From the NCBI GenBank assembly GCA_000320545.1, contig ADNK01002159.1, positions 17,144-81,143 of the forward strand: a DNA stretch of 64,000 nt. The letters are read 5' to 3'. Source of the stretch: Bigelowiella natans CCMP2755. Lineage: Eukaryota; Protista; Cercozoa. Below the pieces are notes generated by a model. The model was not told the origin of the DNA. It saw only the letters and a list, made by a program, of their open reading frames with translations, and did not search any database. Of the stretch, positions 1 through 64,000 are shown piece by piece; positions within the stretch are counted from its first letter, which is position 1, and every line of letters starts with the position of its first letter. The position numbers were made by a program, and so were the translations under genes.

Positions 1-88
<88 letters not shown>
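1..88. repeat. (AT)n-(GT)n compound microsatellite in a DeSI intron; representative of dozens of intronic (AT)n, (GT)n, (GA)n, (GAT)n, (CCT)n and (ACT)n tracts
   Basis: Read directly. Confidence 0.95.
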
Positions 89-117
89 ATGCACACAACA
101 CAACACCATCGTCTTAC

Positions 118-464
118 ATGTATGGTGAGATCCATATCGCCTAATTCAATCCTTTCCCGCAGCGTGGCGTTTGGATGGCTTCCTGGAAGGCACGGGTACA
201 CGCCAGTTCCACGCTAGAGATGGTAGCAAATTTTACAACAAACGCCAACAAGCATGTATGATCTCATAAAGATATTCTCCAGTAAAAGTATGACAATGCA
301 AGACTCCGGCTCTAAGTTTGATGTTTGAAGACTGCTCCTCTTTGAATCTTGTTTGGTTGTTGCTGCTTGCCGATTACCTCTGCGTGACCATAAGCCCACT
401 CTACGCCATTGATCTCGATTCTGTTCCAATTAAGCAAGCGCATAGCAAGCACACACGTACACAA

Positions 465-502
<38 letters not shown>

Positions 503-1008
503 TGCAACAAGATGAGATCATTCCGACCACTAAACTCTCTTCTATTTGATCTACGAATCAATGGATGACCCCGTATGATACGCGCCTAGCCCTGCCCAGT
601 GAACGTAAGCGTTGTACTTGACCAGATCGTAGACATTCAGGTACGCCTGCACACCGAAGAGAAGGGAGGGAGAACACATAAGGCTATTGAACGATCGACG
701 TGTCAGTCGTGTCGCAGCACGGGCGCAACTCTTGTAAATGGCGGCAGCACCTTAATCCTAGAATCTGTCATCTAACGGGGAGAGGGCGGTCTCTTTGTGC
801 CGGTGTATTCTGCAGGGCCGTCACAGAAAGCTGGCAGCCATTCACACTGGGCCCGAGGTTGTGTTCTTCGGAATTCACTCTGTTGTTGTTTGTGTTTAGA
901 GTTAGATTCGACAAAATAATATAGATATTATCGGTATGATTATTGCCACTAAACGAACGAGCTCAACTGCCCACCCCAGACAAGGCCATTCGAGGCAGCA
1001 CAATTCAT
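118..1008 (-). CDS. DeSI/PPPDE-family (desumoylating/deubiquitinating isopeptidase) gene, 5' part; continues off the left edge
   Basis: Spliced minus-strand exons give AYLNVYDLVKYNAYVHWAGLGAYHTG|IEINGVEWAYGHAE|RGTGVYPCLPGSHPNATLRERIELGDMDLTIH. This matches the PPPDE N-terminal motifs (V-Y-L-N-V-Y-D-L, catalytic H-T/S-G, E-x-A-Y-G). The catalytic Cys exon lies outside the window. The ATG at 1008 is tentative. Confidence 0.85.
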
Positions 1009-1587
1009 CAGACAAAAATTCAAGCCAGAAACATTGAAGTATCACGCGATGTTTCACTGGTTTCACCCGACTTTTCCGTGATAGATCCTCTTTGAAGCGC
1101 GACAATCATTTTGGGATGTTTCGGGATCGGAACGCCATGTCAAAGTCATCTAAATACTTCCTACCTGGGGCTTTCGCTGCTTTTCCCGTTCCACTGCCAT
1201 TCAAAGGGGGAAATGCAGATGAGTCAGATGGGAATCCATGTCACAAGAAAGAGATTCGTCTTCTTTGGAAGCGAGCTTCCAAAGAAGGGCCCACATTAGT
1301 CGGAAGAATTGGGAGCAATTGTAAGATAACGACAAAGAGATTATCATGTCGCAATAAGGAATCAGATAGCTTTCTTCTCCCAAAGTTCGAAGCTCGAGAT
1401 TCACGAGGTAGCCTTGGGAGGAGGGGCAGCTTGCTAGACCTGAACATGGAAGAAGCATGGCGAACATGGCGAGGAGGGTTTTATTGGGATAATTTACTCT
1501 TCCGTTTGTTCTGATCGTTTGAAAGGTGCAAGAAAGGCAGGGGTTGCAAGAAGGAAGGAAACGGATTCTGCGTAGCTCTTCAGAATC

Positions 1588-1949
1588 ATGGCTAACGCAG
1601 ACACGTCCAACATTGAGGACGCGGTAATTCCACCTAAAATGAATACGCACAACATGTTATTCATATGGGCTGGAATCATGCAAGATGGTCCCGTGAGCTC
1701 TCCCTGATGCCGAATAAATCATTGATCCGCAGTGTATTTTGAAGATAGTCAGTGTCGTATACTTACCACTTCTTTATACTTCGCCCTCGCATGTAATAAT
1801 GTAAGGTTGTTCGAGCCACACATGAGATCTTGACCAAACCGGATTGGTCCGCGAACATGTAAGTTTCAGAAATAAACAATGTCCTGCTATTCCCCCAGTA
1901 TTCCCCCAACTCCGCCCTACTGTTCTTTTGGCGGCTCTTTCGTTATTTT

Positions 1950-1984
<35 letters not shown>

Positions 1985-2759
1985 CGTGTGTGTGTCTGTG
2001 TGTCTGTGTGCGTATGTACCTGGTGCAGAGGCATTTGTGACTGGCTTAAGCGGCGCCCATCGCACATACCACAGGTATCATCCTATGTATGAGACATTTG
2101 GCAAATATGTGTGACATCAAGTGTTTCGGCCGTGAGAGCATGTGATAATTTGAATATCAGGCCCTGCGGGTCATTTTGAGTCGTCTGAAGCATAAACAGC
2201 TCTCGGTGCAGGTGAGCATGATTAGACCGGGCAAAATAGTCAAGACATAAACAGTCTTAGCGGCGTTTGCTGTGATCTTTGATCAATTTTCTCACGCTTT
2301 GTTGTCTTTGTGACTGTTTCCTCCTTCCTTCTCTTCCACATGCCATCTTCGATAGAATCATACCATCGAGCTTCTTGCAACGCTGATGAAAAACTGCTCA
2401 GACGTCCGCGTGCATGTAAGTCGTACTTGCGCGAAAAATGAAGCACTGCTGCAAAGACAATCGCTACTTCCATCATAACTCTATCCTTCCTCCTGCTTTT
2501 CACGGTCGTCGTCCTATTTTGACAACAAATCTTAAGCAAAATGAATATATGATATTCACAGATAGCGCAACCCGATTTTCTTAAGGCGTTTGTCAGTAAA
2601 GTCCCGAAAAAGGTCACATAGACGACGACGACGACGAAGATGATGATGATGATGACGATGCTGAGGCTGTACAGAGGGGCATGTGGTGTGCGCCACAACA
2701 GAGAGTCAATGAAATTTGTCTACGTGTTCGATGAGAGACACGAAACATAAACGAACCTT

Positions 2760-2828
<69 letters not shown>

Positions 2829-3617
2829 GGAGGAACACACTTTTGATACTACTGCGCATAAATGCTTGAAACAGATTCGAGAACCTAACGCTCGTTTCGT
2901 CCTCAAAACAAAATGGAGCATGCAGGAGAAGTCTCAATATGACCGCATCTTGGTGAGGAAAGCAGAGGGGGGTAGGAAGGGGAAAAGATATTGAATAATG
3001 ATAACAATGATAATAGTAATAATAATGATAATGATGATGAAGGAGTGGGGAGAGTTACTGTTTCTTCTTTTGAATTTTGGATTGATGTTGTCATCGATGA
3101 TTTTTATGAGCTCCATTGCCATCATCATAGAACTCAAAGAGGTTCTCCACCCGAACCACCACCCACCAAATGCATCATCCGCCTCGGAAGAAGCAGGAGC
3201 TGTTCTTGACTTTTGATCCTGCTGCTCCCTGTTGATGATAATGATGACAATGAAGGTGCTGGTAAAGACGTGGGCTCGGGAGCTCGGGAGCCACTCCAGA
3301 GGCAGGCCATTCCGCGAAATGTATGCAGCACGCAACCCATAAAACACTGAATATAATGATGAGAACGAATGGTCGCGGATCGAGTGGCAGTGATAGCATT
3401 TTAGATTTGATAATCGCACGCACAGGCTCACGCATACGCACACGTATGACCATCATCAAGCAATCAGCAAATCAACTTGACTCGTTCCTCGCCATCCTCT
3501 TTCCTCCTCCTCCTCCTCCTCCCCATGCAGATATGATCAGCTTAAAGCAACGGGATGCAAGTTTCCTTCGCTCATGGTGAGAAGACCGACGATAAGGATA
3601 AAATACAAATAGATATA

Positions 3618-3659
<42 letters not shown>

Positions 3660-3866
3660 ATAAATATATATTATAGATGTGGGTTGCTGGTGGAGGTGAT
3701 TGTTGCCATGATAAATCAATTACTGTTCCATTTGCTGACCGACATTCTCTGCTGCTGCTGTCAGGAGAAAGGAATGGAGGGAGCGGGTGCACGAGTGAGC
3801 AGTGGTATGGAAGTTTCTCCACACACAAGAACAGAAACCTTTTCAGGCTGCATTTTTATCACGAAT

Positions 3867-3905
<39 letters not shown>

Positions 3906-4118
3906 TATATGTAAATATACAAACACACTCAGATACAACACGAAAATATAACAATTCATTACACGATATGATTTATGATATTGTATGCTTGCCGTACATA
4001 ATTAAATGAAAACCTGCTACAGACAGAGATCAGTAGGTCACGTATATCAAAATTATGAAAGACCAAGATCGATCGTTACTAGCAGCATGATGATATCCGT
4101 TGTTGATATTCGTTGTGT

Positions 4119-4156
<38 letters not shown>

Positions 4157-4310
4157 ATGGTACATCTCACCAGAGAGGAAAGCTCGCAGCAGCAGCGGTC
4201 GCCCAAGGGGAATCGCGCCATCTCCCCCATCATCATCATCAACAACAACCAAAGGTAATAACATCCCTAACCCTCCCCCCTTCCAGCGATTTCCAAAAGC
4301 ATTACGTATG

Positions 4311-4342
<32 letters not shown>

Positions 4343-6135
4343 CAGTAGTAGTAGCGGCAACATTGATATGCAAGTGCATATAGTCGCTGTTTACTGATGA
4401 AAATGACGTTCAAACGCAGGATCAGGAGGAGTAGCGGCGGTGCAGCCCAGTAGCTTCTCTGATAGGGAATGCCGAACTGCGTAATAATTCAATTCGATTC
4501 AACATTATTCGGCCAGCATAACTCACCCCCCCCGCCACCACTCGCACCTCTCGTACAATCATCAGTACATTCCACGTTATTATTCCTGGCAAATGATGTT
4601 TTATGAATGTCGCTGAGCACGGCGCCGATAGACGTCGCTAGAGAAACAGACACACAAACCACCCTCCACGACGAGAGTTGAACTATGGTTCTCGATTCCT
4701 TTTTCTAGACGACCGTAGCAAAATCGGGAGTTCCCTTGAAAAGGGGGGGTGGGGGGGGGGGATGCAGGGAGGAAGTGCAAACCTGATCTCGTCGATTATC
4801 ATTGTTGATTATTAAGGATGGAGACCTACGTGCTGCTAGAGGAAATGCTGAGTGCTTCCGAGCCGACAGAAAATCTTAGGCGACACGGTAACGACGACGA
4901 CGACGACGACGACGATGATGATGATGATGATGATAGTGATGATGATGGCGATGATAATTGACCTTCTCCTTCCTCAATCTCCCCCCCCCCCTCTAGAGCT
5001 GATACAGAACCTTGTAGCGACGGTGGTCGCGAACCAAAAGGCGATTTCCCGTCGAGTGACAACCACCGGCAACCCGTCTGTCCTCGATGAGCTACTGCGA
5101 GCCAACGACAGCTTGATCTGGGTCATCAAATACTACCACGGTCTCGTCAATGGCACGATGCAGCGCATTAAGAAGACCAAGAAGAAACCGGCAAACAGCA
5201 GTAGTAACAGCAACAAGGGCGTTCCCCACCAGCCGTCGATGGACGACGGTGACAGTAAGAGGAGGGGCAGGAAGGATAGCGAGAAGAAGAACAGGAAGAG
5301 CCGATTTAGCAGCAGCAAGAAGAAAAAGGACACCAACGTGCCATCAGCGGGTAAAGTCAGCAAGCTGAAGAAGAAGTGGCTCTCACTGCGAAAGGAATGG
5401 CGGGAGGATAAGAGCGACAAGGCGCTGCGGAAGGAGATGAGGGCAGCGAAGAAGGCGTACGAGGCGGCCAAGGAGGCATATGAAGAAGCTGAGGACGAAG
5501 ATGAGGAGGAGGAAGAAGAGGAGGATGAGGAGCCTCGGCCCGCAGCTGGGAAGAAAAACCAGCCAAAAACATCTAGTAGAGATAGTAAATTTCGCGCGCC
5601 TGAAGCGACGCTATTCAACCTAGCCCCCCCTCCGGGAGATGGCGTTGCTGGAGCTCCTTCTTCGGCAGCAGCGTCGTCATCCTTTCAGCAGCCCCCCCCC
5701 CATCAAGCACCACAACCAGTTGTGTCTGTGCTGGACTTTGACACGACTGCTACCACGTCCACTGCGATCACCACGCCAGCTGCATCTGGGTCGTCAGCTC
5801 CAGCCGCAGGAGGAGGGGGGAGAGGAGGAGGAGGAGGAGGAGGAGAAGATCTGTCTGATCCATTCGCCGCCTTGGCCTTGCGCCACTCTGTCACAGCAGC
5901 ACCGACGACCGCCGGGCCTAATCAAGGAATTGTCGGCAATCAGCAGCAGCAGCAGCAGGCAGCTGCTGGCGGTGGCGTGAACCTGATGGATCTATTCGGT
6001 AATGACGCCACACCAGCTCCATCCCAGCAGCAGCAGCAACAACAACCAGCTCAATTTAACAATCAGCAACCAGGAGGAGGGAATAGTAATAATGGCGGTG
6101 ACCAAGGGATTGACCTGATGGGAATCTTTGGATGA
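1588..6135 (+). CDS. TOM1/TOL-like VHS-GAT endosomal/clathrin adaptor (about 14 exons)
   Basis: Exons join to MANADTSNIEDA|VVRATHEILTKPDWSANI|GICDWLKRRPSHIPQ|ALRVILSRLKHKQLSVQ|NHTIELLATLMKNCSDVRVH|...VLVKTWARE...YDQLKATGCKFP (VHS domain). The GAT domain follows (METYVLLEEML...ELIQNLV...DELLRANDSLIWVIKYY). The disordered tail has DPF and LMDLFG/DLMGIFG adaptor/clathrin-type motifs. Stop at 6133-6135. Confidence 0.9.
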
Positions 6136-6299
6136 TGATGATGATGATGATAATGTGGTGGCGTGTACGACAATTCATCGGCCTTCGAATCTTAGCAGTA
6201 GGTATTGAATAGTGGCGGAGTGCGTTGTGATGGCGATGGTGTAGTAGCTGAGTATATGAGGAATCAAATCGAAAGACAGGGAGATGCGAATGAAGGCAC

Positions 6300-6840
6300 A
6301 TACGTGTCTAGATGTGTGCGTCGCTAGATCGAACCGCCTACCCTAGCTAGCTAGCTAGCGAGTACCATGCTAGTATTGCTAGCATGACTAGATGTATCGT
6401 AGCGAAAATAATAATCATTCGTATTATTATTACTAGCTGGATAGCCAGGCATGCTAGCATGCTAGCACGTGTAGACGCTTTGCCAGCGCAACTTGCTAGC
6501 GCTAGGCGCGCACGCATGCGCCTTTTTATTTTCGCATATTCTCTAGAAATCAAGAAATGTCTGCTAGCAAGCTAGATCTAGAGATCTAGCTAGTAGCTAG
6601 CCAGAGATGTGTGTTTGCATTCGCTAGCATTTATTGCCGCTCTCATCTAGCGTATAGCTAGCTAATCGTGCCACACGCTCCACGGCTATACTAGCTATAG
6701 CTAGCTAGCACGCTAGCACGTCTAGACGTGTGTATGTGACATGCTAGCTAGCATGCACATGCGATGTGCGCTGACACTGCGTGCCGGCTAGCTATGCAAG
6801 CTAACAAAGGGCCAAACAATTCACACATAGCTAGCTGAAT
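6300..6840. other. CTAG/GCTAGC-rich palindromic tract between convergent TOM1-like and Hsp60 genes
   Basis: Very dense ctag, gctagc, catg, cacgtg and gcgc words without a fixed repeat unit. Confidence 0.8.
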
Positions 6841-7127
6841 GAAATGTAGAAATACAGACGCAGCCAAGCGAATATTTCCATCTGGTGTTCTAATTGATTA
6901 GGTCGAACTCAAGACACATGATTTAGCTATCGAAAAATGCTTTCCAAGCAGTTTTCACGATGATGACCACAACGTGAATCTCAATCCAGCTCGTCATCCA
7001 TTGAGGTATGAGGTAGTTTGATAAACGGGTAGGAGGGGTGCGACAGTGAGATAGGAGAGGGTATGTCGCACGCATACGGAAGAGATGAAGGGAATGATGA
7101 AAGTCGTCTTACGTGCACGTTAGCAGC

Positions 7128-9112
7128 TTAGAACATGCCTCCCATGCCGCCCATTCCTCCTCCAGGCATTGCAGGTGCAGCAGCAGGTTTGTCCTCTGGA
7201 ATCTCGACGATGATGGCCTCAGCCGTCATCATCAGCGACGAGACACTAGATGCGTCAAGAAGCGCGGTTCTAACCACCTTCGTAGGGTCGATGACGCCGG
7301 CCTCGATCATATCGACGTACTCGCCGCACGCCGAGTTCATGCCCTTAGTGGACATTTTCCCGTCAGCCTCCTCGAGCAGCTTGCCCACAATCACTTCAGC
7401 ATTCATGCCAGCGTTGTGGATTATCTGCTTCGCAGGGATCTGGATGGCTCGCTCCACGATCTCAACACCGGTCTTGGCCTCAAACGTCGACTCAGCCTTG
7501 AGCCCCTCCAGCATCTTGGACGCATAAAGAAGAGCGCTGCCGCCCCCGGGAAGCACGCCCTCCTCCACAGCCGCGCGGGTTGCGTTGAGTGCGTCATCCA
7601 CGCGGTCTTTCTTCTCACCGACCTCAACCTCGTTTGCACCCCCGACCTTTATCACTGCGACACCGCCGGAGAGCTTCGCAAGACGCTCGCCCAGCTTTTC
7701 CTTCTCGTAGCTGCTTTCGGTGCTGTCCATTGTCTCCTTGATCAGACCGCAGCGGGCCTCAACGTCAGCCTTAGAACCCGACCCGTCAAGGATGATGGTG
7801 TCGTCCTTCGTGGAGGTAAACTGCATGCAAGAACCGAGCATCTCGAGGGTTGTTTCCTCCAGCTTCATGCCGGTGTCAGAGGACACGAGAGTGGCGCCGG
7901 TGAGAATAGCAATGTCCTGCATGTTGGCCTTGCGGTTATCACCAAATCCAGGGGCCTTCACTGCGGTGACCTTAAGGTTTCCGCGCAGCTTGTTGAGGAC
8001 GAGGGTTGCAAGGGCCTCTCCATCGACATCCTCAGCAATGATCACGAGGTTGCGGGTGGCGCGACTGCATGCGTCAAGAATGTTCAGCATGGGCTGCATC
8101 GAAGAGATCTTGCCCTCGTAAACGAGGATGGCAGGCTTTTCCATCTCAACCTTCTGAGACTTAGGGTTGGTGATGAAGTAAGGGGAAAGGTACCCACGGT
8201 CGAACCTCATTCCCTTAACGGTCTCAAGCTCGTCCATCAACGTCTTTCCGTCCTGCACGGTGATGACACCGGAGTTTCCGACTTCCTCCATGGCATCAGC
8301 GATGAGATTTCCGATGGCGACGTCGTTGTTGGCCGAAATGGTGGCCACCTGGGCGATCTCCTCCTTGGTGGTGATCAGCTTTGTTGACGATTTCAGCGAT
8401 TGGACAACCTGCTCGACTGCACTGACCATTCCCTTGCGGAGCTCCATTGGATTCATGCCGGCTGCCACGGACTTAACTCCCTCGGAATAGAGAGCACGAG
8501 CAAGCACGGTGGCGGTGGTGGTTCCATCACCAGCCTTGTCGTTGGTCTTGCTTGCAACCTCGCGAACGAGCTGTGCGCCCATGTTTTCGTACTTATCAGA
8601 AAACTCAATCGACTTGGCAACGGTAACGCCATCTTTGGTGATTTTTGGTTTGCCAAAAGCCTGCTCGATCAGCACGTTGCGTCCTTTTGGACCCAGAGTG
8701 GTCTGCACAGCATCAGCGAGCTTGTTCACTCCGCTCAGCATCTCCGCACGTCCTTCATCCTATTTTGTGGTGTTCAAATAATCAGACGCGCCGTTTCGTA
8801 TGGCTAGATGAGTCAGATCAGGACGCTAGCGAGGAAAGCTCTCATCATTACTAACAGGAGCTTGCCAAAATACACTAGTTCTACCAAAATGCAAAATAAA
8901 TAATATGGGAACGCAGAAAGACATATGATTTGAGTATCACGACTGATAAGATGTCGAATCCTAGAATAGAGATCGCCATGAAGTCTTTCATGCATGAGAA
9001 TTACCCCAAACTTGATGTCCTTCCCAGAGGACATCATTCGAACGTTTTTGCCGGCCTGGGACCTTGCCTTGAGCCCGAGCGCGCGGGTGACTCTCTGCAC
9101 AGTTCTGTTCAT
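7128..9112 (-). CDS. HSP60: Mitochondrial chaperonin 60 (Hsp60/Cpn60), 2 exons (9112-9005, 8759-7128)
   Basis: [21 protein letters not shown] and [12 protein letters not shown] motifs and a GGM tail. Exon 1 encodes an Arg/Ser-rich presequence [29 protein letters not shown] followed by GKDIKFG|DEGRAEML, joined by a GT-AG intron at 8760-9004. Confidence 0.97.
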
Positions 9113-9545
9113 CCTGCTAGCTTCCTAATTTAGGGAAAGAGCAATATGGTGTTAGCACAGAGTGCGGGGCTTTGTTTTCCACAAATTCGCTCGCGTGTTC
9201 GTGCCACACAGTGTCAATGGTAGCTGTCCCAAGAGAGCAAGAGAGCATGAATATCAAATGAAATTCTCCATAGCAATAGCAAAGAGCGAGATAGAACGCG
9301 AATTGCGAAGAGCATGCGTGTGTGGTGGGTAGGATGACAGCCGATATCGGGCGGTTGGGTGTTGAGGGTGGCACCTGCTTTCGGTATGTGGTGGAAGGTG
9401 CGCACGGTATTGCCGAACGGATATGTAGTTTCATTCCGACGACACGCTTTTGATGGAGAAACACTTCGTCAGTCGTCGGGCATTTTTCATATTTTTTATA
9501 AATCCCGATATTACCGGATGTATTACCTCCAGCCCCTGTTCCTCC

Positions 9546-9570
9546 CGAATTCTCCAGAACCTGCAGAAAG
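9546..9570. promoter_or_regulatory. Possible degenerate heat-shock element in the Hsp60/Dabb bidirectional promoter
   Basis: cGAAt-tCTCc-aGAAc-cTGCa-gAAAg: five in-phase pentamers, two perfect nGAAn and three with one mismatch, lying between two stress genes. Confidence 0.3.
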
Positions 9571-9845
9571 GAGCTCGGCGTGAGAAAGCCGTTTAATGGT
9601 GAGGGAAAATTACCCCTTTTTCAGTGTATGACAAGGAATTCTTGAAGTCGTTGAGATCAATCTTACTTGGTTTTCTGTTGAAGAAGATATTTTCCGGGTT
9701 ACTTCGGGGATTTTATTAATATTCTGTCGGAAATTCGGAACCCATGCTGCTGCTGCTTCGGAACCCAGTGCAACACGTGGCTCTCCTATACCCTACCTGC
9801 CTTCGCCGCTCCGTTTGACCTTCTCAAGCCCTTTTGACAAGAGCC

Positions 9846-10749
9846 ATGCCGATAGTTCACATCGTTTTGTTTAAGGTAGCTCTGACTGGTACCTATCATG
9901 TGTGTTGCCTCCTTTCAGTATCATTCTCATGCATTTACGATGGTATTATCGCAGTTGGAATCACCCGAGGACAGCAAGGTCGTGAGGACAAACCTTTACC
10001 CAACATTTGAACGAGATGGAGTCATAATCACATGGCAATGTCACACAAAACCAGGTGCTCGCAATGCTAAAGGAGGGATCGCAGCTCTTATCTAAAATCC
10101 CGGGTAACTAATCGGTCACATCGACGCCAACATTACATCTTCGTCGTATGGAGTTTGATTCGGTCTTTGATAAAGGTGTCATAAGCGCAAGTGGTGGGCC
10201 GAACTACACGAAGAGAGGAAAGTAAAAATATTTTTCCGGCTCATGTCTGCATCCTTGTTCAATCACACTAGCGTGGGAAGTGTCATTCTTTTGTCGGTTA
10301 GATTTATCATAGACTTTTTAACTTGTAAGCATGTCTTTAAGTACCGTGGACTTTCAGTTCTCTTTCTTTGCAAAACAACGCTTCCTCTAATTTTTATATA
10401 CATCAGAGGTTACAACTATGGAATAAGCATGGTTTTTGAATCCAAAGAAGCTGAGGCTGCGTACCAGGTAACATAACCAGGATATATGGCGAACAGCGAA
10501 TAACATCAACATCGCATTAAGAATTTGATTCGCATTCATTTTTGCAGTAACTATATCTTCGCAAGTGTAATCTCTTAGTATTCATTCTGTGTCAAAATTA
10601 TGCAGGTTCATCCAGACCATGTTAAATTTGTGAAAGAGCGTGTCAGGCCTGCGCTGTCAAAGGCATCCGACCCTGTGCTGGCTGTTGATTTTGAAGACAT
10701 GTCTATATCAACAACGTCAACAACGTCCAGCCCACAGTCCAAGGTTTAG
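9846..10749 (+). CDS. Stress-responsive A/B-barrel (Dabb) protein, 6 small exons
   Basis: MPIVHIVLFK|LESPEDSK|VLAMLKEGSQLLSKIPG|VISASGGPNYTKRGK|GYNYGISMVFESKEAEAAYQ|VHPDHVKFVKERVRP...VLAVDFE...QSKV*. The Dabb hallmarks HIVLFK, IPG, Y-x-x-HPxH and VDF are present. Missed by the ORF track because the exons are short. Confidence 0.9.
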
Positions 10750-11120
10750 CGTAAGTAAAAATGTTCCGTTGAAAAATCTAAGACAAGGCAACAATACTGT
10801 GACTCTCAATTTCTGCAACGAGTCTTACTTGCTGCTGTGCGCTGCTAGCACAACGCGGATTATAGACAAGATCAAGGCCGTGCAGCACCCTGGCTATCAT
10901 GCGCAAGACCATGGCAACCACGGCCGATGTTGCACGCCTGTGTGTCAATCATGTTAGTTGCGTGTATTTGGTAACTCAAAGACGTGCGTTACAATTAGCT
11001 GCACTAAGCCTTACATGAATACCGTACGTGCATAGTGCGCACTATCGTTGTCGCATTCTTGTGTTGTTGTGCGTGATCTCATCGCAGCGCAAGCCCGTCG
11101 TTCAGGCTGCATCACATGCA

Positions 11121-11167
<47 letters not shown>

Positions 11168-11196
11168 AAGTATAAAATTTGATATACATCTAGTAC

Positions 11197-11232
<36 letters not shown>

Positions 11233-11455
11233 ATAGCTAGATACAGTATAGGCGCTGTAGCCGCTGCTTTGCATAGCTACATTAGGATGATCATTGAATT
11301 TTTGAATCATATTATTACATCCGTCCAACATATATGCATGAGCTATTGCTACAAATCTGCGGTTACGGAAAGAAATGATCTAACTATCACTCGAGGCTAG
11401 GCTGCAAAACACAGCTAGCTCGATCACACCTAACTAGTAAATTCAAATGTACTTG

Positions 11456-13167
11456 TCAGTCTGAAATAGATATTTTCTTCAGCAACGCCTGCAAAATTTC
11501 GGGGAAGGAGTTTGCCACACAGTGACCATGACTTTTGAGCTGAGTGAACTCTGTCTGGGCATTGGAATGTATGCTTCGCCCTTCGTCTATCGGAACAACT
11601 TTGTCATCCTCAGAGTGGAAGTGCAAGATCCAGGAGGCATTTGCCTTCACTTTGTCCCAATTCCAAGGCCGATCATAGTAACCGCAATCTTTCTCTTCCT
11701 CCTCTGTCATGTCTTCCTTCAGCTCCTCAGCCAGCTGGCCTGCAGAACAAACCAACATTCCTGCCACCTTCTCCTTCTCGGCAAGCCGTAGGATTAAGTC
11801 TCCACCGGTAGAGTGCCCGACGAAGATGCAATCTTCGAGTGTCTTTCGTCCTGCGAGCATTTCATCTCTTAGAAATGCCATCCAAATCCGCTCTCTGCAT
11901 TTTCGCGGCTCGGGCATCCCACGCCAAGGCATTATGACGTCAATCCCCCTTGAAACGAGCTCCTTTCCCAGCCAGAAATACCAGTTCGCGCGCATCACAT
12001 GCACATCACCTCCAGCTCCCGGTACAATTACAACGGAAATCTTTCTAAGCCTTTCACTCAACTTTATTTCCTTGGCCCTCCGTGGCCCAACATCCTTTAT
12101 GGCAGACACTCGACGCGCTACTTCGTTCGCAATGACCTCGTCGATGCGCTTCCGAGTTTCGGCCTGATCCTTTTTGAACTTTGCCTTAGCTGCCTCAAGC
12201 CACGACTCTTCACTCAACATAACGGAGGGAATCGTGACGTCGGCTTTTGATTGAATCAGAAGCTTTACTAATGCGTCGCTTGGAGTTGCGTTGGTGGATT
12301 GAAAGTTGACGAGACGGGCGGTCGCTGGACAGTTCCCGCACAGATCCTTCTTGCACGGGTTAGCCTTCGCTTCTATCAGCAACTGGGCAGCTTTTAAATT
12401 TCCCGCAATTACTGCAGAATGGAGGGCAGTGCGTCCTCCAGGGATCAGCTCGAAAGGTGTCTCGACATCGCCGCTTGTGAGCGATACGTCAGCATCTTTG
12501 GCGATGATAGATTGCAGGATCTCTAAGTCACAGTCCACGTTCCCTGCCACACAATGAAGGAGCGATATTCCAGTACTTGACTGCCAGTCTATCTCAAGTT
12601 CTCTCTTCGAAAGGTGCTTGGATGCCAGGAGTGCTGCTGCTAGCTTTACCTCGTCAGCATTGATGCAGAAATAGAGCGCGGGGACGCCGGAAAAGCGTTT
12701 ACCATGCAAAGATCCTCGACCCTGGCTCGCGTCATGCATCGGGAGGAGCACGATCTGCGATTCCAAAACCGGCCGAGATTCGTCATGCTCAAATCCTTGT
12801 GCTGCACAGAGCTCGAGCGCCCGATTCAATTCGTTGCCCTCCTCCAGGATAAGTTTGGCTGCATATTTGAAGAGTCGATCCTTCCTCTCTATCACTCGCT
12901 GCGTCTCCGCCGCCTTTGCCTTCGTCCAGGCTCTATAGACGACCATGCGTCCGAACTTCGTTTCCTTGCCCTTGTCGAGGACCTTATTTTAATCATAAAT
13001 TAGAGCCTCTTGCCACGTGAAAATAAAAGTAAATATCATTTGCGCGTAGGTGCCCTCCTCGTCCCCATCCGCTTCCCCCCCCCTTCATAGACAACCTCAC
13101 GGGCTGATAACTTCGACTCGATCAGGGAAGCCACGAATTCGTCGAGGGTGGCGGCCCCTTCCTCCAT
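11456..13167 (-). CDS. Ankyrin-repeat + RBBP9/YdeN-type serine hydrolase fusion (2 exons)
   Basis: ANK motifs (GISLLHCVA, GRTALHSAVIAGNLKAAQLLIEAKANP) precede an RBBP9-like domain: VIVPG..NWYFW, MPEP, nucleophile GHSTG, GYYDRPWNW, HSEDDKVVP, catalytic GH. The first exon MEEGAATLDEF...ARE| joins VLDKGKETKFGRMVVY. Confidence 0.88.
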
Positions 13168-13418
13168 TTTTACATACGATCTGTATTCGGAAGGAGATTG
13201 ATAGGGGAGAAAATATCTCTGATTGATTTTAAGGTGCGACATGCATCCGACGTTGTCGCAATTAAAAACACCCTTATTCTCTCTGTAGATCTATAAAAAA
13301 ATATTTTTTGGCAATCGTCACGGGTCATTCTTATTATTATTCCTGGTCCACTTCCGGCCCCCACCCCAATTCCCGGACGAAACACATCCCGCAACGATCT
13401 GGAGGGAGGGTCCAGTCC

Positions 13419-15518
13419 ATGCGCTGGGTGCTGGCTGTATGCTTGCTGCTAGGCAGGTTCCCCACCGCCGCTACATTTGAATCAGAGGACGAAGGCTTCT
13501 GTGTTGCGGGGGGGCATTGCGAGCTGAACGAATTACTTGCATCTTACAAAGAACGTCATCTAGCGGTAACCGAGAGTTTAAAGGCCAATAAAGAGCCCCC
13601 TGGCCATGGCTTCATTGTTATGCAGCCGTCTGGTGGTGGTCTGGGAAACCGTGAATTGGTGTCGATATCAGGACTGGCGTTGGCCCTCACCACAGATAGA
13701 GTCGCCCTAGTTGATTGGTACGGAGTCACATCGAACGACATCTCCGATGTACATCAAGTGTATGATTCGCCACACGGTCTTACTTTGAGCTACCCAAAGC
13801 TTAGATCACTTTGGCCCTCTTGGTCCGGGTGGAAGAGTGAGAAAATGTACATCTTTGATAGCACGAACGTATACAACCAAATGTGGGGGGCAGATGAGAT
13901 GGTGTGTACAGACCTGAAGTCAGAGTTAAAGAACGTTAAAGTTCTTCGCGTGATTACAGAACAATATGTGACAAGCCTCGTGACACATAACCCAAAGGTG
14001 CGTCACATCTTCGAACCTCTCATGCCAAACCTGTATCAGCACCTCTCCAGTTTCTTCGTTCGGCCTCTCAGCGTGATAGCGGACCGAGTCGAGGAATTCT
14101 ACCTGTCGCACATGAAAGAGAACTATGTCATAGGAATTCAAGTGAGGCGAGCTCAAAATAGCGGTCACTTCTTTCTGTGGGAGGATCAGCATCTGTTTTG
14201 GGAATGCGCCTTGATGATGGCATCGCGTGCTTCTCGTCGGCAACAACGGCCTGTTGTCTTCTTTATCGCAACTGACTCTGAAAGTGTGAGGAGCGAGGCA
14301 GTTCAGGCTCTCGGTAAAGTATATCAGGTGTTGACGGTGGAAATGGATACCCGTAAGCCGGATACGAGGGGCGACGAGGGGTGGCAAAACGCGCTGGTGG
14401 ACAACTACGTGCTATCTCGCTGTGACGACATGCTAGTGTCAGGAGGCTCCACCTTCGGTTATGTCGCGCATGGGCGGAGCGACGTGATTCCTATGGTCGT
14501 GTCTGGTTTTCATAGACGATGTATGCGCCCGCCCACCGCTGAGCCTTACAACATAGGCTATCTTGCGATTAAGAAGGTGTCCTGCTTTGACCCGAAGGCT
14601 ATGCTGACGCAGGAAACGGATATGATCTGTTCGAGTGTGCAATCGGTGCACTCGTGCGCCTCCCATAGCGCTGAGCTCATGGCGGACATCATGGGGCCGA
14701 CGAAGAAGCCTCATTTCGACCTGGGAGAGGAGCAGAATCTCCCCAAATCTTACCTGAAATATGCCAAATCGACTGCAGTAGCGAAGAAAAAGATGAGGAA
14801 ATGGCAACAGTCTGACGTCGTGGGCATGATTGAGGAAGCTCATGTCCATACCATTAACAATCGGTTCGCAAAAGCAAAGGACATATATGCTCGGGCTGCG
14901 GTTGCAGCAGCTTCCAAGGGCGATAGTGCTGCAGCTGGTGATGCGTTCTACGCTCTGGCCGGCTGCCTGTTGCTCTCCACTTCTCGCGCAAAAGAGACGG
15001 GGGAAGACACGAACGTGTTGTTCTCCGAGGCGATGAAAGCGCTGTACTCAGGTCTGCGGCTGTCCCCGTATAGGGTTGAGGCCAACATAATCATGGGCAA
15101 TTTTATGGAGATATGGGGAGGCACTCCCCGTAGCCATGTCGGGGTACAGTTTTACCGCAGAGCTCAATGGTGCTTGGAAGCGGAGACGTTTGAATACGAT
15201 GTGGAAGAAGACAATTTGGGAAGCAACCACCATGTCCACACGAAATGGGTCGGCGGCTGTGCTTTGATGGGGATTCCCCTCGAAGAGGCAGCTGAAATGG
15301 TCAGCCTAGACATGATTCTTCTCACAAGCTACGTGCACTTAGCCCGCAGCCTCGGCAAGGCCGGGAGACAGAACGAGGCGAGAGAGATGAGCAAAGTCAT
15401 GGAGGATGACCTTCCGCCGGAAGTATTTGAATTGAGGGAAAAGGTGGACACTCTATTGAGTCCGGAGCTTGTGAGAATGCTCTTGGGTGCCGATTTTCTC
15501 GCAAGGCAACAAGGATAG
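13419..15518 (+). CDS. GT37-like (xyloglucan fucosyltransferase-type) fucosyltransferase with C-terminal TPR-like helices; intronless
   Basis: Signal peptide MRWVLAVCLLLG. GLGNR...ALTTDRVALVDW, IGIQVR, FIATDS and ALVDNYVLSRCD...STFGYVAHG are the GDP-fucose-binding motifs of plant FUT1-type enzymes. The C-terminal ~230 aa have TPR-like repeats (AKDIYARA, GLRLSPYRVEANIIMG, LARSLGKAGRQNEA). Confidence 0.85.
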   Translation: MRWVLAVCLLLGRFPTAATFESEDEGFCVAGGHCELNELLASYKERHLAVTESLKANKEPPGHGFIVMQPSGGGLGNRELVSISGLALALTTDRVALVDWYGVTSNDISDVHQVYDSPHGLTLSYPKLRSLWPSWSGWKSEKMYIFDSTNVYNQMWGADEMVCTDLKSELKNVKVLRVITEQYVTSLVTHNPKVRHIFEPLMPNLYQHLSSFFVRPLSVIADRVEEFYLSHMKENYVIGIQVRRAQNSGHFFLWEDQHLFWECALMMASRASRRQQRPVVFFIATDSESVRSEAVQALGKVYQVLTVEMDTRKPDTRGDEGWQNALVDNYVLSRCDDMLVSGGSTFGYVAHGRSDVIPMVVSGFHRRCMRPPTAEPYNIGYLAIKKVSCFDPKAMLTQETDMICSSVQSVHSCASHSAELMADIMGPTKKPHFDLGEEQNLPKSYLKYAKSTAVAKKKMRKWQQSDVVGMIEEAHVHTINNRFAKAKDIYARAAVAAASKGDSAAAGDAFYALAGCLLLSTSRAKETGEDTNVLFSEAMKALYSGLRLSPYRVEANIIMGNFMEIWGGTPRSHVGVQFYRRAQWCLEAETFEYDVEEDNLGSNHHVHTKWVGGCALMGIPLEEAAEMVSLDMILLTSYVHLARSLGKAGRQNEAREMSKVMEDDLPPEVFELREKVDTLLSPELVRMLLGADFLARQQG

Positions 15519-15777
15519 GCGAGTTTTAGCAGTGGAATATTAGATACGTTGTCGTAGTAAGACAGTTCATTTGCGATTTGATATGCAATCGAAATAAACG
15601 CCATTTCGCCCTCGTTCGATGGGTATCGTAGAAAATTGATTATAGACGTGCGTGGCAAATTTACAGCAGTAGCTCATGTTATGTATGACGGTAGCGGCGG
15701 ACGCGCGTTGCTGGGAAATATAGGTCTAGGTCACATGCATGTTGTCAGCATTTGTATCTCTATGTATACGATGTAAG

Positions 15778-15844
<67 letters not shown>

Positions 15845-16356
15845 CGTGTGTAACGATGTTGATGATATTTGTTGCGCGTTTTAAGTTTTGCTCCTATCAT
15901 TGTTCTATGCCATAGCGAGTTAATCTTGCGTATAGACTGTGCCTGCACTGCGTTGCGCAGCTATTGATTATCAGTTACCAGTTAGTTCTGCGTAAGTAAC
16001 AATGAACAACATGACTTTGATGGCTAAATTACATGCATCTACAGCGTTATGTGTAACATACAACTATGTCATGTAGGTGGAATTCTCGCTATATGCGCTC
16101 GATATATGGAATATCACGCTACAGCGCTGCATGCTATGCGATGATAGACTGCATTCATAGCATACATGCTGAAGCACGGCAACGTGTGCACAATGGTAGG
16201 CACGACTGTATCACACTATACATCTGCATATATGTATAGTTACAGCTCACACAGTGATGCCTCGCTTGTGATACGCATCTTAATATCTTACGCCCTACTA
16301 CCACATACATATGTGCTAGAATCGCATACATTTAACATCATACAGTACGTATTTTG

Positions 16357-17725
16357 TTAACATATTTCAACCAATTTTCCCGGCTCATTTTCGACGATAC
16401 TGATGCCACTTTGCTCAAAAATAGCCACCCCTGCACCTTCTGTACTGCTTGAAACCAAGCTTGAGAGCACTCCACTGGCCTCTATTTCCCCGTTACGGAG
16501 TGGAATTAAATGCCGTGCCTGAATATGATCATCGTCACCGCACCATAACTGATCTAGTACAATTTCTACTGCAACTTAAGTCTCATGGTGGTGCAGAAGG
16601 CATCCACATACCTTCAAATGTCTTGCCAAAGCCATTGCTCGCTCCTCACCGTGAACCAACGTAAGGAACGGTAGCTCCTGGCGCTTTGTGGGCACAATTA
16701 CGATGTCTGCTTCCATTCCCTGCAGCAACTTAGAATCCAAATCGACGTCGTTGTGGGGCTCGTAATATACGCTCGGCCCCTCCCATTTCACAATATAACC
16801 GTTTTCAGGATCCTGCCATGGCGGGCCTACCAGCGAGCCCGGGGTTGCGCGTATGAGTAAAGGCCCGAGGCCAACAGAAGTTCCTGGACGAAGTATGCAC
16901 AGCTCCGTTTCATTGAATACTTCTAACAGACGCGATTTTGCGGACGGTGGGGCAATAATGATCGGGGGGCTTGGGTTGTTCTGTTATTCCGTAAAATCAC
17001 AGTCACTCAATGTTTGTGTGGCAGAATAGAGCATGATGGGCAAGCTCTCCGGGAGACTCCCGATTCGATGCGAGAGCTAGAACTCGACACAAAATCATAC
17101 ACGATATATTAGTTGAAACCTGAAACAGGCGTTTCTTTAAGAGCTTGAGCGTCGGCAAGTGGGTGTGGTCGTCGAGGGCCTGTGTCAGTAGGATGCCAAT
17201 AGGTTTCTGCTGCACAATCCTGTCGATCGTTTCTTGCTCGTTGCGCAAGATACGAGGCCTTGCTGAATAAAACCCCTGGGGCAAGGAGAAATCCAGGGTG
17301 CCAACAAGTGGGTCGACGACTATGCTCACGCCCGGCTCCTTCGAAGATAACGTCGATGATGGTGATGATGATGGCGACGGGTACGAAGAGGTGTGGCGGA
17401 AGTTCCAGAGCTGTCCGTTTACCTTAGTTACACAATAATCACTCTCCCTTTTCTTCTCTTAAAACGCCAGGATAAATTCATCTGCCTTTAAAAAAAAAAA
17501 CCTGCGTTTGATTTCCTTTTATTTTCAAGTTACCTCGAGATGCATGTATCCGAAGGAGGCGGCTGTCGATCCAGCGAATACCCATGGCCGCGTCGCGGCT
17601 TGGCCCACCCTTTGAGCAGAATACCCCGGATATCTCCGAACCGTAACGCAAATAAAGTACATCAAAAGACTCGCGACGGCCACAATGCCGGCCCGAGCCC
17701 TCCTCCGAGCCGAGCGTGTGGCCAT
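16357..17725 (-). CDS. Metallo-beta-lactamase-fold protein of cyanobacterial/plastid type, with bipartite targeting leader (4 exons)
   Basis: YMHLE|VNGQLW, IVVDPLVGTLDF, LLTQALDDHTHLPTL, TPGSLVGPPWQDPENGY, YYEPH and IPLRNGEIEASG. The N-terminal basic stretch, hydrophobic helix (GIVAVASLLMYFICVTV) and R/S/A-rich segment form the leader. Confidence 0.85.
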
Positions 17726-18478
17726 AATGGCCACTCTGCACTGGGCACGCAGAAAGGCCAAATTCCTCAATTCTCTCCCAGGTCCTAAAATAAGAAAAGT
17801 GGCCAGTTTTTCCAGTCGCTCGTCCTAAATGACATGGAATTACTTGATTTAATGCTCAGATATTTTCTCGAAAACGAGAGATTACGCAATGTTGCTGAGG
17901 CTGACAACGTCGTCGCCGACTTTTATAGGATTTTCTGAAATCGCTCGCGATTCGCAGATTGCCCATTGGAATTTAGGCTATTTTGGGATCCAAACACCTC
18001 GAGCAACTGACGTGTAGCACGGGTGCAACAGTGCGAGGACGACTTGTGGAATCGGATGTATTCTTCCTTGTCGTAGACTCGAAATTCAGGCAATATTCGA
18101 TCGGAAATTTGAAATTAGTTCCGAGCTGATTGGCGCCATCACCAGTGCCATCCACCCAATGGCCTCATTAAGTACTTCCCCCATCCCCATCCCCCATGCA
18201 GTTTCGATGACCACCGTGAACAAAGAAAATGTTCTAGATATGGCTAGGAATTACTATAGATCTACCGTAGCGATTTTTTCTTCAAAGTCTTTCTTCATAA
18301 TTTTCCTGTGGGGGGAAGGATGGTCATGCCGGAAAAAATAAATCAAAGCTATCTTTCCAAAACATCACAACCCCCTTCCATCTATCGGAAAAGCATCATA
18401 TTATGCCATACTATTTGTCCTTTCGACTCCTCTAATTGAGGAGGCTAAAAACAATTACAAGCTCCCTCCACGAGGGGT

Positions 18479-19506
18479 ATGCTGAAGATGTGCTCTAACG
18501 GTGCGCAATGTTGTTCATCAGGAGATCAGCTGGTGGGGGCATGCAGCCTTATCGCTTTGGTGTCAGTTTGCATGTTGCTTATAAATTCCTCATCGCTTCC
18601 CCTAGGGAAACCCTTTTCCGCCAAAAGGTGGTTCATTGGCTGTAGAAGAGTAGGATTGCTATAAAGTCGCTGATATTTTTCGCTGTAACACCGTGTATTT
18701 TTTGTTTCAGATCGGGGATCACCATTCGTCCCACTTCATGGCGTCAAAAAAGCTTTCGGAGGACCATCCCTGAAACAGAAGCTGCTTCCGGATTGGGCTA
18801 CCGACAGAGCATGTGCAACGGCCAGAGATCTACAACGAGGAGGCCGCTACGACATCACGCATACTTTCGTGACTTTATTGTCGGTCTCCAAGGCGAGAAT
18901 GACACCGATAAGAGGCGCACCTCCAACCAACTGGATCGACCCAAAAAGGAAGGGGTGAACAAGAAAGGGGTTGTGCGTTCCTCTCTCCTCGCTCAAAGCC
19001 AGGACACTAAATTATCAGTGCCAAAAACTGCGCCTTCATCATTATCGGTGCGAAACGGTGTAAGCAGCACCAGCAGCAGCAATAATGCCTCCGGCTGTAC
19101 CTGGCAAGAAGCCGGGGTTGGAGGCCGCGTGGAGGCTCCAAAAAAGTTTCCCATCATATTGGTACTGCTGAGAAAGAGCGGGGGGGGGGGGGGGGGGGGA
19201 GCATGCGGATGCGAAGAGTGTTGACGGTTAGCTGGGGTTCCAACAACTGACGCAAACATTGCTTCGCAGGTTCTCCCTGGCTTTGGAAACTGTCAGGTGT
19301 GAATTTACGATGTGTTTGCCATATTTTAGAATGTTTTTCTCATTGCTGCTCGCAAGCGCCCGGCGGCCACACATACACATACACATATACATGCACATGC
19401 ACAAGCACACAACACAGATACACGTGTACACACATTGCTTGTAACAAGTACAAAGCAGCCTACCTACTGCAGCATATAAGAATGACTCCATCCATGTATA
19501 AGTGAG

Positions 19507-19546
<40 letters not shown>

Positions 19547-19573
19547 TGTATAATATACATAAATATGTGTGTA

Positions 19574-19615
<42 letters not shown>

Positions 19616-21065
19616 GTGTGTGGGTGTCTGCGTGTTATTGAGACATAAATATACATATTCGCAGAGCGACTACGTGGAGATGCTTGGCTCGCAGATTTCC
19701 CTCACAGGAGCACTTAATGCGCGCGGATTCAGGGCCACCGTTTTACCGATAGAAAGAGTGGAATGGTTCAATGTCGCGAAGGGACTACTTTCGCTAGACT
19801 TCTGGCGCTCGAAATCACTGCCGTCCGGACCCGGATATAACTGGTATTCATCTCCGTTTAACCCCCCCCCCAAACCGTCATCAGCGCACGTTCTACGATG
19901 TTCTTGTTCTCTCCCTGTTATAGTTGTCAATTTCACCTCCTCGATATGAAGCATCGAATAAGTTGTCATTATCATCAGACCTGTAATATTTATTATTATT
20001 ATTATTGTTGTTGTTGTTGTTGTTGTTGTTGTAATGGGACGCCGTTGTGCTCTCTCTCTCTCTCACCTCGAAGGTATATCAACCGGATAAATGAAACCAT
20101 AACAGAGCTGCTGTCGCACACAGACGAAGAGGTCAATCACCCCTACTCACTCACCACCGACAATGCCGGCAGAACTAGTTGAGATGGGAAGGGGCATTTC
20201 ATATACATGTATTACATGTAGTATCTATTACCACTCGATGCTGGACTGCCCCTCCTCCTCTTCCCCCTCCTCCTCCTCCTCCTCCTCCTCCTCCTCCTTC
20301 TGACATTGGCTTCACTCCTCAGCACGTTGTCCTGGTCGCCCACTCCGCTGGAGGTAGGAACAAGAGAGGGCTTTAGAGGAGGAGGAGGGGGGGGGGGGGG
20401 CTACGCCTGCATTCTATTATCACTATTGCTTCACTTGTCCTCATAATAATAGGCCTCTAATCATCATCTGTATTATATCTTCTCCTGCTGTTTGCTTTAT
20501 CCTCGCAGGGTGGTTGGCACGTGCGTATTTAGCTGAGAGGGAAGACGACCATAGAGTCAGCGCTCTGGTCACTTTAGGTTGCTGCTGCTGCTGCTGCTGC
20601 TGCTGCCTCCTCAGTAGAGACTTTCCGTCTACTCCTTTCCGCGGCGACGAAAGAGAGAAAGGAGCTTGGAAGAAAGAAAAAGAAACGAGAAAGAGAGCGT
20701 TCTTTGGGGGGGGGGGGCTTGCGAATCTACACTTGTCTGATGCATCATCATACAATTTCTAATAGCATCTTTTCAAATCCTCCTTTTCTTTCACCCAAAG
20801 CATAATCTTTTCTGATTTTTCCCCTCCCAGGCACGCCACACCATAATGAAGGGGGAACCGACGTCACGAGAGGCGTCCTACCGTACGTGGAAGAACAAGA
20901 AGAAGAAGAAGAAGAATACAAAACAACAACACACAACAAGAAAGGCACAGACAACGAGGCATTCCTTCACCCTCTCTTCAATCTTCCGCCACCCCCTTCT
21001 CTCTCTCCTAGTGCTATCATTGGAGTGTTGTTATTTATTATTGTTGTTATGTTCGTGACTAGTAA

Positions 21066-21110
<45 letters not shown>

Positions 21111-22272
21111 TCGTTGCTCTCGCAGCTATTTGAACGAGCAGTTCCCCGGCGCTCATTTAGATGGCATTCGCTACATCTCTGTGGCCGGCAAGGCGATCCA
21201 AGGCTCCACGGTAGTTGTAGCAGTAGTAGCAGCTGCATCTTCTCATATCAACACGAACAGCATGTAGTAGCTTTGGGGGGGGGGGGGGGGAAGCGGAAAA
21301 GTAATACCACAACCACTTAAAGGAGTATATATTGGGAAACTACTGCGGTCTTTCGTCGTGTCATCTATCAGCATCATGTCATATCACTACCATTTATCGT
21401 TACATTATCCCCCCCCCCCCCCCCTTGTTCAGAAGCGAGAGGGGCGCAAGTCTGCCAAAGCGGCCTTCGCAGCCTACCACCAAGTGTGTGGAAAGGGAGA
21501 CGTGTTTGGCGATGGCGTAATACCCTTGGAAGCGGCGCATCTGCCAGGGGCGCGACAGGTTATTTCAACAACAACAACAACAACAGCCACCACCACCACC
21601 AATGGGCTGCTAGCACTATAGAGGCTGCTCTCAGCGAATGAAAAAACAAGTGGTGGGGAAAAAAAAATTAGTGCGAGCAACTTCGTATTAGCCGGATTGA
21701 CCACCACGTTTTACCACTGAGTGTAGCCTTCACATACTTGTATGTAGGGGGGGGGGGGGGGAGCGGGTTTGCACTAATCTTGGCTCTTTCGTTTTCCCTT
21801 CAAATCCTCGTTGTTCTTATTATTGATACCCTACCTTCCCCTCCTCCTCCCCACTTCGTCGCCGTCGCAGGTGACGCTAGATGGCGTATGGCACTCTATT
21901 GATAAGGCGGATTCGTGGTATGGCTCGGACGGTACGTTTGTGCTGCTGTGCCAATGCAAGTGTATGAGAGAGAGAGCGAGAGAGAGAGAGAGAGAGTTTC
22001 TAAGTGTACGTGCGTAGAGGGGGGCGGGGGTTGAGAGGGATTGGTGATCATTAGGTTGAAAAGAAGAGATGAGTGTCAAAGTGATGACGCGGTGTACTCG
22101 AAGACTACCATCGATTGGTGATGCAGAGAAGCCTATTCTAAATTACATCCTACCCCTCTACTACACCCTTCCTCCCCTCCTCTCCCCTCTCCTCTGCAAC
22201 CATGCGGAATGAGCAGGAAATATTGACCGTTGGTTGTGGAGCCTTTGTGAGGAATGCGATGACGTCGTTTAG
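18479..22272 (+). CDS. Alpha/beta hydrolase (PGAP1-like/cyanobacterial lipase-like), probably plastid targeted (about 12 exons)
   Basis: PIIL|VLPGFGNCQ|SDY, nucleophile VAHSAGG|WLAR, LVTLG|TPH, DVTRG, YISVAG, GDGVIPLEAAHLPGA, LDGVWHS and WYGSD|GNIDRW. The N-terminus is a hydrophobic signal followed by an R/S/T-rich transit-like segment. Confidence 0.88.
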
Positions 22273-22392
22273 GTGAGGGAGGGAGAAAGGGAAGGGGGGG
22301 GGGGGGAGGTATAAGAAATACATGCTGCCTATTGTTGCCTTTTATTCTCGAAATACCTAGCAAGTGTTTGTGTTTTAAAAAATGATGTGTGC

Positions 22393-22427
<35 letters not shown>

Positions 22428-22475
22428 TACGCGCGAATATCAGTGTTCAGTAGGTCGGTCCTGGTCTCTCAAATT

Positions 22476-22537
<62 letters not shown>

Positions 22538-23778
22538 GCTCCCGAAATGTCCTCCTCCTCCTCCTCCTCCTCCTCCTCCTCCTGGTCTACGGAGAACGAA
22601 GTCCAATGCTTTTCGCCATCACCAGTTTACTTCACCGTCCGACCCTTCCCAATCTTAATTTTACACCGCCGTCTTCATCGTCGTCATCGTCGAGTACCTA
22701 CCCCCATATCGTTAGCGCACGGGAACCCCCGCTACCACAACTACTTCTGCTACTACTACTACTACTACTACTACTACTGCTCCTCTTCCTGTGCCTCCTG
22801 CTTCAGTGGCAATAATATAGTTGTACCGAGGAGTGTCCGTTGTCTACGTTAAATCGATGGCAGCAGCAGCAGCATCAACATCATCCCCACCCCCCTAATT
22901 AACTAACGACCGATATCCACGACGACATGTAAACAAAAAGTCACCGAAGAATAGAATTTTACATACAACCGGGACATCAGCAGCAGCAACCACCCGGAAC
23001 ACGCATGGAAAGATATTACGATGATATATACTAGTAGTGACCCTTCCGCGTTGCCCCTGGCGATGTATCACAATATTGCCTAGAAAAATAGCCGCGCTAT
23101 ATAGATCGACAGGAAGGTTATAATGAAGACCGTCAGATACAAGATAGACAACCAACCAAAATATTTTACAATAGCTAGATAGAGTGGAGCTATGATTGCC
23201 AGCGACGACTTCAGCCCCTGACAAGTTACATCCGCCATAAATGCGAGTGCGTCTGCCCGAGCCTCATCACCTTCTACTCCTCTTTTCAGAGGCAGTACAA
23301 GGGCTCACAAACAACGTCGCCCTGCGACACTGAGGACCGTGGTGGTGTTCATTCGTCCATGGTGGATGGGATGTCAACAACAGCTTGAAGCAGCAACGTC
23401 GACAAGATGTTGCTTTGCTGGTAATAATCCTGACCATAGAATGGCGTAAGCCCTGCTAATACATATTGCCTTGAAGTATTTGCTGATGTATATAACATGT
23501 GTACGTGTGCAGTGCGCAGCATGCGACTGCATGCATGGCGCTACGCTACGCTGTAGCTGTGCATGTGACAACTTTGCTAGCAGGATGCGAATAAACGATT
23601 TCTCGTCGCTCGAGTAGCAATGTAAGCTGGCGATATGCATGCGCGTGAGGAATCGCGCGCTGCTTTCACAGGCACTAGATACGCATGCGAGTGCCGTGTA
23701 CGCACCGAATATAACCGCATCACCGGCATGCAAGCATAGCAAATTAGCTAATGTAAGTCTTAATATAATTTTACACTT

Positions 23779-24021
23779 CTACAACTTTGCCGGGCGAAGA
23801 ACCATGTCTCCAATACTTGCTCCCTGGCTCATCCTCGCCTGAGCTAGCAAAAACCACTGAAGCGAGTACAGCAGGCCTGCGGGTACATCCTGCAAATCAC
23901 ACATCATACGTCAGCATCATCACTAGCGTAAAGTCGGAAAGCAAGAAGCACGAGTCGGCACATGTACTAAATAGAAGCAGCTTGGCTGTACACGCTGCAG
24001 CACCTACACCGTTCGATATAT

Positions 24022-24066
<45 letters not shown>

Positions 24067-26213
24067 ATATACATCCACCACGTGCATGATAGCACTCAGC
24101 ACAGAAACATGCTACTTCCACCTTCTCAGGATCATACAGGAACGCTGGTATATCTTCCGTCGGGAGATAAGCAACCTGCAAGACCAACAGGGTGATTAAT
24201 AAACACGGCACAAAACGGCGAAGGAGGACAAGGGGCGACACATCCTGAAACGGCTCATGCGAGGATATATGCTGAGTGTGTGCGTGAGGTTGGTGAAGCT
24301 TATACATGACAAAAGGACAAAAATGACAAAAACATCATTCGATTGTTCGTGTCCACGAGCTATCGTTCCATAACCTCGATGTTCTCTCCATCGTTCTCCA
24401 CGCCGCCTCCTCGGCCTTCCCGCATCTTTTCATTGACCTACACAACAATCACCGACGGTGCATCATCCTCGCGATCGTTATTCGTCTTTCTTCCCCCCCC
24501 TCTCGCACACTTCCCTCATCCTCTTTGAGCATCAACAATCCACCTGAACGTAGAAGACATCGTGAATGGAACCCATCAACCCAACGGAGGCACGGTAGCG
24601 GTTGACAAGCTTCAAATCGTCCGCGGATACTCGGTATCTGGAGTCATTGTTTCGTTCGTTACGATGGTGATCAGGAAGGATCACGGTGATAAATCATTTC
24701 CATTTTGATGATAGTCGTGTCTAAATTCTCGTTTCATAAATAGCATACACAACGAAAGATCCTAACAATTCTATCTAAATATATCTGTGTGTATATCCAC
24801 ACTGTAGGTATCTGTGTTTTCAGGGAAAAGAGGATTGGAGGAAGAGAGAGAGAGAGGGGGAGAGAGAGAGATTGGGGGGGGGTGAGTAACCCTGTCTCCT
24901 CGTAAACTTCCTCTGCGGCTATCTGACTACGTGATTTTCCCTTTTTATCAACGAGACCCTGCCAGTTATAAGCGTAACGTGGTTGCGCGTGTGAAAGACA
25001 GGTGTTGCGATGAGATATACGTCATCCTCACGATTTCTTCTTGCTACAACTTACTAATACTAACAATAATAATAGTAAATTTACCATCACGTCTTAGCTA
25101 TCATGCGTATTTTGCACAACTGGTGGATTCAGAAGTCGTAATGTTTCGTACCGCAGGCATCTCCAGTGTAAATCCCGCCGTTGATTTCGTTTTCGTCGTC
25201 GATGATGACAATGAAGATGATGAATCTGTGAAGAGGGAGGCATCTCAGGGTGTTGCTAGGGGTCAACAGGAGCCAGTGCTTATGGGAGAAGCAGTGACGA
25301 GGACATACGATGAACGATGATCGTTGTACTAAGGCTAATACGTTTGACCTTCACTGCTAACAGAGTCTCTGTAGTATACAGCGGGACGGAATTGTCTCAC
25401 GAGTATTATAGCATCCTTTTCAGCGTGGTGAACTAAAACGCACACAGCGTCGTGGCTGCAGTGATAGCGATTACACATCATTCGAATGTAAGTCAGGCTT
25501 AGCCGTGTACGGTCAGGTCTATCGAGTTTCCAGACAGTGACCAGGCATTAAACATTAGAACTACGAACGACAAGCCCAGGAGTTTACGGCAATACTCTCG
25601 TCAATTTTTCCTTCCATAAACGCCGAGCACGTCATGAGGTCATCTCTCTCAAAGAAGCCTCCAGAAGAAAAAGCTACCTTTCGATCAGATCCCAAGTACG
25701 CGCACGTTCGCCTTGATTAAACCTGTGCGTGATGGGTTCAACGGAGCGATTCATCTTAATCTCAATTTTTCGTTCGAAGTCACCGAATCCTTCGTGGCGT
25801 CATGAACTTGGACGGTCCCGGGTTTTCCTCCACACGAATGTCGCGAGGAAGCTGTGTATTGGTCAAAAAACTATCCTTAGTCTCTGCCTATGGTAACCGG
25901 ATGGGAGACTTTCGTGCACCATTCCTGCCCCCGTTCGATAAAATTCAAAATATTTCTTCATGCGACTGTGTTTGTGAAAAGAGAGACCGCAGGGCTTGTG
26001 CCACGTATCAGATCGTGTTCGATTCGCATTTGTGTTAGTAGTAGTAGTAACCGGCAAGTCTGGACTCTTGTCTGATGAAAAGGACCGCGCAATATATGCA
26101 GCGAAGTTTCGAGTACGGTGGTAATATCGTCGTGGGTATAACGCTTTCGTTGCCTTCAGGCTAGCGGAGGACATCGTAAATGCAAGGAGAAGCGACCGCC
26201 TTATGGCAGCCAT
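23779..26213 (-). CDS. NUDT14: NUDT14-like UDP-sugar/ADP-sugar pyrophosphatase (Nudix), about 10 exons
   Basis: RFNQGERARTWDLIES|HDAVCVLV...LVRQFRPAVY, GFTLEMPA|GLVDKKGKSRSQIAAEEVYEETG|Y (Nudix box), YRASVGLMGS, GGGVENDGENIE|V; ends ...VLRPAKL*. Confidence 0.9.
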
Positions 26214-26791
26214 CAGGATCTAATTTTCGCTACGACATCACCAGAATGTAGTCGTCACTCTTATTCGCAATTGATTTGCATATGAATTCATGTGTAGCTC
26301 CCATCTCCCCTGGATTACCAGAAAAAATCGACAAAATCTTTGCCCGAACACCAAAACTGACGCGTGTTGCCAATTGTGTTGCCAGAAGCCATCAAGAGTA
26401 CACTCACATTTCCAGGTTCTTAGTGGGTTGTATTCTGGACTGGATGTTTCGACTGGATTCAGTGCCATTTTCGCAGTTTCGGCCCGTTTTTCTCGGTTAT
26501 TGACAACTCTCCGTCGCGGTGGTTGTGTATGTTGCGCGCCAGCGCGGCGAACAAAAAATCAAAGCAAGTGAAAACTTTCACTCCCCCACGATCGGTCAAA
26601 AATCTCTTGAATTTCGATGGAAATGCGATCAATGTCTTGTCGCTAAAAGAATATCAAATGTGTTTCCATGTTCAAAGAATGATTTTGTTGTATTTGTTGT
26701 TTTCTTCCGTCTCGAACTTTCACATCTCAGCCCCTCAGTTCAACAAATCACATCTCGCGAGCGCTTTCGTGCTCCCATTCTCTCGAGTAAC

Positions 26792-28181
26792 ATGTCAGAA
26801 TTGAAGCCTGTTTCGAAAGTTCATCATGGGTTTATGAGAGCAACGGGGAAAAGAAAGCGAGTGGGCGGAAAGCCAAAACAGGATAAAAGGAGAAAAGAGG
26901 GTGGCGGGTCGCGTCCAGAGAAAATATGGAATTCATGGAATCTATTCCAAGAGAAATATGGGATGGCCAAACCAGAAGGAGAAAACAAGGAGCAAGTAGT
27001 TGAAGAAAATAAGGAACAGGATGCTTTCGCAGCGTTCCAGAAACTCACCCCTGAGCAAAAGGAGATCCTCAAGCGCGATGCTGAGGAACTGAATAAGACC
27101 GGGTGGGTGTTCGCACCATCCACACAACACAGCTATCAAATCTCACCTTGCCCCTTACCCCCTACAGGTTCGAGGAAATGGAACCAAGCCACGAAAAATT
27201 TAATCCAACTGCTTTTGGGAAGCTCATTGAAACCATGGACGCTGCGTCCGCAGATGCCTACGACATGTAAACACGAAGAACATGCAATGAAGCCTCCTCG
27301 ACGTCACCCTATCTGAGCTCAGAAGCGTTATCTTTTTGTTTTCAGGGGTGGAAGCTGTGCTTTCGTGCTCTACCATAAGGAAATGGGACGATACTCAAGT
27401 TCAGCCTCAGGAGAATTTGAGTCTCAGGCCGCGTTGGTTCGTCTTACAGACCTTGGAGAAGCGATCGAACACCCCAATGGAACTCCCCCAGACAAGTATT
27501 TACACCACATTTGCTGCCCTGCTTTCTCCTTTGTGTTGGTGTCTGCGTGTGATTGCCCAATGAGATACAGTAAGGAACACCCATCCTGACATAAATTCAG
27601 ATGGTCATCAAGGCTCGAAAGCAGCGCGAAGGGGACGAGGAAGCACTACCATAAGCTGGTGCGAAAGCACTTCAAAAACACCATGGGGACTGACCGCCTG
27701 CCTTGGAAGGCTTTGAATGAAGGCTCGAAGAAAATATCACACTGGCCATTAGTGCGATATCCTACCCACTTCCACCTTTTGAACAAGCCAGAATGCAAGG
27801 AAATACTCAAAGTAAAAAAACTGAAATTGATGAATCCTGAGTCGGATTCAGACTCGGAAAATGAGGGACCCGAGATGACTCCACATGGCACCTTCGAGAC
27901 GTACGCGAAATATGTGTTAGCAACGATCGAAATTCCAGACGAAGACAAGGGTGGCGTCGATCCGAGAGCACTGAAACTGCACGAATTCCTTAAACGCGAA
28001 ACATTGGCCATGCTGAGAGAAAGGGGTATGATGAGGACGAAACATAAACATAATCACTCTGCATCAAAATGTTGAGTTCTCCGAGAAAAGGAAAGACAGA
28101 TAGGATATCGATCCTGCGCGCCACATAACAGAACCGTATACCTTTTCCATTTTTCAACTGTTATGAAACCAGAAGCAACTA

Positions 28182-28233
<52 letters not shown>

Positions 28234-28811
28234 TCATACAATATTAGTATGGCCTGTTCAATGTTTCCCGTGATAAAATTTTCTCAGGATTCCGAGATCT
28301 TCCTTCAGAGCAGACGAAAGAGAAAACTAGCGATCTCACCCCGTTCGCACTGAAGGACGAGGATCAGAAGGGAGGGGAGAGGCCGGAGGCATCATTGTTC
28401 GCGCCTCCACCCCCCCCACCCCCACCGCAGCCACCACAAATCCCGCAGCCACAGATTGAGCCAGCATCGCAGATCGTAACTGCACAGCTCGTCTCATCAC
28501 AGATTGTGCCTCCTCCGCAGATTGACGACTCAGAAGCTCAGAAGACAGCGGTTTGTGGACCACGCCATTTCGAATGGGATTAACCAACCCTCCTAAGATT
28601 CGTTATTATTATTAATTACGTGCCACGCCGTGATTGCGTGCTTCTCAACGTCTCAACACAACTTGTGAACGCGAATGTTTGTACGCAGGAGTTATTGGGA
28701 GATGTAAAGCCTGTGACGACCGAGGCCGCCGAGACAGTGGTAAAGAATGTTTTTTCACTTTTTTGTTGTTGGTGGTGGTGGATATGTGCGATGTCCGCAT
28801 TGGAATGGCGC

Positions 28812-28862
<51 letters not shown>

Positions 28863-28967
28863 TTTATTCCATTGTAAGCACAACCTATTTGTGACACCTA
28901 TCATCACGAAGCGTGAATCTTATAGTCTCTTATCTTCTGGCAGGCACAATCTGTAACGAGTGACTGA
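26792..28967 (+). CDS. Nuclear protein with a degenerate HMG-box-like region and Pro-rich tail (about 7 exons)
   Basis: Basic NLS-like KRKRVGGKPKQDKRRK, then PEKIWNSWNLFQEK...FQKLTPEQKEILKRDAEELN (HMG-box-like helix 1 and helix 3). Phase-compatible GT-AG exons run to a stop at 28965-28967. Confidence 0.6.
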
Positions 28968-29097
28968 TAAGTGCAGACCATGGTAGTAAGAAAGTTGTGG
29001 AATAGAGTACAAGCAACACGGAGATGCTAAAAATTATGATGATGCTTACTTTGTTTTTAACCTAAGGCTAATACTCTAGTATACAAATATGCACACC

Positions 29098-29141
<44 letters not shown>

Positions 29142-29996
29142 AGTTGATACGTGATACCTAGCCTTAGTACCAGAATATGGTATTTCATGTGCTGCTGCTG
29201 ATGCTCTTTGTTGCACATATGAACGTATACAGGTAATTGCTCTTCAAAATTCTTCATCATAGCAGCACAGAAGTTGCCTAGGACAGTTCTTCTCGAAAAA
29301 TCACATTTTGTCGTTACGTGCAAATGTAAAAGTATTGCAATAAATCATTTTGATTCTGATCATGGTATATAGAGGCATTAACTTTGAAACAGTGTTCAAT
29401 CCTGGACCATGCCATGCTAGCATGCTGCGCCAACGTGCATAAAGAGAAAAATCTCTACATGTAGCGAATGACGCATTCGCGTCACAATGATCGTAGTTCC
29501 TATTGTGAGCAGGGCGCAGAAGCTGGCGTACACACTGCATGCAATTTTGTCATTGTTCGCGATCCGATGCGATGAACTTGCCGCAGTCGATCGTGCATGC
29601 AGGCGCGTGCATGTGTGCATGTTTCGTGTGGATCGATCGCTAGATCGCATCGCAGGTGCACGACTCGCATTGTTTGTACTTCAATGCTGGACGCACATTT
29701 AGACACGTGCTGTGTCGAAAAAGGACCATAGACACGGTGTACAATTCACATTCATGATGCATGATGCATGTGCACCTTGTCCGCTTCTAGCATTTCAAAG
29801 AACTGCATCACACTGATGAGTACGCTGATTTATATGGGTTGTCGCAGGGATAAAATGCTATGGTTTTTGATGTTTTTGGCACATTTTTATCTCTGATTTT
29901 GGTTTCCGAACAAAAACTGCATTTTGCCCCCGTGACAACCACAGGACACGTCGTCTGCCCTCTCCCCTTTCTTTGCATCCGAAGCCGGCCATTGAG

Positions 29997-31013
29997 ATGT
30001 TCCGACTGGCTCGACGCCTGGCCCTTGGGGCCTCGGCTTCATTCGCGACATCTGCAGCGGTTATAATTGGGGCGGAAGAGGGGAGAGGGGAATTCATTCT
30101 GCTTCTCACTTCCTCAATCGACTGCGCTTTCTCAGGTTTTGTATCTCTACGACGACGAGGTGTTCGACGCGGCAGTCAGGTGAGCAAAGGAGAAAGAGGA
30201 AGTACAACGGAACTTCTGGTTTAAAAAAAGAAGGGAAAGGAATCCTTATATTTGATGCAATGTTGTCGCAGTGATTGGGCTTGCCAAAGAACGATGCCTT
30301 TTCTTTTTTAGGGTGGGAAGATGCGGAGTCACCGTTGTCAAAATGACAAGTAGCTATACCTACCACCGATGGGGAATTGACGGCGAGGCCAAACGAGAAG
30401 CCACAAATAAAGCTCACAAAATGTAAACCCCCCCTTCCCCCTTGTTCCGACTTTCCAGCGATTTTACTTTATTCTATCTTCCTTACTCACAGAAATGCGG
30501 AGCGTCTTCGCGAGATGCTATTTCAAAACAAAGGCATATACATCAAGGTTTTCGCTCTAGATATAGGAGGCACAATTCTCAACACGAGTGCTATTTCTTT
30601 CTTCCTGTCTTCCAAGCATGTTTCTGTCTTTCAAACAAGGTTGGGCAATACCTTGGAACGTTGGACTATATGATTCCTACAACCTATGTGGAGACGATGC
30701 GAGGTCAATTTATCGCATGTCGGTATTTTGTTTGATGGTGACAGTTTCGATTCATGATGATTGTATTCTTCAACTAACTGATGGATGCTTTGTTGCGTTA
30801 TGGTCCAGGCTGCTTCGATGACGCGCCATCGAGTAAAACGAAACTACCTTTCCACAATTTCCTCGCATCTCGAACGAACAAAGCATTGACGACTATAGCA
30901 GTGCCTCGCAATTTTAAAAACTTGACCGCACACAGGGAATGGAGAGGATGATTACAGAAGAACGTGACAAACGAAAAAGCATAATGGCCGCAATACCGTG
31001 TGCTTGCGTACGG

Positions 31014-31044
<31 letters not shown>

Positions 31045-31602
31045 TGTGTTTGCTTTTTGTGTGTAAATTATTTTCATATAATTTTAGGTAGCTGGGAAGA
31101 GGTGGAGGAGACGATCAAGAATGAAATGAAACGGTTAATATACCCCAACGAAGAAGGATGATTTCGCACAGCGCCAAGCTGATGCGGCAAAATAATCAGG
31201 AAATGCTATCTTCTCAGGCCTATTAGCGGTATCTTCAAATATATCGACAAGAAACCAATCGCATCTGCTTCGCTTGCGCAGGTGATAACCTACTTTCAAG
31301 ACACAAATCGCACTGTACGAAGTAATACAACCATACGCTTTACAGGTTCATCGAGGTGTTACACATGACGGTGTCGAGGTCCGCAACCCCCCCCCCCCGG
31401 CCCTCTAGCACTTAATAACACTCGCGGATAGACGCTAGTGTGTATTTTAGCCATAGTTATTCCTATGCTCTTTACCACCAAAGATGATAGGAAAGAATTA
31501 ACACCAATACCCAGGTTAATTAATATCAGGTAGCAATCAAGGTGCAGCACCCGCATTTGAAACGTAAGCATAGCCCACTTTCTATAAAATATATATACAA
31601 TA

Positions 31603-31639
<37 letters not shown>

Positions 31640-34248
31640 TGATTATTTACGATAGGTATGGCGCGGACGGAAGTCTTTATTGTCGAAAGTAAAACAGAGC
31701 TATTTTTAAGCCTAAAATATTAACAAATATATGTGTATAATAAAAATATATATATGAATATACATATGTGCCAAAAAGACATTCGTTTCTCCTTTGTACC
31801 GTCGATTTATGGGTATTGTTACCAAGATGTTCATCTTGCAGAGCTGTTGGCCGCAATCCGCATCTTCCAGCCAGATTTTGGTTTCCAGGTGATATCGCCC
31901 TGTTTCATCGTTTCGCTGCGTATAGAGTATCCCCCCCCCCCCCCCCCCCCCCCCATCTTTTCCCACAAATGTTGTAGTACACATATAGGTAGGAGCGTCT
32001 GTGATTTTTTAAATGTATTTGTTGTCACGTGATGGTGGACTCCCCGTTGTGTCTGTGATAGTCTAACTCTGTTCTGTTGTTAGTGGCTTGTAGAGGAGAT
32101 GAAGCTCAATATCCCGAAGGTGTGGACCTCAAGAGAGAGGGATTCGTTGCCCGATGTTGTGCATGATCAGATACTCGTTTTTGAGAGACTTTGTCCGCAA
32201 CCCGTACGACACACACGGCAAGCACAACCTACGCATTCTATCTCCGTTCTCAATCTGTCTGTCTATAATATATAATACATATACATATATAAATATGTGC
32301 GTGTGTGTGTGTGCGCGCGTGTATGTGTGTGTTCTTATGGCCAGGAACTCAACTTTAAAGAAGAAGCCAGGAACGCAAATCGATGCCGTACTCTTCTCCA
32401 AGGTCGTTCGGATTTTTAAAAAAACTGTTTCGTGGCCAACAAATCAAGCATTGACCGGAGTAGCATGAATCATCCCGTGTTGCTCTAAGATTCCTCGTCA
32501 ATTGTCCCCTGAAAACACACCTGCTTCTTCACCGTATGTTCCGTCTCCTCCGTCTCCTCCTCCTCCTCCTCCTCCTCCTCTGTAGGCTTTGGTGACACCG
32601 TCGTTGTGCCAGAGATTCTGCATGAGCTTTCTACCGAGAAAGTCCTGACGATGAGCTTCGAGCATGGTTGCAAGGTGAATAGCAATCGCGGTGATAACAC
32701 CACGACTCATCACCCCCTTCTCCAATCATGTTCTTGGCAGATATCCGACAAGTCAGCGATAGAGGCACAGGGGATCTTGGCGCGAGACGTTGCGAGAAGT
32801 CTTTCTACGGTGTTCGCGGAGCTCATCTTCAAGCACGGGTAACAACAACAACAACAACAACAACAACGACGACCGTTTTCATCATCATCATCAGGGATGG
32901 GAGGAGTAAGGAGAAACCACACATCTGAGCAGCGTCGTCGAAATAGGGAGAGGGGTTAGGGAGAGGGGCAGAGAAGAGAGAGGGGGGAGAGATAAAGAGA
33001 CAGGGAGATCCTGCTTTTCCAGCATTTATTGAAGCAAACGTTTCTTTCGGCCTTCCCCATTTTCACTTCTTCTTCTGTATAGTTTCGTTCGTATTTGTCT
33101 TCGTTTCATCCGTCCTTTACATACACACGCCTCTCACCATTGCTACTGCTTCTCCTCTGCATCTCTTCTATATCACACTTTCGTGCCCCCGCGCTGCCAG
33201 ATTCGTGCACTGCGACCCTCATCCTGGTGTGAGGCGATGATGATGATGACGATGATAATGATAATGATAATGATGATGATGATGATGATGATGATGACGA
33301 TGATAATGATAATGATGATGATAATGATGATGATGATGATGATGATTATGACCAAATTATATCGTTTTGTAGTCACTGAAGCACTCACATCCATAAATGC
33401 AATTACACAGACGCACTCTTTCTCCCCCCCCACACTACCGCACCCATATCTCATTGTTGTTCTTCATTGGGTGCTAGGGAATGTACTCGTGAGGAGAAAA
33501 AGTAGCAGAAATAGCAACGATATGACATCTAGCAGTGGTAGTCAGAGAGTAGAGAGTACACACACATACACACACACACACACTGAGCATTATTATAAAG
33601 ACAAAGTCATACATACACACACCTAGCAAAAAGGCAAGAGAGCGGTAGAGAGGAGGGTGGTAACATATGAACTTAACGCTGTTTCTCCCTGCTTCTCTCT
33701 CCCTCTATCTCTCCTCAATGTCTCCTCTTAAACAATCAACCATTTAATCTCCGCGCTAACATAATCCACCGGTGTATTCCTGCAAATTGGTACTCTCTAT
33801 GCGGCTGTGTTACGCGAAAGATGAGCGCCACGGTGTGCAGCTCGTGATATTAGACCATGGACTTTACAGGTAGTTCTGCTGGTAAAAAAAAAAAGCGCGT
33901 GCGCGGGGGGAGGGGGGGGGGGTTGAAGTGGGAAATCATGGTGCCTTTATGAAATCTCGACAGCTTTGTATTGAATGACCTGGTGCCTTTATGAAATCTC
34001 GACAGCTTTGTATTGAATGTCCTGACCGCCAACTTGATTGTTACTCTTCTTTCTCTGCTGCTGCTGCTGCTGCTGCGACTGGTGGCAACACTACCAACCA
34101 CATCACAGGGAGCTGGACGACAAGATACGGTATCATAGCAGACGTGTAGAGACACTTGTGTGAATATGCTTGTGTATGTCTCTGTGTATGTGTCGTGAAA
34201 CAAATATGTGTGGAGGGCCAAAGACAGACAAAGAGTATAAGAAAGAGA

Positions 34249-34293
<45 letters not shown>

Positions 34294-35046
34294 CTCCGAA
34301 GTTACGAGTTTCTTGCTGCTGCCGCACCAAACTTTATAGTCTTGAACTCTGCGAGATGTGGAAAGGCATCGTCATGGCTGACGCAGAATCAATAAAGGTT
34401 GCCGTTGGATTTTATTCCTCGTATGTGTGAGTATACCTATGGAGATGCGTGCGTGTACGTGCGTGCGTTCTTTGCAATGAGGAGGAAAAGGCGATATTTC
34501 TTCTCTATTTCCCCTACTAGTCCACACTGAGTGTACCGCTGCTGCTGCTGCTGCTGCTGCTGATACAGGCATCTTCAAAGCGGCTCGGGATAAGGTCAAA
34601 GTGGATGGACGAACGGTTTCCGGGAATGGTAGTTTGATGCTGCAAGTTCTGCTCTCTTCCTGGCTTTACATGTTGGCATCTGTGCAAAGGGCCGCTGTGT
34701 ATAGAGTAGCGGAACAAAACCATGCAGGCTGGCTTCTGAACTTCTCTCTTGCCATTGGCGGGTTTTTGTCATCAGGACCTCTCCCACACGCTGATTGCTG
34801 CGATGTTAAGTGCGAAAGAGTGGAGCGTAATCGCAATGCAAGGTGCTGGATTTCTATTGACTCTATAGAATATGAAGTGTGTACTCTTTCCTGCTATTTA
34901 CTACTGTAATAATCGGCGTGCTATTGCTGCACGTGTGCGCTCTTGACCGTGTGGGAAGTCGGAGGATCGATGGTTCTTCTCGCCGTCGTTCAAGTGTCCA
35001 ACATGTAGATTTTGTGTTGCAGCTATATCATATAGGTTTGCGCACA

Positions 35047-35090
<44 letters not shown>

Positions 35091-36096
35091 AATATATGTG
35101 TGTGTGCGTGTGTGTGTGTGTAAATTGCTTATTCGGTAGGAAATGCTCTTGATCGATTCGATTCGCGCGGAAGCCAAGAGGAACAGCGCAAGGCCCTCTC
35201 TGCAAACGTCTCCGAGTAAAACTTTGATGATTGCAAAACTTATGCGATGTCGGAAATGCTCCGATGGAAATATCAGCCACCACCCGTGTGTCTGTCAACT
35301 CTCGAACGAATCCATTCACAAAGCTGCAGTGCAGTGATTGTGTTTATAATCTATGTGTGTGTGTGTGTGTTGTTACCACATGGTGCATGGACATTAGGTA
35401 TCTTAATGGCATTGTGGACGTGCTAGAGTCATGCCCAAGGTGAGCAGGAAGCGACAAGAAATACCATCACTCTTAATAACAGTCTATCGTCATCCTCCCC
35501 CCCCTCTCCATAATCATCTTTTTCCTTTCACAGGGACATGCTGTTGATATTGAAGGCTAATGATGCACTGAGGAGTGTGTCCTCCCAACTAGTAATTCGT
35601 CATTTCTCTGCATAATCTCGTAACGCCCCGTCTACCCCCTCCCCCTCTCCCTTTCCCCATCGACCTGCTACCGTGTGTTTAAGCTCGCTTTTCTTACACA
35701 AATTAAGGGAGGGCTCAGCAGCGATACGTTTCTCATCACGGCACTAGCATCCTGTAAGGCACTTCTTGTTGATCCAAAAACTACTTCAAGACTGAGTGCA
35801 GCAAAGCAACACTCTTTCTGTTCTTCCTCACTGTCAACGCTCTCACGGAGGATAGAGCTATTACTGGTCGCATGCGATAAGTTTTTCATGCTGTTGTTCC
35901 AAGTGGTTTCTTTACCCCCTTTCTTCTATGAGTTGTTCTTATGCGTCTTTGTGCTGTGTTGGAACGAATGTTGGGCTGGTGAATGCAGGCTTATGCCCGA
36001 GTCAAGATCTTTATTTTCCTAGCTGATGTGCAATCATACGGAATGTGGAAGGCTATGAGCGATACCTTCCCCATTTGGCCGAGCTCGATACTTTAG
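29997..36096 (+). CDS. ADCK1: ABC1/UbiB-family atypical kinase, ADCK1/Mcp2-like (over 20 short exons)
   Basis: Mitochondrial-type MFRLARRLALGAS. Motifs NKGIYIK|VGQ (KxGQ), PIASASLAQ|VHRG, VAIKVQHP, ELNFKEEARNA, FVHCDPHPG|NVLVR, LVILDHGLY|RELD and DMLLILKANDALR. The last exon is uncertain. Confidence 0.92.
33235..33350. repeat. Long imperfect (GAT/AAT)n trinucleotide tract in an ADCK1 intron
   Basis: Read directly; it explains the poly-M and poly-I spurious ORFs. Confidence 0.95.
33939..34024. repeat. 42-bp tandem duplication in an ADCK1 intron
   Basis: tggtgcctttatgaaatctcgacagctttgtattgaatg starts at 33939 and again at 33981. Confidence 0.9.
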
Positions 36097-36589
36097 TTGC
36101 ATGCTACCAGCTGAACGGCTGATAATCTCACATCCAATAGTAGCTGTCCTTCTTTCGGTCGTCTCATTTCAACTTACTCGTGAGTTGTCACATTAGTTTT
36201 AGCTATTTGCTAACGCTTGCACTGAGATGTCAATAACTTCTTGTTAACCCATGGGTTAAGCTAGTTGTGTGCGATCACTCATAATTGAATGATACCCAAC
36301 CCAAAAATAAGTTGTACAATGTTGCCATTGCTTTTTAACTTAGCCATAAACTTATAAAACAATTCGGCGCTTAGTATTCCGAGCTGTATGTATCGTACGA
36401 TGCCGCGCGCGCCTCATCATGCTCGATTGCTGCCATTATACGCACAGCATTACTGATTTGCTTGTTGTCGGGCGAGCGCACTGACTACGTCAAATAGCTC
36501 ACAGCAGAAGGTGTCTTGCGTGCAGCGTTATATATGCATATGGCATGATATTGTAACCTGCGGCCTATATAAACATACTGTCTATACTT

Positions 36590-38163
36590 TTATGAAAATG
36601 GGTTCGATTCAGCATGCATGCACAATGCAGACATAGGCACCGAGGTTTCTGGAGCCTCAAAATCAGTAACATCAGCACTATTTTTACCCTCACATTTCTG
36701 CCCTGTATGATTATTATGCTGCATAGACCGACCCGAGCTGTTTTTCCCTCTTTCCAAATCTATCAGAAGCTGCCAAAATCCTTTGTTTGGGTACACATAC
36801 TTTCTCTTGGAACGCACCTACATTGCATGCGATTGATGAGCAGCAGAAAACAGTGTGTTTTCTCACCGAATGTAAGGATATGCACAGTATCAGTTTTTCT
36901 CATGCAAGCACGCGCAATGTCATAACGCAGGCCAATCTCATCGCTTATCAAACACTTATATTACCTTTGTGAAGGCATCCCTGAGCGTCAAATTGCGGTG
37001 AAGAAGCAGGAACGAGATGACCACCGTGCTAGATCGTGACACACCCGCCGAACAGTTGACAGCCACCGCCCGTCCTTGCTCCAGACTACGCGAGTTATGT
37101 GTAAATGAGGAGGAAGAAGAGAATAAGGAGGAGCCAAGAATAGCAGCTTTTCGGCTCGCTGTTTCCGTCGCAGTGGCCATTTCTACGATGGAACCTTTTT
37201 TGAATGAAGATGTGGGCGTCTTGTAGCAGACCACGGAGATTTTTCGAGTTACCAGAGGTATCGTCAATCGGCAAGCTCAACACACTTTTCACACCAGCCT
37301 GTAAAGTGTACATAGATTTACATCTTCAGTCAGGGAGATCCTTCACTTTCTATGCTATCGATGCGTTACGACTTTGTCAAGGTCCTCTTTGCTAGGCAAG
37401 ACCACATCATTTCCAGCGCAATTTAAGATCGCTTTGACATTTTTTCCCTGATAAGCGACCATGAATAGCCGGAGATAAAACAGCAGTGATGCGTCTCCTT
37501 TTATCATTGATCGTAGCGGCCGCTGTTGATCATTCTTGAATTCTGTTTTCGAAAGTCTAACCTGCAGCCATTGTAGGTCTCTCATCCGATGCGATCCTGA
37601 CAGCCATAAGTCCTAGAGTAGCGACAGCAAATAACATACACGCTTTTAATGGTCTGTTCCATTTATCTTCCACGGATACCACAATACTTCCGCTGCCGCC
37701 GTACCAACCTGGATAATCATAGCCGCAGCGGTCTCTCCAGAGTTACATCCCTTCATTTCCGGATAAGGTATGAAGAAAGAGACTAATTCCTTGCCGAACC
37801 TGCGTGAGCATGCTCTGGGATCAACTCGCAACATCATCTATCTATGGGAAGAAGAACTTCTCCGCTTTTCATAAATGGGGGAAAACCTAGGATATGTTAC
37901 ACATATTGAGTTGCCGACACTACCTTTTCTCGAATTCGGCCTTCTTCTTCTCCACGCTCTTTTCAAGGTTCTGCGAAGGGCACACAGTCAGCACTGCAGC
38001 CGACGCCGTTGTTTTCGGTTAGAAACGCAGCAAACGTCCACAGCGCTCCGCGCCCATAGACCTTCGCATAATCCCTCGGAGTGTTGCAGATCGCGCAGCG
38101 AGCTACCGTCGCATCATCGTGGAAAAATGTGCAGGCTCCGCACGCCCAGCCCCCCGATGCCAT
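36590..38163 (-). CDS. Dual-specificity protein phosphatase with N-terminal RanBP2-type zinc finger
   Basis: WACGACTFFHDDATVARCAICNTPR is a RanBP2/NZF finger. Then LWLSG, ILNCA, acid loop PIDDT, P-loop VAVNCSAGVSRSSTVVISFL and VRSKRKYVYPNKGFWQLL. Confidence 0.9.
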
Positions 38164-38591
38164 TTTGCATCGAGTGCGACAAGAAATTGGGTTGTCGTAG
38201 GGAATAATGGTAATGGTTTTTGTCTATGCGACACGCTCAAAGGAGTTGTCGTACGAGCAAAACGCGACATCGCCCATCGATCGGCTGTTCGCCGTTCTTC
38301 TCCTCAGGCACGGAACAGCCATTTGGTATCAGCGGGGCCCTCATTCATCCCCCTCCCCCCTTGTGCGAGCTGCGATCAGCTCTGGGATCTTTTGGATTCC
38401 GGTCGTTTTTCCGGGGAAACAAGAGAATACGGGTCGAGTCTTGCATGGATCCCTGCTGAGGGGTACGGCCATGTGCAGCTGAAAACAACTGCTTGCGCAC
38501 AAAATATCAGCAATCTGAGGCATCCTTTCATTGGCCAGGGGTTCAAAACCGAAGATATATACAGCGAGTCGGAACATAAGAGACTCTGGTG

Positions 38592-40976
38592 ATGAAGCTT
38601 ATTTTTCTAACTGGCCTCCTGATTGCGATCAGCCCTGCATTTGTGAGCGGGCAGACACATAATGGAACAGATATTGACGTTGGAAGCGCCCATGTAAATC
38701 CGATGCCGTGGGGGCTGTTACTGATGATTTGCGGCCTTATCCTCGCGGCAGGCGCCGCTATCTTCTTCTTCTGCCTGAAATTCCGCGGTAAAAGCGCAGG
38801 CTACTCTCTCAGTAGCGTCAACGGAGGAGGCAGGGAGTCGGCTCGGGAGCAGGCGCTCGAGATGAAACAATTCCACCCAAGTCGTAATAACAAGGCGGCG
38901 CGCCAAGGCCTCCGCGACCAGGGAGGCTATGAACTAGGCTCGAATCAGATCGAGGATGATGAGGAGAATGAGGATGGTGAGGACGAGGTGGGGAGGTTGG
39001 GCGGCAGGAGTAATTCCCTGAGCTTGCAGGATATCGATATGGAAAGAGAAGAGACCTTCGACGACGCGCTCAATTCCGAGGAAAAGGTGGATGATGATAT
39101 TGATGTCCTGATCGATTCTGAGGGGGGGGAAACAGGACCGGCCTTCTCAGCGTGGGGAAAGGAAAATATAGCTCTGTATGGCAATTACGCGGCTCTCGGC
39201 TTGTGCGATGGTTTGATAAGCGGCACATTGCTCCCTTTCTGCTACAATAGCTGGGAAGACCAGCCCAATAACACGTGTGCAATGGCACGATCCGTCGTCA
39301 GCTTCGCCTGGGGAATCAAACTCTTCCACGCATTTGTGTCCGAGTCCTTTCGGCCGTTCGGGCTGCGAAGGAAGCCGTACATCGTCGGGGGGTGGGTCGC
39401 AGGGCTGCTCGTGCTGCTGGTCATCGCGATCTTCGCCGACTCGCTGTCGTTTTACCAGTACGTATTCTTCTGCGCCGCCTTCGATTTCTGCATCATGTTC
39501 GCGGACGTCAACGCGGACGGATACACCGTGGAGCTGTCGCGCCTCGAATCTCCGAAGCAACGGGGGCGCATCCTTGCCGACGGGCAGCTATGCCGTTTCA
39601 CCATGTCCGGGTTCGCAGGACTCGTGCAGAGCTTCCTGCTCAACGGCCCCAGCACCAACCCACCGGGAGAAGGTTTCGAATGGGGACTTACAGTCTCGCA
39701 AATGTATTGGATGCTCTTCTTCATATGCGCCCCCTCCCTTGGCGTGTCGTTCTACTTCTTTCGGGAGCGACAGCCGGGGGGGGGCGAGCATAGTGACCGC
39801 GGCCGAGCGAACGACAGCGAGCGATCGGATCGTAAAAGGGAGGATGATGAAGACGACGCGTCGTCCCCGGAAACAAGCCCGAAGAGCAGCCGTAGTTATC
39901 ACGATGAGAACGTCACCATGAGGAAGCTCTTTGGAATGGTGTGGGAGGTGATGCACAACGTCACGGTGCTGATGATCATGCTGTGGAGTATTGGGTTCCA
40001 AGTCCTCGCGTGTGCGCCGAACAAAGTGGGCACCATCATGCAGGGGAGCGTTATTCGTCTCTCGCAGCTGCAATGGGGGGTACGTCGTACACGCACGCGT
40101 ATGCAGCATAGGCATGCGACTACACACACACACACACACACACATATATTTGTGTATAAACATCTTTACTTGCGTGTGAGTGGGTGTGTGCGCCATGTGA
40201 TCTTAAATTTGCAATATGCCTTACACACCGCATGCAACAATAGCAGAAACAATTCTATTCGCCTTTCACATAGGTTGTTGTTGTTGTTGTTATTGTTGCT
40301 TACTGCCGCTGCTGCTATCGCCCAGATCGATAACATCGTGAGCTATCTCCTGTTGACTATTGGTGTCTGGATCTTCAAGAGCTACCTGCGAGACGTCAAC
40401 TGGCGCTGGACACAGCTGATGACAACGGCCCTCATCGCAGGCCTGAACATGCTATGGTTCGTGCCCATTCTCACCGATTTCCGCAACGGGTGGTTCACGC
40501 TCATGATCGACGGGACAGAGAGCCTCGCGCAGGGCTTCACCCAGGTTCTGATCTCGATGGCAGTCATCGAAATCGCGCCCGTGAATCTCGAGGCCACCAG
40601 TTACGAGCTCATCATATCTGTCAGCAACAGCTTCATCGCGCTGAGCAGCCTCGTCTGGACGCAGCTGATGAACCCCTTCGCTCTAGCGGATATAAGTGAG
40701 GAGAACGACGACAGCTCCGCCGATACCCGCATGGCGCAATACACCTTGCTTATCTCCACAGCCAATATCTTCGGGGCTTTGACGTTCATCTGGCTCTTCC
40801 CTGCCAGTAAAGAGGAGTGCGCGAAGTGGAAGCGGAAGGGTGGGCGGAGCACGGCAGCCGCGTACGGCACTGCCATCTTCACCTTCGTCTGCATCACATA
40901 CACTCTCACCTTTTCGGTGCTCAATATGATCCCCACGACTGCATGCCTAGAAATCGTTGGAGGTGATGGTTGCTAG
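38592..40976 (+). CDS. BT1/folate-biopterin transporter (MFS) with N-terminal signal peptide and extra TM; intron 40080-40325
   Basis: AWGIKLFHAFVSESFRPFGLRRKPYIVGGW, FADVNADGYTVE...RGR and IEIAPVNLEATSYELI are BT1 motifs. The low-complexity in-frame insert is bounded by GGG|GTACGT...CCCAG|ATC. Confidence 0.88.
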   Translation: MKLIFLTGLLIAISPAFVSGQTHNGTDIDVGSAHVNPMPWGLLLMICGLILAAGAAIFFFCLKFRGKSAGYSLSSVNGGGRESAREQALEMKQFHPSRNNKAARQGLRDQGGYELGSNQIEDDEENEDGEDEVGRLGGRSNSLSLQDIDMEREETFDDALNSEEKVDDDIDVLIDSEGGETGPAFSAWGKENIALYGNYAALGLCDGLISGTLLPFCYNSWEDQPNNTCAMARSVVSFAWGIKLFHAFVSESFRPFGLRRKPYIVGGWVAGLLVLLVIAIFADSLSFYQYVFFCAAFDFCIMFADVNADGYTVELSRLESPKQRGRILADGQLCRFTMSGFAGLVQSFLLNGPSTNPPGEGFEWGLTVSQMYWMLFFICAPSLGVSFYFFRERQPGGGEHSDRGRANDSERSDRKREDDEDDASSPETSPKSSRSYHDENVTMRKLFGMVWEVMHNVTVLMIMLWSIGFQVLACAPNKVGTIMQGSVIRLSQLQWGVRRTRTRMQHRHATTHTHTHTHIFVYKHLYLRVSGCVRHVILNLQYALHTACNNSRNNSIRLSHRLLLLLLLLLTAAAAIAQIDNIVSYLLLTIGVWIFKSYLRDVNWRWTQLMTTALIAGLNMLWFVPILTDFRNGWFTLMIDGTESLAQGFTQVLISMAVIEIAPVNLEATSYELIISVSNSFIALSSLVWTQLMNPFALADISEENDDSSADTRMAQYTLLISTANIFGALTFIWLFPASKEECAKWKRKGGRSTAAAYGTAIFTFVCITYTLTFSVLNMIPTTACLEIVGGDGC

Positions 40977-41529
40977 CATGTCATTCATGCGATGCTTCAG
41001 GGCCGTTATTAAAATGAGAATAACTTCGTTGCACAAACGTCTCAGGGTAGCATGCAACATGATCTTCATTTGAAATCGTGCGTAGCTAGGCAGTCTTGCA
41101 ATCACATCTCACCGTATTGTTGCTTTGTTTTTGGTTACCGATACGCAAATGACACAGCAAAAGCATTGTTGTGAACATTATTTGAAATTTCGCGCGAAAG
41201 CTACAAGCAATAGAACAACAGCCAACGATAACACATGTGTTTAACATGTGTAGACGTGTGGATGCGCCATGGTCTAGCCCGAAAGTGTTGCATGCGTTTG
41301 TACATTGCATGATCTAGCTCGTAGCACTCGTTGTGTGGACGATGGTTGCACATAATTCTTACCGATGCGAAGCTTGCTTATACAGAACGAGTATAAAAAG
41401 TTGCGACTTGTCAGCAGCACTACGGGAATGTGTGTAAACGGCGTATCGTACAGCTTGTCCCGCACAGCACAGAGCAGTGCCCACGAACACGCCAAATTCA
41501 TATAAAAAGACTTTTGGTACAATTTTTTA

Positions 41530-42287
41530 CTACTGTAATATCTTCATTCTTCTCCTAATCATTTTTAATTTGCACTTGCTAGCTTGCAGTGGTCGCTTGC
41601 TGCTGCTTTTGGGGCATTGGCCATCTCCTATTGAGCTGGCTGCTACTTGTAGAGTTCCCACCGCCGGTGTTGAGCAGACACCGCACGTGCACGGATTCCT
41701 TGTCGTACCGGCCAATATTAAGATCCAACCCTTATTACGACAAAAACGATAAGGGAAGATAGCAGTAGGTTCCTCATGACACACACGCGCGCGCGCGCGC
41801 GCACACGGTGAAGAAGAGGTGATCGGTGCGTCTACCGTCCGCAATGAGCAGAGACACCTGCTCCGCCTTGTCCTGCTTCAGAAAGCGCAGCTCCGCCTGG
41901 GAGAACGCAAACATCATTACACGCGTTCACGAGAGCATTTGTCACGCGGAAGAATAATAAAACGACGACGGGGGACCTGTGCCTTGGAAGATAGGGATTT
42001 GTGGCAGTGTACGCGGTTATCGCTTTGCCGGACTACCCTGCACACAGGCATCCCGTACTTCGGGTGACGCACCACGTGTGGTAGCTGCCTGCTCACCCAC
42101 GCGCGGATGTAGCGATTCTCGAAGCCACGGTCAAACTCCATCCAGATCGACACGTTTACCGACTCTGCGAAACAATGAGGGGGGAGGGGGGTGAGTGTTG
42201 CGCTCGGGCGGAGGGGTAAACTGCGGAAAAATCACTACAAACACGAAGATCAAACGATGACTTTCATATGCACTCTGCAGTTCATTG

Positions 42288-42335
<48 letters not shown>

Positions 42336-43512
42336 GCCCCTTTCCCCCTCTTTATCTAGTGATATCGGGGGCGTGAAACCTGGCCTGACGAGGCCTATTC
42401 TGAAGCTTTGGACAAAACTCATTATTGAGTTGCCGTCGCAAGCAGCTTGGTTGAGCTTGGACGAAATCCAGCTCTGCCACCCGTACATCTCCGACATTTT
42501 GAAAGGAGCAGACTGCCAGTGCAGTGAGTGAGTGAGTGAGTGAGTGGTAGATGTGGGGGGGGGGGGGGGGGGGGTAAGGCCCAGTATTATTCAAAACGAC
42601 ACTGAAACCGATGTTTTTGCTTTTGTCCTGCTACATGCATCTAGCGACATCGCTGTGTCTGTGCCGGCGTGGGAATATTATACGTGACGGTTTATCCCTC
42701 CCGCCCCCGCCCGCCCCCCACACCACCGTGTAAACGATCTCGATCCAGGCGTTTTCCCTCTCCGAGTAGTCGTCGTCCCTGTTCTTAACTTCCTCCTCTA
42801 GCGATCGTTGCATCTTGGACGTCTCCAGCGCGGATGTTGACGCGCAAAGCAGCTCCTTCACAATCATACTGTCCGCCCCCACCTTGTCGCGGATGCAGTT
42901 TACTAGCGGCGTGCTGAGCCCGGACACGTTCATGGACAACTGCACCTCCACGCTATAGCCCTTAAAAGATAGACGGATTTGATTTAGAATAGTTGGATTC
43001 TGGTGGGTCTCTATGGCAGGACATCTCACGGTGCACATATCACGCTGTCCCTCTCCTCTCCTCCTTCTCCTCCCCTCCCCTCCTCATGCTCGCCATACGG
43101 TGTTATTGAATGCCTTCATCAACTCCTTCCTAGTCTTTCTCCTCTTCTTTTCCTATCGAGTGAAACGTGTGTCACGTAGCATTGCAACAAGCGGAAACAA
43201 CATTGCACCGGGAGAGAACAGAGAATGGGAAGAAAAACGCCGACAGAGAGAGGGGCAGGAAAAGGAAGAGGAAAACCATCATTTTTAGCACCTTTGCAAT
43301 AGAGTGTGAAGTCGCGTCCTCAAAGCGAAGCCGTTTCAATCGCGACGCCGTTTTACGGGGTTCTTTCTTCTTTGGAGGTAATCCTAGTCGCTGTAAAACA
43401 CAATGGTAAATAACAATAAGGACAACAATTTCGGGGAGATAACGGCAGAATAGGTGACAGCAGTAGACGCATTCTACTTACCTAGAGATTCAATACGTGA
43501 TTGCTTGAGAAT

Positions 43513-43556
<44 letters not shown>

Positions 43557-44017
43557 CTCCCCCGTTCGCACGTAAGTTGTGCTTTCTTTCTTACTCGCTC
43601 ACTATATCCGCTACCTGCCTCTCCAACTCCTCCCCCCGCTCCTTCTTTCGCTGGTTTTTCTTGATCCCGTTGGCGATGAGGTACTTCCAATCATCGGGGT
43701 GGAACCGCTTCCACTTGTAGTACATGATCTGAATGGTCTCCGAGACCTTCTGCAGGGCCTTCTCGATGGTAGGCTCGGAACTGCAGTCGCTCTTATTGAG
43801 CAGCACGCTCGGCCGCTTGTTGTTCCGCATACTCCGGAGCGCCTCGGGGTGGCGGCTGGCGAAATCTGTGCAGGAGTTGAGGAGGTGTTTGCGGATCTCG
43901 GAGAGATTCATCTTCCCGGCCTTGAGACCGTCGTAGACGAAACGGACGGGCGTGCCACAGTCGCAGTTCCTGATTGCATGTATTGATGATGACCAATCGT
44001 TAAACGGCATAATGCAT

Positions 44018-44056
<39 letters not shown>

Positions 44057-44261
44057 TCTCTATACATGTCGTTGTCTTCGATATTCATACACATTATAGT
44101 ACCATTTGCAGTTCTTGAATATCTCGTCCTTTCGCTTTTGCTCTTGAGGATCCTTAGGCTCCGGTTTCCGCAAGTTTGTCGTGATACTGCTTTTATTTGA
44201 GCTGGATCTATTCTGGCCTAATGTTATGTTTACAAGCCGATATACACAAACACGGAAACAT

Positions 44262-44308
<47 letters not shown>

Positions 44309-44322
44309 ACACTCATATTATA

Positions 44323-44394
<72 letters not shown>

Positions 44395-45807
44395 ATATAT
44401 ATTATATTTGCATATACTGTTTAATAGTAGCGCAATAAACATGAAGATTTGAGCGCTGCATCTTCGCAAAAATGAAAGCCACGGTGGAATTACTCAATGC
44501 TACCGTAAGGGAGCGCAACTTGGGTTGTAGTTTGATACTGGCCCTAATAAAAGTCAGCAGAGGACGAGAAGGAAGATGAGAGGAACAGTTTAATTTCGCG
44601 GAGGAATTCAGACTGGATATATTGGAGACCACCACGCACCTTATAATTATGATCGGGATAAAATGTAGCTTGCTTCGATAACGGGGTCTGTGCTTTTACG
44701 ACTGGCTGAAGCCTTTGAACCTCCCCTCTATTATTTCTACCGCCTGAGTTTGCGTTATTTGTCGCCGAAGCTTGTACTTTGCCGGGCCCTCCCCGAGCTT
44801 GAGATCCACTATAATAATAGCCGCTGCTCCCATTAGCAACTGCCGGATTTGGGAACTCCTGACGATTTGCGACTGCGAGAAAATATTTCAGAATGAGGCG
44901 AAGCATTGACACAGGCAATAAAATTACCATTTACTACAGGTTGAGCTCCCTGTCGATGAACCGGATATTGGTGTTCACGTCTACCACCCCTGGCAGGGTT
45001 ATTATTCCTCTGTGCAGTGACTTGTGGAGCAGCAGATTGCTGTGTTTGGGTCGTGCAATGTGTCCCGCTGGTATTTCTTGTCCCCTGGAAACGAGTATTT
45101 GTGGCCTTCCTAGGAGGATTTCCTGTTGGAGGATTACCAGGAATGCTGCTACTGTGGGAAGTCCCATGTGAGACATTAGTCGATACTCTTGAGTGGATAT
45201 TCGGGGTGACAATGGGTTGACTTCGAGGCTGCTTGGGGCGAGGCTGAAGCTGAGAATTATTCTGCTTAGGTTGTGAACTTGACTTCACAATTAACCTGTC
45301 TGGTTGTTGGACGACTGGTGATGGTGGGGGAACCACTTTTGACTGCATCTGTAATGCCATCTTTTCCTTATTACCGTCGTTGTCCTCCGTCTTGAGTGAC
45401 CTTGAGTCTGAGGTCTTTAAAGTTTTTCCCCCAGAAGGAGAATCTTGCGATTTTATATTGCTATTTGCACCAGCTCCAGAGCCAGATAATTTATTATCTT
45501 GTGTCTCGAGCTTCATTGTAACTGCCTGGGGTTTGGGAGTCTGATTTGGATTCATAACCTGGTGAAAAATTTAAAAATAGGTTGTAATTACTCTCGAAAT
45601 CCAGAGATAGTATTTTGGTGTCTCGAACAGTGTCTGCTCATTGTTTCGCGCACCCATCCATTTAAATGTTACCTTTGATTCACATATTTTTTTTGAATGG
45701 CTATCGCTTGATTCCTTCTCTGTGGCAACGAAATCTCTGTTAAGGTTGGCTGGAACTTGCGGCGAAGTTACTTGAGATCTCGGTGACGCCTCTCCGGCAC
45801 TTTTCAT
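41530..45807 (-). CDS. Large hypothetical protein: disordered N-terminal half, putative C2HC zinc finger, basic NLS, folded C-terminal region (about 12 exons)
   Basis: Coding-like exons flanked by GT/AG: 45807 start, a long S/T/Q/N-rich exon at about 45558-44640, CKW|NCDCG...EIRKHLLNSC, PPKKKEPRK and HPKYGMPVCR|AELRF...|GWILILAG. No family recognised. Confidence 0.6.
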
Positions 45808-46625
45808 TGCGATGTGGCCTTACGCAATGTATGATGCAGGACGCGTTTTATGGATTTGCATTAGAATAATGTGAGTCTCCGATGGGGGTGCAACCAACAC
45901 CGGGCATCCGCCGATCGATTTAGATTTTCGTTCGTTGCACTATGTGGTAGTTTACGTCAATTCCACACCAAAAAGCGCAATATCTACTTGTCGCTTTGAA
46001 AAATACTACAGAAAGTATGTTCAGTGTTTTTCTTTCTAGAACGACATCAAGTTCTGAGAATTAGGTACGGCGACCTGCATCGCTTTTCAAGGAAAATATA
46101 GAATCCCAGGCCAAAACCAATGTCGTACATCGAAATTTCCAATAGATTCCTTAGCTTCACAAGACGCTTTGTCGGTAACGAACCGAGAAATAAAAGTCAA
46201 GATTGGAAAGGTAAAAATGCCATTGAGGCAAGTCGTACTTGAAAAAGAGGTAGGGTTAGCCGGTCGTATGTTTTGTGGTTGCTCTTTCGGGATGCTGAAA
46301 AAACTTCACCAGTGCAAAGAAGGGCGTTTTTCCTTTTTCGACCAGTTGCTGAGAAGACGCCAAAAAAAGAGAAGCCACGGGTTGTGCAGCCAGCTTGGAG
46401 GGCGGAAAAGCGGAACGGGAGGGGCATGGAGAGGGCTACGAAGCTTGTCAATTCGGAGAAAGCTACAGAAAACCTGTCGCTACGCATGACCTGAGTTTCA
46501 TCGTGGGAAAGCTTGACCACTGTGCAAATATCTCTGTCTGTGATACTATGTATGCTTTCGTCAACTCAAAGTAATGAAAAAAAATAAAAAACAATCTCCA
46601 AGTGTACAAGAGCTCGCAATGTAAT

Positions 46626-46655
46626 TAACGGAGAGGGTTGTAACGGAGAGGGTTG
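46626..46655. repeat. 15-bp tandem duplication
   Basis: taacggagagggttg x2. Confidence 0.9.
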
Positions 46656-47176
46656 TTCATCTGCTTCCATGGTATATTGATTCATACAGAGGTTATTTTG
46701 ACCAATCCTTTTTCGGTTTGAAGAAATGGTATTATTCTGGTGACTCGTCGAAGAACTGTAACTCTATAAAGTGCTGCTTGTGCATTTACCTAGCTACGTA
46801 CAGAACATACTTACGCATTTGTTTGTTGTACGTGGATCGGGCGCTACGCGCTGGGCGTATGTGTCCAGCGACACCGACAAGAAACTACTATGTGCGCTTG
46901 CTGTGTTAGAATTGTCATGCGCTGCCTAAATGCACACCAGACGTACTAACAGCACACGACTTCACATCAGATACCGCACACAAACCTCGATCATCATCAC
47001 GCACAGCGTAGCATGCATACATGTTGCGCAAATTATGAACCGAACACGCAACGAGAACATGCGAGTTACGCTTAACATTGCAAAATCAATGCACACTGTA
47101 ATTTTGGGCACACCTCTTCCCAAAGTTAGATGGAAGACATGTTCAATTCTTCTTCAATAGTTTTTCCAGGAGTGCC

Positions 47177-49354
47177 TCAATTCGAGCCATCCTTTTTTCT
47201 AAATTGTGTACACTTACTGTTGAAGCTGCCGTTTTCCCATTGTTCACTACACCCTTTTCCTAAATTCAATAAGATTGTCTTTAGTACCCTTTTCCTTACA
47301 TTATGAAATTCATCAAATTGTTCCTCATCAAAATTAGAAATTTGTAGCTTTAATTCTCCTCCACGTGGAATGTCAAGCATAGTAGAAACCCTTTTAATTT
47401 TATCCGGAAACTTATTTCTTTGATATGGCGCTTTTATGTCTTTTTGCTCCACAAACTTCACTGCTAACATCAGTGACTACTGTTGATAAAGTCACCAGTA
47501 GATGGCATTATTTACCTGTTCTGTCAGCTGAAAATGAAGGATTTTTTCGAGAAGGGCTGTGTTCAGTCTGCCATCAATCATTACAGAAGTAATTAGCGGT
47601 GCTCTCTTAAATTTGCCAGAATCGTGCGAAATGAAGAACCTGGCTTGCCTGTCTTCCTCGTCGCTCTCGCTAATATCGTTAATACTTAAAGATCCTAGTA
47701 AATATATTCCTTGAGAACATGCTTACAACTTGGTGGAATTGGTACCATCGGGAAAGTAGATTAGAGTCATTCCGAGCAAAACTCGGAGCCCATTCTCAAC
47801 AAGAAACCGAAACTGAAGTGCATATCTCAAAATGAACAATCTCCAACTCTTCATTCTATTATATGATGCTAAGATACATTTTGATCCATAAGGATAGATT
47901 CATGAAACACACACACACATACATACACTATTTTCGCCCATGCTTTACATATTTCTAATGGGGGGGCACCCTCTTAACTATCTATGTGCTATTTACTTTG
48001 CCCACTGGGAGTGCTTTCAAAACGAGGAATTCATCGGCGAGGTTCCAGAGTCCAGACCAAGCCTGAATTAATCATCGTCAAAATTGGCTTAAAATCTCAT
48101 GATATCTTACTTGCTTTCCCACGTATCTCACATGTGTATGCATACGTGCGTATGAGTACGTGTGTGTGTATGTGTTTGTGCATTGCCAGTGACCGCGATG
48201 ATTCCTAAGCCTCCCATAACGTTTCGAACCTTCCATTGCAAAGTTGTCAAAATAACAGTGTTTTTGGCAGCAACTTATCAGGTACAGGTGGCGTATCGAT
48301 GACGAGATCCGAGAACCCTAGATTCCTCTGGAGAAACGACTGTACTCTGCAAGAATTTCATAGAAAATCTTCATACTCTCTTCTAAAATATAAGATGTGG
48401 GTTTGGCATGGCAGGGGAGATAGATGCAAATGATGAGTGCCTGAGGAGTGGCGGAGCATCTGTTTCATCGCGTGCTTCAGCGATGAGCTCTCCGAGTGAA
48501 TGCAGGTCGTCGAGGCGTACGATTCCTTTTACAATATTTTTTTATATCACAATAAGTAGAACTAGAATGAAGTCTTACTTACCATCTCTATCCCTATCCA
48601 AAAGTTGCAAAGCAAGGGTTTTGGGGATGCAAGCTTCCTGTGGGAGAAACGTATGTTAAACCTGACACGCGTTAACTTACAAGGATGACCTCGAGAATTT
48701 TCTGGAAGTGCTCATTCGACTCCAACGCATCTTTTACTTCTTGCACGTCTAATTCGCCATCTCGATTCTAATAGTAATGGTACGTTTGCTTAAGCTCGAC
48801 AAAGAATCACCACCTGGCTAAAAAATCGACCTTGTCAATATCTGCGAACAAAAGTAGAAGTTCTTGCTGAATCTTCCTCTCATAATGTGCATTGCTACTT
48901 TTCGTTTCAATCTCTTGTTCTTTGTCTCCCTCCCCTTCATTTCCTTCCGCTTTGCATAACATTCCTGTATACGCTGCATTCGGAAGAACAGACATCAGGA
49001 AGCTGAAGCCTGTTGTTGCAATTGCAGTCTTGGTGAGCCATCTTCTGGTCCCATTGACGAGCGATTCGGCAAAAAATTGTCGAGGAAGGGAATTGAGGCC
49101 TTTGATTCCCGCATTTGAAAGACTAATCGATCGCAAAGATCGGAAGGAACGCCTGTAATGTCAGGGGGAAGCATGTCTGCTTGAATGTAAATTTTGTTTT
49201 TTTCATCCTCATCACCACACCTACACCACCACCATTCTCATAAGGACCATTGTTATTCTGCTTCACAGCGCGCATATAACTGCACACGCAATCATCGTCA
49301 TCATCATCATCAACAACAACATCATGACGAATCGAATCACCAGAGAGAAGACAT
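47177..49354 (-). CDS. EF-hand membrane protein with mitochondrial-type presequence; 3' end uncertain
   Basis: MSSLW|RSFRSLRSISLS presequence. EF loops DIDK|NRDGELDVQE and DRDRD|GIVRLDD. Hydrophobic segments MGGLGIIA|AWSGLWNLADEFL and LRVLLGMTLIYFPDG. The link to ORF 47177-47470 is not resolved. Confidence 0.7.
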
Positions 49355-49687
49355 CGTCGGTGTCGTTTCGGTGTATAATGATTAAAAAAGAGTAAACGAA
49401 AAGGAGTAATAATTTTCAATTATCCCATGACATAGAAAATAAATCCCCTGTATTTTTTGGTTCTGTGTGCATCTTGTAACTTGGCGTTTCCCAGATTGTA
49501 CAGGCCTGTAGTACATCTAGATCTACTTGTTGTCAAAGCAATCAATAATATCCTCGTGTCGCACCCCAGGATTCCCCTGTGTCGGGCAAAATTTCTTTCC
49601 CGTTTGGAGCTGAAATATTTCTATTTTTTGTCGGGGAAACATCGTAAATTTGTAGTAGGAAAAAGTCGATTTTTCCACAATTGTACC

Positions 49688-50040
49688 ATGCCCACGAAAG
49701 GTTGCCCCCTTCCCCCGTTTATCTCAGAGATGCGCCTTCAAGAATCCAAGCGTGCCTGTTGATCATAGAGATAAAGTATGGCTACTACGCAAGATGTACC
49801 AGGCTGAATTTTTGGTTTTGCTGCTCAGAAGCGTCTTCGCCATCCGTTGGAACCAGGAAATGGCTCGGAAACATTGAAATCGTAGCATGGTTCTTTCTTT
49901 GGTATGGCGCAAGCGTTTATTGCAACAACTCTTCGAAAGAGGTGGATAGATAGACTGTGGGAGTGCTGAATAAAATGCCACCTGTATGAAGAAGAGTCAT
50001 TACTTTTTCTCACAGGCCTTACATAACACAGCTCACGCAA

Positions 50041-50079
<39 letters not shown>

Positions 50080-51827
50080 CGCGCGTGCAGACACATGCAT
50101 GCGCACAGATAGATGTACACACAATTTGGTTGACTGTACAATGATTATCTCGTTCCTCCGCCATCTTGATGGTACCAGAGAGGATTTCATATTATTCTAA
50201 CGTCGGCATCTGGATTTATACACGTGTACTAGTTATCTCCTATTCTGGGCTCTGGAAGAGTTTTGACTTTGATTCAGCTGATCTTGAGGTAACTGCCTTT
50301 TCCAACGCTTTTATCTCTTGCAATGCTCGCGCGTTTCCGAGCCGATCAAAGGCAACTTTAGCCCTGGGTTCACCTAATAGAACACGTCACCAAATATTAT
50401 TTATTAAAACCTTACTAGTACTATTTGGAAAAAATGATGGTATTCGCCCTTAACTGGGCCGTTTCGCGAATTTAACCACTCATTCGAACATTATCCTACT
50501 CGATTCTTTCCTTCTTCTCTGCAGCTCTTTTCTCGGATTCTCTCTGCTGAGCAGCGGATTGGGTGGGCTCTCTGTGAAGAGCTGCAATGATTTTCAGGTT
50601 TGGCACCTTTATTCAGGCTTTATGTATCACATTATATTAGCGTCACGGTCGATTATTATCTGCGATCATCTAACCACCTCCGGGCTGGCAACAAACTACT
50701 CATACAGAAGGAGATATGGCTGCTCGGCGCAACTTTCGCCGGAAGCTTTCTATGTTTCAACGTTGGCACTCAGTAATAACAACTTCACTATTTGCGCACT
50801 CAAAAAAGCACACACACACGCACACACGCACGCACCCCCCCCCCTCCCCCCCTCTCGTTCTCCTTCTCTCCCATATCTACATATGGAACATTAATCTCCA
50901 TTTCTTCGCATCTCCAAATTTCTTTCAGCTTAACGTTTCGATGCTAACAAACAGGTATATGCACGTCTCGATGGCCATGGTACTAAGAGCGACCGAGCCT
51001 TTATTCGCGGTAATGGTAACTAGGTAGAAGAGTATGAAGTACAATAGAATTGTCGACAAGGTTTTGACTAGGATGTTTGCGGACCACGCAACCATAAGAT
51101 TTAGCAGCGAAAGATATTATTATCCAGCTCTGCAGTCATATCAACGAATAACTACAGCACGCCCTCGGTGTATTCACCGCCATACATCCATTTCCATAAA
51201 CTTGTGCCTCCTCTCGTTCCGACCCCCCCCCCCCCCCTCCTCCTCGCTCCAAGGTGGCGATCCTCATGCTGCGAGGAGGGAGTGTCAGCTTAAAGATCTT
51301 CTGCTCGTTAATTATGATCGTCGTTGGAGCAGGCATGTCCGCTTTCAATGAGTCAAACTTGTCCCTAACTGGCCTTGGGCTGCTAGTCGTCTCGAACATC
51401 GGGTTCACATTCCGCAGCATCCTCGCCAAAGGCATCAAGGTGGGATGGGATGTGATGAAAGGCAGTCGGTTGGGGTGCGAGATAGCGTACATAATACTGC
51501 TACAGCTAGGGATATTGATGACGTGTGCTGCCGCTAGAAAACGAAATGACTTGCAGATTTCTCGTCTTCTCCATCATCATTGCCTTTGTTCCCCTCAGGA
51601 TAAGCATCGCGGTCTGGACAACATCAACATATTCTTTCATTGCTGCTGGCGGGGGGCTATCGTGCAATCGGTGCCTGCTCACTCACATCGACTTCCACCT
51701 GAAATTGCTTCGTTGTAGTTGTTCATTCGTGTTTTATGGCGATGTTGTCGTCACTGACGGTTTCACCACAGCTGCTGCTGGATCTGTTTGTTTACATTTC
51801 CCATATCTGCATCACAGCAAGTCCAAT

Positions 51828-51867
<40 letters not shown>

Positions 51868-52323
51868 GAGCTCATTTCCACCAACAAAACCACCTTCTTC
51901 CTCCTCTTCCTCCTCCTTCCTCCTCCTCCTCCTCCTGAAACACTGCGTATTCCGTCCCCGCACTACCACGGCCCTCCTACCTCAGATTATCGTGGCTCTC
52001 CTTGATGCGGACGTTGTGCTCACCTTGTACACTAGCGGTGCTATTCATAGCGGCCTTATATACAAAGCAATCATGAACGGCATCGCGTATTTCGTGTACT
52101 TGCAGTCATCTTTCATCATCCTTTCCAAGATGGGCGTTGTGTCGCACACGGTGGGAAACTCCCTTCGCAGGTCGTTGGCAAGCTCTAATGGCGGTGGTGG
52201 CGATGGTGATGGTGATAGTGATGGTGATGGTGATGGTGATGGTGCCTGTCTCATGAATTACCGAAACTGCTTCGGTTCTCTCTCGAGATGGATGAGAAGG
52301 GCTCTGAGAGAGAGAGGGGGGGG

Positions 52324-52363
<40 letters not shown>

Positions 52364-52708
52364 GACGATTTCTCCGAGCATCGTTTCGTCGCAGGACATA
52401 CATTGGTGGTGTTTTTAGTTCCGATTATATCACATCAATCAAATCTCATTGTATATGAACAAATCGCCAAGGGAGTATACAAGAAGATTTTACCAGAGCT
52501 ACGAGCTCGCTTTGCTACACGGAGCTTTGCTGACAATTTTGCTATTTTGATGATGTGCAGGCCAGTATGCATCGGCTTTGCCGTTGTTTACTTCCAAAAC
52601 AAAGTCACGGAAATGGCGATTATGGGGATCGTTCTCGCTTGTGTCGGTGCTGGAGCGTATTCAGTATTTAAGGCAACTGAGATAAAGAAGAAGGAGCATT
52701 CTAAGTAA
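49688..52708 (+). CDS. Triose-phosphate-translocator (TPT/SLC35E-like) family transporter
   Basis: MPTK|EASS...AWFFLWYGASVYCN, VLRATEPLFA, SNIGFTFRSILAK, LSKMGVVSHTVGNSLR|RPVCIGFAVVYFQN and GAGAYS. No N-terminal targeting extension. Confidence 0.88.
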
Positions 52709-52749
52709 CTCAAAGGTGACTCAGTGTATGGGACGGATGCAATGAAATG

Positions 52750-53820
52750 ATTGCAGTTTCCCAATGATCATCCTTGATGTAGCTGTGCAAAGCGGCGGCT
52801 ACGGTGCTAAAATTGTGGCTCAGTGCATGTTTTCAACATTGCACGTGAACGGCACGTGTGCGCTTTGTGATGCAACCATTTTCATGAATGCATCGACCGC
52901 GCATAGAGGTGCACAACGTAACAATTTGCAACATCATCATCAAGATGCTTTGACCTTGCTTGACACATGCGAATGCTCGCCAAATCACAAGCCACGTGCT
53001 GCGTGTGGACTGCTCTCGATGCATTATATGCACATGATGTTCGTCGCTCATTCTTGTCAGCTTTGCACACCTAGATGCATCACATCTGCGCACACGTCGT
53101 CATGGCTTGTTCCAAAACGTCCAAGCTAAGAAGTGGTCAAAAGACGTGTGCCAGCTGGCCAAAAACACTAGCACCTCACACGACGGCTTGCCGTCAGGCG
53201 CCATGTCGCATTGCTACTGTGAGTTCAGCATTCAAGTAGCTTCATTTTGTGTCATTGGCTTCAATGCACATTGACACTGGTGACACACACACAGACACAA
53301 ACACACACACACACACACGTGCTGGCAACAATGTGAAAGATTTCGTTGCATTGTTTCCTTACGTGACCATTGCACACGTGATGGCCAAATGGCAGCGCTA
53401 GGGCGAGAATGATGGTTGCAAGTGTGACGGACAGGATGATGCAACGATGTCATTCCCAGTTCCTTTTGTGCAACAATGCGGTGAAGCAATCACGTCTGAA
53501 GTGACGATTGAATTCGAGATGATGCATGTGAAAAGGGCGGAGCTGCCGTCACAAAAGAGCACACGTGCATCTCAAGACGCCCCGACGTCTAGACGTGCAC
53601 AGTGCAATTGTGATGGATGCAGATGAACATGCTTCAGCTAAAACACACACAGCCTTGCCAGTCAACCATGCGTCAATGCCTGCATATCTAGATGCAGGCA
53701 TGTGCTGTGCATGCGTAGTAGTGTGAGAAATCTTCAAAGATCAACATCTGATTGTTCGCGCATGTCGTGAATGTGTGCACATCCAGACATCGTGACATCT
53801 CGCATTTGATGATCTCAACA
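52750..53820. other. TGCA/CATG/CACGTG-rich, TpA-poor tract between convergent TPT and kinase genes
   Basis: Read directly; TpA-free runs at 53401-53589 and 53721-53829. Confidence 0.8.
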
Positions 53821-53829
53821 ATTCAGGAC

Positions 53830-56800
53830 TTAATTGTCACAATCATCCTCCCTGACACAATAGTCATAGCCATCCTCCCTGACACAATAGTCATAGCCAT
53901 CCTCCCTGCTCCAATCGGCAGCACTTTGAAGTAGCAACAACGCAGTGGGGCGCTCCTATGAAGTGTGTTACATTCACCAATGTGGTCAAGCGCGAGGAGA
54001 AACATTGCAAACTTTGAACTGTCGCTAATGTACACATTGAGTAATAACTATCTCCACTGATTCAAAATCCCTTCAGTTTCGTTCCGTGTTTTCTTACCGT
54101 GGCATCGACAGAAACCTTTTCATTCTCGTTCCCCTTTTCCAAAATCAACACCAAACTGAATTTAGTCCACATGCAATCGCAGGGTAGGAGGGCAAATCAT
54201 GGGGTTTATCGACGAACCTTCGCCATGCTAGAATTCTCTCTTTCGGAGACTTTTTTTAGTTTGCGTAGTAGGTTCACTGCGCATATCTTTGGAATTCCCA
54301 ATTCACATAGAATCTCAACATCGCAGTCTCCAAGCATGGAGTAATCTAAATCTTCTTTCAGAATTACCTAAGATCAAGGTGCCATCAATTGAACATCATA
54401 GCATGCTGCACTATGTAACGTGTCCATTCGAGTTTGAAGCTCACTGTCACACTACCGACCTCACTCATATGGCTACAACTTCAAATTTGCAGGTGCGGTT
54501 TTTATCGTAATAACTACATCTAATTGTATTCCGCTTCGGCTGAATTGCTGTTCGTTGTACCTCGATGCATTCGTTCCACCTCTTGTTTTCAACATGAACA
54601 AACCCCTTGATGAAGTCTACAACATCGTGCTTGCTCCATGAGGCTAATGGCTTTTCATTCTTGAGTTCTGGTCGCTAATATAATGAGCATAAATTGTTAC
54701 CTTTATCAATTCAGATGCCATACTTTAATAAGCTCATGTAACTTGTAAAAACGTTAGATTTTGATCGCCTCCTTTCGAAATTAGGAATTCTCACGAAAAC
54801 ACAAAAAAACGTATAACGACAGGCATGAAACAGAATAAATTTGAAATGTTAAAATTTAAACCTTGATCGTAAATGTAAAGCAACGTTTGATTAATGCCTC
54901 AGCTCGAGGAGGCAAGCTGGAATCTTGATTTAACTAACCGCAACCAAAGTTAACAATATCAAATATTTTCCTAAAATGTTCTAACATTCAAGGCACCTTG
55001 AGAGGCATTTTTCCTTTCTTAAGCTCTTCAATGTACTCCCTGGGTCCTCCCAGCTCAAAATGCGGTTGCTTTCCTTTGTTCAATATCTCCCATACAGTAA
55101 CACCGAACATCCAAACATCTGACTTCTGGCTGAATTCCTTTTGTATGAGGCTCTCAGGCGCGCTCCAAGCCCATGGTAATTTAGTCGTTTGGTCAGTCTG
55201 CATGTATATGGTGCTGTTCCCCTGCACAAACATAATGTAGAAGAATGCGAATTATCCGATGCCGTTTATATCTTATTCTGCAGATCTTATTCTGCAGCCA
55301 CTGCCATTATATGAGAAACATATACTGCTCTATGATACACTAATTTATCGACACCTTGCCGCTCCTAGACAATCCGTAATCGCCAAGAACCACTGATTTG
55401 TCCGCTTTCATAAACAGGTTGCGACACGCTATATCTCTATGTACCAGCCCGCCTGAGACGCAGCAAAATTTGAATAAAAATGTCGATATATTTCGAGTGT
55501 TTATTTGGTAATAACCAACTCCGAATGCACACATCGTTATATAATTTCACACCAGTTGATCGACTATTTATTACACAGCTTTACGTATTGATGATACACT
55601 GATGACCATACTCAACCTCCCCACCGCAACTAATAGTATCAATCATTACTTTTATGGAAAGCTGCGATCCCTTTGAGAACGCCCCCCACAATCTGCCAGA
55701 ATCTATCCGGCGAGGTCAGATCTTCTTTTCCATGTAAGGCGTCCAAACTACCTGTAATAACCTACTCATCTTATGCTGACAACGAATGATGCTGTGTTCA
55801 AATTTTGACGAATGAAAAAAGGAGATACTACGAGTTAACGCCTCCAATCGGTATTGCAAATTGTTTAGCTTTATTGCTATTGCCTTTGTCGCAGAATTCA
55901 CTAACAAAGTGAAGGCGCTTGTCGATAGTAACCACACCGTACAACAAGAGAAGGTTCGGATGCGGCTTTAATTTGGAGAAGTTCAAGAGCTGCAATTGGA
56001 CGAATTCTCAATTTTGAGTAGGATATAAAATAAATAAGATCAATCAAACAGGCATCTAGCGAAATATGATCGACAGTGCGATTGAAAGGAGGGATAGTGC
56101 GACTTGCCTCAGTAAGAAAGTCTTGGCTAAGTTTGGTCTCATTGCCAACTCTTTTCATTGCAGCAGCCTAACGATGATGTTCATTAGTATTATATCCATC
56201 GTTTCTGGTGTTGCAATCTATGCTGCAGTACGGAATGAATAAACAGACCGTCTTCTTGCCTTTGATACAGACTTCGACCTTATATACCTCTCCGAACTGC
56301 CCCTTACCGAGGTCGCCGATCTTCACCACCTAGGGAGGCCACAGGTAGCGAGGAAATATTTGGATACCATGAGCAACAATCTTAGATCAAACCCATGAAA
56401 TCACATATACGATGATCATGGAATTCATTGCTTTCGAGATAAATATGCTACCTCGTGAGGGATAAATACCCTTACATCCCCAAAGCTTAGTGATGGAGAA
56501 GCCGCACCTAACCCAGATGCATTAGCAAGCGTTTTCTCGGCCTCGCGGCGGCGGCGTGCCTCCAGCTCCTGCTCTGTCATTTTTTGATTGCTTCCAGCCA
56601 TCGATTGCTGCTCAGCTCGCGTTCTTTCTTGTTCCTCCTCGAGCCGTCTTTTGACCTCTTGGAACTGCAGGGAGGCTTTCCTCTCTTTCGCCAGCGCTTT
56701 TTTCATTTTCTGCACCTCAACTCGCAGTACCTGTGCCCTCTTTTCGGCCTCTGCGTCCTCCTCCTGAGTCTTCGCCTTCTCCTTGGCCAGGGCCTCCCGG

Positions 56801-59394
56801 AGGGCTTTGGCCGCGGTCTTTTGCTGTTCCCTCTCTTCCATCATCTTGCTGAGTTTGGAGCGCATTTCCTCCTCCTTCTTCTTCTGCTCCTCTAGTTGCT
56901 GTTGTGAGAGCTGTTTATTCTGCTGTGCGAGGGCTTCGCGCTCAGAGGCGATGCGTTTCTGTTCCTCTTCGAGTTGCTGCTGGAAAGCTTTGAACTTACT
57001 GGCCGCCGCCCTTTCGCTCTCGAGAGCTTGCTGCAGCTCCTGCATCTGTTGCTGCATTTTCTCCGCTTGTTGCTGCGATCGAACCTTGGCCTCAGAAGAA
57101 GAAGGAGTCGTGCCCAAGTAAGGACCCTTGAACGAGGGCTGAGATCTGGAGGCGTGCCCTAGGTGGAGGATGGTATGCGCTACCTGATCATGGTTTTAAT
57201 GAATTGGAGATAAAAAGTACAAATGTACAGGACGATCACAAACATGGATATGCGTATCTGTGCGTGCATGCGCGCGCGCGTGTCGCTGTGTGTCTGAATT
57301 CAGGTATACTGTACATATCTCACGATTCTATCGCTGCACACCTTCGTAAACTCCTTCTTCTCAAAGAAATCCACTGTCACGAAGAGATCGTGGTCCATAA
57401 CACCAATCGCCTTGCACCCATTCAGAAAGCGCTTGATGTTTTCCATTTTGAAATACGGCTGATTCATGCGGTTGATGTGTTTGATTGTGCGAGGTTTGAT
57501 CTTATTCACAAGTTTGCAAAGAATGTCGCCCTTCAATAGCTGCTCGAAGCCGCTCAAATTCTCCCCCATTACTTCGTTGATCCACCTAGACAAGTTTTCA
57601 AAAACAACTTTAAATTTCACCCTAGCACCGAAACTTTTGACCTACTTTAGAGCTTGGGCCTGAAGATCACCCGTAAAAACTACTGCAGTTCCCATGCTTG
57701 TATTAACCCCTACCTTCAAATCCTTCTTCATCCCTGGGGCCTAGAAGTGCATATCAATTTGTTGTTGTTCAGATACACAGTGATGCAACATCTCTTTTGG
57801 GGAGGTGTTACCCTTTTGTCGTCCATAGATGTAGATGCTGGTCTTATTTCTTCTCCACTTTGTACAGTAGCCTTCCTCTCGAGCTCATGAGGAATTTTCT
57901 GATTCTCTTTATCATTGCGGAGAAAATCAACGACATCGTTATGACCGCTCTTGTTAGCCCAGTCCAATGCGGTTTGATCTTATGCAAAAAGTAAACAACG
58001 ATTACGTGGCACAACAGCAGTATCAAGAACCATCATCTAGCCAACAAATCAACCTACCATCAACAATACAATCACAAAACACTCAACCAACCTACTAACC
58101 ATCCGAAATTACTTTGTGTACTATTTCTGCTACAGCTAATCCTACTACCACTACGACTACTACTTCTATTACTCACTACTCACTACTCAATCCTATTCCT
58201 AATGCTACTACCACTACTGCTACCAACACAAACTACCATCATCCACCCAACACAGCAACTACTGCCTAAATGCTAGCAATGCTGCAGCTGCTACCCACCT
58301 TTGTTGTTCTTCGCCTCGATGTTTGCCTTCATACCAACCAGATACTTGACTGTCTCCAAATGGCCATCAATAGAGCCGCAAATCAACGGCGTCGAACCTG
58401 GTGGTAGGTGATCCCATTTTAGACAAAAAACAACAATGACACATGCATGCAACATCAACAACCGTGCTCAAACTAACATCTGATTGATTCATGTAGGACA
58501 AATATTACTACTTCTATCAACATCATAATGCTTAGTTTACCAGTGCTGCTACTCACTACTCAATGCTAACACATCTCCTACTCCTCTTACTCACTACGCA
58601 AAACCATTACGAACACCCCTATCACTACTGCTACCAACAAAAATTACCCATCATCCACCCAACACAGCAGTAGTCCTAGATACTAACAATGCTGCAGCTG
58701 CTACCCCACCGGATTTTTCCTTCGCCTCGATGTTTGCCTTCATACCAACCAGGTACTCGACAATCTCCAAATGGCCATCGCAACATCCAAAAAACAACGG
58801 CGTATTCCCTGGTAGCATGTGATCCCATTTTTGACAAAAAAACAACAATAAAATATAAATGCAACATCAGCAACATCTAATTGATTCTCGTAAGCCAAAT
58901 ATTACTACTTCTATCAACATCATAATACTTAGTTTACCAGTGCTGCTACTCACTACTCAATACTAACAGAACTCCTACTCCTCTTACTCACTACGCAAAA
59001 CCATTACGAACACCCCTATCACTACTGCTACCAACAAAAAGTACCATCATCCACCCAACACAGCAACTACTGCCTAAATGCTAGCAATGCTGCAGCTGCT
59101 ACCCACCTTTGTTGTTCTTCGCCTCGATGTTTGCCTTCATACCAACCAGATACTTGACTGTCTCCAAATGGCCATCAATAGAGCCGCAAATCAACGGCGT
59201 CGAACCTGGTGGTAGGTGATCCCATTTTAGACAAAAAACAACAATGACACATGCATGCAACATCAACAACCATCCTCAAAACAACATTTAATAATTAACC
59301 TCTGCAAGTCTTTCAGAACCATGATGAACCACAACCCACATACACAGCAACCTTCCTGTGTGCTCTTTTCTGACACTGCTGCTGCTGCTACTAT

Positions 59395-59434
<40 letters not shown>

Positions 59435-59788
59435 GTAACTGCTACTAATAATCAAGTGCTCAATGCTACTAAAATGGCTACTCTCTCACTGCCCAATCCT
59501 GTTGCTACTACTTCTACTCTACTGCTACTTCTACTACTACTACAACAACTACAACAACTACTACTACTACTACTATAACTACTATAAGTCCTAATGCTAC
59601 TGAAAATTGATCCAACTCTTCTGTCATTCACCCAATGCTGCAACTACAGCTTGTACTGCCTAATAGCAATGCTGCCGCTGCTGCTATCCACCTGTGTTGT
59701 CCTTCGCCTCGATGCTAGCCTTTTGCTCAATTAAACGCTTCAGATGAGCGAGATCGTTGTTTGTTACCGCTTCGAAGATGCCAGACAT
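53830..59788 (-). CDS. Multidomain kinase: ankyrin repeats - calponin-homology domain - coiled coil - tyrosine-kinase-signature domain - SAM
   Basis: ANK exons (GSTPLICGSIDGHLETVKYLV). CH domain (WINEVMGE...LKGDILCKLVNKIKP...FKMENIKRFL...DLFVTVDFFE). Q/E/K coiled coil at 57117-56530. Kinase motifs LGKGQFGEV, AAMK, HPNLL, HRDIACRN, DYGLSR, LPWAWSAPESL and SDVWMFGVTVWEI. SAM domain WSKHDVVDFI...EDLDYSML...ELGIPK...LLRKL. Confidence 0.9.
53844..53908. repeat. 27-bp tandem repeat (2.4 copies) at the kinase C-terminus
   Basis: catcctccctgacacaatagtcatagc x2 + catcctccctg; the minus strand reads REDGYDYCV x2. Confidence 0.92.
58234..59271. repeat. Tandem array of ~400-bp ankyrin exon+intron modules (A-B-A)
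   Basis: 58234-58463 and 59042-59271 appear identical (offset 808). Intron blocks at about 58499-58643 and 58896-59040 are near-identical. The 99-nt exons are at 58299-58397, 58710-58808 and 59107-59205. Confidence 0.93.
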
Positions 59789-59891
59789 AGTCCCACTGTT
59801 TCTGTAATCACTGTTACGATGGGGGTGGACAATGGCAATATGTGGGGGGACGACTGTTGCGTTACCAATGGCGAAGAGTTCATAAAACATA

Positions 59892-60135
59892 GGCCAATTT
59901 TACCGAAAACTCACCAACCTAAGTAGTGAAACCACGAAAAATTAATTATTTTCTGGCCTAATTTTACCTAAACTCACCAACCGACACCACGAAAAATTAA
60001 TTGATTATTTTCTGACCTAGGAAAAGATCGAATAATGATCTAAAAATGATCGAAATAATAAAAAGTGATGAGACCAACCTCATACATGTAAAGCGTGCCA
60101 CCACGAAAAAATAATTTCCAAGTGGCCAACCTAAA
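59892..60135. promoter_or_regulatory. Duplicated motif cassette in the kinase/PhyH bidirectional promoter
   Basis: Imperfect ~60-bp tandem duplication; ACCACGAAAAA at 59931, 59986 and 60100; ACCAACC at 59913, 59976 and 60073. Confidence 0.45.
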
Positions 60136-60252
60136 AGTGATCCACCACCAGACCGCAACCTGGACCGTGACCAGATGTTCTTTGCTGTAAATATTGACAA
60201 TTTTCGACTTTTTTGAACAAATTCAACCCAGCCCCAGGAGTCAGTCGCTGCA

Positions 60253-61916
60253 ATGGGGGCCGCACTGGCCTCATTGCTCCGGCCTTGGCTCGAACCTCTG
60301 AAGTCACTCGCGTCCTTTCCGTTCTCCATCATCGATTCAGCCAGGCAAACGCTCTACTCGTTCTTTTTCGGCACGCCCAAGGGGCGATATGATGATTCCC
60401 AAGGGGACATGACTGACACTTCCAACTCCCCCTACTACAAGAGCTACACCATAAACCAGGTGAGAGAGTATACCGAGGCATTCCATCGAGATGGATTCGT
60501 GGTGGTAGATGGGGTGTTGAGCGCAGACGAGATCGCACTGTCAAAGGAGGAGGTGTGGCAGTACTTGCAGGTTTAATCCAAAAAGCACACACATTTCCAC
60601 AATCGTATGTCGTCGCCGTCGCCGATATCTCGATATCACAAAACCCACCCTTTCGCGCGAGCTAGCCTCACATGGGTCAGAAATCCACCGCTGCTTGTAT
60701 AGAAACCGCCAATAAAACACTTTCATTCTTAGCTACGACTCCACCCCATCTCTTTCAATTCAGGCGAAGGGCGACGGAATTCTGAGAGATCGACCAGAGA
60801 CTTGGGATGAAAAAAATTGGCCAAAGGAAATCTGTAGAAATGGAGGATTCATGGGCCGGTTTCCATACATTCGGAGGCTGTACTCAATCGACAAGACGAT
60901 GATAAATAAACAGCCGCAGGCGTGGAGGAACCGCCAGAATCCAAAGGTGTACAACGTGTTTCGCAACCTACTCGATTCGAAAAAACTATGGGTCAGTCTG
61001 GACCGATATGGCATTATGCGCCCAACAAAAGTGCGTGTTACTGGAGATGAGAGGAAGTGCCCGCCGTCTTCTTCTCCCGAGGTAAAGCTCGTGGACAAAA
61101 GCAGTGAATGGGCTACAAAGAAGGAGTGGCTTCATTGGGACCTCAATCCCTTCCATTTCGCCACTTCCGCCGCCGGATTCGGTTTTAACGCGGAGGTGAG
61201 TCGCGATGCAATTGCAAAGAAGTATGGCTGGACCCGCGTGCAAGGCCTTGTGACCATTACAGACTGCCCTGAGCCGGTAGGTGGTTTTCACTGTGTGAAG
61301 GGATTTCAAGGTAAGCGTTTCGAGGCCTGGAGGCGAGAGCACATGGAAACGTATGGAAAGGAGAAAGGTGTTGCGACAAGGAACTTTGTCGAGATTCCCT
61401 CCGAGGATCCGATGAGGAGGGAAATTACCAAAGTGCCCATACGAGCCGGCTCCTTACTAGTTTGGAACAGCCAGGTCATGTGAGCATCGGTTCAACGAGA
61501 ATGAGTATTCGCGAGGAATGAAGGATAATACCCAATGGATGGAGATCTTTCATACGAGAGAACAATAATATTAGATTGGGCCATTACTCTTCTGATCACT
61601 TGATGCTCTCGTTTACAAAAATATATCACCATTAAAGCAGACTATACCATGCATGATACTATGGAACTTATATCGATATTTCCGCCCCCTAACCCTTATG
61701 TTGTTGGATCAGCTTCCTCACGGGAACTTTCCGAACAGTAGCGAGAGATTTCGGATGGTGCAGTACATCAAGATGATTCCCGTGGAGGATCCGCGTGAGT
61801 TTCAGCCTATATTAGGTCTGGACGATAGGCGTCTTAAGAAAAACTCTTTTTTCCCTAATGGTTTCACTCCTTCGGACCTTGGAGCAAGGCTGTTTGGAAT
61901 AAAACCGTGGGAATAA
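60253..61916 (+). CDS. Phytanoyl-CoA dioxygenase (PhyH)-like 2OG-Fe(II) oxygenase, 3 exons
   Basis: FHRDGFVVVDGVLS, HxD in WLHWDLNP, VQGLV..TD, GGFHCVKG and GSLLVWNSQ|LPHGNFPN...RMVQYIKM (distal His and Arg). Confidence 0.88.
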
Positions 61917-63080
61917 ATATAGAATATTAGACAGCTTAGCTGTTAGCTAGAAAGAGGGTGAGGTGAATGCATCCATGAAGCCGCATGTTAAATGGATGTG
62001 AACCACTAAAAATGGGTTTACATTGTTCACAGATGTTAATTTGGCGCGAAATTAAAAAGATAAAATATACATCATAAATATTACGTATTATCCTATATGT
62101 GTGCTGTCTTTTTTGGAAGGCGCTGGTGTTCTTAACGCAGTAGCCGTAGTGTGCACAATCATGCAAGTTTCACATGCATCGCTGTACCTGTACGTGTACG
62201 TGCGCGTGCGTCATCACACCAACACACACACAAAGCCACATTAATAAACACAGCGTTTGTTGAATGTGCATGTGTGTGTGACCATCCATGAGATTAGAGG
62301 CATGCATTTTACAAACTCCATCCATGCACATGGACACATTTTCAACGCATCTTTGTAGCTTTTGCGGTCGTTAGATGAATGTGGACCCAGCATTCAAACA
62401 AAAATCGTGCACTCACGGGGCACAGGCGAAGCAAACAAATGACAGAATGAAAGGTGATGAACAGGGTTTTTTTTCATCGTCACGATCATCATCGCCGCCA
62501 TGTCCGTCGTTCTCATTGTCACCCGCCAACTGTCTGTGAAAGGGTGACCGTTTTTTTGCTGAATGAAAGCGCAACTCGAATGCAGACACCGTGCACGACG
62601 ACATGCCATGTCGTCATCGTCGTCGCTGTACGTGTTGCTTAGCGCCTGTGTGAACATGCAGCGCGTGTGTTAGACGCTCGCTTTCTGAATCACAAAGATA
62701 GAAAGAAGTGATTTCGCATGAAGTTGAAGGGGACGCTCGGACGCCCAGCTGCAGGACAACAATTTAAGGTAATTATGGGGACAAGAACTCTTGGGGAAGG
62801 CTTGTCGCTTCCTGGAAAGCGAAGACTTTTTTGTGATATGAGAAACAGAAGAGATTCGCTTCCAATTTGTAGGTTGCGACACGGATAGTTGATTGTTTCG
62901 TCGGACAAATCTCCAAAGTGTTGTCGTCCAGCGCTCGCGACGGCTATCCCCAGCTCCCAGCTCCCGCGCACAAACCGTTCGGGTTGGTCTGGTCGGGGAA
63001 AGGGAAGAAGGCGCGGTTGCCTCCTTCTACCACCCGCTTTTCTCTTCCTCTCCACCTCCCCCTTCCTCTCTGCGACGGCG

Positions 63081-63812
63081 ATGAGGAGGGGGAGCTCTCG
63101 ATCCCTCTTGCGACGGCGCCGAGCCGCCGTCCAACAGGCCGCAGTCGTATCGTACATCCTGGTCATTGCTTCTCTGGTGTGGGCGCCCCAGTCTTCGTTG
63201 TACAACGATCCACCTCAGGGATCGAGACCACCTTCTGCCTACCTAGGGGCAGGGGAGGATAGTAAGGACACGAATCAACGAGGCAGGAGAGGGGATGGCT
63301 ACGGCGAGAAGGGAGATCCCTCCTCCTATCAGAGACGGCGGTGGCGGCGGGAGCGACGAGAGGGCGTCGCTGACGACTTCATGGGAGTCAGACGGCCACC
63401 TGCGAAAGAGTATACAAAGATGTCGTCGTCTCATCAATCCATGAGGGGAAATCAACGTCTAGCTGCCCCCCCCCGCTCATCCCAGCGCGAACAATTCTAC
63501 GAGCCACAACAGGGCGTGCACCAACGCACCTCTTCTCTTCAGCATGCTGCTGACGAAGATGCAGGGGATTATCGAGGTGGCAAGCATCGTGGGATGAAAA
63601 GTCAACATACGAGACGCGGGTACAGTGATGAGTACTACGGTGACCGGGCGTGGAAAGGCGGAGAAGACGGCAGCGGTGGCAGGGGTTCAGCATCAAACAG
63701 GGTTCTTCCTCCTCCTCACCACCACCATAGAACCCCCCCTCCCCACCGTAGCTTCACTGGGCAGAAAGATCATCCACAGGGCTGCCACCATCCAATGTAC
63801 GGGCATAAATAG
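63081..63812 (+). CDS. Hypothetical membrane-anchored or signal-bearing protein, first exon; probably continues beyond the window
   Basis: MRRGSSRSLLRRRRAAVQQAAVVSYILVIASLVWAP (basic stretch + hydrophobic helix) followed by a long G/R/D-rich open frame. A likely donor lies near 63702, with microsatellite intron-like sequence after it. Confidence 0.5.
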   Translation: MRRGSSRSLLRRRRAAVQQAAVVSYILVIASLVWAPQSSLYNDPPQGSRPPSAYLGAGEDSKDTNQRGRRGDGYGEKGDPSSYQRRRWRRERREGVADDFMGVRRPPAKEYTKMSSSHQSMRGNQRLAAPPRSSQREQFYEPQQGVHQRTSSLQHAADEDAGDYRGGKHRGMKSQHTRRGYSDEYYGDRAWKGGEDGSGGRGSASNRVLPPPHHHHRTPPPHRSFTGQKDHPQGCHHPMYGHK

Positions 63813-63867
63813 CACCTTATCGTAAATTGCTTCAGACCATCACATATATATCGGCCAATCAGATGTA

Positions 63868-63992
<125 letters not shown>

Positions 63993-64000
63993 GGATGTAA

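What the first reader, a model, noticed from the sequence alone, without database searches (positions are those of the whole stretch)
53830..59788. Tyrosine-kinase-signature protein with ANK-CH-coiled coil-kinase-SAM architecture in a probable alga
Seen: catalytic loop HRDIACRN, P+1 loop KLPWAWSAPESL and SDVWMFGVTVWEI. Established: HRD-x-A-x-RN and P-x-x-W-x-APE are the TK-group signatures (Ser/Thr kinases have HRDLKxxN), and this P+1/subdomain IX wording resembles ACK-type kinases. TKs are mainly holozoan and only sporadic elsewhere. Here the kinase is joined to ankyrin repeats, a calponin/transgelin-type CH domain, a ~190-aa coiled coil and a C-terminal SAM, a combination I do not recognise from any named family. 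DFG is replaced by DYG. Inference: a cytoskeleton-linked phosphotyrosine signalling component built by lineage-specific domain shuffling.
Basis: partly seen in the sequence, partly recalled or inferred. Interest (0 to 1): 0.8.

Follow-up and report, generated by a model that had tools for sequence, protein, structure and literature searches.

The report
Tyrosine-kinase-like multidomain kinase in Bigelowiella
A real, expressed 19-exon gene of the alga Bigelowiella natans encodes an ankyrin, calponin-homology, coiled-coil, kinase and SAM protein whose kinase has tyrosine-kinase-type active-site loops; it belongs to a chlorarachniophyte-only kinase family and gained its calponin and coiled-coil part very recently by copying a piece of another gene.

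Summary
Window 53830-59788 (minus strand) holds a 19-exon, 933-codon gene of Bigelowiella natans. The public JGI model 55301 covers only its 3' end. HRDIACRN, DYG, KLPWAWSAPESL and SDVWMFGVTVWEI are all present. ANK, CH (calponin-type) and kinase are supported by Pfam and PDB. The SAM is below Pfam threshold, but an AlphaFold model matches SAM domains almost exclusively.

It is one of at least 12 paralogs (ANK-kinase-SAM) that share the same loops. The genome has 46 HRD-x-A-x-RN sites, and relatives occur in Lotharella and Amorphochlora. The scan had already flagged other TK-type kinases elsewhere in this genome.

The best PDB and database hits are all animal tyrosine kinases. A 52-sequence tree joins the chlorarachniophyte clade to animal TKs (100/98). 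That link collapses to a TK / TKL / chlorarachniophyte trichotomy once the two diagnostic loops are removed.

Only this paralog has CH plus the long coiled coil. That 1.2-kb block, introns included, is 98% identical to part of a separate CH-coiled-coil gene on contig C3186, which points to a recent exon-shuffling copy.

Tyrosine specificity and the actin link are untested. I found one SH2 and one marginal PTP match. Verdict: a new lineage-specific variant of the known non-holozoan TK-like kinases; moderate interest.

The parts
59692..59788 (-). Exon 1: start codon and N-terminal ankyrin cap (MSGIFEAVTNNDLAHLKRLIEQKASIEAKDNT-)
   Evidence: ORF and GT donor read from the sequence. The N-terminus is homologous to the N-terminus of a paralog transcript, L043. 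There is no direct transcript evidence for this exon.
59107..59205 (-). Exon 2: one 33-aa ankyrin repeat (99 nt, phase 1)
   Evidence: Pfam Ank E 2.8e-5; AG/GT sites read. It is identical to exon 4 and lies in a tandem exon-plus-intron unit.
58710..58808 (-). Exon 3: one ankyrin repeat (99 nt)
   Evidence: Pfam Ank E 1e-5; splice sites read.
58299..58397 (-). Exon 4: one ankyrin repeat, a copy of exon 2
57812..57978 (-). Exon 5: last ankyrin repeat plus linker. This exon is specific to the window copy.
   Evidence: Transcript L013 135-305 aligns at 98.8% and is spliced to exon 6. It is absent from contig C3186.
57646..57740 (-). Exon 6: start of the CH region, and the first exon of the block shared with C3186
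   Evidence: L013 304-408. Homology to C3186 begins exactly at the acceptor site.
57342..57585 (-). Exon 7: core of the calponin-type CH domain
   Evidence: Pfam CH 7.5e-13 and 3.9e-14; PDB calponin-1 E 2.5e-15. L013 is 100% identical to the window here and 97.2% to C3186.
56452..57183 (-). Exon 8: last CH helix, roughly 190-aa coiled coil, and the linker to the kinase. It is one uninterrupted 244-codon exon.
   Evidence: Open frame and heptad test. The 57076-56536 part is 98% identical to C3186, and the breakpoint at 56536 is in frame. Both transcript pieces anchor in this exon.
54862..56329 (-). Exons 9-15: the kinase domain (56249-56329, 56108-56167, 55884-55989, 55650-55751, 55355-55452, 54997-55221, 54862-54933). 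It has GKGQFG, AAMK, the alphaC Glu, HRDIACRN, DYG, an activation-loop IY, LPWAWSAPE and SDVWMFG.
   Evidence: The transcript is spliced exactly as listed, with two GC-AG introns. P0152 scores 172 bits on PF07714 and 125 on PF00069. The top 60 PDB hits are all tyrosine kinases.
54218..54674 (-). Exons 16-17 (54561-54674, 54218-54367): divergent SAM domain
   Evidence: AF2 pLDDT 82, a five-helix bundle. Foldseek hits are almost all SAM domains (Shank2/3, Ph, Scm, CNK2, ZAK), with target TM 0.7-0.8. SHANK2 SAM gives E 0.0018 by sequence. Pfam is below threshold.
53830..54133 (-). Exons 18-19 (54098-54133, 53830-53955 including the stop): conserved acidic C-terminal tail. Intron 53956-54097 is retained in transcript L013 and spliced in JGI model 55301.
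   Evidence: P0151 compared with P0152; alignment to paralogs; sequence read.

Best explanation
This is a transcribed 19-exon gene of the chlorarachniophyte Bigelowiella natans. It encodes a soluble protein of about 933 aa. In order, the protein has roughly 4.5 ankyrin repeats, a single calponin-type CH domain, a roughly 190-aa coiled coil, a complete protein kinase domain, a divergent SAM domain and an acidic tail.

The kinase belongs to a chlorarachniophyte-specific clade. B. natans has at least 12 close ANK-kinase-SAM paralogs and 46 HRD-x-A-x-RN loops, and relatives occur in Lotharella and Amorphochlora. Members of this clade carry tyrosine-kinase-type catalytic (HRD-I-A-C-R-N) and P+1 (L-P-W-A-W-x-A-P-E) loops, DYG in place of DFG, and usually a Tyr in the activation loop.

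Shown here: the gene structure, the domains, the family, the TK-like sequence affinity, and the origin of the CH-coiled-coil module. That module is a recent (98% identical), internally shortened copy of the 5' part of a separate CH-coiled-coil gene (contig C3186), inserted in frame between the ankyrin part and the kinase of an older ANK-kinase-SAM gene.

Inferred: the enzyme is active, because every catalytic residue is present. It phosphorylates tyrosine or is dual-specific. It is switched on by oligomerisation through the coiled coil and SAM, with trans-phosphorylation of the activation-loop Tyr. The ankyrin and CH modules place it on partner proteins, possibly cytoskeletal ones.

Its deep position is best described as an independent branch of the TK/TKL supergroup, comparable to the 'group B' non-holozoan TKs, and not as a member of any animal TK family.
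For: Organism and model: cluster member P0151 is jgi/Bigna1/55301.

Splicing: transcript scaffold L013 aligns at 96-100% from the last ANK exon through CH, coiled coil, kinase, SAM and 3' UTR. The exon lengths sum in frame to 933 codons.

Domains.

Family: 13 strong exon matches in the genome. Eleven paralog loci carry HRD(I/V)ACRN and D(Y/F)G, and most also show the PW.W.APE loop. The paralogs have ANK-kinase-C-terminal-domain order and no CH, and the paralog transcript L043 shows the same order.

Census: 46 HRD-x-A-x-RN sites, 0 in the control, and 0 of the Src-type loop.

Distribution: only Bigelowiella, Lotharella and Amorphochlora relatives, followed by named animal TKs. A TKL from the same genome instead hits plant STY/HT1/CTR1 and MAP3K9.

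PDB: the top 60 hits are all TKs, for the whole domain and for the P+1 exon.

Tree: chlorarachniophyte clade 100/99; together with animal TKs 100/98, excluding the sampled TKLs.

Shuffling: window 56536-57742 matches C3186 at 98% with introns included. The breakpoints fall at an acceptor site and in frame within exon 8, and there is a 2.7-kb internal deletion relative to C3186. No other paralog contig has a CH match.
Against: With the catalytic-loop and P+1-loop columns removed, the TK link dissolves into a trichotomy. AU tests then reject neither a TK sister (p 0.45) nor a TKL sister (p 0.36) position.

TKL sampling was narrow (MLK, Raf-like and STY types only), and amoebozoan TKs were not included.

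The phmmer scores of the domain against TKs (53-125 bits) and TKLs (48-89 bits) overlap.

Only one SH2 match and one marginal classical PTP match were found. These six-frame scans of an intron-rich genome give lower bounds only.

The transcript scaffold has a 10-N gap inside the coiled coil, and the piece before the gap ends in C3186-specific sequence. No single uninterrupted cDNA therefore spans ANK to SAM. Exons 1-4 have no transcript support.

The AF2 model of the kinase domain failed (pLDDT 45).

There is no biochemical evidence of any kind.
Confidence: 0.7

Rival explanations
1. The kinase is functionally a Ser/Thr or dual-specificity TKL-type enzyme, and its catalytic and P+1 loops converged on the TK pattern. 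The similarity to animal TKs would then be motif-driven and would say nothing about a phosphotyrosine system.
For: The TK + chlorarachniophyte grouping depends on the roughly 40 loop columns. AU does not reject a TKL sister position. Some TKL references score as high as TKs, for example CTR1 at 89 bits and an SH2-TKL at 83 bits. SH2 and classical PTP matches are nearly absent. Tyr-phosphorylating kinases of Dictyostelium and Entamoeba are described as more TKL-like (PMC4053784).
Against: In the loop-free tree the sampled TKLs form their own clade (97/95) that excludes the chlorarachniophyte clade. All 60 best PDB hits, and all named database hits down to about E 1e-19, are TKs. The Lys of HRDLKxxN and the GT of the Ser/Thr P+1 loop are both replaced, and this holds across a clade shared by three genera.
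Confidence: 0.25
2. The five-domain architecture is an artefact. On this reading the CH-coiled-coil segment belongs only to the C3186 gene, and it appears here through mis-assembly or through chimeric transcript assembly across a shared repeat.
For: Transcript scaffolds L013 and L014 are demonstrably chimeric around a 10-N gap and contain C3186-specific sequence. JGI annotated only a 234-aa 3' fragment.
Against: The two genomic copies differ by about 2% over 1.2 kb, and the window copy lacks 2.7 kb that C3186 has, so they are distinct loci. L013 400-645 is 100% identical to the window copy and 97.2% to C3186, and it is spliced to the window-only exon 5. The second transcript piece reads from shared coiled-coil sequence across the 56536 breakpoint into the window-only linker and kinase. 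Exon 8 is an uninterrupted 244-codon frame that joins both sides.
Confidence: 0.05
3. The kinase is a true member of an animal TK family, ACK/TNK2-like as the P+1 wording suggests, acquired by horizontal transfer from a holozoan.
For: ACK1 is co-best with TrkC for the P+1/subdomain IX exon at about 52 bits. ACK also has a SAM domain (own knowledge).
Against: The whole-domain best hits are Eph, Abl, FAK and CSK at about 30-35% identity, not ACK. Pfam finds no SH3 or CRIB, and the SAM is C-terminal. The chlorarachniophyte kinases form one deep clade outside the sampled animal TKs and do not nest within them. The genes are intron-rich with conserved intron positions across the paralogs.
Confidence: 0.03

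Closest known systems
Non-holozoan 'group B' tyrosine kinases (Suga et al. 2012/2014, PMC4342544) and amoebozoan PTKs (Acanthamoeba, PMC4053784; Protostelium, PMC5804921)
   Same: These are TK-type catalytic residues in protists far from animals. They show lineage-specific expansions and unusual domain combinations. Six Acanthamoeba PTKs also carry a SAM domain.
   Different: The host here is a rhizarian alga (chlorarachniophyte), for which I found no description in the searchable literature. The clade has a signature of its own (HRD-I-A-C-R-N, DYG, PWAW). The SH2 and PTP partners that are abundant in Acanthamoeba are nearly undetected here. Relatedness to those groups was not tested, because no amoebozoan sequences were in the tree.
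Eph receptor tyrosine kinases
   Same: Eph kinases are the best whole-domain PDB matches (about 114 bits). As in Eph receptors, the kinase domain is followed by a C-terminal SAM domain.
   Different: This protein has no ectodomain or transmembrane segment. Instead it carries N-terminal ANK, CH and coiled-coil modules. In the tree it lies outside the animal TK clade.
ACK1/TNK2
   Same: The wording of the P+1 loop and subdomain IX is similar, and ACK1 is co-best for that exon. Both proteins have a SAM domain in the same polypeptide as the kinase.
   Different: ACK is SAM-kinase-SH3-CRIB. This protein is ANK-CH-CC-kinase-SAM with no SH3 or CRIB. The whole-domain similarity is not highest to ACK.
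ZAK/MAP3K20 (TKL; kinase, leucine zipper, SAM) and ankyrin-kinases such as ILK and TNNI3K
   Same: These combine a TK/TKL-supergroup kinase with a coiled coil and SAM (ZAK) or with N-terminal ankyrin repeats. MAP3K20 was the TKL nearest to the TK + chlorarachniophyte clade. The ZAK SAM is among the structural matches.
   Different: Those kinases have Ser/Thr-type HRDLKxxN and GT..W.APE loops. The domain order differs, and none has a CH domain.
Calponin/transgelin single (type 3) CH domains
   Same: They are the best PDB matches for the CH region: calponin-1 at E 2.5e-15, then transgelin, IQGAP/Rng2 and Vav.
   Different: Here the CH domain sits inside a kinase. It was copied from a CH-long-coiled-coil gene of the same genome.

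Membership tests
Protein kinase, PK_Tyr_Ser-Thr (PF07714) | Full-length match above the curated cut-off, with the catalytic residues present (GxGxxG, VAIK Lys, alphaC Glu, HRD, Asn, D-x-G, APE) | tested here: met
   P0152 scores 172 bits over profile positions 6-251 of 258, against 125 bits for PF00069. The motifs were read.
TK group (conventional tyrosine kinases) | Catalytic loop HRD-[LIV]-A-x-R-N (or R-A-A-N) in place of HRD-L-K-x-x-N | tested here: met
   HRDIACRN lies at 55441-55418. It is conserved in the 11 paralog loci examined (Ile or Val after HRD) and, as HRDLACRN, in Lotharella.
TK group (conventional tyrosine kinases) | P+1 loop P-x-x-W-x-A-P-E in place of G-T-x-x-W-M-A-P-E | tested here: met
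   L-P-W-A-W-S-A-P-E lies at 55182-55147.
TK group (conventional tyrosine kinases) | Phylogenetic grouping with holozoan TKs to the exclusion of TKLs | tested here: inconclusive
   Support is 100/98 with all columns. Without the two loops the result is a trichotomy. AU gives p 0.45 for a TK sister and p 0.36 for a TKL sister. The reference sampling was limited.
TK group (conventional tyrosine kinases) | Tyrosine-specific phosphotransfer | not testable with these tools
   This needs a kinase assay or phosphoamino-acid analysis.
Canonical pTyr writer-reader-eraser circuit | SH2/PTB readers and classical PTP erasers co-occur in the genome | tested here: inconclusive
   There is one PF00017 SH2 match and one marginal PF00102 match at 25 bits. 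Six-frame scans of an intron-rich genome give lower bounds only.
ACK/TNK2 family | SAM-kinase-SH3-CRIB architecture, with ACK as the closest kinase domain | tested here: not met
   Pfam finds no SH3 or CRIB and the SAM is C-terminal. The whole-domain best hits are Eph, Abl and FAK. Only the P+1 exon is co-best with ACK1.
TKL group | Ser/Thr-type loops (HRDLKxxN, GT..W.APE) and nesting among TKL families | tested here: not met
   The loops are TK-type. The sampled TKLs form a 97/95 clade without it. A sister position is not rejected.
CH domain (PF00307), calponin type | Pfam match above the cut-off, with nearest relatives among single-CH proteins | tested here: met
   53 bits against a cut-off of 26. 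Calponin-1 and calponin-2 and transgelin top the PDB list.
SAM domain | Five-helix SAM fold, or a sequence-profile match | tested here: met
   Sequence evidence is weak: Pfam is below threshold (SAM_4 E 0.12, and paralog SAM_1 E 0.025), and SHANK2 SAM gives E 0.0018. By predicted structure, the model has pLDDT 82 and five helices, and its Foldseek hits are almost all SAM domains, with TM 0.7-0.8 and rmsd 2.1-3.0 A.
Ankyrin repeats | Tandem 33-aa repeats that match Pfam Ank models | tested here: met
   Exons 2-4 each score above the cut-off. The transcript N-terminal piece gives Ank_2 7e-12.

The most novel reading that the evidence does not exclude
Chlorarachniophyte algae (Rhizaria) may have evolved or retained their own large clade of genuinely tyrosine-specific kinases, with at least 46 genes in B. 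natans. This clade would be separate from the holozoan and amoebozoan TKs and would work almost without SH2 or classical PTP partners. It would then represent an independent phosphotyrosine system, with new members still being built by exon shuffling, as in this gene.
Probability: 0.3. Interest if true: 0.75.

Novelty: new variant of a known kind. Interest (0 to 1): 0.55.

Why it matters
Tyrosine kinases are usually discussed as a holozoan innovation, with extensions into Amoebozoa, and with scattered 'group B' forms elsewhere. A well-defined, expanded clade with TK-type active-site loops in a rhizarian alga adds a data point far from animals. It bears on two open questions: when Tyr-specific catalysis arose, and whether it arose more than once. 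It also makes those questions testable with a few recombinant domains. The locus is in addition an unusually clean, recent and datable example of exon shuffling. A 98%-identical copy of the 5' part of a CH-coiled-coil gene was spliced in frame into an ANK-kinase-SAM gene, and the donor gene is still present. Finally, the public gene model covers only the last quarter of the gene, so kinome or domain-architecture surveys based on that model will miss this protein.

Tried and rejected
1. Exon-sized queries in the search for homologous proteins are useless because of its length window. I used the representative search on the 75-aa P+1 exon instead. That search returned P0002, and through it P0152 and the transcript contigs.

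2. I first set the E-value cut-off too strict and repeated the search with a family profile.

3. AF2 of the whole kinase + SAM protein with a 7-row alignment failed for the kinase part (pLDDT 45). I therefore made no structural TK/TKL comparison.

4. Two scans of metagenome contigs, one for the exon 1-exon 2 junction and one for exon 1, found nothing. The 5' ANK exons rest on genomic reading and on homology to paralog L043.

5. I had guessed a kinase exon at 54714-54848. The transcript contradicts it, and exon 15 joins exon 16 directly.

6. I had read 57303-57641 as a single CH exon. That is wrong: CH spans three exons.

7. Literature searches for tyrosine kinases in Bigelowiella, chlorarachniophytes or Rhizaria found nothing specific. 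The original genome paper was not in the searchable library.

Whole-domain work used database proteins (P0152 and relatives) and transcript loci by reference.

9. I considered and rejected the ideas that this is an ACK orthologue, a horizontal transfer from animals, or an assembly chimera (see the rival explanations).

Full report
**What is there**

The window is contig C1578 of a 91.4-Mb, 3736-contig assembly. A representative-library search with the 75-aa P+1 exon returned a 100%-identical protein. Its 90% cluster contains jgi/Bigna1/55301 of Bigelowiella natans, so the organism is that chlorarachniophyte alga. Two earlier follow-up notes of this scan name the same organism.

The JGI model has 234 aa and covers only the C-lobe, the SAM and the tail. 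The public annotation therefore does not show the architecture.

**Gene structure**

A 2824-nt transcript scaffold from an independent JGI transcriptome (L013) aligns to the minus strand as a spliced mRNA at 96-100% identity. It runs from the last ankyrin exon through CH, coiled coil, kinase, SAM and 3' UTR.

I refined the junctions against the genome and read the 5' exons directly. This gives 19 exons between the ATG at 59788 and the stop at 53832-53830.
- The exon lengths sum to 2802 nt, which is 933 codons plus the stop, with consistent phases.
- Two introns are GC-AG (donors at 56107 and 55883).
- The last intron is retained in L013 and spliced in the JGI model. The same pair of C-terminal forms exists for paralogs.
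- Exons 1-4 each encode one ankyrin unit. They lie in tandem exon-plus-intron units of about 400 nt.
- Exons 1-4 have no transcript support. The exon-1 N-terminus is, however, homologous to the N-terminus of a paralog transcript.

Exons were searched by reference, and whole-domain analyses used database proteins and transcript loci.

**A caveat on transcript continuity**

L013 and its sister L014 each contain a 10-N gap inside the coiled coil. The piece before the gap ends in about 50 nt that match contig C3186 and not the window.

The first piece carries window-specific sequence. Exon 5 is absent from C3186, and exon 7 is 100% identical to the window against 97.2% to C3186. The second piece starts 30 nt before the divergence point and reads into the window-only linker and kinase.

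Both pieces anchor in the same uninterrupted 244-codon genomic exon (57183-56452). A single mRNA is therefore strongly indicated, but it is not shown by one continuous cDNA.

**Domains**

- Ankyrin and CH pass the Pfam cut-offs.
- The CH is closest to calponin-1, calponin-2 and transgelin (E 2.5e-15), then to IQGAP/Rng2 and Vav.
- Exon 8 has a heptad pattern over about 190 residues: a/d hydrophobicity is 0.40 against 0.22 +/- 0.03 in shuffles.
- The kinase has every catalytic residue and scores 172 bits on PF07714 against 125 on PF00069.
- The SAM is divergent, and Pfam does not reach threshold. SHANK2 SAM is the best PDB sequence hit (E 0.0018, full length).
- An AF2 model of the 89-aa C-terminal region (pLDDT 82, five helices) matches SAM domains almost exclusively in Foldseek, with target TM 0.7-0.8.

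**Family**

The P+1 exon has 12 further matches in the genome at 58-68% identity, all with the same exon limits.
- Eleven examined loci all carry HRD(I/V)ACRN and D(Y/F)G (one is DFG); most also show PW.W.APE and SD(I/V)WMFG in a single frame.
- Their layout is ANK repeats, short linker, kinase, and a SAM-like C-terminus.
- DYG is therefore a family trait and not a lesion.
- Genome-wide, the degenerate pattern for HRD-[LIVM]-A-x-R-N-[LIVM] hits 46 sites (control 0). Nearly all are HRD-I/V-A-C-R-N. The Src-type loop has none.
- First-stage notes on other pieces of this genome had flagged several such kinases.
- Outside Bigelowiella the profile finds Lotharella globosa (41% identity; HRDLACRN, DYG, FPWAWTAPE) and Amorphochlora. 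After those come only named animal tyrosine kinases: FAK, Fer/Fes-like SH2 kinases, ErbB, Yes and Ret.

**TK or TKL?**

By sequence similarity the domain sides with TKs. The 60 best PDB chains are all tyrosine kinases, for the whole domain (Eph, Abl, FAK, CSK, EGFR) and for the P+1 exon (TrkC, ACK1, TrkA, CSK). A TKL from the same genome (L028, HRDLKSLN) instead retrieves plant STY/HT1/CTR1 kinases and MAP3K9.

I built a careful ML tree of 52 kinase domains:
- 17 chlorarachniophyte sequences;
- 12 named animal TKs;
- 14 TKLs;
- STE, NEK, CAMK and bacterial outgroups.

The tree gives a chlorarachniophyte clade (100/99). It joins that clade to the animal TKs, excluding all sampled TKLs, at 100/98.

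This grouping could be driven by the very motifs under discussion, so I removed the catalytic-loop and P+1-loop columns and rebuilt the tree. The result is a trichotomy of animal TKs (87/89), TKLs (97/95) and the chlorarachniophyte clade (100/99). AU tests reject neither a TK sister (p 0.45) nor a TKL sister (p 0.36) position.

So the clade is not nested in the sampled TKLs, and it is not inside any animal TK family. Its sisterhood to TKs rests on the diagnostic loops. This matches what the literature calls group B or non-holozoan TKs (PMC4342544). The trees did not include amoebozoan TKs or several TKL families.

**Origin of the architecture**

Among the paralog contigs only this one has a CH match. 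The only other similar CH match lies on contig C3186.
- Window 56536-57742 (exons 6-8 and their introns) is 98% identical to C3186 5453-6118 plus 8858-9398.
- C3186 carries an expressed gene with the same CH followed by a much longer coiled coil and no kinase.
- Homology starts exactly at the acceptor of exon 6. It ends in frame inside exon 8, where the window continues with a linker homologous to the pre-kinase linker of the paralogs.
- Relative to C3186 the window copy lacks 2.7 kb of coiled-coil sequence.
- The kinase itself is at most 67% identical to its nearest paralog.

The conclusion is that an old ANK-kinase-SAM gene recently received a shortened copy of the 5' part of a CH-coiled-coil gene.

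**Mechanism (inferred)**

The catalytic residues are complete. Most family members also conserve an I-Y in the activation loop.

From this I infer an active kinase that is regulated by oligomerisation through the coiled coil and SAM and by trans-phosphorylation. The ankyrin and CH modules would serve as docking surfaces.

Tyr or dual specificity is suggested by the loops (established knowledge of kinase subdomains VIb and VIII). It is untested.

The genome scan found one canonical SH2 ORF and one marginal classical PTP match. These counts are lower bounds.

**Verdict**

This is a new lineage-specific variant of a known kind (protist TK-like kinases), with a documented recent exon-shuffling origin. 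Interest is moderate.

Noticed in passing
window 56107 and 55883 (minus strand): Two of the 18 introns of this gene are GC-AG (donors GCAAGT and GCAATA). Both are confirmed by the transcript alignment.
   Followed up: partly
window 53956-54097; proteins P0151 and P0152; paralogs P0012/P0153 and P0159/P0160: The last intron is retained in some transcripts and spliced in others. This gives two alternative C-terminal tails, and the same pair of forms recurs in paralogs.
   Followed up: partly
G000 contig C3186 (L015+L027), about 5454-10643 on the + strand: An expressed gene with a calponin-type CH domain followed by a very long coiled coil and no kinase. It is the apparent donor of the CH-coiled-coil block. 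Transcript assemblies L013 and L014 are chimeric between it and the window gene.
   Followed up: partly
whole genome G000: There are 46 sites encoding HRD-[LIVM]-A-x-R-N, almost all with Cys at x (HRDIACRN), and none of the Src-type HRDLRAAN. Several sit in long intronless ORFs, for example C1415, C1311, C777, C784, C1505 and C2945.
   Followed up: partly
G000:C1637:41450-42178 minus strand (L042:951-1679): This is the only canonical SH2 match (PF00017, E 3e-11) found in the genome. It lies at the N-terminus of a 242-aa ORF, on a contig that also carries a TK-type kinase about 30 kb away.
   Followed up: no
window 58177-59284: The ankyrin exons lie in tandem exon-plus-intron units of about 400 nt whose introns carry (GTA)n microsatellites. 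Exons 2 and 4 are identical. The transcript from another sample carries a different ankyrin repeat at this position, which suggests rapid repeat turnover.
   Followed up: partly
protein P0224 (Guillardia theta, partial): A cryptophyte kinase fragment with HRGLGARN and PMRWMAPE fell next to the TK and chlorarachniophyte clades in both trees.
   Followed up: no
window 51992-52708 plus strand: The neighbouring ORF matches the triose-phosphate transporter family (PF03151, E 1e-7) and contains a GD-repeat and an ER-repeat stretch. The gene upstream of the kinase (60253-61483, + strand) has no Pfam match.
   Followed up: no
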